A stretch of 36,007 nucleotides of DNA from Promethearchaeati archaeon (GTDB lineage Archaea; Asgardarchaeota; Heimdallarchaeia; JABLTI01). Shown piece after piece: positions 1 through 36,007 of the stretch. Location of the stretch: assembly GCA_034660795.1 (NCBI GenBank), contig JAYEJY010000290.1, forward strand, positions 1-36,007, in the 5' to 3' direction. The stretch's first letter is position 1; the number at the start of each line of letters is the position of its first letter. The notes beneath the pieces were generated by a model. It was not told the DNA's origin, ran no database searches, and worked only from the letters and a program-made list of their open reading frames with translations. Made by a program: the position numbers and the translations under genes.

Positions 1-330
1 ATATGCAAAGAGGACAATTATTGCTGCAAGTAATATTAAAGCGAAAAGACTAACCCAGGCAATAAAAACTTGTCTTAATGAAGAGGGGTCATCATTTAAT
101 TTTAATCGTAAGGCAAAAGTGACTACAAACATAAAGATTGGTAAAAGAAACGCTGGGAATGTACGAATATTTAATGGAATATCAGTAAACATTAGAATAA
201 TTTCAATAATTGAGATAGCCAGCCAACCCAGAATAGCATAATCCATAATTTTGATTTCTCTTGATAATTCCATCCAATCTTTGAAGACACTAGATTCTTT
301 AATTGCTACAGATGGTTTCTTTGAGCTCAT
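1..330 (-). CDS. Integral membrane protein, N-terminal part only (gene runs off the left edge)
   Basis: Reverse-strand ATG at 330..328 opens a frame with no stop down to position 1 (MSSKKPSVAIKESSVFKDWMELSREIKIMDYAILGWLAISIIEIILMF...FPAFLLPIFMFVVTFAL...VSLFALILLAAIIVLFAY). It has three helix-length hydrophobic stretches. It is absent from the ORF track because it is truncated by the window edge. No family recognised. Confidence 0.45.
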   Translation of the reverse strand, partial: MSSKKPSVAIKESSVFKDWMELSREIKIMDYAILGWLAISIIEIILMFTDIPLNIRTFPAFLLPIFMFVVTFALRLKLNDDPSSLRQVFIAWVSLFALILLAAIIVLFAY

Positions 331-442
331 TTTTTATTCCTCACATATCAGGAATTTCTCATCTTTATAATTGCTTGTAATAATTATCTTTAAAACTTTT
401 GTTGCTGTTTTGTTTTAACAATAATTTTCTATTATTTGAAAC

Positions 443-1312
443 CTAAACTTCTCCCGCTACTAAATCACGACGATTATAAAATCTAAAAGTGATGATTCCG
501 AAAACTACTAATGAATAAAATGAAAAAGTCGTAATAATAATTGTGTTTCGATTGATTTCTCCTAAATTATTTAATTCTGCATTTGTTTCACTTAAGATAA
601 AATTGGCATTCATATACCCACCAATATAAGGCTCATAGAAACGTCCGCCTAAATAAAAAAGTAAACCATACCAATCACTATCACCATGTTTCGCAAAACC
701 ATACATTAAGGTTAATTCTACAGCTGTACCATTTGCTCTAAACTCAAAGACTTGATAATCATTGTTCATTATATTTAAAGAGTGAGTTTTTTCACATGTT
801 GCGGTGTAATTCCAGAATTGTGTTGTTGCATTTACTTGAATTTCATTTGGCAAAATCCAGAGTGGCGAGGGAGAATAACCTGTAAAATTGAAAAAAGAAA
901 CCATAAACAGATTAATTATATATGTATCCATTGCATTTATCTCTAATTCTCTATTAAGTATATTTTCTGTACCATTGGCTCTTTCATCATAATAATCTAA
1001 TATTGACTCTACCAAAACATGAAATGTTCCATGAATGGTTGAACTATCAACCATTTTATCATAAAAAATTGTTAAGGTACCTGATGCAGAAATCACTCCC
1101 GATGTTTTTTGAACGATATCATAGACCATTTCTTGTCCCACAAATGGAAATTGATTAGGCGTTGGATCATCAGTATTTCCGAAATTATTTTGTTGAGAAT
1201 GACACGTAAGAATTATCGCAGAAAATTGAGGAAGCAGTGATAAAACAATAATACTAAGACAAGTAAAACCTATAAAATATTTCTTAAGAAATTTTGAAGT
1301 TTTTTTCATCAC
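443..1312 (-). CDS. Hypothetical secreted / membrane-anchored protein
   Basis: 289-aa ORF. N-terminal basic stretch plus hydrophobic helix (KKYFIGFTCLSIIVLSLLPQF), and a C-terminal hydrophobic helix (IIITTFSFYSLVVFGIITF) followed by RFYNRRD. Several N-x-S/T sequons (NGT, NFT, NAT, NYT). No family recognised. Confidence 0.6.
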   Translation of the reverse strand: MMKKTSKFLKKYFIGFTCLSIIVLSLLPQFSAIILTCHSQQNNFGNTDDPTPNQFPFVGQEMVYDIVQKTSGVISASGTLTIFYDKMVDSSTIHGTFHVLVESILDYYDERANGTENILNRELEINAMDTYIINLFMVSFFNFTGYSPSPLWILPNEIQVNATTQFWNYTATCEKTHSLNIMNNDYQVFEFRANGTAVELTLMYGFAKHGDSDWYGLLFYLGGRFYEPYIGGYMNANFILSETNAELNNLGEINRNTIIITTFSFYSLVVFGIITFRFYNRRDLVAGEV

Positions 1313-1432
1313 TTGTTCTTCCTTGTTTTCCTTAAGTGATTATTATTTATGATTTATCATATAAAGCTAAGGTAAAAAATGCTTTTATGACCAAAATTCT
1401 TTAAGACAGAATAGTATAACAAATTGTAAAGG

Positions 1433-2392
1433 ATGAAAACTAAAATGAAACCTATCATTTCTCTCAGAAATGTCGATAAAATTTTCGGTACCTATATTTC
1501 AAGAGCAAGAGTAACTTCCTTACGAAACATTTCCCTTGATATTTATCCTGGAGAGCGGGTGTGTCTATTTGGTCCTAATGGTGCTGGAAAATCTACAATA
1601 ATGAAGGTTATTTTAGGATTAGTAAAACCAAGTAATGGTGAAGTATTTGTTAAAGGCATGCGATTAAAGAGAAATAAATTACGCATTAAACAAATGATAG
1701 GTTATTTACCCTCAGAATTGAGTTTTTTTGAAGATACGGCTTGTAGAGAAACTCTTTTTCATTTTGCTATCCTTCGGGGACAATCCCGAGAACAGGCTAG
1801 AGAAGAAGTTAAGCAATTATTAGATCTGATAGGGTTAGCTAAATGGGATGATCTCCCTCCTTCTTTGATGTCCTCAGGCATGCGTCAACGATTCAGCTTA
1901 GCATTGACGTTAATAGGCGATCCTGAAATAATACTTTTTGATGAACCGGTATCCTTTATAGATGTTCAAGGAAAAATGAAAATCTATGAATTAATGGAAG
2001 ATTATGTTAAAAATACCAAAAAAACAATCATAATGTGCACTCATGAAATCCAAGATGCCATGATTATGAGTGATAGGATGGTTTTTTTAGACCGCGGGGA
2101 AATTATTATGGATGGTCCAATTGCAGATATTGTAAATAAGAAATGTCGAGCAATGGAAATCATCCTTGCTGAAGACAAACCATCTGAAAAACAAATTGAA
2201 ATAGCAATTGGTACAGAAGACTATGACTTTACAGGCAGAAAAATCATAATAAAAGCACCTAAAGCTTTAGATCGGAGTACTCAAATCGTAAATCGATTAC
2301 GTGCTAATAATATTCCAGTGTTTTCCTATCGTCCCTATTTGGAACAAAAACGAAAGAAAAATGTTCAAGATGAACAAGAGGTGGCATCATGA
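1433..2392 (+). CDS. ABC transporter ATP-binding protein
   Basis: Walker A GPNGAGKST, signature-like MSSGMRQR, Walker B IILFDEP, H-loop region CTHE. The stop overlaps the start of the downstream permease (ATGA), which suggests translational coupling. Confidence 0.9.
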   Translation: MKTKMKPIISLRNVDKIFGTYISRARVTSLRNISLDIYPGERVCLFGPNGAGKSTIMKVILGLVKPSNGEVFVKGMRLKRNKLRIKQMIGYLPSELSFFEDTACRETLFHFAILRGQSREQAREEVKQLLDLIGLAKWDDLPPSLMSSGMRQRFSLALTLIGDPEIILFDEPVSFIDVQGKMKIYELMEDYVKNTKKTIIMCTHEIQDAMIMSDRMVFLDRGEIIMDGPIADIVNKKCRAMEIILAEDKPSEKQIEIAIGTEDYDFTGRKIIIKAPKALDRSTQIVNRLRANNIPVFSYRPYLEQKRKKNVQDEQEVAS

Positions 2393-3283
2393 CATCTGAA
2401 CCTCAAACACAAGAAAAGTCTAGTTCGGAGAAACCTTTACGCAGCAGAGTAAGATTTTTGCCACGAAATCCATTATTAGAATTCCGTGAACTCGGTGAAC
2501 TTATTCGGTATGAATTCAAACGTATAATTTTTAGCCAAAAATTTTTCATTGCTTTATCATTAATTCTCTTACCGGCTATTTTATACCTTGATTCAATAGC
2601 AAGTCAAGTAGAAGTAATTCTCTTAGATATTGGTAAAGAAAATTTCATGAAAAGAGGTTCAGCAGGATTTGTTATTCTTGGCCAGTTTTTAATGCAAATG
2701 ATTGCGATAATGTTAACTCTAGATAGTTATGGAAAAAGTGGAAATGAAAGCCTAAAACGATATTTTGCTATGCCCATTAGAAAAAGTAATGTTTTTTTTT
2801 GCACGAATGATAATCATTTGTCTTGGGACAACAATAACCGGAATATTAGCGATTCTAATTTTCACATTAATAATGTGGATTTGGACTGGTGTAGGCTTGA
2901 CCTTCCTTTTGATTTTAAAATCATTTCTCTTGACTTTTTGTGGCGCATTTCTAGCAATTACGATAACCACATTCTTTATCTTATTTGCTCAATCTTTGAA
3001 TATTTCCAGTTCACTTGCTATTGTTCCGACACTTTTCCTCTTTTATATTCTCCCCTTCGTTGTCTATTTTACTGCACAATTTAATTATGTAAATGCTTCA
3101 TTACAAGAATTAACTTTTATGAGACAATTAGCAGTCATGACTGACTTTTTGATACAACCACCAGATGGTTTACAAGAAATTTTAAATCAAAGTGCTATGA
3201 AAAAAGCATGGGCTATTACAATGGGAACAAGCGGTGGAAGTGAGTTAATAGCTTTCATATTCTTTATACAAATTGAAAAATAA
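2389..3283 (+). pseudogene. ABC-2-type transporter permease with the reading frame broken at a T9 run
   Basis: Two overlapping ORFs (2389..3084 and 2765..3283) each look membrane-protein-like on only one side of the T9 run at 2792..2800. Before the run the frame reads ...YFAMPIRKSNVFF. After it the other frame reads ARMIIICLGTTITGILAILIF... with several more TM helices. Removing one T joins them into one ~297-aa multi-TM protein. Confidence 0.7.
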
Positions 3284-3316
3284 AAAAATAGAAAAAAAGG
3301 AAAGGAAATAATTTCC

Positions 3317-4669
3317 TTATATTTTTGGTTTTATGAAATTTGTTTCCATTAGTTTCTTGGTAAGATCACGAGAGTACTTAATGCGTTCTTCTGCTTTCTT
3401 GTACAATTCGTCTTCTTCCATTTCTTTACGAGCAATACCTTGCTCTATAGCTTTCATACCAACTCGTGTTGCTTCTAATGGATAGAGTTCCCATTCGTCC
3501 ATATTTGGAATAATATAGTCTTCTTTCAAGCCTTTCTTTTCAGCGATTTCAGCTAGTGCTTTTGCTGCTGCAATACACATTTCATCGGTGATTGTTTTAG
3601 CTTGGACATCTAAAGCACCACGGAAGATACCTGGGAATCCTAGACTATTATTTACTTGATTTGGGAAATCACTTCTACCTGTCCCGACAATTCGAGCACC
3701 GGCTTCTTTAGCATCCCATGGCCAAATCTCTGGTAATGGATTAGCACAAGCATAGACAATAGCATCGTCAGCCATTTTTTCAATCCATTTTTTCTTAATG
3801 GTACCAGGTTCTGATTTAGAAGCTGCAATAATAATATCTGCACCCTTTGTTGCATTACCGAAATCACCAGTAACACCTTCACCATTGGTTTTCTGCGCTA
3901 AATCGTATTTGAAGGGATCCTTATTTTCAAGTTTTTTAATATCCGGTCGATCTTTATAGAGGACTCCAGTGGAATCACACATTATAATATTCTTAGGATC
4001 AGCGCCTGCAGCAATTAGCATGTAAGCTGTTCGAGTGTTTGCAGAGCCCACACCAAGCATCGCAATTTTTGCTGTATCAAGTTCTTTTCCAACACATTTC
4101 AAACCGCCGAAAACACCGGCTAAGATTACAGCTGCGGTTCCTTGAGCATCATCATGCCAAACTGGTATGTCCATTTCTTCTCGTAAGGTTTCGAGGACAG
4201 TGTAACATTTTGGCTTAGAAATATCTTCTAAATTAATGCCTCCGAAAGATGGTTGGAGGAGTTTGACTGTTTCAATAATTTCATCTGCGTCTTTAGTATC
4301 AAGACAGATTGGCATTGCATCTACGCCACCAAGATATTTGAATAAAAGGCTTTTACCTTCCATAACAGGCATAGCTGCTTCCGGACCAATATCCCCTAAA
4401 CCTAAAACACGAGTGCCATCAGAGACAACAGCAACAGTATTTGCTTTATTTGTGTGTTTGAAAACTTCTTCTTTATTTTTGGCAATTGCTCTACAAGGTT
4501 CAGCAACACCTGGAGTATACCAAATGCCAAAAGCATCGAAATCCCAAATGGAACATTTAGGAACAGTTTGAATTTTCCCCTGATAATAAGGATGAAGTTT
4601 CATTGCCTCTTTAGCAGGTTTTTTTGCTTTCGCGAGTAATTCTTCTTTAGTAAGTTTCTCTTTCGTCAT
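3317..4669 (-). CDS. NAD(P)-dependent malic enzyme (oxaloacetate-decarboxylating malate dehydrogenase)
   Basis: 450 aa. Characteristic block YTPGVAEPCRAIAKN...NTVAVVSDGTRVLGLGDIGPEAAMPVMEGKSLLFKYLGGVDAMPICLD, and the dinucleotide-binding region IAMLGVGSAN, as in short archaeal/bacterial malic enzymes. Confidence 0.85.
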   Translation of the reverse strand: MTKEKLTKEELLAKAKKPAKEAMKLHPYYQGKIQTVPKCSIWDFDAFGIWYTPGVAEPCRAIAKNKEEVFKHTNKANTVAVVSDGTRVLGLGDIGPEAAMPVMEGKSLLFKYLGGVDAMPICLDTKDADEIIETVKLLQPSFGGINLEDISKPKCYTVLETLREEMDIPVWHDDAQGTAAVILAGVFGGLKCVGKELDTAKIAMLGVGSANTRTAYMLIAAGADPKNIIMCDSTGVLYKDRPDIKKLENKDPFKYDLAQKTNGEGVTGDFGNATKGADIIIAASKSEPGTIKKKWIEKMADDAIVYACANPLPEIWPWDAKEAGARIVGTGRSDFPNQVNNSLGFPGIFRGALDVQAKTITDEMCIAAAKALAEIAEKKGLKEDYIIPNMDEWELYPLEATRVGMKAIEQGIARKEMEEDELYKKAEERIKYSRDLTKKLMETNFIKPKI

Positions 4670-4860
4670 AGTGCCACTTCTTACTATTAAGTATCTTTAA
4701 GAATAATATACTAGGTATATAAATTATTTTAAGCTTTTTCTGTTAATTTTACTTCGTGGCTAGTAAAAAATCTAAGTTATTTTTTTGCTATATCAAAAAA
4801 AGAGAAATACTTAAAATTAGCCTTATAGTCAAAAACTACTTAACCAGCAACATAATTGTT

Positions 4861-5008
4861 GTCGAGGTAGCCTAGCCTGGTTACGGATGACTCTGCTAGG
4901 GTATGCGCCAGAATGGGCGCCTGACTCATAATCAAATCAAAAAATCAATAGGGCCAGATTTGAGGAGTCATCAGGAGGTCGCGGGATCAAAGCCCGCCCT
5001 CGACACCA
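4861..5008 (+). tRNA. tRNA(CAT), elongator-type (Met or Ile2), with two introns and encoded CCA
   Basis: Acceptor GTCGAGG/CCTCGAC; discriminator A + CCA (5005..5008). D-stem GCCT (4870..4873)/GGGC (4915..4918). Anticodon stem CCTGA (4920..4924)/TCAGG (4971..4975), loop CTCATA+A, anticodon CAT at 4927..4929. T-arm GCGGG-ATCAAAG-CCCGC. Intron 1 is ~4883..4913 in the D-loop: 4-bp helix CTGG/CCAG flanked by 3-nt bulges TTA and AAT. Intron 2 is 4931..4969 at canonical 37/38: 7-bp inner helix TCAAATC/GATTTGA with 3-nt bulges. G1:C72 and the lack of GGG/CCC in the anticodon stem argue against an initiator. Confidence 0.85.
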
Positions 5009-5089
5009 ATCTTATATCCTTTTTTTGAATTTTATATGGTAGCAAATTATGATTAGTATTAAAAAAGAAAAAAAGAAGTAAAGATAAGG

Positions 5090-6730
5090 TTACTTCTTTT
5101 CATTTTCTAAAAATGGACAGGTATATTCTTGGGGAGGATAAAATCTTTCCTTGATGCTTCTTGCTGAAACCCATCGAATTAAATTAAGATAGCTGCCCGC
5201 TTTGTCATTAGTTCCGCTTTTTCGTGAACCTCCAAAAGGCTGTTGATTAACAACTGCACCTGTTGGTTTTACATTAATATAGAAATTACCCGCAGCATGG
5301 CGTAAAATTTTTGATGCAATGGAAATTGCTTTTCTGTCTTCAGCGAAAATTGATCCAGTAAGGGCATATTTAGTACTTTTATCCACCAAGTGTAATGTCT
5401 CAATAAATTTATTATCTTCATATAAGTAAATTGAGAGGACAGGACCAAATATCTCTTCGACCATAGTTTTAAAATCAGGTTTCTTTGCTAAAATTACGGT
5501 GGGATCTATAAAATAGCCTTTACTATCATCAGCATTTCCCCCAATAATAACATCAGCTTCATTAGATTCTTTTGAATAATCAATATATTCAGTTATTGAC
5601 TCAAACGCTTTTTTATCTATGATTGCATTTACATAATTTGAGAAATCATCTGGTTCACCTATTTTTATTCCCTCAATATCATCTTCCAGACATTTTTTGA
5701 TTTGAGGCCAAAGTGATTTAGGTGCATAAATTCTGGAAGCTGCAGAACATTTTTGTCCTTGGTATTCGAAAGCCCCTCGAGTTAAACTTGCTAAAACGCC
5801 ACTGAGATCTGCTGATTTATGAATGAATATGAAATCCTTCCCACCTGTTTCTCCCACAAGGCGAGGATATTGATTATATTTATGGATGTTTTCGCCAACC
5901 ACTTTCCACATGTATTCAAATGTCCTGGTACTTCCGGTAAAATGTATTCCCCCAAGGTCCGGATGTTTTAGAACATGTTTTCCTACAACAGAACCATGTC
6001 CTGGTAAAAAGTTAATTACGCCTTTTGGTAATCCTGCTCTAATAAATAATTTCATTAATTTATAAGCTACATACAAAACACTTGTTGCTGGTTTCCAAAC
6101 AACTACATTACCCATGAGTGCTGGCGCAGTGGGAAGATTCCCCATAATTGATACAAAATTGAAAGGCGTTACAGCAAAAACAAAGCCATCTAATGGTCTA
6201 TACTCTAATCTATTAAATGCCGTATGAGGACTATATGGTTGATTATTATAGATCTGATACATATAATAGGTATTAAATCGTAAAAAGTCAATTAATTCAC
6301 ACGCACTATCAATTTCAGCTTGATGGGGATTTTTACTTAGATTAAGTATCGTTGCTGCATTAATTTTCATTCTATAGGGGTCTGCTAGTAATTCAGCCAT
6401 TTTCAGAAAAATTGCTGCTCGTTCATCCCAATTATATTTTATCCAATCCTTTTTAGTTTCTAATGCGTTTTCAATTGCTTGTTTAATCTGTTTTTCTTGG
6501 GCTAATGAAGCTTTTCCAAGAATTAACTCATGATCATGTGGTGCGGTTATATTGATTTGTTCATCTGTATAAATCTCCTCACCGCCTATGATTAATGGTA
6601 TTTCAATGGGATCTGCTTTCTTAATTTTTTCCAATTCTTCCTTCAATGCTTTTCTTTCCCATGAACCAGGGGCATAATCATGAGTGGGTTCATTTTTCGG
6701 TTCCTCAATTTTGAATCGTCCAAAAGACAA
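5090..6730 (-). CDS. L-glutamate gamma-semialdehyde (1-pyrroline-5-carboxylate) dehydrogenase, ALDH superfamily
   Basis: 546 aa. ALDH motifs VGETGGKDF and FEYQGQKCSAASR (catalytic Cys). The N-terminal region FKIEEPKNEPTHDYAPGSWERKALKEEL...IPLIIGGEE is typical of stand-alone P5C dehydrogenases. Confidence 0.8.
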   Translation of the reverse strand: MSFGRFKIEEPKNEPTHDYAPGSWERKALKEELEKIKKADPIEIPLIIGGEEIYTDEQINITAPHDHELILGKASLAQEKQIKQAIENALETKKDWIKYNWDERAAIFLKMAELLADPYRMKINAATILNLSKNPHQAEIDSACELIDFLRFNTYYMYQIYNNQPYSPHTAFNRLEYRPLDGFVFAVTPFNFVSIMGNLPTAPALMGNVVVWKPATSVLYVAYKLMKLFIRAGLPKGVINFLPGHGSVVGKHVLKHPDLGGIHFTGSTRTFEYMWKVVGENIHKYNQYPRLVGETGGKDFIFIHKSADLSGVLASLTRGAFEYQGQKCSAASRIYAPKSLWPQIKKCLEDDIEGIKIGEPDDFSNYVNAIIDKKAFESITEYIDYSKESNEADVIIGGNADDSKGYFIDPTVILAKKPDFKTMVEEIFGPVLSIYLYEDNKFIETLHLVDKSTKYALTGSIFAEDRKAISIASKILRHAAGNFYINVKPTGAVVNQQPFGGSRKSGTNDKAGSYLNLIRWVSARSIKERFYPPQEYTCPFLENEKK

Positions 6731-7119
6731 AATATTTTCACCTAAATAGTTTTTGTAGTAACATTTTCTCTGGAACCTTTTATTAACTCTGAATTATAAT
6801 CTAAAGAAAAAAGATAGGAAAAAGCTCAGTTTCTATCTTTTGTTAAAAAAGTGTGTCTCAGAGTAACTATGATCTGTCCTTATTGGGTGTGTGCCAAACA
6901 GTACTCCCAACTCATCTTGTCGGATATCGTCATAGACACAAGATAGCGTACATACCCTTTCACTCAAAAAACTTTCTTTAGAAGTGATTTTTCTTTTTCA
7001 ATTCAATGGAAAAACTATTTTCTTAACTTTATTCAGTAAGCCATTTTATTTTATTATCACAACAACTTATTAAATATGAATTAAATTAAAATATTATGAG
7101 GAAACAGTGAGGAATCGAA

Positions 7120-7761
7120 ATGCCAAAGAAATTGGAATCTCAAGCGAAAGCGAAAATGCAAATCTCAGAAGTCATGACATCAACTGTTCATACGATTTAT
7201 CCACAGAAAACGGTTAAAGAAGCCGCAGAATTAATGAAAAAGCTACACATCGGATGCATTATTATCGAGCCAAAAAAGGATGAAAAAACGCCTTTAGGAA
7301 TTGTTACCGAAAGAGATATTGTGACCCGTGTTGTTGCTGAAGGGAAGGACCCGGCTAAAATTCCGGTTGTAGATATTGCAACAAAACCTGTTGTAACAGC
7401 TCCTCCCTCCATGGAAATTTCGGAAGCAATGTATATGTTATCAAAACTTCATATACGACGACTTGTTATTATGGAAGAAAATGAAATAATAGGTATAGCA
7501 ACTGACAGAGATCTATTACGTGTTGCTCCAAGTTTATTAGAAATTGCATTAGAATTTGAACATGTTAACAAAGGCCCAAATTATGAAGCATTCCCCAATT
7601 TTGAGGAATATCTACATGAAGAAGAGGAAGACGAAGGAATGAATTTAACCGTTGGTTATTACTGTTCGGAATGTGGGGAACAATTTAAGGGAGAACCCGC
7701 TGGCGAGATAAATGGCGAACCTCTCTGCCCAGCTTGTAAAAACATAATTGATACTCAATAA
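7120..7761 (+). CDS. CBS-domain pair protein with C-terminal zinc ribbon
   Basis: Two CBS repeats (VMTSTVHTI...GIVTERDIVTRV and ...IGIATDRDLLRV), then an acidic linker and CSECG-x17-CPACK. Confidence 0.8.
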   Translation: MPKKLESQAKAKMQISEVMTSTVHTIYPQKTVKEAAELMKKLHIGCIIIEPKKDEKTPLGIVTERDIVTRVVAEGKDPAKIPVVDIATKPVVTAPPSMEISEAMYMLSKLHIRRLVIMEENEIIGIATDRDLLRVAPSLLEIALEFEHVNKGPNYEAFPNFEEYLHEEEEDEGMNLTVGYYCSECGEQFKGEPAGEINGEPLCPACKNIIDTQ

Positions 7762-7873
7762 GTTATAGTAAGGCATAAAAAGAGACGGTTACAATTGAGT
7801 GTTGAAGCACAAATTTATTTGGAAAAAAATCTAAATACAAATCAGATTGAATTTTTTTGGAGGAATAAATCTT

Positions 7874-8671
7874 ATGAAAGTATCAGAAGTTATGAATACT
7901 GAATATGAAACGATCGATAAAGATCAAATGTTATCAGACGCTATTGAATTGTTGAGGAAAAGTAAGAAATTATCTCGATTAATCGTTACTGAGGATGATG
8001 AACCTGTTGGCGTATTAACTTTTCGAGATGTAGCTGATAGATTAGGAACTCCAACAACAGGTCGTCGTAGTTCTAAGAGCTTACGTGTCTCAAGTACCAT
8101 GTCATATCCGCTCAAAACAATCCCCCCTAATACCTCAATTAAAGAAGCAGCTCAAAAAATGATTGAAAATAAAATTAGTAGTTTACTTGTTATGGAAAAA
8201 GGGAAATTGAAAGGATTAGTAAGCAAATTTGATATAATTAGTTATTACAAACATCGGAAAGATGTAACCGTTGCATCCCTTATGACAAAAGAGCCCTATG
8301 TTATAACTCCGAGTGAACGGGTCATTTCAGCAAGAAAAATTATGATGGACAATGATTATAGCACTTTACCGGTAGTTAATGATGAAAGTGTACCTATAGG
8401 AATCGTTGATGATGAAACACTTGCAGATGCTTTAGCAAGCTTTCGTGACAATGTTCCTAAAAAATACCAAAAAAATAAACTAAAACAATTTTATGTTGGT
8501 CAAGTAATGCGAAAAGATCCGCCTCAATTAGAAGAAATTGCTCCCTTGCAAGATTTGATCAAACTCTTAAAGGAAACTCACCATAAAGCAGTCTTTATTG
8601 TAAATGATGCTAATGTTATTTCGGGAATTGTTTCGGTCACTGATATAACGAATGCCATAGCAAAAGAATAA
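7874..8671 (+). CDS. CBS-domain protein (four CBS repeats)
   Basis: Repeated CBS signatures (VGVLTFRDVADRL, LKGLVSKFDIISY, PIGIVDDETLADAL, ISGIVSVTDITNAI). The start is moved to the ATG at 7874, preceded by GGAGG; the track ORF begins at a non-ATG codon at 7847. Confidence 0.8.
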   Translation: MKVSEVMNTEYETIDKDQMLSDAIELLRKSKKLSRLIVTEDDEPVGVLTFRDVADRLGTPTTGRRSSKSLRVSSTMSYPLKTIPPNTSIKEAAQKMIENKISSLLVMEKGKLKGLVSKFDIISYYKHRKDVTVASLMTKEPYVITPSERVISARKIMMDNDYSTLPVVNDESVPIGIVDDETLADALASFRDNVPKKYQKNKLKQFYVGQVMRKDPPQLEEIAPLQDLIKLLKETHHKAVFIVNDANVISGIVSVTDITNAIAKE

Positions 8672-8736
8672 TAATCTATCTATGGGAAAGGTCTTGTTTA
8701 GATCTTTCTGCTATTCACTTTCATATGTGTTGAATT

Positions 8737-10065
8737 ATGACAGTAGATGTAAGTATTGTTAACGGAAAAATATTTTACAAAGGGGAGTTACGCCAAGGCG
8801 GATTAGCTATAGAGGGTGAAAAAATTTGCAAAATAGGAAAGGAACCTGTCCTTCCTAAAGCATCGAAAAAACTAGATGCAAAAGGAGGTTTAATTCTTCC
8901 AGGATTTATTGATTTACATGTCCATTTACGTGATTTCAAACAACAATACAAAGAAACACTAGAAACCGGAACTCGAGCTGCGCTAAATGGTGGGGTTACT
9001 ACAGTTTTAGATATGCCTAATAATATTCCTCCTACAAATTCCGCTGAAAGAATAATTTTGAAAAAAAAGCGAATAGAAAACAAAGCGGGTAGTAATGTTG
9101 GTTTTTATGCCCTCTTGCCTCATGATGGTAAAGAAATAACAAAATTGGTTCGAGAAGGTATTTTTGGATTTAAGACATATCCAGCATCTCCATTATATTA
9201 TCCCAAAAACAAGGCATTACTAAAACAACTTCTAAAAAAAATAGCCCCAACGAATCTTCCCTTATTGGTTCATCCTGATAATCCTCAAGCAGATGAGCTT
9301 GAAGAACGATTATATGAAAATGAGAATAAATCAGCTATTGAGATTTTTCTGGATGCTCATAATAAAATTGATGAAGCAAAAGCGATTAGAGATTATTGTC
9401 TTTTAAGCCAGGAACTTGATTTTAAACTACATATTGTTCATGTAACTACAAAAGAGTCCATTGAAGTACTTGAAAAATTTAAGAAACAAAATTCTATCAC
9501 TAGTGAAGTTTGTCCACACCATTTGCTTTTGAATAAAAAAGATTTGAAAAAAATGGGTTCTGAAGCAAAATGTTTGCCACCTTTACGAACAAAAGAAGAC
9601 CAATATGTACTCTGGAAAGCTATTAGAAATGACCTTATTTCAATTATTGCTACGGATCACGCCCCACATAGCTTTAAAGAGAAACATACCTCTTTTCGGG
9701 AAGCGTCTGCAGGTATACATGGCTTAGAAACACTTCTGCCATTAATGATAACTTCTGTTTTAGATGGGCATGTGTCACTTGAAACTTTAGTTAAAAAAGT
9801 TGCTATAAAACCCGCAGAAATTGCAAGGATTCCTAGAAGAGGAGATCTACAAGAAGGCTATTTCGCTGATGTAGTAGTGATACAAAAAAAGAAGACAACT
9901 ATCAAAGCAGATAATTTTGCATCAAAAGCTAAATGGTCGCCTTTTGATGGCTTCCCTATTAAGGCAATTCCTCATGCTGTTTTTGTGAATGGAACGCTAG
10001 TCAAAGAAGAAGGGTATCTATTATCTAAAACCAATATGGGTAAAATACTTGAACCACAATACTAA
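8737..10065 (+). CDS. pyrC: Dihydroorotase (cyclic amidohydrolase family)
   Basis: 442 aa. Metal-binding PGFIDLHVHLRD, and IATDHAPH later on. Overall architecture of class I dihydroorotase/allantoinase; the precise substrate is not provable from sequence alone. Confidence 0.75.
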   Translation: MTVDVSIVNGKIFYKGELRQGGLAIEGEKICKIGKEPVLPKASKKLDAKGGLILPGFIDLHVHLRDFKQQYKETLETGTRAALNGGVTTVLDMPNNIPPTNSAERIILKKKRIENKAGSNVGFYALLPHDGKEITKLVREGIFGFKTYPASPLYYPKNKALLKQLLKKIAPTNLPLLVHPDNPQADELEERLYENENKSAIEIFLDAHNKIDEAKAIRDYCLLSQELDFKLHIVHVTTKESIEVLEKFKKQNSITSEVCPHHLLLNKKDLKKMGSEAKCLPPLRTKEDQYVLWKAIRNDLISIIATDHAPHSFKEKHTSFREASAGIHGLETLLPLMITSVLDGHVSLETLVKKVAIKPAEIARIPRRGDLQEGYFADVVVIQKKKTTIKADNFASKAKWSPFDGFPIKAIPHAVFVNGTLVKEEGYLLSKTNMGKILEPQY

Positions 10066-10175
10066 TGCTAAAAATGGAAGAACATGTCTTACGGGTGTTA
10101 CAATATGGCACCATAGTTTTACTTAGTAACATGAGGAGAGGATAGCATATAAATCAAAAAAAATCAATCCAATTC

Positions 10176-10649
10176 TTGTTTGTAGTAGATCAAATGTATC
10201 GTAAATTAGCTCACTGGTTACGGATGTTAGGTTATAATACTATTTACGAAAAAAATATGTCAGATGATGATCTGCTAACTATAGCAAAAGAAGAGGATAG
10301 AATACTTATAACTAGGGATGAATTACTTCTAGCAACTGCAAGGAAAAAGGGAATTGAAGCATATCTCATTAAAGGAACAACAATTGAGAAGCGCTTACAA
10401 AATCTCGCTAAAAAAATCCCGATAACGCTGGAACTGCCGAAAAAACATCTTCCAAGATGCACAATTTGTAATAGTGAAATTCAACCAATTGATAAAGAGC
10501 TCATTAGTAATACTATACCAGAGGGAACCAAAAAACATTATGATATATTTTGGCAATGCACTAATCCTACTTGTAAAAAAATATACTGGAAAGGTTCACA
10601 TTGGGAAAAAATGAAAAAAACGTTAAAAAAATCCCGAGAAGCACTATAA
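10176..10649 (+). CDS. Mut7-C (DUF82) PIN-like RNase domain protein with C-terminal zinc ribbon
   Basis: FVVDQMYRKLAHWLRMLGYNT...RILITRDELL...RCTICN...FWQCTNPTCKKIYWKGSHWEKM matches the Mut7-C/DUF82 pattern. The domain begins before the first ATG, so the TTG at 10176 is the probable start. Confidence 0.8.
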   Translation: MFVVDQMYRKLAHWLRMLGYNTIYEKNMSDDDLLTIAKEEDRILITRDELLLATARKKGIEAYLIKGTTIEKRLQNLAKKIPITLELPKKHLPRCTICNSEIQPIDKELISNTIPEGTKKHYDIFWQCTNPTCKKIYWKGSHWEKMKKTLKKSREAL

Positions 10650-10733
10650 GAGTCCAAATAATTAAACCAAAAAACATTAAGAAGAGAGATTAGGTAATAT
10701 TGTTAGAGATAAAATTTAAGGCGCGTAAGTTTT

Positions 10734-11354
10734 ATGAGTGAGTCCTTTTCAATTGATGACGGTAAATTTCTTATTTCTTTAGCAAGAAAAACTATCCTCG
10801 AATACCTTTCCATTAAAAAAATCCCAGAGCCACCTGAGAATACTCCGGAAAAGTTAAAACAAGAAACTGGTGTTTTTGTTACCCTTAATAAGATTCAAAA
10901 TAATGGAGAAAAGGCATTACGAGGGTGTATAGGATATGCTACTCCTGTTTTTCCCCTCGTTCAAGCCGTAATACAAGCTGCAAAAAGTGCTGCTTGTAAT
11001 GATCCACGATTTCCGGCAGTATCATTAGAAGAAATGGAAGATATTGTCGTTGAAGTGACAATCTTAACTCCACCAGAACAAATTGATGTAAAAAATCCAG
11101 AGGACTACTTAAAAGAAATCGAAATTGGAAGAGATGGATTAATAATTAAAAAAGGGAGTTGGAATGGTTTGCTTTTACCACAAGTGCCATTAGAATGGAA
11201 TTGGGATACAGAAGAATTTTTGGACCATACTTGTAATAAAGCTGGTCTTCCAGGCGGATGTTGGAAAGATCCCAAAACAGAAGTTTATAAATTTTCAGGA
11301 GTTATTTATCAAGAAGAAAAACCTGAAGGAAAGGTAATAGAAGGGGAATATTAA
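10734..11354 (+). CDS. AMMECR1 domain protein
   Basis: 206 aa with the family hallmark LRGCIGY and downstream DPRFP...VEVTILTPP...GLIIKKG...GLLLPQV. Confidence 0.85.
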   Translation: MSESFSIDDGKFLISLARKTILEYLSIKKIPEPPENTPEKLKQETGVFVTLNKIQNNGEKALRGCIGYATPVFPLVQAVIQAAKSAACNDPRFPAVSLEEMEDIVVEVTILTPPEQIDVKNPEDYLKEIEIGRDGLIIKKGSWNGLLLPQVPLEWNWDTEEFLDHTCNKAGLPGGCWKDPKTEVYKFSGVIYQEEKPEGKVIEGEY

Positions 11355-11466
11355 CAAGCATTTGAGAGGGTGATTTTTTCTCTGCCGTTAACAAATAATT
11401 GAAATATTCAAAAAATCTAGATGATAATAGTTTAAATAGAGTATTTCACATGGGGTTTCAAGTAAT

Positions 11467-11925
11467 TTGGAGGATAAGAATGATACAGATTATAAAGAAG
11501 TAGCAAAATATGTATTATATCACCAAATGTTTAAAGAACCAAATATTATTCGCAATCGAAGAAACAATCTTTTTATTACCGTGAAAAATAGCGGAAAAAT
11601 AATGCATAAAACACTAGACCTTTTATTGAAATATCTTGGTTTATGGAAAAAGGGAAAAGAAAGAAAATTTATCCGGAAATTATCACATGAATTTAATGTA
11701 GATTCTAGAAAAGTATTAAAAAAATATCAGAAGCGATTAAACTATCTTTCACCAGAACAAATGCTTAATAAAATCGCTAAAATAAGTTTAATCTATTGTG
11801 ACATAATTAAGGAATTTATTTTACCAATAAAAGATGCTCTTTTGGAAAGTTTATATACAGAAGTTAAAACAAAATGCAAAAAAGAAAACTTTAGAAAAAA
11901 ATCAATAATTTGTCATTATCCATAG
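11467..11925 (+). CDS. Hypothetical protein, probably frame-disrupted (coding appears to continue to 12062 in another frame)
   Basis: Basic 152-aa ORF with a TTG start and no recognisable family. A stop-free frame of ~55 codons continues from the A7 run at 11895..11901 to the TAA at 12060..12062. A GGAGG + ATG at 11480 opens a different frame that stops after 7 codons. Confidence 0.4.
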   Translation: MEDKNDTDYKEVAKYVLYHQMFKEPNIIRNRRNNLFITVKNSGKIMHKTLDLLLKYLGLWKKGKERKFIRKLSHEFNVDSRKVLKKYQKRLNYLSPEQMLNKIAKISLIYCDIIKEFILPIKDALLESLYTEVKTKCKKENFRKKSIICHYP

Positions 11926-12235
11926 ATGCTAAGTTCAATATTCTCTTAAATTTTGAAATTTTAAAAGGATATGCTACCCTTCATAATGAAAAAATAAAGA
12001 TAACTCACTATGCTGATTTTTATAATGAAGTTTTAGAAGAAGTAAAATCTTGCTCTGAATAATTAATGAGTTTATTAATTATTTAAATAACTCATTTCAT
12101 AGTTTTTTAGATTATATATCATATATTCTCTTAGACTTTGTTTTCTAAATTGGAGGCTTTTTATAATCTTAGAGTATAATATATAACTGGAGAGAAACAA
12201 CCTATTTTTTTGTTATTTCTCTCCTAATATCCCAT

Positions 12236-12307
12236 AAACCTCTCTCCCCATTAAATAACTCCCTTTTCCTGTGACGGGGGCTTAGTGCCCTCGTCCAGAT
12301 TGATTCT
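12236..12307 (+). repeat. Copy A of a ~72-nt conserved intergenic element (TATA-like box + hairpin)
   Basis: AAACCTCTCTCCCC-ATTAAATAA-CTCCCTTTTCC-T-GTGACGGGGGC-TTAGT-GCCCTCGTCC-AGATTGATTCT. It matches copy B at 28165..28235 at roughly 56 of 72 hand-aligned positions. The hairpin is GACGGGGGC (12273..12281)/GCCCTCGTC (12287..12295). Confidence 0.6.
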
Positions 12308-12478
12308 TTCATGAGAAATTTAGAATTCTATTAAATCCTTTATGGGTAGAAAAATATTCTAACTTTTATAAGAAGAATTAATAATAAAAGAGGTTTCAAA
12401 ATACCTTCTGCCTTATGATATTTTGACATTTTTGATAATGGTAAATTAAAATAAAGAAAGAAAAGAAGAACAGAGATT

Positions 12479-13270
12479 TTATTCTTCTTCATTATTTTGA
12501 TTTAATTCAATTTTTTTTGCGATTTCTTCGATAGCCTTTGTATGTTCTCTGTCATTTTCTATTAGTAAGCGAATGATTTTTTTAATAGTCCATGGCTCTT
12601 CTGGAAAATCTGTGTCGATAGCATTTTTGAAAACTTTACAGTCCATTTTTGGATATTTTGCTTTGAGAATTGCTATTGCTCCTTGGCGTATTCGCAAGCA
12701 TCTTTCTAATATTGCTAATGATTCCAATTCTTCTTTAGTCATATTTATTGCTTCTAATAATTGTTGTTCCGTTTCAATGCCAAATCGGGTTATTAAGAAA
12801 AATTCATTCTGGTAAAGAGCTTTCAAATGTTCATTGATACTTTGTTTTTCCGGAATTATTTCTTTATCCTGTAATTCTTTATCGATGGGAAAAATTATAC
12901 GTGCTAGTTCATCAGGTAGAATTTTTAAAAGTTCCATTAGGAAAGTAAAGGTATTTTCTTCAAAAGGCTCTTGATCACTTTTAAAAAGACTATATACTCC
13001 ATTTTCTTGTCCTAATGTTTGTATGCCTGTTTTTTCTTCAATGATTGTTAATTCATTTATCCCTTTTAGAATTTCTATGGCTAGTTCTTTGAAACCATTT
13101 TTTGGTATTTCTTTACTAGCTAACCATTTACTGTATTCTTTGGCATCTTTTAGAATTAAATCAAGTGCTTCAGTTCTTGTTTTTGCTTTCGCAAAACAGC
13201 CCAATAATTCCACACCATGGGCATAGAAGATTTCTTTACCTTGTTCAAGATTTATTTTTAGTTCTGCCAC
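12479..13270 (-). CDS. Hypothetical protein (HicB/UPF0150-like N-terminus, DinB-like helical C-terminus; weak)
   Basis: 263 aa. The N-terminal FYAHGVELLGCFAKAKTRTEALDLILKDAKEYSKWL resembles the HicB/UPF0150 motif (y.A.vpeLpGc.tqG.T.eEAl). The C-terminal EPWTIKKIIRLLIENDREHTKAIEEI is reminiscent of DinB-type helical bundles. Motif-level only. Confidence 0.45.
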   Translation of the reverse strand: MAELKINLEQGKEIFYAHGVELLGCFAKAKTRTEALDLILKDAKEYSKWLASKEIPKNGFKELAIEILKGINELTIIEEKTGIQTLGQENGVYSLFKSDQEPFEENTFTFLMELLKILPDELARIIFPIDKELQDKEIIPEKQSINEHLKALYQNEFFLITRFGIETEQQLLEAINMTKEELESLAILERCLRIRQGAIAILKAKYPKMDCKVFKNAIDTDFPEEPWTIKKIIRLLIENDREHTKAIEEIAKKIELNQNNEEE

Positions 13271-13393
13271 TTTTCAACGACCGATTTTCTTTAAGTTTTT
13301 TATTATTTTATTGTAAAACTTACATAAAAGCTCTTGGGAACATGAGTTTTACCCTTTTTCTCAAACTTTTCTTCAATTTTAATAACATTTTAT

Positions 13394-15259
13394 CTATTTT
13401 TTACATTGTTCCTCTAATTCATCTTCATTGTCTCGTTCAACCCAAGAAAATTTTCTTTCCAAAGCTTTAGTATAATAATTACGCCAATCATAGTCTACTT
13501 CTTGTCCCCATTCATAATAGACTCGAGGATCTATGTATGATTTTAAGCTAGTATTAAGATTCCATGTTTTTGTTTGTTTAGCCATTCGTTCTTTTGCTTT
13601 TACTTTTTCCATGTTAAGATTTGCTTTGTAAAGACGCTCTTTTGCTCTCCCTAATATTTCACGTGCTTTTTTTAATTGTCTTTTCGCGGTATCAATTCTT
13701 TTATTTGCTGTTTCCACTCGTTTTTTCTTTCTTTTTACACGCTTTTTTGCACGTTCAATTTCTTTTTCTAAGTTTTCTTTTTCCTCTTCATTTGTTTCTT
13801 TTTCATAAGCAGTTTTTAATTCCTTTAATTCCTTCTTTTCTTTTTTTAACACTTGCATTCTTTCTTTCTTCATTTCTTTTCGTTCTGCAAGTTTTTGTTT
13901 AACTTCTTCTAACCGATCAATTCTTTTTTGTTTATAAGCAACAGCTTTATCAATACGTTCTTGCGCTCGGTCTCTTCTATCTTTAAATCGTTCTAATCTA
14001 TCATCCCAATTTTTCGGTTCCTGTTTAACATGATTACAAATGATTGCTGCCTCTCTATTAGCTAGAGTTGCTGCTTCTTTTTTTAAGAAATCGGGATCAT
14101 CTTTATCAACATCATCATTCTCGAGATATTCTTTAACTGCTTGGGTAGCATGGAAAGTTCGGAACATCTTCGCTGTTAATCCTTCCATCTTTTCTCCCAA
14201 AAAATCGTTGACGTGTTTGCTTCCGATGTTGTTAAATATTTGCGGTTTTTCTGTTCCTCTTTTTTCCGCTTCTTTCATTAATTCTTTTAAAACTGATAAA
14301 ACAGGTTTTGGCAATGTTGCCTCTTTATTCCATTCTACATAATCTTTTCCTCTAAAATTAAACCGCACTTTTTCGCCATTTATGGTCACATGTTCAGGTC
14401 GAAGGGTAGTTGCCCCGACGGTGTCTGCTTCATCATCATCTTTTTCATCTCCAACCCTTAGATTAAGTCTATCAATAATATAACAAGCTGTTGCTATTTT
14501 TTGTATTTCTTTATCATCACTTTTTATTCCCTTCATTATCTCTTTTCGTATTCTTGATAGATGATCTGCGATGCGATTTGCTTCATCGAATTTTTCTCGT
14601 TCCCGATCTTGTTTAATTGGCGTATTATCAGATAACCAGACATATTTTATTTTACCGGAAAGCTTATCTTTCCATTTTGCCACCCATAAACAATCCGGTT
14701 CCCACACAATATCTTTCCAATTTCCTTCTGGTATCGGGGCATCTGGACTAAGGTTTAAAATAACATCTTCTATTGACGGTCCTTCCTTCCATTTTCCTCG
14801 TAGCGGATGTTTTCCTCGTCCCATAAATATGCTACTAGGTTCAGCAGTATAATTTTGAATTTCTGCTTTTTTACCATTTAAGAGAGCGGTTCCGTAATAT
14901 TCCTTCTTTTTCTCTCTTTCTTCCTTCCTTTGTTCACGGGCTTTCTTCTTCTCTTCTTTGGTCATTTGTTCTTTTTTCTTTCTCTCAGCTTCCACAAAAT
15001 CCATAACTGGGGAGAAATCAACATCTTCATCTGTTAGAGAGTCATACCCTAAAGCTTCCGCAAAATCTTCGAAAAAATTCTCACAGAAAACTTCATCCTC
15101 GACATATTGGGTCGATAGTTTTTTCACCCATGCAATAGCCATTTGTTCCTGTTTAGGAGTAAGTTTGACTTTTTCACCTTTAATGTAAATGTGTAATTCG
15201 TGATACGGAGTTTCAACAAAATTGATGCCATTGTGATGTAACTTTTTTATATGCGCCAA
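13394..15259 (-). CDS. Eukaryote-type DNA topoisomerase IB (long form with coiled-coil linker)
   Basis: 621 aa. Catalytic pentad contexts align with human Topo I as I recall it: GATTLRPEHV (Arg), FRGKDYVEW (Lys), TAKMFRTFHAT (Arg), AIICNH (His), SLKSYIDPR (Tyr codon at 13535..13537). N-terminal core motifs IFMGRGKHPLRGKWK and VWLSDNTPIKQDREREKFD. A ~130-150-aa K/E/R-rich helical linker precedes the Tyr domain. Confidence 0.9.
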   Translation of the reverse strand: MAHIKKLHHNGINFVETPYHELHIYIKGEKVKLTPKQEQMAIAWVKKLSTQYVEDEVFCENFFEDFAEALGYDSLTDEDVDFSPVMDFVEAERKKKEQMTKEEKKKAREQRKEEREKKKEYYGTALLNGKKAEIQNYTAEPSSIFMGRGKHPLRGKWKEGPSIEDVILNLSPDAPIPEGNWKDIVWEPDCLWVAKWKDKLSGKIKYVWLSDNTPIKQDREREKFDEANRIADHLSRIRKEIMKGIKSDDKEIQKIATACYIIDRLNLRVGDEKDDDEADTVGATTLRPEHVTINGEKVRFNFRGKDYVEWNKEATLPKPVLSVLKELMKEAEKRGTEKPQIFNNIGSKHVNDFLGEKMEGLTAKMFRTFHATQAVKEYLENDDVDKDDPDFLKKEAATLANREAAIICNHVKQEPKNWDDRLERFKDRRDRAQERIDKAVAYKQKRIDRLEEVKQKLAERKEMKKERMQVLKKEKKELKELKTAYEKETNEEEKENLEKEIERAKKRVKRKKKRVETANKRIDTAKRQLKKAREILGRAKERLYKANLNMEKVKAKERMAKQTKTWNLNTSLKSYIDPRVYYEWGQEVDYDWRNYYTKALERKFSWVERDNEDELEEQCKK

Positions 15260-15357
15260 AACTTGTACCTCATCTCAAAAATTAGGCATTTAATTTTAAA
15301 ATGTAATGGAATATCCAATTTATAATTTTGATTTTTTTTTAAATAATTAAATTAGAC

Positions 15358-16113
15358 CTATCTTACTTCGCATACTTCAAATTGTCCGTTTATATCTTCA
15401 CAAACTTTTTCTAGCCTTCGTAATGAATAGGGGTATTTTTTTTCAAAAGCCGGATCTAAACATTTCAAAGGTCGGAATTGTTGAATATAATAACGTTTAG
15501 CACCCTTTATCATCCCTGCAATTATAGGGAGATCCTCTTCAGGATTAACTATCGTAGGTGCAACAGTTGTTCTAAACTCATGATTAATTCCTGAATTAAT
15601 AATAAGAGAAATGGTTTGTTTAATCTTCTTTAGAGGTGGTTTAACACCTGTTGCCTTGGGATATTTTTCTGGAATAGCCTTAACATCCATTGCAATATAA
15701 TCTAATAATTCTTCATCAAAGAGTTTTTTCACAACATCAGGATGACTACCATTAGTATCAATTTTTGTTACCAAGCCCATATCTTTCAATATTCCTAAAA
15801 ATTTAGGGAGACCGGTACTCATTGTTGGTTCTCCACCTGTAATGGAAACACCATCTAACCATTTTGTTTCTCTACGAATATCAATTTCTGCTAAGACTTC
15901 ATTAACATCATAACTATCCACTTTATCTGTTTTCTCTGTAAAAACTAAATCGGGATTATGACAATAGGGGCATCGAAAATTACAACCCCCAAGAAAAATT
16001 GAATCAACCAATTTTCCAGGCCATTCAATCATGGAGCTTTGTTGATATCCTTTTATTTCTAATTCTACCATATATTTTTCCTTCATAATATTAATCTTAT
16101 TTTGTTGTACCAT
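15358..16113 (-). CDS. nrdG: Anaerobic ribonucleoside-triphosphate reductase activating protein (radical SAM)
   Basis: GGCNFRCPYCHNP CxxxCxxC cluster motif, then SITGGEPT and the size and layout of NrdG2-type activases. It is the last gene of the nrd operon. The true start may be the ATG at 16086 or 16071 (AAGGA precedes the latter), which would remove the overlap with the upstream gene. Confidence 0.85.
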   Translation of the reverse strand: MVQQNKINIMKEKYMVELEIKGYQQSSMIEWPGKLVDSIFLGGCNFRCPYCHNPDLVFTEKTDKVDSYDVNEVLAEIDIRRETKWLDGVSITGGEPTMSTGLPKFLGILKDMGLVTKIDTNGSHPDVVKKLFDEELLDYIAMDVKAIPEKYPKATGVKPPLKKIKQTISLIINSGINHEFRTTVAPTIVNPEEDLPIIAGMIKGAKRYYIQQFRPLKCLDPAFEKKYPYSLRRLEKVCEDINGQFEVCEVR

Positions 16114-16363
16114 TGAGAGCTTTTTTGAGATCTATTATACTTGGTACATCTCCTCTCCATGCTTTTTTAATCTCATTCTGCTTATCAGCTACCAGTATCG
16201 AAGGTGTTGAAAGCACATCATAAAAGACAGCTTCTGTTAAACCTTCTTCTTCATCTAAATCATACCATTCAACGGTTGCTCCTTCTTCTTCTAATTGTTT
16301 CCCTAATTTCTTCGCAGTTGGGCAATTGGGGCAACCATCTTGAGTAAATATCATTAATTTCAT
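16097..16363 (-). CDS. Glutaredoxin/NrdH-like small redoxin (thioredoxin fold, CPNC active site)
   Basis: 88 aa. MKLMIFTQDGCPNCPTAKK is a beta1-CxxC-alpha1 arrangement, and TPSILV is a cis-Pro region. AAGAGGT sits upstream of the ATG. It is embedded between the nrdD pieces and nrdG. Confidence 0.75.
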   Translation of the reverse strand: MKLMIFTQDGCPNCPTAKKLGKQLEEEGATVEWYDLDEEEGLTEAVFYDVLSTPSILVADKQNEIKKAWRGDVPSIIDLKKALNGTTK

Positions 16364-16469
16364 TTCTTGTGAACCTCTTTTGTTAGATTTTTTATCATTA
16401 TCTTAATTTAACAAAGATGAAAGGATGAAGGTGGGAAAGCTTATTACAGAGTGGGAAAAGATTTTCTTT

Positions 16470-16715
16470 CTAATCTCCACTCCAATAATTTCCTTCCTGC
16501 CTTCTTTTTAATTCTGCTTTTTTCGATTTATTCCAATTATCGATTTTTGAAAAATATCCCACAACTCGACTCATGCCATAAACATTATGGCTGCCACAAT
16601 ATGGGCATGTAGGAGTATCATCAAAATCGCTTACTGATGATTCTTCTGCAAGTTCATCAGATGGTTTTATTTCGGTTACTTTTGCTACTTTTTTTTCTAT
16701 ATCTACTTGTTCCAT
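16470..16715 (-). CDS. Stand-alone NrdD C-terminal module: second zinc-ribbon half + glycyl-radical motif
   Basis: 81 aa. CPYCGSHNVYGMSRVVGYFSKIDNWNKSKKAELKRRQ matches the NrdD C-terminus (E. coli, from memory: CPKCG...RRVCGYLG...FNAGKQEEVKRRV). It has its own AAGAGGT motif ~13 nt upstream of the ATG. It is in the same frame as the large nrdD ORF but separated from it by three stops. Confidence 0.8.
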   Translation of the reverse strand: MEQVDIEKKVAKVTEIKPSDELAEESSVSDFDDTPTCPYCGSHNVYGMSRVVGYFSKIDNWNKSKKAELKRRQEGNYWSGD

Positions 16716-16763
16716 TTTTGGTTTTTACCTCTTTATTATGTTCACCTAGTTGTTTGAGATGTT

Positions 16764-19190
16764 CTACTCAGCTGTAGTGGCTTTTGAAGGGCTAGTAGAT
16801 CGACCATAGCCTCTACTTACTCGACCACAATCACGACAAATCGTAAATTCTGGTGAAAAAACGATTTGAGCACTTTGGGTATGATCCCATGTTTTTTTCA
16901 CAATATTTAATATCGATTCAGTGGATGGTTTATGTTCTCCTAAGAATATGTGAGTGATAGACCCACTTTCAATCAATGTATTGAATTTACCTTGTTTAGT
17001 AATCCGGTCAACAATATCAATAGGTGCATCTGCTGCGAAGTGGGCACTATTGGTATAATAAATTGAACCATCTTCTATGTCGCCTTTTACATAATGAACT
17101 GAATCGGGATATTCTTGAAGATCTGTTCGGGCTAATTTGTAAGGGGCGCTTTCCCCTGGTGTTTCTTCTAAAGTAATATGAAGGCTGTGTTTCTTTTGGA
17201 GCTGTTTTGCCTTTAAATTCATAGATGCGATAATTCGCAAACCAAGTTTATAGGCTTCCTCACTGTCATGCAGTTGTTCATCAATGAGATATTGAACACA
17301 TTCATTCAATCCAATAATTCCTATTATATAGGTTGCTTTCTCAAGATCAACATATGGCCGTCCGTCTGCTGCTTCCATACCTATTTGCCAGAGTGTGCCA
17401 TTTTCTTCTGACATAAGTTTATAGGCAAAAGCTTTCTTCTGGAGGTGGGCTTGCATGGCAATATCCATTGATTGTCTAATTTGCTCAATAGCTTCTTTGA
17501 TATTGCCTTTACCTGCTCTGTAAGCTGCTTGGGGAAGATTAATGCTTACATTTTGAAAACCACAATATCTCATACTTTCCGGATGTTCTAGCATATAGGT
17601 GTCTGTTATATTGGTTCGTAAGCGACAGCACATTGATAGGTTTACTTCATCACGATCGAATACAAAATATGTTGACCCATTTTCTGAAGCAAGACGACAA
17701 GCCAATTCTAATAATTCGCGTTGCTTAGGGTCTTCAAATGATTCTTCAGTGACATGGAGATCGCATTTCGGAAATGGAAATACTTTGCCTTGGGCATCGC
17801 CTTCCATCCAAACTTCCATGAGCGCTTTAGCAAACAGTTGTGCCTCTTCCTCATAATCGGCATAAGTTTTGCCAGTATATTTTCCACCAGGCCCAATAGC
17901 TGGTATATCTCGTAGATAGGAGGGTATTCCGAGGTGAATATTAAAATCTACGAAAAGGGCTTGCCCACCTCGAGAGAAAGCATTCTGACTACCCGAAAAG
18001 ATCAAGCGTTGGGCTTCTTGCTTAATTTCTTCATACGGTACGCCTACAAAATAGGGAGCGTAGAAGATATTGAGATAAGCTAATCCAAGAGCACCAGCAT
18101 AATACGCTTGCATGGAAGCAAGAAAGGTGTTCAAATGACCTGTAAGTGTGGCAGCATGCTTAGCTGGTTTTGAAATAGTTGAAAGATTAAGTAAGTCTAA
18201 ACCGTATTTCTTGATGTATTCAAGACTATGGGCAGAACAATAAACACGAACAGGGAATCCTAAGTCATGTAAATAGATTCGCCCTTTTCGATGAGCATTG
18301 GCTACTTCTTCATCGAAAATTTCTTGTAATGCGAATTTCTTTAGGATAGATTCAGCAATAGCCAAATTAACTGCTTCTGGATTATTTGCTACAACGTTAC
18401 TATTTTCATTGCTTTTTGATAATATTAATTGTTTCAGGTCATATACAGGCATACCTAGGGATTTCTGTTGGGTCAGTTTCTTATCATATCCCCGAACAAA
18501 TAATTCGTTATCAACAAGGCTTCGAATTAAATCAACAGAAATCACATCAATTCCTGAAGCAAAAACCTTGCGTTCAACTTCCGCTGCAATTGCTTCCGCA
18601 TCAATTTTAGGTAAATCAGCTTCCCGCATTAGTGCTTTGGTTATTTTACTTTTGTCCCAATCCATGATTTCTTCTTGAGTGTCTCCAGAAACCATAAGTA
18701 GTAATTCGGTGGAATCTTGTTGTTTTACATCTACTTCTTTTACAACACGAAGTTTATCGAGTTCTCGTTCAAAGGATGCTAAATCAGTGAAACGTCTATA
18801 AACAGATGCAAATCTAATATAAGCTACTTCATCCAATTCTTTGAGTTTCTCCATAACAAGTTCGCCTATAATTGAAGCTTCAATTTCGATTTCATCCATT
18901 TGTCGAAGTTCGCTTTCGATTTCATCAACCATTTCATCAATTTCTTCAAGGCTAACAGGTCGTTTTTCGCATGCCTTAATAATGCCTTTTTTAACTTTCT
19001 CTCTGTCAAAGGGTTCTCGACGTTTATCTTTCTTAACAATCGTTAGTTTTACATCTTCCACTCGTTCATAAGTAGTGAATCTTTTGTGACATTGTAAGCA
19101 TTCTCGGCGGCGGCGATTAACTTTCATATCATGTGAGTCACGTGTATCGATTACTCGAGTATTAGGTGATTGACAATAGGGACATTTCAT
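16764..19190 (-). CDS. nrdD: Class III (anaerobic) ribonucleoside-triphosphate reductase large polypeptide with N-terminal NrdR-like zinc ribbon + ATP-cone
   Basis: The NrdD body carries [27 protein letters not shown] and YYTNSAHF, and ends at FTICRDCG (first CxxC only). The N-terminal ~150 aa ([58 protein letters not shown]) match NrdR. The start is placed at the first ATG (19190, GGTGA upstream); the track ORF extends to a GTG at 19235. Confidence 0.85.
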   Translation of the reverse strand: [808 protein letters not shown]

Positions 19191-19327
19191 TTTTCTGTTC
19201 ACCAGATTATATGGATCTAGGGTTTTATGCACCACTAGCGGGATTTCTACCCAAATTGTTATGTCACAGAGTCATCAAACAGCAATCATTTTGGGAGTAT
19301 ATAAATGGGAAAAGCCCTTTTAAATAT

Positions 19328-19373
19328 ACCACTCCTCGTGGTTTGATGTGCCCCCGTACACAACATATTGTGG
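19328..19373 (-). promoter_or_regulatory. Candidate NrdR-box pair upstream of the nrd operon
   Basis: ACACAACATATTGTGG (19358..19373) matches the remembered NrdR-box consensus acaCwAtATaTwGtgt at 14 of 16 positions. A second inverted repeat, ACCAC-TCCTC-GTGGT (19328..19342), is centred ~30-31 bp away but lacks the AT-rich core. TATA-like TTTTAAATATA and TATATAAAT lie adjacent, on the gene-proximal side. Confidence 0.35.
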
Positions 19374-19488
19374 GTAAATATTACATAAATCCTTTTGAGT
19401 ATTTAAAACTATTGGAGAAAAAAAAAGTGATAAGATAAAAAAAATTGTTAAATAAACCGATGATTTTTGAAAAAAATAAGAAAGAAAA

Positions 19489-21264
19489 CTAAAGAACAGT
19501 CACCGATTTAGCAAGATTACGCGGTTTATCCGGATTATTCCCACGAAGAACGGATAGGTGATAGGAAATTAATTGCAGAATTGGGATCTGTAATATCGGT
19601 TCATGTAAAGATGGAGGAATGGGTAAATAATAATCAAATTCTGGGATTTCCTCCGAAGCAATCCCAATTATTATACCACCACGCGCCTTGATTTGCATGA
19701 TATTATTGATCATATCCTCTTTCGTGTCATCACTCGGCACAAGCGCAATGCAAGGAACACCAGGCTCAATTAACGCTAAGGTATGATGTTTCAATTCGCC
19801 ACCGGCTAAAGCATCAGCATGAATGTAACTGATCTCTTTAATTTTGAGCTCCCCTTCCATAGCAACCGGATAAGAGGCACCCCGACCGATAAGATATAAA
19901 TCATTTTTATTCAAGGTCGTCTTAGCTAGTTCCTTGATTTTTTCAGATAATTGTAAGGTTTCAGGCATTTTAGCAACAATTTGACGAAGTGTCTTTTTTC
20001 CTTCTGTAAACTTTCCTATGAGGCCATAAGCAAGAAGCACTAAAATCAGAACCTGGGCAATAAAAGCTTTTGTTGAAGCGACAGCAATCTCAGGACCAGC
20101 ATTTAACGTTAGACTTTGTAATGATTCACGCATAATGGTGCTTCCCATAACATTCACAAGAGAAATGACTTTTGCTCCTTTTTCTTTCGCCAATTTAATG
20201 CCTTCTAAAACATCTGCTGTTTCACCACTTTGACTTACAGCAATCAACACTGTTTTATCATCTATGAGATTTTGATAGGTTTTAAATTCGGAGCCTAAAA
20301 TCGGTGAGATATTTTGTCCAGCAATTTTTGCAAAACAAATCGAGGCAAAATAACAGGCATGATAAGAAGTGCCGGAACCGATCAGAAAAGCTTTTTTACT
20401 TTTCTTAATTGTTGCTAGAAATGATTCAAGTTTTTCTGCATGTTGTTCTAGGGCATGTTTTCCTACTTCTTCAGCTTCAAAAATCTCCTTAAGCATAAAA
20501 TGAGGAAATCCAGCTTTAGAAGCTTGTTCAGCATCCCAAGTTATCGTCATTGTATTAGGTTTGATCTTTTCTAATGTTTGAACGTTATAAATTTGATAGG
20601 TGTTATTTAGAACCGCTAATTGATGATTTTCCAAAATAATTGCTTGCTTGGTTTTATCTAAAAAAGATGTTATATCAGAAGAAGCATAAAATTCGTTTTT
20701 ACCAATACCGATTATTAAGGGAGAATCTTTCCTAAAAGCAATTATTTCCTTAGTGTCCCTAAGAAGCAATAAGAAAGTATACGCACCTTGGGCTTCTTCC
20801 GTTAATTCTTTAATTGCCGGTAAAAGTTCATCGCGGGATTTCCCTTGCATTTTTTCCTCTATAAGATGGACAAGTACTTCGGTATCCGTTTCAGATTGAA
20901 AAGTATGCCCTTTTTTTATTAACTCATTTTTCAGTTCAACATAATTTTCCAAAATACCATTGTGAACTAATGCATATTTACCATCGCATGAAACAAAGGG
21001 ATGAGCATTCTGATCTGTGACGCCACCATGTGTTGCCCATCGTGTATGAGCAATTCCAATAGTTCCGTCTAATTTATTGAATTGTTTCGCTTGTGAGACT
21101 TCTAAGATAGTGCCAGCACCTTTTCGTATATTGATAGTTTGATGTTGACCGCTTAGACAGGCTATCCCACAGGAATCATAGCCTCTGTATTCTAATTTTT
21201 TCAGAGCTTCTAAGAGTAACGGCGCTGCCTTTTTTTTACCGACATAGCCAATTATGCCACACAT
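19489..21264 (-). CDS. glmS: Glutamine--fructose-6-phosphate aminotransferase (isomerizing)
   Basis: Starts MCGIIGY (Ntn Cys). Also RWATHG, two SIS domains (GSGTSYHA, SQSGETADV), and the C-terminal RNLAKSVTVL. Confidence 0.95.
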   Translation of the reverse strand: MCGIIGYVGKKKAAPLLLEALKKLEYRGYDSCGIACLSGQHQTINIRKGAGTILEVSQAKQFNKLDGTIGIAHTRWATHGGVTDQNAHPFVSCDGKYALVHNGILENYVELKNELIKKGHTFQSETDTEVLVHLIEEKMQGKSRDELLPAIKELTEEAQGAYTFLLLLRDTKEIIAFRKDSPLIIGIGKNEFYASSDITSFLDKTKQAIILENHQLAVLNNTYQIYNVQTLEKIKPNTMTITWDAEQASKAGFPHFMLKEIFEAEEVGKHALEQHAEKLESFLATIKKSKKAFLIGSGTSYHACYFASICFAKIAGQNISPILGSEFKTYQNLIDDKTVLIAVSQSGETADVLEGIKLAKEKGAKVISLVNVMGSTIMRESLQSLTLNAGPEIAVASTKAFIAQVLILVLLAYGLIGKFTEGKKTLRQIVAKMPETLQLSEKIKELAKTTLNKNDLYLIGRGASYPVAMEGELKIKEISYIHADALAGGELKHHTLALIEPGVPCIALVPSDDTKEDMINNIMQIKARGGIIIGIASEEIPEFDYYLPIPPSLHEPILQIPILQLISYHLSVLRGNNPDKPRNLAKSVTVL

Positions 21265-21480
21265 TCATTTTACCTCTTTTTTGTATTGCTTTTCAAATTC
21301 TATCATTTACTAAATAAAAAGAATACTAAAATTACCGTATAACCTTTACAAATATTTTTATAATGGTTCGAGTCTTTTAGGGATGATATTTGAAGAGGCA
21401 TTATAATTAATTTTATAATGGTTGTCTCTAAAAAAATGGAAATAGTATACTAACAAGAACACAAAGAAATAGTTAAAAGA

Positions 21481-22464
21481 GTGTCAGCTAGCATGGACAA
21501 AAAGCTACTAATTCAAGATGCAAATAATTATTTCACAAAAGACCTTCGCTTACTTAATGATCCCTCTGAATTAAAACCTTTACTCCATCCACTACGGTGG
21601 AAAATCTTGAAAATGCTGCATCAACAACCAACATTTCCAGCAGCACTTGCAAGAAAACTCGGAGTACATGAACAGAAAATCTATTATCATATCAAGCAAT
21701 TAAAAAATAAAGATTTCATAACAGTCATCCGAGAAGATGATATACGGGGAGCTAAAGCTAAAATTTATGGAACAACAAATAAAGCATTTGGCGTTGATTT
21801 AGATCCTGCCAAAAAAGGGCAGAAACTCATTGTCAAAGAAACCCAACCCACTTCATTCTTGAAAGATTTTTTTGCTGAATTTATCAATGATGGAAAATTT
21901 AATGGATTAATTGTTGTTGGCTCACCTGATCCTCATGGTCCCCATAAAACTTGGGCAAGGGATGGCCATTACGCAATTTATTTAGCAATGCTCTTAGGTC
22001 AATTTGTACAACCTTCAAACGATTTATATGTAAAATTGGATGTGGAAGTTCGAGCAGCAAAAAATCTTAACAAAAATCTCCTTTTAATAGGCGGTCCAGC
22101 AGTAAATTTAGTCACCAAAGATATCAATGCAAAGATGCCATCACCAACTTTTGATAATCATATCCAAGGGATAGCCCCACAAGCACAATTTGGACGAGGA
22201 ATAACATCAAAAAAAGAAGGGAAATTCTATTCACAACATAATGTTGGCATTATTTTCAAACAACAAAATCCCTTTAATCCCCAAAAAACAATAATTGGTT
22301 TTGCCGGGCAAGGACGCCGTGGAACAAAAGCTACAATTCTTGCGATAATTAATCATTGGCAAGAAATATTGAAAAGTTATGAAACCGTTCCCTTCAGAAA
22401 AATAATAGAAGGATACGATTTAGATGGGGATGGGAAAGTAGACTCTATAGAAATAATTGAATAA
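21481..22464 (+). CDS. Winged-helix (ArsR-like) DNA-binding protein with an uncharacterised C-terminal domain
   Basis: The N-terminal LLHPLRWKILKMLHQQPTFPAALARKLGVHEQKIYYHIKQLKNKDFI is a typical ArsR/HTH_20 wHTH. The remaining ~220 aa (GSPDPHGPHKTWARDGHY..., LLLIGGPAVN) were not recognised. The start may be GTG 21481 or ATG 21493. Confidence 0.6.
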   Translation: MSASMDKKLLIQDANNYFTKDLRLLNDPSELKPLLHPLRWKILKMLHQQPTFPAALARKLGVHEQKIYYHIKQLKNKDFITVIREDDIRGAKAKIYGTTNKAFGVDLDPAKKGQKLIVKETQPTSFLKDFFAEFINDGKFNGLIVVGSPDPHGPHKTWARDGHYAIYLAMLLGQFVQPSNDLYVKLDVEVRAAKNLNKNLLLIGGPAVNLVTKDINAKMPSPTFDNHIQGIAPQAQFGRGITSKKEGKFYSQHNVGIIFKQQNPFNPQKTIIGFAGQGRRGTKATILAIINHWQEILKSYETVPFRKIIEGYDLDGDGKVDSIEIIE

Positions 22465-22496
22465 GAAAAAAAGGAATAAAAAACACACCAGATAAA

Positions 22497-23222
22497 TTAT
22501 TCATCTGCTGTATTCTTTTCTTTATCTTTTTGCTTTTGTGGTTTAGTTTGTTCGCTTGCTTTTTTTGATTTCTCAATAATTTTATCGAGTTTTTCTCGTT
22601 CTTCATCAGATAATTGATCGATTTGTTGTTGTGATTGTTCCATGAAATGTCTGATAAACATACCTTGGAGAGGTATAAGTGCAAGAGTGGTAGTGGTGCG
22701 TTCTTCATAATCACGAACAGCAGTATCTCGTATTTCTTGTAATTTCTCTTTCGTCATTTTCCCCTTACCAATACCCGGACAGCTTTTATCAGAGACGTAG
22801 AATTTTTCACCATTATATGCCAATGGAAACGTTTTACAATTAACCGGGAGGGTGAAATAAATATTGCACATCTTATTTTCGTCATCATAAAATGGACAAT
22901 CGCCTATACCATTTTCATCGGCATCTTTCATTCTGATAAAAGGAACAAGAGCAATTTTAGAAATTTCATCTTGATCACTAACACTATCAAGATACAGATG
23001 TGGCAGAATAATCGACATAAAGCTACCTTGTTGAGTCCATCGGGCTAAATCATCGACTGTTACAGGTATAGGACCACGATTAGTACAACATTCACCACAA
23101 CGGGTACATTCGAATTTGAATTTCTTTGATTTTTGCGTACTTTTTTCAGTTGAAGCTGCTTTTTCATCAACTTGTTTTTGTGATTCAGTTGTAGGGTTTC
23201 TCTTTGAAGACACATTACTCAC
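22497..23222 (-). CDS. YkgJ/UPF0153-family cysteine-cluster protein with K/E-rich tails
   Basis: FECTRCGECCTNRGPIPV is the CxxCxxCC hallmark. Further Cys residues: GDCPFYD, CNIY, CPGIG. Charged low-complexity N- and C-terminal extensions. Confidence 0.7.
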   Translation of the reverse strand: MSNVSSKRNPTTESQKQVDEKAASTEKSTQKSKKFKFECTRCGECCTNRGPIPVTVDDLARWTQQGSFMSIILPHLYLDSVSDQDEISKIALVPFIRMKDADENGIGDCPFYDDENKMCNIYFTLPVNCKTFPLAYNGEKFYVSDKSCPGIGKGKMTKEKLQEIRDTAVRDYEERTTTTLALIPLQGMFIRHFMEQSQQQIDQLSDEEREKLDKIIEKSKKASEQTKPQKQKDKEKNTADE

Positions 23223-23439
23223 CTGTAAATTAATCGAAAAATAATTATTGTATTTACCACTTCAATTTATACCTTCACACAAAAAACTTCCGATGAAACT
23301 GGAAAAAAGAGTTTCCTGAATTTTACGTAAAAAAAGATGATAAAAAGACATTACAACAAAAATGCTTTTAATAGAGTTTTATAGGAAAAACATTTGAAGA
23401 AACATTATTAAAAGAGTAGAAAGAGCGCTTTCATAGCAA

Positions 23440-24993
23440 ATGGAGGACAAACTTATCACAAAAAATGAACAATCACTTATGGAGAAGATACAAGATGTCT
23501 CACTACGCCGAGGAATTGCTTTTCCCACAGCAGAAATACACGGGGGAATAGCTGGCGCTTATGATTTTGGACCAATAGGGACATTAATGCAACAAAATTT
23601 GTTGAAATTTTGGCGAGACTATTTTATAAAATTAGAAGGACATTACGAAATAACAGGTTCATTAATTCTACCGGAACGAGTTTTTGAAGCATCAGGACAT
23701 TTAGAGAAATTTTGTGACCCCTTAGTGCAATGTAAAAAATGTAAAGGAATGTTTAGGGCAGATAAAATTATCGAAAAAGCATTAGAGAAAAATGCAGATG
23801 GATTAAGTTTACAAGAATTAGATGAGATAATTAGCGAAAATGAACTTAACTGCCCCTTCTGTGAAGGAGACTTCATGAAAGCACGAGAATTCAACCTGAT
23901 GTTACGAACCCATGTAGGACCTTTTGAAGAGAATGTTGCATACATGCGTCCAGAAACAGCCCAAAATATCTTCACCGGCTTTAAGAGAATAGCCCATGTG
24001 ATGAGAGCAAAACTACCATTTGGAATAGCACAAGTAGGAAAAGTCTATCGAAATGAGATATCCCCAAGACAATTTTTGGTACGTGTCAGAGAATTCACAC
24101 AAATGGAATTAGAGGTCTTTTATGCAAAAGACCAATTAGACAAACCACCCCATTTTGAAGAACTAGCCGATGAAGTTTTACCAATATTAACCAGAGAACA
24201 ACAAGCTAAAAACGAAACAGAAGCAATGGAAGTAACGGTAAGAGAAGCGGTAGAGAAAGAAATAGTGCCAAATGCAGCAATGGCTTACTATATGGCAAAA
24301 GAAAAAATACTCTTCGAGGCAGTCGGAATCGCAAAAGAAATGATACGCTTTAGACATATGTTACCAGAAGAGACGCCATTCTATAGCGGGGGAAATTACG
24401 ACTTGGAAGTAAAATTATCAATAGGTTGGACAGAAGTAGTCGGAAATGCCTTCAGGCAACAACATGATCTGAAAACACATCAAAAAGCCAGCAACACAAA
24501 AATGAAGATACAACATGAACAAGGATCAGTGATACCGTACGTCGTAGAACCATCAATAGGTATAGAACGAGTCATCTATTGCGTGTTAGAGAGCTGCTAT
24601 AGAGAAACAGAGGACAGAGACTGGACATGGTTCCAATTCCCAGCAACAATAGCACCAATAAGTGTGAAAGTTTATCCTCTGATGAAAAAAGATGGTCTAG
24701 CAGAAAAAGCACACGAAGTATACCTACAATTATTAGACGAAGGATTCGAAGTAGACTATGACGAAAGTGGAAAAATAGGAAAAAGATACGCTCGAGCAGA
24801 TGAAATAGGAACACTCTACTGTATAACAATAGACTATGACACATTGAAAGATGACACAGTAACAATAAGAGACAGAGATACCATGGAACAAATACGAGTG
24901 GAAATACAAGAACTAGGAGATATACTCATACTACTACTAACAGAAGAATACTCCTTTGAAGAAATGGAAGAGGCGCTAAAAATAGAAGAATAA
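23440..24993 (+). CDS. glyS: Glycine--tRNA ligase (archaeal/eukaryotic alpha2 type)
   Basis: RRGIAFPTAEIHGGIAGAYDFGPIGTLMQQNL, YMRPETAQNIF, GKVYRNEISPR, FTQMELEVF, EPSIGIERV, and a C-terminal anticodon-binding region (GKRYARADEIG). Confidence 0.9.
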   Translation: MEDKLITKNEQSLMEKIQDVSLRRGIAFPTAEIHGGIAGAYDFGPIGTLMQQNLLKFWRDYFIKLEGHYEITGSLILPERVFEASGHLEKFCDPLVQCKKCKGMFRADKIIEKALEKNADGLSLQELDEIISENELNCPFCEGDFMKAREFNLMLRTHVGPFEENVAYMRPETAQNIFTGFKRIAHVMRAKLPFGIAQVGKVYRNEISPRQFLVRVREFTQMELEVFYAKDQLDKPPHFEELADEVLPILTREQQAKNETEAMEVTVREAVEKEIVPNAAMAYYMAKEKILFEAVGIAKEMIRFRHMLPEETPFYSGGNYDLEVKLSIGWTEVVGNAFRQQHDLKTHQKASNTKMKIQHEQGSVIPYVVEPSIGIERVIYCVLESCYRETEDRDWTWFQFPATIAPISVKVYPLMKKDGLAEKAHEVYLQLLDEGFEVDYDESGKIGKRYARADEIGTLYCITIDYDTLKDDTVTIRDRDTMEQIRVEIQELGDILILLLTEEYSFEEMEEALKIEE

Positions 24994-25085
24994 AAGGAAA
25001 AAAGCTGGGCTAAAGAAACCAGCTATCAATATTTTTATAGCTAGAAAACAAAGGGAGAAAGGAAATAAAAAAGAGGAGAAAAAAA

Positions 25086-25232
25086 TTAACGAGCCTTCAA
25101 TTTCTTAATAATAGGTGGTCGAACTTTCAAAAGAATACGATGACCACAATCTGGGCATTTGGAACCCGGCATTAATTTAAGATCTTCCGGAGAAATAACT
25201 TTACCACAGCGGTGACAAACATATTTTGTCAT
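25086..25232 (-). CDS. rpoP: DNA-directed RNA polymerase subunit P (Rpo12/RPABC4)
   Basis: A 48-aa ORF below the track cutoff: MTKYVCHRCGKVISPEDLKLMPGSKCPDCGHRILLKVRPPIIKKLKAR. The CxxC-x17-CxxC zinc ribbon followed by HRILLKVRP is the RpoP pattern. Its codon usage is like the bulk genome, unlike its neighbours. Confidence 0.8.
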   Translation of the reverse strand: MTKYVCHRCGKVISPEDLKLMPGSKCPDCGHRILLKVRPPIIKKLKAR

Positions 25233-25382
25233 TTTACAAATAACCTCAAGGAAGAAACCTTAAGTTACACTATATAATTTTATTTATAAGTATTCTAATA
25301 AAGCTGAACACTCATAAAAAAACAGTTGAGAGAAAAAAATCGGAAAAAAAAAGGTGGAAAAAAAAAGGTGGAAAAAAAACAA

Positions 25383-25997
25383 ATGAAAATAGTAGTATTA
25401 TTCGCACATCCAAACGAAAATAGCTATGGAGCAGCACTGAAAAAAGCATTCATACAAGGAGCACAAAAAGCAAACCACGAAATAAAACAACAAGCGTTAT
25501 ACCAGGAAGCGTTTAACCCGGTAATGTCAAAAAAAGAATTATTAGGGAAGAAAAGACCATCAGCTGATCCGCAAGTGAGACAATACCAAGAAGAACTCCT
25601 GTGGGGAGACATAGTGGTAATAATACATCCAGCATGGTGGTACGGAGCACCAGCAATACTAAAAGGATATCTGGACAGGGTGCTGGAAAAAGGAAAACTC
25701 TATGAATACAAAAAGGAAAAAGCAGTAGGAAAAATAGAGAATACAAGAGGAGTACTAATACAAACATTCGATTGTAAAGAAGAAGATGAAAAGGAAAAAT
25801 TCAACTATGTAACAGCAAGAGGGATAATAGCAGGATTCAAATACTGCGGCATAAAAAAATGGCTCTACAAACCATACTTCAGGATAATGAACACAACAAA
25901 AAAACAAAGAGAAAAATGGTTAAAAGAAATAGAAACAGTGGGAGAAGAAATAGAAGAGAAAATAAAAAAACCAAACTGGAAAAAATACAAAAAATAA
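25383..25997 (+). CDS. Flavodoxin-like fold NAD(P)H dehydrogenase (quinone) family protein
   Basis: MKIVVLFAHPNENSYGAALKKAF...GDIVVIIHPAWWYGAPAILKGYLDRVL is the Flavodoxin_2 (NQO/KefF-like) signature. The start is placed at ATG 25383 behind AAGGTGG; the track ORF starts at an upstream non-ATG codon in an A-rich leader. K/E-rich C-terminal tail. Confidence 0.75.
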   Translation: MKIVVLFAHPNENSYGAALKKAFIQGAQKANHEIKQQALYQEAFNPVMSKKELLGKKRPSADPQVRQYQEELLWGDIVVIIHPAWWYGAPAILKGYLDRVLEKGKLYEYKKEKAVGKIENTRGVLIQTFDCKEEDEKEKFNYVTARGIIAGFKYCGIKKWLYKPYFRIMNTTKKQREKWLKEIETVGEEIEEKIKKPNWKKYKK

Positions 25998-26020
25998 CAA
26001 AGGAGGGAAGAAAAAAAACA

Positions 26021-26866
26021 ATGCCAACAAAAAAATTTGAGAAAAAATATGAGGAAATAAAAAAAGACAATACCCACGGAGCAGGATATTTAGTGGAGAA
26101 AACTCTACAGGCATTAAAAGAAGAAAATGAACGAAAAAAGCTAACAAAAAAAGAATGGGAAAAACTATTGGGAAAATTCGAAAAAATACACCAGGGAATA
26201 ACAGCATTACAAACAATAATAACGAAAATAAAAAAAGAAACAGAGCAACAAAAAGAAGTAACTAAAAAAACAATAAAAGAAAGCATAGAAAAAGCGGAGA
26301 AAGAAATAAGAAAAAAAAAGAAAAAAACAATAGAAAAAACAGCAGAGGAAATAAGCAAACAGAAAAAAATAATGACACTGTCAGCAAGCACAACAATCTA
26401 TAAAGCACTAGAAAAAATACCGGAAAAAGAACGAGAAAACATAACAATATACATGCTAGAATCAAGACCAATGTTCGAGGGAAAAACACAAGCAGAAAAA
26501 ATAGCGGGATTAGGATACAAAACAAGACTAATAGCAGACGCAGCAATGGGATACTTTGCAAACGAAGTACATGCAATGATAGTAGGAGCAGATACACTAT
26601 ATACCGACGGAGCAATAGTAAACAAAATAGGATCATTGCCATTAGCGTTAGTAGCAAAATATTACGAAAAACCATACATAGTAGCAACAACAACACTAAA
26701 AGAAAAAGAAAAAACAGAGAAAAAACCAAGAAAAGAAATAAGGGAAAAACCTCCGGAAGAAATACTAAAAGAAACAAAAAAAGACCAATTAGAAGCAAGA
26801 AACATCTATTTCGACTATATACCAAAAGAATTAATTACCAAAATAATAACAGAGAAAAAACGATAA
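26021..26866 (+). CDS. eIF-2B alpha/beta/delta family protein (aIF-2B-like), K/E-rich
   Basis: DNTHGAGYLVEKTLQAL ... IMTLSASTTIYKAL ... ITIYMLESRPMFEGKTQAEKIAGLGYKTRLIADAAMGYF...VHAMIVGADTLYTDGAIVNKIGSLPLALVAKYYEKPYIVA...NIYFDYIPKELITKIITE. ATG 26021 is preceded by AGGAGGG; the track ORF's upstream extension overlaps the previous gene. Confidence 0.75.
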   Translation: MPTKKFEKKYEEIKKDNTHGAGYLVEKTLQALKEENERKKLTKKEWEKLLGKFEKIHQGITALQTIITKIKKETEQQKEVTKKTIKESIEKAEKEIRKKKKKTIEKTAEEISKQKKIMTLSASTTIYKALEKIPEKERENITIYMLESRPMFEGKTQAEKIAGLGYKTRLIADAAMGYFANEVHAMIVGADTLYTDGAIVNKIGSLPLALVAKYYEKPYIVATTTLKEKEKTEKKPRKEIREKPPEEILKETKKDQLEARNIYFDYIPKELITKIITEKKR

Positions 26867-27125
26867 GACAACAAAGATTTCTAGGAAATGAACAACAACA
26901 AAATAGAAAATCTATGCGATTCCGAAAACCCTTCAAAGAACAATACCCGTTAAACCCTGAAATGAATAAATCCCCAGAATAAAAAGGAGATAATAATTTA
27001 TAAATATTCTTAAAAAAAATTAGTGATTATAATAAATGAGAAAAATAATTCAATCTTAAGTAAAAAAATAATGAAGCTAAACCTTATAAACGAAAAACGA
27101 AAGAAATCTGTTAGAAGTAAAAGAT

Positions 27126-27235
27126 AGCGTGGTGGGGAAGCTAGGTTGTTCCCACTGGGCTCATAACCCAGTGATCAGTGGTTCAAGATATACAAGTTGT
27201 GGCTTGTATATGAATAAATCCACTCCACGCTACCA
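27126..27235 (+). tRNA. Initiator tRNA-Met (CAT) with a 31-nt intron in the T-loop, CCA encoded
   Basis: Acceptor AGCGTGG/CCACGCT (A1:T72), then A + CCA. D-stem GGGA/TCCC. Anticodon stem CTGGG/CCCAG (three G:C pairs next to the loop), loop CTCATAA. T-stem AGTGG (27177..27181)/CCACT (27220..27224). Only TTCAA...AT can form the 7-nt T-loop, so the intron is ~27187..27217, with a perfect 9-bp helix ATATACAAG/CTTGTATAT. A T-run follows the gene. Confidence 0.85.
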
Positions 27236-27431
27236 TTTTTCTTTACTTATGTTTCTTTTAACTGATGACCTTTTTTTCTGTTTTTTCTGTTACTCTTTTT
27301 TCTCCATTCTTTATCCCTTTTTTTTCGGTGTTTTTATAGAGGTGTTTCGTACTAGTATTGTTGGTGTTATGAGTGTTGGTTACGGTTTTTGTGTTGGAAG
27401 AGGCAAGAGTCTCCTCAGGTGGTGATGGCTA

Positions 27432-28095
27432 ATGGATGAAGATTGGCAATTCTTTGACGTTGTTTATTTTCACGATGATGAGGAGCATATGGTAACAGGC
27501 ACAATCTATAATGGGAAACTCTCTCGGCGGTTATGAGGCGATTGATTTAACTCCGCTCAAGAATTTCCCGCAGCTCAAGGAGTTGGACCTTTCCTTTGGT
27601 TCTCTTTCTTCTCTTGACCTCACACCCCTCACCCACTGCCCTAATCTTGAGGTCTTGAATTTATACAATAACTGGTTCCGGCGCATTGATCTTCCCCCCT
27701 TAGCGCCCTGTTCTTCTCTTAAGCGTTTCACCCTTGACGATGCCATTCTCCTTTTCTGGTCTTCCGACCGCTCTTTTCAGGAGTCGAAAAAATCCAGTAT
27801 TCTTAATCGTTACCAATCCAGGATACAAAAAAAGGAAGAACACTAAAAACAACTTTTTGGATATAAACAGCTAATATAACGGAAAGTTGTGGGTATACGC
27901 TAAAGCCCTTATTATTTCTAACATCTAGCTATACTCCATTGACTTTTTCTTCTTACAAGGTCAGTATGTTTACGGTCTATCTGTTTGTCTGGTCCTATTT
28001 TAGCCTTGATTGATTTGTCAGCTCTCCGTGCTTCTCCTCACCTAGATATTCTCTACCTTTTTGGACTGCTTCTCATATATGTGTTAAAGAGTTAA
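27432..28095 (+). pseudogene. Decayed leucine-rich-repeat (LRR) protein gene fragments
   Basis: The largest piece, 27511..27846, encodes clear LRRs (LTPLKNFPQLKELDLSFGSLSSLDLTPLTHCPNLEVLNLYNNWFRRIDLPPLAPCSSLKRFTL). A 34-codon ATG ORF from 27432 sits in another frame. A further LRR-like stretch (ILALIDLSALRASPHLDILYL, open from 27943 to the stop at 28093..28095) is in the same frame as 27511 but behind five stops. It is visibly richer in G+C than its surroundings. Confidence 0.4.
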
Positions 28096-28164
28096 CCTTA
28101 AAAAACGCTATTAGCAATTACTCCTTGAGAAGGATGACGAAGTTCTTCTTTTTTATCCTTCTCA

Positions 28165-28235
28165 AAACCTCTCTCCCCCTATATAAACTCCCTTTTCCCG
28201 TGATGGGGGCGGCAAGCCCTCATCCGGTTAATTCT
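28165..28235 (+). repeat. Copy B of the ~72-nt conserved intergenic element
   Basis: AAACCTCTCTCCCC-CTATATAAA-CTCCCTTTTCC-C-GTGATGGGGGC-GGCAA-GCCCTCATCC-GGTTAATTCT. The hairpin is GATGGGGGC (28202..28210)/GCCCTCATC (28216..28224). Its T:A pair corresponds to a C:G pair in copy A, which is a compensatory change. Confidence 0.6.
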
Positions 28236-28424
28236 CAAATACCTCTACCAGTAACTGGTATTATTCTGGATAGTTTTTTTTTATTTTCTGAAAAAATTTG
28301 TTGTTTTTTAACCCTTCTTTTTCCCGGAATCCTTCGGAGTTTTGGTCTTTTTGTTTTCTTTTTTCTCTAAGCTCTTTTTTTGATAAAAAAGAAAACGGTG
28401 TTTATTGGATTTGTTAATTGACAT

Positions 28425-29816
28425 TTATTTACTACCTTTAGTTGCTCGTTTCTTTAGTAGAATTATTGTTATTGGAACACCTATTAATAGTACTAAACCA
28501 ACACCGCCGATGATGCTATATCTCACCACAAGGTCGCTGCAAATATTTCCTTGAAAGTTGTTTCCTTGGCAATTTTCCTCATTTATACAGCCTTCATTAT
28601 TAAACATCAGTTTGTTCTCTGTTATCGTATTATTATCGCTACTACTAAGATGTATGCCATATCCTCCATTTCTTTTGATAACATTTTGTGATATTTCATT
28701 TTCTGTGCTATTATAGAGGAACATCCCGGTTTCTTTACAAGAAGTGATCTGGTTATTTGTTATTGTACTATTTGTACAGCCAGTTAAGGATACACCTTTT
28801 GTTTCACTAGTTATGACATTATTCTCTCTTATTTCTGCATAGGTACAATTCATCGCTAAAATTCCCTCTTCTTGAGTATCTTCTATTGTGTTCCCTACTA
28901 CCACACTCCCGTTTCCGTCAGATACCAGTATTCCTCTTTCTCCAAGTTCTCTTAATTGGTTATCTGTTATATTGTATCCTGCGCCACTTGTTATAATTCC
29001 TGTTCCTTCATTTTGTGCTAAGTTATTTTCAAGGATGGTGTTATCGTGGCTATGGTCCGATAAAATTCCGATATATAAATGGTTATGGATGGTGTTATTT
29101 AGTATATAGGAATAATTAGTTTGTGCAAAATGAACTCCTCTATAATTCCTTTGGATATTGTTTTCTATGACTATGCCAAAATTACAGCTTAATATGTTTA
29201 CCCCTGTTCCCCGGGCTCCGATGTCATATGTTTTATTAGCATCGTTTTTATAGATGTCATTTTGAAAAATGATGATACCATCAGTTCTTTCTACAAATAT
29301 GCCATTTTGGCTATTATTGTAAATACTGTTTCTAGTTATGAGAATGTTTTCCCCGTTTTGCACGCAAATCCCAAATCGATTATTGAACGAACAAGTATTA
29401 TTCAATATTACTCCATTACTTGCATCAACAATTTTTATTCCTGCATCTGCCCATGATGTATTAGCATTATAGACATGACAATTCTGTATCACAAACGAAG
29501 CAGCTGAATTTTCAATTAAAATTCCGCTTCCAGTTGATGAATTTGTGGCATCGATTTCATGATTTGCTATTAAGTAGGGATTATTTTCTGTTCCTTCGCC
29601 GGTACATAATCCCTGGAGTTTAGCTTCCGACCAGTTACTTCCTGTAATGTATATTTGAGATAGGAGGGTATTTGCTTTTCCTCTCTTTGTTTTCTTTTCT
29701 ATTCCTTTCCTTTCTAAGACTTCTCCCTCGATTACACTATTAGTGCTTGTTCTAACTAGTAATATTATGATCACCAATATGCTCAATGACACCAGATTTT
29801 TCTTTTGGGAAATCAT
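28425..29816 (-). CDS. Right-handed parallel beta-helix repeat (PbH1/NosD-like) surface protein
   Basis: 463 aa with an N-terminal signal/anchor (LVSLSILVIIILLV). There are many ~22-aa repeats of the type N.I..N...GI.l..s.n..i..N (e.g. ILNNTCSFNNRFGICVQNGENILITRNSIYNNSQNGIFV). C-terminal TM helix + KKRATKGSK. Many N-x-S/T sequons. Confidence 0.8.
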   Translation of the reverse strand: MISQKKNLVSLSILVIIILLVRTSTNSVIEGEVLERKGIEKKTKRGKANTLLSQIYITGSNWSEAKLQGLCTGEGTENNPYLIANHEIDATNSSTGSGILIENSAASFVIQNCHVYNANTSWADAGIKIVDASNGVILNNTCSFNNRFGICVQNGENILITRNSIYNNSQNGIFVERTDGIIIFQNDIYKNDANKTYDIGARGTGVNILSCNFGIVIENNIQRNYRGVHFAQTNYSYILNNTIHNHLYIGILSDHSHDNTILENNLAQNEGTGIITSGAGYNITDNQLRELGERGILVSDGNGSVVVGNTIEDTQEEGILAMNCTYAEIRENNVITSETKGVSLTGCTNSTITNNQITSCKETGMFLYNSTENEISQNVIKRNGGYGIHLSSSDNNTITENKLMFNNEGCINEENCQGNNFQGNICSDLVVRYSIIGGVGLVLLIGVPITIILLKKRATKGSK

Positions 29817-29999
29817 ACCTTAAGTTAATCGTTTCGTAAATTTTTAATGTTTCGTGGAAATATGATTTCTAAGACCCTTTTCTTTAAACATATTCTGTTT
29901 TTTTATTCTCACCGAATCATTTTAAAACAATTTTTATCTATTAGCTTCTTGAATCTACAATTATGTTGAAATTATTATTGATTTTTAAGTTGATGATCT

Positions 30000-31187
30000 A
30001 TGACTAAAGATAGACACACTCCTTTATATGATTGGCATAAAAAGCATGGCAGTATGGCTTCTTTTGGTGGCTGGTCTTTACCAATGCATTTCTCCACTAT
30101 TAAGGAAGAACATTTAGCTGTGCGTAATAATGCCGGGATTTTTGATGTAAGCCACATGGGTCGTTTCCGATTTACAGGGAAAGACACCTTTCCGATATTG
30201 AACGAGTTATTACCACGTAATCTTATGAAACTTGCTGACGGTCGTTGTGGGTATAGTTATCTCCTCAACAATGAAGGCGGAATGATTGATGATGGCGTTA
30301 CCATGCGGAAAAGCTCTGAACATGCAATTTATGTTTGTAATGCGGGTCCTCGTCTCAAATGTTGGAATTGGATGGTTGGGTATATAGACGAACAAAAACA
30401 GAAGCGAAAGGATTTAGATATTGCTTATTATGATTTCACTCTTGAGTCTTCTATGTTTGCTCTTCAGGGTCCCAAGGCTCATGATATTATGAAAGAAATG
30501 ACTGATGTTGAAATTCCTCGTGGCTGGGGCTTTTTTGAACCTGAATTAGCAGGCTTACCTGTTATCGCTTCTGGTACGGGTTATACCGGTGAAAAGGGTT
30601 TTGAAATTACGCTTATTGCCACTAAAGATGATATAGCTGACAAGGCGACAAAATTATGGAAGGCTATTCTTGATGTTGGGGAGCAATATGATTTGCTTCC
30701 TTGTGGTCTTGGTGCTCGTGATACTCTTCGTTTAGAAGCAGGTCTTCCGTTATCTGGGCAAGATTTCACTGAAAAAACAGATCCTTTCGAGATGGGTCTT
30801 GGTCTTGAACCAATTTTTATCGATATGCATAAGGATTTCTTTATTGGTCAAGAAGCCTTATTGGAAAAATATCCTTCTGAAAATAAAGATGGTAAACGGA
30901 CATTAAAAGAATTAACTCGCAAACGCGTTGGAATTGAACTTCAAGATCGTGGTATACCTCGTCATGGATATGCAATTCAGAAAGATGGTGAAAAAATTAG
31001 CGAAATCTCAAGTGGTACACTATCACCCTTAACTGGTAAGGGTATTGCTATGGCCCTCTTACCTATTGAGTATACTGATGTGGGAACAGATATTTCTGTG
31101 GTGATTCGTGGTAAAAATGTTCCTGCAAAAGTTGTTAATTATCCCTTTTTCGATATTGATAAATATGGTCGAAATCGTAAAGAGTAG
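30000..31187 (+). CDS. gcvT: Glycine cleavage system T protein (aminomethyltransferase)
   Basis: HTPLYDWHKKHGSMASFGGWSLPMHFSTIKEEHLAVRNNAGIFDVSHMGRFRFTGKD, later GYTGEKGFEI and GLGARDTLRLEAGLPLSGQD. Confidence 0.9.
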   Translation: MTKDRHTPLYDWHKKHGSMASFGGWSLPMHFSTIKEEHLAVRNNAGIFDVSHMGRFRFTGKDTFPILNELLPRNLMKLADGRCGYSYLLNNEGGMIDDGVTMRKSSEHAIYVCNAGPRLKCWNWMVGYIDEQKQKRKDLDIAYYDFTLESSMFALQGPKAHDIMKEMTDVEIPRGWGFFEPELAGLPVIASGTGYTGEKGFEITLIATKDDIADKATKLWKAILDVGEQYDLLPCGLGARDTLRLEAGLPLSGQDFTEKTDPFEMGLGLEPIFIDMHKDFFIGQEALLEKYPSENKDGKRTLKELTRKRVGIELQDRGIPRHGYAIQKDGEKISEISSGTLSPLTGKGIAMALLPIEYTDVGTDISVVIRGKNVPAKVVNYPFFDIDKYGRNRKE

Positions 31188-31211
31188 TTTCTTTTCCTCC
31201 TTTTTGGAGGA

Positions 31212-32108
31212 TTATTTCTTTTCTTTTTGTAAGAGATTTTCAATCATTGATTCTAATTCTTCTTCTTCTTTCGCTTTCAGTTCTGCAATTTGCTTTTGTG
31301 TTAATGCTTTGAATTCGTTAAGTCGTTCTTTTGATAATAGCATTTTTGGTTTTTCTTTTCTAAGTTTTTTCAGCATATCTTTTAATGAATGTTGTACTGC
31401 TTCCTTTTGTTTTTTCTTCATTTTTTCGATTTCTTTTTTCTGATCTTCTGTTTCTTTCTTCAGATTCTTAATTTTCCCTTCTAAGTAAAACACTTGATTT
31501 ATTGATTGCTCTATCAAGGCTCGTAAGTCAAAGAGAATGAATTTGGACATTAATTCATTGATCGGTTTTTCTATGGAATCATTTTCTACATCTTCTAGTA
31601 AACCACTAAAAACTTCCTTTAATGATGGTTCTTCCTCATGTAATTGGTTCTTTAATTCATTTAAATCAAAGCTTTGTGGTGGTTGGGCTTGTCGTGCTGC
31701 AATTTCTTCTGCTGAATCAAGCTCTAATCCCATTTCCAATTTCTCCATTTCAAGATCAATAATATCTTTCCCTTCTTGTTTGAGTTTTTCATCCAATTGA
31801 CTCATTTTTTCTAACCAAAGCATTTTGCCATCTAATAATACAAGTCTTTTCTTGACTTCTTCCATAGTTAATTTTGATAATTCTTTGAGAAAAAGGTTCA
31901 TTTCATCAAAGAGTAAATTGTATACATTTGCTTTAATAAGGTCTTGTTCTTCGCTCTCTTTTTCCATTGATTTTTCACTTTTCTGTTTTTTCTTATCTTT
32001 TCTCAACCAACTGAATAACCCCTTTCTCTTTGGTTTAGGGTCTGGTGAAGAATCATCAGGTAGGTTTTCGTTTGTTTTTGCTGACTGCTTTTTTTTCTTC
32101 TTCCCCAT
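31212..32108 (-). CDS. Hypothetical K/E-rich coiled-coil protein
   Basis: 298 aa with a basic N-terminus (MGKKKKKQSAK...) and long heptad-like charged helices at both ends. No family recognised. Confidence 0.55.
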   Translation of the reverse strand: MGKKKKKQSAKTNENLPDDSSPDPKPKRKGLFSWLRKDKKKQKSEKSMEKESEEQDLIKANVYNLLFDEMNLFLKELSKLTMEEVKKRLVLLDGKMLWLEKMSQLDEKLKQEGKDIIDLEMEKLEMGLELDSAEEIAARQAQPPQSFDLNELKNQLHEEEPSLKEVFSGLLEDVENDSIEKPINELMSKFILFDLRALIEQSINQVFYLEGKIKNLKKETEDQKKEIEKMKKKQKEAVQHSLKDMLKKLRKEKPKMLLSKERLNEFKALTQKQIAELKAKEEEELESMIENLLQKEKK

Positions 32109-32293
32109 AAGAAATCACATGTTTTTTTCACTCTTTGCTACGTAATTGAGTATAAGTAAAAATAACCTTAAATACTTACTGAAAACTTAATGTATATTTA
32201 GAAGAAGTTTTTTAAATGGCAGAATGATTTAAAAAATGTTAAAAATCATCGAATCACTAGCAGTTATCTTTAAAAACAACAGGAGATGCTTGG

Positions 32294-33196
32294 ATGGTTA
32301 TATATCAAGTTGATGCATTTACTGAAACACCTTACCATGGAAACCCAACCGTTGTCATCTTAGATGGGCAAAAGTATGATGAAGAAACAAAATTAGCTAT
32401 CGCAAAAGAGATGAACCTTGCAATAACTACCTTTGTATTAGACTCTACGAAAGCGGATTATAAACTGGCTTTCTTCACACCAAAAAAAGAAATCGATTTT
32501 AGTGGGCATGCAATTATTGCTGTTTTTTGGTTACTTGCTAAATTGGGTAAAATCAAATCAGAGGAAAACCCGACAAAAAAAACAGTTGAAACCAATAAAG
32601 GGATAGTACCCGTTGAATTGCAATGGAAAAATGAAGCCATAGAAAAAGTATTATTCCAACCTTTTGAACTAGATATCAAAGAAGTTTCCATTGATAAAAA
32701 AACTCTTGCAGATATTCTCGGCATTCGACAAGATAAGATAGAAAATAATGATAAATTACCCTTAGTTATTGCTTCTGTTGGAGTTCCGAAATTACTCGTT
32801 CTTATCTCCAGTAAAGAGATGACTGATGCATTGGTCCCTAATTTTGATAAATTACTTCGTTTTTGTTTTAAGTTAAAGGTATCAGGCGTTCATCTTTATA
32901 CTTTTGATACTTATCTAGAAGGATCCACTTGTTATTCTCGGCAATTTCAACCCCTTTTAGGTGTTAATGAGACGCCTGTTTCTGGACTGGGGAATGCTGC
33001 CTTAGCTGCTTTTTTAGTTAAGAAAGGTTTTGCCCAACCTGGTAGAATTCTTCTCGAGCAAGGAGAATCTCTCTTTAGAGCAGGTTTAGTTGAAGTGTAT
33101 ATCCAAGAGAAGAAAAAAGAGGAGAAAATGAGTATTAAAGTCGCTGGTAAGGCTGTTATTGTTTTCAAGATTAGTTTAGAAAAGGAAATAAGTTAA
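32294..33196 (+). CDS. PhzF-family isomerase-like protein
   Basis: MVIYQVDAFTETPYHGNPTVVIL... and FSGHAIIAV are classic PhzF-family motifs. ~300 aa, two-domain size. AGGAG sits upstream of the ATG. Confidence 0.8.
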   Translation: MVIYQVDAFTETPYHGNPTVVILDGQKYDEETKLAIAKEMNLAITTFVLDSTKADYKLAFFTPKKEIDFSGHAIIAVFWLLAKLGKIKSEENPTKKTVETNKGIVPVELQWKNEAIEKVLFQPFELDIKEVSIDKKTLADILGIRQDKIENNDKLPLVIASVGVPKLLVLISSKEMTDALVPNFDKLLRFCFKLKVSGVHLYTFDTYLEGSTCYSRQFQPLLGVNETPVSGLGNAALAAFLVKKGFAQPGRILLEQGESLFRAGLVEVYIQEKKKEEKMSIKVAGKAVIVFKISLEKEIS

Positions 33197-33436
33197 TGAT
33201 TTACTCGTTCTATTCTAGTACCTTTTAAAAATAATGGAACATGAAAACATTTAAGAATCATTACCGGCGTGAATATCGATAAGACGTGATGTTGAACAAT
33301 AAGAAACTTGTTCAAGATAGCTGAGATGCTGTCTGTTCCTAATTCAGTCACTTTTATCGAAGGATAGCCAAATCCGTTGGTAGATAAAGGGATGGAGCTG
33401 CGATAGGAAACATCAGACTTAAACTGGTGATTATTT

Positions 33437-33892
33437 ATGGCAAGAATGCATTCTAGAAGACGCGGAAAATCGGGTTCAACGAGACCCCCTCATGCAACTA
33501 TTCCTGAGTGGGTAACCCAATCAAAAGAAGAAATTGAAGAAAAGATAGTCGATCTAGCAAAACAAGGCTTATCTTCTGCTCAAATAGGAGCAGTTTTACG
33601 TGATACTTATGGTATCCCCTCAGTAAAGCTTTGTTATAAGGAAAAAATTTCTGAAATAATGAAAAAACATGATGTTTATCCTGAATTTCCAGAGGATTTC
33701 CGAAATTTAGTTTCCAAAGCTTTAGCTCTCCGGAGACATTTAGATGCTCATCCTAAGGATAAGCATTCAAGATATGGTCTCCAAAAAATTGAATCTAAGA
33801 TTAGACGGCTGCAAAAATATTATAAGAATAAAGGGTTAATACCTGAATCCTTTAAATATGATCCTAAAGCTGCAGCGTCGATAGTTCGATAA
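33437..33892 (+). CDS. rps15: 30S ribosomal protein uS15 (S15P/S13e)
   Basis: MARMHSRRRGKSGSTRPP..., later ALRRHLDAHPKDKHSRYGLQKIESKIRRLQKYY. The 151-aa archaeal/eukaryotic long form. Confidence 0.95.
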   Translation: MARMHSRRRGKSGSTRPPHATIPEWVTQSKEEIEEKIVDLAKQGLSSAQIGAVLRDTYGIPSVKLCYKEKISEIMKKHDVYPEFPEDFRNLVSKALALRRHLDAHPKDKHSRYGLQKIESKIRRLQKYYKNKGLIPESFKYDPKAAASIVR

Positions 33893-34036
33893 TTTATTTT
33901 TCTCATTTTTCTCATAAAAAGCGGTTTTTTTACCGTTTTTTTACTCTTTTTATACAAAAATATATTTTTATAGCTTTATCAAATTCTTACCAAACAGACT
34001 AATAAGTTAGTTAGATTACCGTACTTGGTGTTGTGA

Positions 34037-35500
34037 TTGTCCGAGCAAAAAACCTCTCAGAAACAAGATTTCAAAAAGCTACAAAATACCCTTAAAAGAG
34101 CGGCTTCTTTGATTAAAAATACCAATGATATGATTTTATGTATTAGTCATATTGATGCTGATGGGTTAACCTCTGCTGGTATTATTGGTCGTGCTTTACA
34201 TCGAGAAGGGAAACGCTATCATATTCGTAGTGTTCGGCAATTAGAATTACCAATTATTAGTGAATTAGCGACCATGCATAACTATGAGACGATTATTTTT
34301 ACTGATTTAGGTGCAGGACAACTAGATGGGATAAATGAATACCTTAGTGACAGGAAAATAATCATACTGGATCATCACCCGCCAATTACGGAACCCGCAT
34401 CTGATTCGATTATCAATATTACACCTTTTGATTATGGTTATGATGGTGCTTGTCAAATAAGTGGCTCGGGGATGGCTTATTTTTTTGCTAAGACATTGAA
34501 TCCTGCTAACCACGATTCTGCTGCTATTGCAATTGTTGGTGCGTTAGCTGACAGGCAGGATAAAGGGCCTAAAAGTTCCCTTGTTGGCTTAAATCGGGAA
34601 ATTGTCGAAGAAGGAAAAAAACAAGGCATCATTGAAGAAAAACTTGATATCCGGTTATTTGGTAGTGAAACACGCCCTATACATAAATCATTAGAATATA
34701 CTACAGATCCCTTTATCCCCGGATTGTCTGGAAACGGTGATATGTGTAATCGTTTCTTACGTGATACAGGTATTCCTCAACAACGAGGTGATGAATGGCG
34801 GACAATTCAAGATTTATCACAGGGAGAACGGCAAAAACTAGTCCAAGAACTCATCACATTCGGTTTATCACGGGGGATGTCCGTGGAAGATTCACAAAAT
34901 ATTCTTGGGTACGTTTATAGATTGCAACAAGAAAAAGCTGGAACTTTATTACGGGATGCTCGAGAATTTGGTTCATTATTAAACTCTTGTGGACGATTAG
35001 GGGCAACTGGAATTGCAATAGGAATTTGTATGGGCGAACGTAGATTCTTGTATGAAGAGGCTCAAGAGATATTAGCTGAATATCGGAAAAAGATTTCTGA
35101 ATTCCTAGGGCTTGTTACCCTTGATAGTGAACATTTACAAGAACTTCCTAATATCCTTGTATTTGATGCCAAAGACCTTATTGATGATACAATGATAGGC
35201 ACGATAATCTCCATTGCTATTTCAGCTCAACCATTCATCGATAAGAATAAACCTATGGTTGGCTTAGCACAGTCTGATGATGGCACAGTTAAGATTAGTT
35301 GCCGTGGTACACCTCAACTCGTTACTCAAGGCTTAAGTTTTGGGGATGCATTACGTGTTGCTGTCGAAAAACTAGGTCCTAAAGCAGAAGGTGGTGGGCA
35401 TGATATCGCTGCCGGAGCAAGAATACCTCAAGGTACAGAGGATATCTTCATTGAAAGTTTAAACATGGCGATTGAAGAGCAATTAATGGGAGAAAAATAA
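34037..35500 (+). CDS. RecJ-like DHH/DHHA1 phosphoesterase (archaeal GAN / Cdc45-RecJ family)
   Basis: DHH motifs ISHIDADGLTSAG, FTDLG and ILDHHPP. DHHA1 motif GGGHDIAAGARI. The TTG start is inferred because the first ATG would truncate the first beta-strand/motif I region. Confidence 0.85.
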   Translation: MSEQKTSQKQDFKKLQNTLKRAASLIKNTNDMILCISHIDADGLTSAGIIGRALHREGKRYHIRSVRQLELPIISELATMHNYETIIFTDLGAGQLDGINEYLSDRKIIILDHHPPITEPASDSIINITPFDYGYDGACQISGSGMAYFFAKTLNPANHDSAAIAIVGALADRQDKGPKSSLVGLNREIVEEGKKQGIIEEKLDIRLFGSETRPIHKSLEYTTDPFIPGLSGNGDMCNRFLRDTGIPQQRGDEWRTIQDLSQGERQKLVQELITFGLSRGMSVEDSQNILGYVYRLQQEKAGTLLRDAREFGSLLNSCGRLGATGIAIGICMGERRFLYEEAQEILAEYRKKISEFLGLVTLDSEHLQELPNILVFDAKDLIDDTMIGTIISIAISAQPFIDKNKPMVGLAQSDDGTVKISCRGTPQLVTQGLSFGDALRVAVEKLGPKAEGGGHDIAAGARIPQGTEDIFIESLNMAIEEQLMGEK

Positions 35501-35531
35501 TGCCTAAAAAACGTATCAAGAGGCTTGAACA

Positions 35532-35795
35532 ATGACTAAACAACCGTTTACAAATGCGAAATTACAAGTTGTTCTTCCCTATGACAATAAGAAAGTTGCA
35601 CAAAGTATTTTCCAAGCCACACAACCGGAAAATCAAGAAATACCAGAAAACATTGCCATTAAAGCAGAGCTACGAGAGAATATCATCTATATTTCTATAG
35701 AAACAACAGAAGAATTTTGTGATGTAATTACTACAATAGAGGATTATTTAGAAAAAATAGATTTAGCGCAAAAAACTATTGAAAATTTACCATAA
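35532..35795 (+). CDS. pcc1: KEOPS complex subunit Pcc1-like protein
   Basis: 87 aa. The layout (LQVVLPYDNKKVAQSIFQATQPE...IKAELRENIIYISIETTEEFCDVITTIEDYLEKIDLAQKTI) fits the small Pcc1/CTAG fold pattern. It sits directly after the GAN-like gene, as in Thermococcales as I recall. Confidence 0.5.
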   Translation: MTKQPFTNAKLQVVLPYDNKKVAQSIFQATQPENQEIPENIAIKAELRENIIYISIETTEEFCDVITTIEDYLEKIDLAQKTIENLP

Positions 35796-35970
35796 AATTA
35801 CGCATTATGGTTTTTTTCTCCGTTTAAACAGAAAATCTTTTAAGACCTTTTCATTTCCTTCGCTACTAGAGGGAAAAAGATAGAATACTTTATATACATC
35901 TTTCTTTCCTAGCAAAATCCAAGAGTTTAAAAACCTACATTGTCGCGAAAATTGTATAGGAGTATAAAAA

Positions 35971-36007
35971 ATGAGTCGATCCCCTAAAGGAAGAAAAAAA
36001 CGAGATA
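35971..36007 (+). CDS. 5' end of a CDS running off the right edge (possibly ribosomal protein S3Ae/eS1)
   Basis: ATG at 35971 preceded by TAGGAG. The basic start MSRSPKGRKKRD resembles S3Ae N-termini, and S3Ae follows S15-GAN-Pcc1 in some archaea. Only 12 codons are visible. Confidence 0.3.
   Translation, partial: MSRSPKGRKKRD

Follow-up and report, generated by a model that had tools for sequence, protein, structure and literature searches.

The window (the whole 36,007-nucleotide stretch of archaeal DNA analyzed here) carries on its minus strand an uninterrupted open reading frame (ORF) that runs from 19235 (GTG) or 19190 (ATG) to a stop codon at 16764..16766. Because the homologues all start at MKCPYC, the ATG at 19190 is the real start, and the product is a protein of 808 aa in which Pfam recognizes three domains: Zn_ribbon_NrdR (residues 1-42), ATP-cone (50-136), and NRDD (262-793). 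Three smaller genes on the same strand follow the large ORF, and a TATA box and two NrdR boxes precede it (Table 1).

Table 1. Features of the fused nrdR-nrdD locus, in the order in which they are met on the minus strand
Feature	Position	Strand	Basis or remark
Archaeal TATA box, TTTAAATA	19400..19407	-	Begins 34 bp upstream of box 1
NrdR box 1, CCACAATATGTTGTGT, palindromic	19358..19373	.	14/16 vs bacterial consensus acaCwAtATaTwGtgt
NrdR box 2, CCACGAGGAGTGGTAT, degenerate	19326..19341	.	8/16 of bacterial consensus; starts 32 bp after box 1
NrdR zinc ribbon, residues 1-42	19065..19190	-	PF22811; C3, C6, C31, C34
NrdR-type ATP-cone, residues 50-147	18750..19043	-	TIGR00244 1-147/147
Flexible linker between NrdR module and rest of NrdD, residues 148-175	18666..18749	-	AlphaFold2; low identity
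Second, degenerate ATP-cone-like segment, residues 176-260	18411..18665	-	Second Pfam ATP-cone stretch
Class III ribonucleotide reductase catalytic core, residues 261-808 and stop codon	16764..18410	-	PF13597, TIGR02487
Glycyl-radical tail gene, separate, 81 aa	16470..16715	-	NRDD and TIGR02487 C-terminal matches
Small thioredoxin/glutaredoxin-like protein, 88 aa	16097..16363	-	Pfam Thioredoxin_3 and Glutaredoxin
NrdG-type radical-SAM activase, 251 aa	15358..16113	-	TIGR02495 NrdG2 and Radical_SAM

The N-terminal part of the protein was compared with family profiles and with solved structures. The Pfam profile PF22811 matches over its full length (1-42/42; 66-69 bits against a cutoff of 27.2), and the NCBIfam NrdR equivalog TIGR00244 matches from end to end (1-147/147; cutoff of 124.65), scoring 198.4 bits with the whole protein and 203.9 bits with residues 1-170. 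In a PDB search, residues 1-147 aligned without gaps to crystal structures of Escherichia coli NrdR (9FZF and others; E = 5e-41) and also to Streptomyces coelicolor NrdR (7P37; E = 5e-32), and identity to free-standing NrdRs lies between 50 and 61%. As in the free bacterial proteins (9FZF; 7P37 and 7P3F), two domains stand in the same order over 147 of 147 positions. These Pfam, TIGR00244, and PDB matches identify the module as a complete NrdR rather than a generic ATP-cone, and both the in-frame fusion to a class III ribonucleotide reductase (RNR) claimed in the original prediction and the E. coli NrdR motifs that it cited were accurate. Known NrdRs are separate proteins of 140 to 220 residues; here, unlike in those, the module is the N terminus of a stop-free 808-aa enzyme in an archaeal host, and the window protein therefore holds an NrdR module without being an NrdR protein of the usual kind.

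The residues by which NrdR is known to work have been retained. Two CxxC pairs (C3-x2-C6 and C31-x2-C34) form the zinc ribbon, and these four cysteines are invariant in 25 diverse fusion proteins. In the S. coelicolor NrdR-DNA structure, DNA is contacted by R12, D15, R17, R26-R29, and R37; every one of these is found at the same position in the window protein. Among the 25 fusions, R17, R27-29, and R37 do not vary; R12 is replaced by K in most relatives, and position 15 is either D or E. Mean pairwise identity is 65% in the ribbon (13 of 42 columns invariant) compared with 68% in the catalytic core. The contacts to the inner-site and outer-site nucleotides in the S. coelicolor protein (K50, R51, E56, K62, and Y128) correspond by alignment to K53, K54, E59, K65, and Y131, all of them conserved, with K53 and K65 invariant in the fusions.

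Behind the module, a linker joins parts that fold separately in an AlphaFold2 model (built from 25 sequences only; mean pLDDT, 74.7). Its pLDDT is 22 to 45 over residues 146-176, and its pairwise identity is 41%. The second cone-like segment is colinear with the equivalent segment of unfused relatives and is native to this NrdD subfamily; it lacks the phosphate-binding K-R-x-G and has V-S-G/T-x-T instead. BLASTP colinearity with an unfused NrdD (P0113) places the NrdR-type cone at the position of the enzyme's own first ATP-cone, which is absent because the NrdR module has replaced it. The NrdR-type cone is the only intact cone left in the protein. The catalytic core matches PF13597 (NRDD) at positions 1-518/562 (380.5 bits) and TIGR02487 at positions 1-539/581 (358.7 bits; cutoff of 326.35). 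Its finger loop, L-S-M-C-C-R at residues 518-523 with C521, C522, and R523 invariant, carries one of the MGCR/MCCR motifs by which NrdD classes are distinguished (PMC9669993).

The catalytic part is nevertheless not the ordinary NrdD body that the original prediction described: besides the replaced cone, its span of 16764-19235 stops short of the glycyl-radical end, which the next gene encodes. The large ORF stops 20 residues past the first CxxC of the C-terminal zinc site (C785 and C788, invariant among the fusions; nucleotides 16827..16838). The tail gene resumes at NRDD positions 522-560/562 and TIGR02487 positions 541-579/581 and supplies the second CxxC (CPYC) and the radical motif RVVGY. 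The break thus falls between the two cysteine pairs. On its own, the 808-aa chain has neither the glycyl-radical motif (RVxGY) nor the complete four-cysteine zinc site, and the two gene products together have both. The tail gene begins with an ATG and has an AAGAGG ribosome-binding site of its own, and it is separated from the large gene by three stop codons (TAG, TAG, and TAA). Of 18 fused loci examined, 17 have such a tail gene with a Shine-Dalgarno motif; its frame varies from locus to locus, and the gap ranges from -8 to +518 nucleotides. Readthrough, frameshifting, and an alternative genetic code were all considered as explanations of the break and ruled out by the three stops of two kinds and by the relatives, whose tails lie in other frames, overlapping by 4 to 8 nucleotides or standing up to 518 nucleotides off, always with a Shine-Dalgarno motif and an ATG of their own.

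Farther downstream, the 88-aa redoxin also gives weak NCBIfam matches (redox_disulf_1 and GlrX), and its position is conserved in relatives. Judging from the two-cysteine finger loop, it is likely the reductant of this M-C-C-R type NrdD. The activase scores 189.2 bits with TIGR02495 NrdG2 (cutoff of 131.15), which places a cognate NrdG close to the large subunit.

We then asked whether the promoter carries NrdR operator sequences. A canonical NrdR operator consists of 16-bp palindromic boxes, paired about 31 to 32 bp or some three helical turns apart on an RNR promoter, and the same paired operator is found here. Box 1, in the ∼250-bp upstream region, is conserved in relatives, and no other 16-mer of the window reaches 13/16. 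The pattern CACWANATNTWGTG matched once in the 36-kb window, at box 1, even with one mismatch allowed (0.34 matches expected). Box 2 keeps the specificity positions C4, A6, T11, and G13, none of which varies among the five Heimdall-group promoters, and the 16-bp spacer between the boxes agrees with the canonical 15 to 16 bp. The aligned Heimdall-group promoters have just three invariant blocks, the TATA box and the two NrdR boxes, and conservation drops sharply just downstream of box 2. Transcription is predicted to start near 19377. In 8 of 18 fused loci, representing at least three lineages, a strict TTTAWAWA begins 33 or 34 bp ahead of the upstream box; this statistic is post hoc, and one clade contributes five of the eight loci. 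A second TATA-like element at 19298..19305, downstream of box 2, is not conserved. The operator is set relative to an archaeal TATA box, unlike bacterial NrdR operators, which are set relative to -35/-10 elements.

Across the 20 fused archaeal loci, boxes scoring at least 13/16 occur at 3.2 per kb upstream of the gene and at 0.016 per kb elsewhere, a roughly 200-fold difference, and 19 upstream boxes were observed compared with 0.32 in shuffled sequences. At least one such upstream box is present in 14 of the 20 loci, and the spacing of pairs peaks at 31 to 33 bp; two of the 20 (L018 and L022) have no convincing box. A search for other regulon members found few background box matches, none with a partner box. 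Scans of other kinds gave little: counts of sigma-70 promoters and intrinsic terminators, a search inapplicable to an archaeon, were at chance level, and the long leader and gene gave only two Rfam matches, both to microRNA families, on the opposite strand in coding regions and far below gathering scores, and so indicate no riboswitch.

To establish how widespread the architecture is, we examined related proteins and genomes. Zn_ribbon_NrdR, ATP-cone, and NRDD occur together in one protein in 105 of the 120 best clusters at 90% identity. The single fused ORF recurs in 20 distinct archaeal loci (the window included) from independent assemblies, spanning Heimdall-type and several DPANN lineages at 55 to 83% identity, so that the junction is not the missed stop or frameshift that the original prediction wished to see excluded. 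Databases name proteins of this one architecture differently, either as "anaerobic ribonucleoside-triphosphate reductase" or as "transcriptional regulator NrdR." The expectation that a zinc ribbon on the enzyme would be unusual holds in part: the architecture is common in public metagenome-assembled genomes, yet full-text searches, with subscription-only papers and RNRdb outside their reach, returned no published description of an NrdR-NrdD fusion or of a split NrdD. Recent NrdR papers consider NrdR rare or absent in archaea. Free NrdRs are present in some DPANN archaea; neither the window nor the flanks of the fused loci contain a second nrdR.

The nearest relatives outside the archaeal clade are bacterial operons in which nrdR abuts a separate nrdD (54 to 60% identity). 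In these operons (Omnitrophota; Planctomycetota, including Brocadia and Scalindua; Elusimicrobiota; and others; L027-L084), nrdR lies directly upstream of nrdD, and NrdR boxes precede the gene pair, as at the fused loci. Their NrdD has a canonical first ATP-cone and the glycyl-radical tail in one chain of ∼800 aa, whereas the archaeal form is fused, lacks ∼110 codons (cone 1), and is usually split at the C terminus. The fusion might have seemed to extend to bacteria, as tblastn matches ran over residues 1-794; the ORFs there are separate nrdR and nrdD genes, which rules this out. Operons of this type are the likely source of the fusion. Loss of a stop codon alone is ruled out as its origin, since the codons of cone 1 have also gone. 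A few nested lineages (L023 and L025) have a separate nrdR plus an nrdD without cone 1. That adjacent genes were joined, as the original prediction had suggested, therefore agrees with the bacterial relatives; that this happened recently does not agree with the sequence comparison, in which the occurrence of the fusion in both Heimdall-type and several DPANN lineages at the identities given above indicates that it is old. A neighbor-joining tree of the 145-aa NrdR module was unresolved, with fused forms non-monophyletic under midpoint rooting, the sequences being short and the tree lacking support values.

Catalytic determinants, DNA-binding determinants, and an operator are therefore all present, at the sequence level, in one locus. 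With moderate confidence, we propose that the gene encodes a class III RNR large subunit that carries a complete NrdR module in place of its regulatory ATP-cone and represses its own operon. A rise in dATP relative to ATP would load the NrdR-type cones with dATP plus ATP. Contacts between cones and between zinc ribbons would then bring the modules of two NrdD dimers together in an NrdR-like four-module DNA-binding unit, which would clamp both boxes just downstream of the TATA box, covering the predicted transcription start. Such binding would turn off the operon of large subunit, glycyl-radical tail, redoxin, and activase. Nucleotide sensing by the NrdR-type cone probably also tunes enzyme activity, as no other intact cone is left to do so. 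The architecture, the contact residues, and the boxes, with their conservation, are read directly from the sequences; binding of the fusion protein to DNA, the dependence of that binding on nucleotides, the oligomeric state, the transcription start, and any allosteric effect on catalysis are inferred. Among the three readings offered in the original prediction, an ATP/dATP-sensing enzyme that binds its own promoter is the best supported, because the contact residues are conserved and a box pair lies on the promoter, inside the fragment 19300..19400 that the prediction had named. Some features count against self-repression: box 2 is weak, L018 and L022 lack a convincing box, and a tetramer on DNA needs two NrdD dimers of ∼190 kDa each, an assembly that could be sterically demanding.

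The second of those readings, a repressor domain captured for allosteric control, is also plausible, since the NrdR-type cone sits exactly at the regulatory-cone position of NrdD and is the sole intact cone. In its exclusive form, the module would be only a replacement activity-site cone, the ribbon would serve oligomerization, and the boxes would serve a free NrdR or be relics of the bacterial operon. Zinc-ribbon pairs do drive NrdR tetramerization according to the S. coelicolor structure paper, and the free NrdRs of some DPANN archaea could provide a user for the boxes. Oligomerization alone, however, needs none of the phosphate- and base-contacting residues that are invariant here, including R17, which is essential for binding, and no second nrdR was found in the window or in the fused-locus flanks to serve the boxes. 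The boxes are also conserved, correctly spaced, and kept at a fixed distance from the TATA box in lineages between which the rest of the intergenic DNA cannot be aligned, which argues against relics. We therefore consider a purely allosteric role unlikely.

Less likely again is that the protein is fused in name only, its linker being cleaved or its parts acting independently as a free NrdR and a cone-less NrdD whose fusion merely ensures coexpression. The linker shows poor conservation and predicted disorder, nrdR and nrdD were ancestrally separate, and L023 and L025 show that the split state is viable. Set against this, the single ORF has been kept through the divergence of the 20 archaeal loci, no internal start or cleavage motif is conserved across them, and a 1:1 ratio to the enzyme would be strange for a repressor acting freely. 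An artifact or pseudogene, the two genes having been joined only through an overlooked stop, a frameshift, or chimeric assembly, is effectively refuted: the bacterial nrdR and nrdD abut, often with one in-frame stop between them, so that a one-base error could mimic a fusion, but the same ORF appears in more than 100 protein clusters and 20 archaeal loci from different studies and assemblers, the missing cone 1 is more than stop loss would produce, and all domains are under purifying selection.

Self-repression can be extended to a fuller reading, which we put forward tentatively. One polypeptide would act both as catalytic subunit and as dATP/ATP-sensing repressor, a single cone would drive both outputs through a bacterial-type operator on an archaeal TATA promoter, and the oxygen-labile glycyl-radical domain would work in trans, as a small subunit made separately and completing the zinc site that the two chains share.

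Several known systems bear on parts of this proposal. In Prevotella copri NrdD, dATP on the cone is inhibitory and favors tetramers formed through cone contacts (PMC11226230). Like the fusion, that enzyme is an NrdD with a nucleotide-sensing cone at the N terminus of its dimer-forming chain, and by analogy it could serve as a model for control of activity by the fused cone; unlike it, the fusion has a cone of the NrdR type, with two nucleotides, a helix-loop-helix C terminus, and a zinc ribbon in front. For the separate tail, split class II RNRs offer a parallel, in which NrdJa is the catalytic chain and NrdJb a small C-terminal zinc-finger chain (PMC4520616). Here, the enzyme is of class III, and the break lies inside a four-cysteine zinc site, so that each chain gives two cysteines. 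The spare part GrcA/YfiD of pyruvate formate-lyase (PFL) is likewise a small free-standing protein with a glycyl-radical motif (PMC8683613); the tail described here, unlike GrcA/YfiD, is the sole radical domain and not a backup.

The trigger enzymes PutA and BirA are each both a metabolic enzyme and a repressor of their own pathway genes, and pathway metabolites govern their DNA binding. Their resemblance to the proposed enzyme-repressor is a functional analogy without homology: the DNA-binding part of the fusion is a preexisting dedicated repressor that most bacteria still have as a free-standing protein.

The ATP-cone is known to control RNR at the level of activity, by allostery, and at that of transcription, by way of NrdR, but each time in a protein of its own. 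The fusion would unite both roles in one chain with a single intact cone, and it offers a natural system in which to ask if a single nucleotide sensor is able to serve both outputs and what becomes of the tetramer logic of NrdR when each module carries a large enzyme. The NrdR module and its operator extend across Heimdall-type (Asgard) and DPANN archaea and are fitted to archaeal promoter geometry; they clearly exemplify a bacterial repressor and operator that function in archaeal transcription or are, at the least, maintained there by selection. Because the tail has a gene of its own that is easily overlooked, fused NrdDs could be mis-scored as truncated. That the split lies inside the zinc site raises the idea that the radical subunit of this oxygen-sensitive enzyme may be replaceable.

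The minus strand carries an uninterrupted ORF that ends with a TAG at 16764..16766 and could begin at 19235 (GTG) or 19190 (ATG). As every homologue begins MKCPYC, we take the ATG at 19190 as the start, which gives a protein of 808 aa. Pfam assigns residues 1 to 42 to Zn_ribbon_NrdR, two stretches to the ATP-cone (best, 50 to 136), and residues 262 to 793 to NRDD, and the ORF scores above the cutoff of the NCBIfam NrdD model TIGR02487. The NCBIfam NrdR equivalog model TIGR00244 is covered in full (1 to 147 of 147) at 198 to 204 bits against a cutoff of 124.65, and residues 1 to 147 align without gaps to crystal structures of E. coli NrdR (E = 5e-41) as well as to S. coelicolor NrdR, the protein used for the DNA complex. 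The N terminus is therefore a complete NrdR and not a generic ATP-cone, and the original prediction of an NrdR-like zinc ribbon and ATP-cone that continue into NrdD without a stop holds. In an exhaustive search of 1.8 billion representatives, the module was 50 to 61% identical to thousands of free NrdRs (∼150 aa). At the level of sequence, the module shows every NrdR property examined except that of standing free, and the enzyme part shows those of an NrdD, save that another chain carries the radical motif and one half of the zinc site.

Features accompanying the nrdR-nrdD fusion ORF
Feature	Position	Strand	Remarks
Eukaryote-type DNA topoisomerase IB	13394..15259	-	Topoisom_I_N, Topoisom_I, Topo_C_assoc; directly downstream of nrdG; same position in the Heimdall-type relative L001
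Thioredoxin/glutaredoxin-like small gene	16097..16363	-	Between tail gene and nrdG
Glycyl-radical tail gene, 81 aa	16470..16715	-	Second CxxC and RVVGY; own ribosome-binding site; junction 16716..16838
NrdR box 2 (candidate)	19326..19341	.	CCACGAGGAGTGGTAT; 8/16 consensus positions
NrdR box 1	19358..19373	.	16-mer, 14/16 of consensus; sole site in the window scoring at least 13
TATA box	19400..19407		Strict TTTAWAWA element upstream of box 1

In the S. coelicolor NrdR-DNA structure, R12, R26 to R29, and R37 contact phosphates, while D15 and R17 provide base specificity, with binding lost in R17A. All of these DNA-contact residues occur at identical positions in the window protein, and R17, R27 to R29, and R37 are invariant in 25 diverse fusion proteins. 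The ribbon, with an average pairwise identity of 65% across the same 25 proteins and 13 of its 42 columns invariant, is about as conserved as the catalytic core (68%). The nucleotide contacts K50, R51, E56, K62, and Y128 of the S. coelicolor protein are likewise conserved in the fusions, and K53 and K65 (window numbering) are invariant.

The window was searched with the pattern CACWANATNTWGTG, derived from the bacterial NrdR box consensus acaCwAtATaTwGtgt. With one mismatch allowed, the pattern matched once in the 36-kb window, perfectly, at 19359..19372 and within the ∼250-bp region upstream of the fusion gene. Across the 20 fused loci, the density of sites scoring at least 13/16 is 3.2 per kb within 300 bp upstream and 0.016 per kb elsewhere; 19 such upstream sites were observed, whereas shuffled sequences gave 0.32 on average, and 14 of the 20 loci contribute one or more. 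The most frequent distances between sites are 31 to 33 bp, the same spacing as in the canonical arrangement of NrdR boxes (three helical turns, with a 15- to 16-bp spacer). Box 2 keeps C4, A6, T11, and G13, positions that are invariant in all five Heimdall-group promoters, and in the alignment of these promoters invariance is confined to three blocks, the TATA box and the two NrdR boxes, with conservation stopping directly after box 2. In 8 of 18 fused loci (window included), from at least three lineages, the start of a TTTAWAWA element lies 33 to 34 bp ahead of the upstream box; about 0.3 loci would be expected by chance, a post hoc statistic in which five of the eight come from one clade. 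Archaeal transcription initiates ∼25 to 30 bp downstream of the TATA box, so the predicted start lies near 19377, at the 5′ edge of box 1. The box pair would then span approximately +1 to +50, a typical place for an archaeal repressor. The predicted 5′ leader of ∼185 nt (19191..19357 region) is long, lacks conservation among the relatives, and matches no Rfam family. A TATA-like element, TTTATATA, at 19298..19305, downstream of box 2, is absent from the Heimdall-group relatives.

Residues, operator, and promoter geometry all support a predicted DNA-binding function that the module has kept, and by analogy with free NrdRs we lean toward the fusion being an autorepressor. Alternatively, the module might serve allosteric control only, with the boxes used by another NrdR or left as relics; some DPANN archaea do encode a free NrdR, but the invariant DNA-contact residues and an operator that is conserved and locked to the TATA box make this unlikely. 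An AlphaFold2 model (25 sequences as input; mean pLDDT, 74.7) shows a folded ribbon and cone (pLDDT, ∼66 to 83), a well-predicted NrdD core, a disordered C terminus, and a low-confidence tether of ∼30 residues (146 to 176; pLDDT, 22 to 45). Cleavage in this linker, which would leave repressor and enzyme functionally unfused, is possible, though we give it a still smaller chance. That an assembly artifact joined nrdR and nrdD is effectively excluded.

Zn_ribbon_NrdR, ATP-cone, and NRDD share one chain in 105 of the best 120 protein clusters, whose identity to the fusion ranges from 83% down to ∼55%. The closest of them have Heimdallarchaeota/Asgard as source name, and Aenigmatarchaeota and Micrarchaeota are among the others. 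Species-representative genomes yielded 80 loci when scanned, and ORF analysis left 20 distinct archaeal loci with a single fused ORF, the window counted, so that the same fusion does recur in related archaeal genomes. Among the carriers of the fusion is a 1.3-Mb Micrarchaeia contig (JBAZVF010000001.1). The MAGs concerned are labeled Heimdall-, Nanohalo-, Woese-, Micr-, Nano-, and Parvarchaeota; these lineage statements are approximate only, as they rest on MAG labels that are inconsistent. One record of the sequence shared by L001 and L007 bears the label “Bathyarchaeia,” whereas close relatives of that sequence are labeled Heimdallarchaeota, and two DPANN-like loci (L017 and L019) are labeled “uncultured Methanosarcinales.” The window is syntenic with Heimdall-type contigs, having glmS upstream and the tail, redoxin, NrdG, and eukaryote-type topoisomerase IB genes downstream. 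Public names for the architecture disagree (e.g., among P0085, P0098, P0106, and P0107): some proteins of 830 to 880 aa are called “transcriptional regulator NrdR,” and others “anaerobic ribonucleoside-triphosphate reductase.” Three fused homologues of 1,323 to 1,383 aa (P0097, P0102, and P0114) contain an intein in the NrdD core (Intein_splicing plus a LAGLIDADG homing-endonuclease domain).

The enzyme part is not the ordinary NrdD body first supposed. Compared by BLASTP with the unfused NrdD P0113, the window protein is 59% identical over 762 residues, with colinearity beginning at the cone. Its NrdR-type cone (residues 42 to 147) occupies the exact place of NrdD cone 1, and beyond it the linker and the second cone-like segment stay in register. 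The archaeal protein is therefore not an NrdR added to a whole NrdD; the regulatory cone of NrdD has been replaced by the NrdR module. Matches by tblastn initially suggested a fusion in bacteria too, which was ruled out, nrdR and nrdD being separate genes there. A separate nrdR (150 to 170 aa) is found in Omnitrophota, Planctomycetota (including Brocadia and Scalindua), Elusimicrobiota, and other bacteria, where it adjoins or overlaps nrdD, often with one in-frame stop between them. The NrdDs of these operons have a canonical cone 1 (V-R-K-R-D-G…), the second cone-like segment, and a complete NRDD profile with the radical tail. These sequences are consistent with an inferred in-frame deletion in an ancestral nrdR-nrdD operon, in which ∼110 codons would have been lost between its two homologous cones.

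A tree of the short NrdR module resolved no branching order. In a neighbor-joining tree of the NrdD core (crude, with no support values), all fused forms group in a single clade whose sister is the clade of bacteria with separate genes, and nested among the fused forms are the unfused loci L023, L025, and L038 (an archaeal operon) and the 5′-truncated L052. This nesting fits one or a few old fusions followed by fissions; the adjacent genes originally offered as one possible source of the fusion have a counterpart in the abutting genes of bacterial relatives, but a recent date is not favored. Around 3000 to 5900 in each, L023 (labeled Berkelbacteria) and L025 have a separate nrdR and an nrdD in which an unrelated N-terminal segment of ∼60 aa stands in place of canonical cone 1; these two may have arisen when a fused ancestor split secondarily.

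The second departure from an ordinary NrdD is at the C terminus. The large ORF ends 20 residues past the first CxxC (C785 and C788) of the C-terminal zinc site and is followed by 16 codons containing TAG, TAG, and TAA, an AAGAGG ribosome-binding motif, and the tail gene. With its cysteine pairs on two chains, the zinc site would have to assemble from both. A tail gene of 52 to 99 aa with its own Shine-Dalgarno motif is present in 17 of 18 fused loci examined, in varying frames and with gaps of −8 to +518 nt; some fused proteins (∼870 to 900 aa) and the bacterial relatives are unsplit. No published description of a split NrdD was found. It is an attractive idea that the tail might act as a replaceable radical subunit, with a loose likeness to GrcA of pyruvate formate-lyase. 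The finger loop (large-ORF residues 518 to 523) is of the two-cysteine M-C-C-R type, which together with the small redoxin gene suggests a thioredoxin-type reductant instead of, or alongside, formate. In a Micrarchaeia locus (L003), the operon includes a peroxiredoxin and is followed, a few genes later, by a glutaredoxin and a pyridine-nucleotide disulfide reductase. A DPANN locus (L018) has an in-frame TGA at the first finger-loop cysteine (4558..4560; LSA-TGA-CRLK versus LSM-C-CRLR elsewhere), after which the frame is normal; a selenocysteine codon, a point error, or a pseudogene could each account for it.

In the literature, NrdRs are described as proteins of 140 to 220 residues that are rare or absent in archaea, and an NrdR-NrdD fusion is unmentioned in full-text searches and in the main NrdR, ATP-cone, RNR-diversity, and glycyl-radical-enzyme papers. 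The individual parts and the operator are familiar; what seems to be undescribed in the searchable literature is their union in a single chain, the exchange of the regulatory cone, and the setting on an archaeal promoter. Among public sequences, the fusion is not rare.

With no K-R-x-G phosphate-binding motif in the second cone-like segment, the NrdR-type cone is left as the one intact sensor of nucleotides in the protein. ATP-loaded NrdR fails to bind DNA, and dATP/ATP-loaded tetramers bind two boxes; in Prevotella copri NrdD, binding of dATP to the cone is inhibitory and favors tetramers (PMC11226230). By analogy with these two proteins, we propose that rising dATP would cause the tethered modules of two NrdD dimers to assemble into a DNA-binding unit on the promoter of their own operon and would probably lower enzyme activity simultaneously. 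An enzyme that senses ATP/dATP and binds its own promoter, one of the options originally envisaged, agrees with the conserved contact residues and the box pair, and its proposed mechanism is drawn from these analogies. Control of transcription by the fusion is the part that we favor; that a single nucleotide sensor governs both activity and transcription is a more tentative reading, which we consider somewhat doubtful as a whole.
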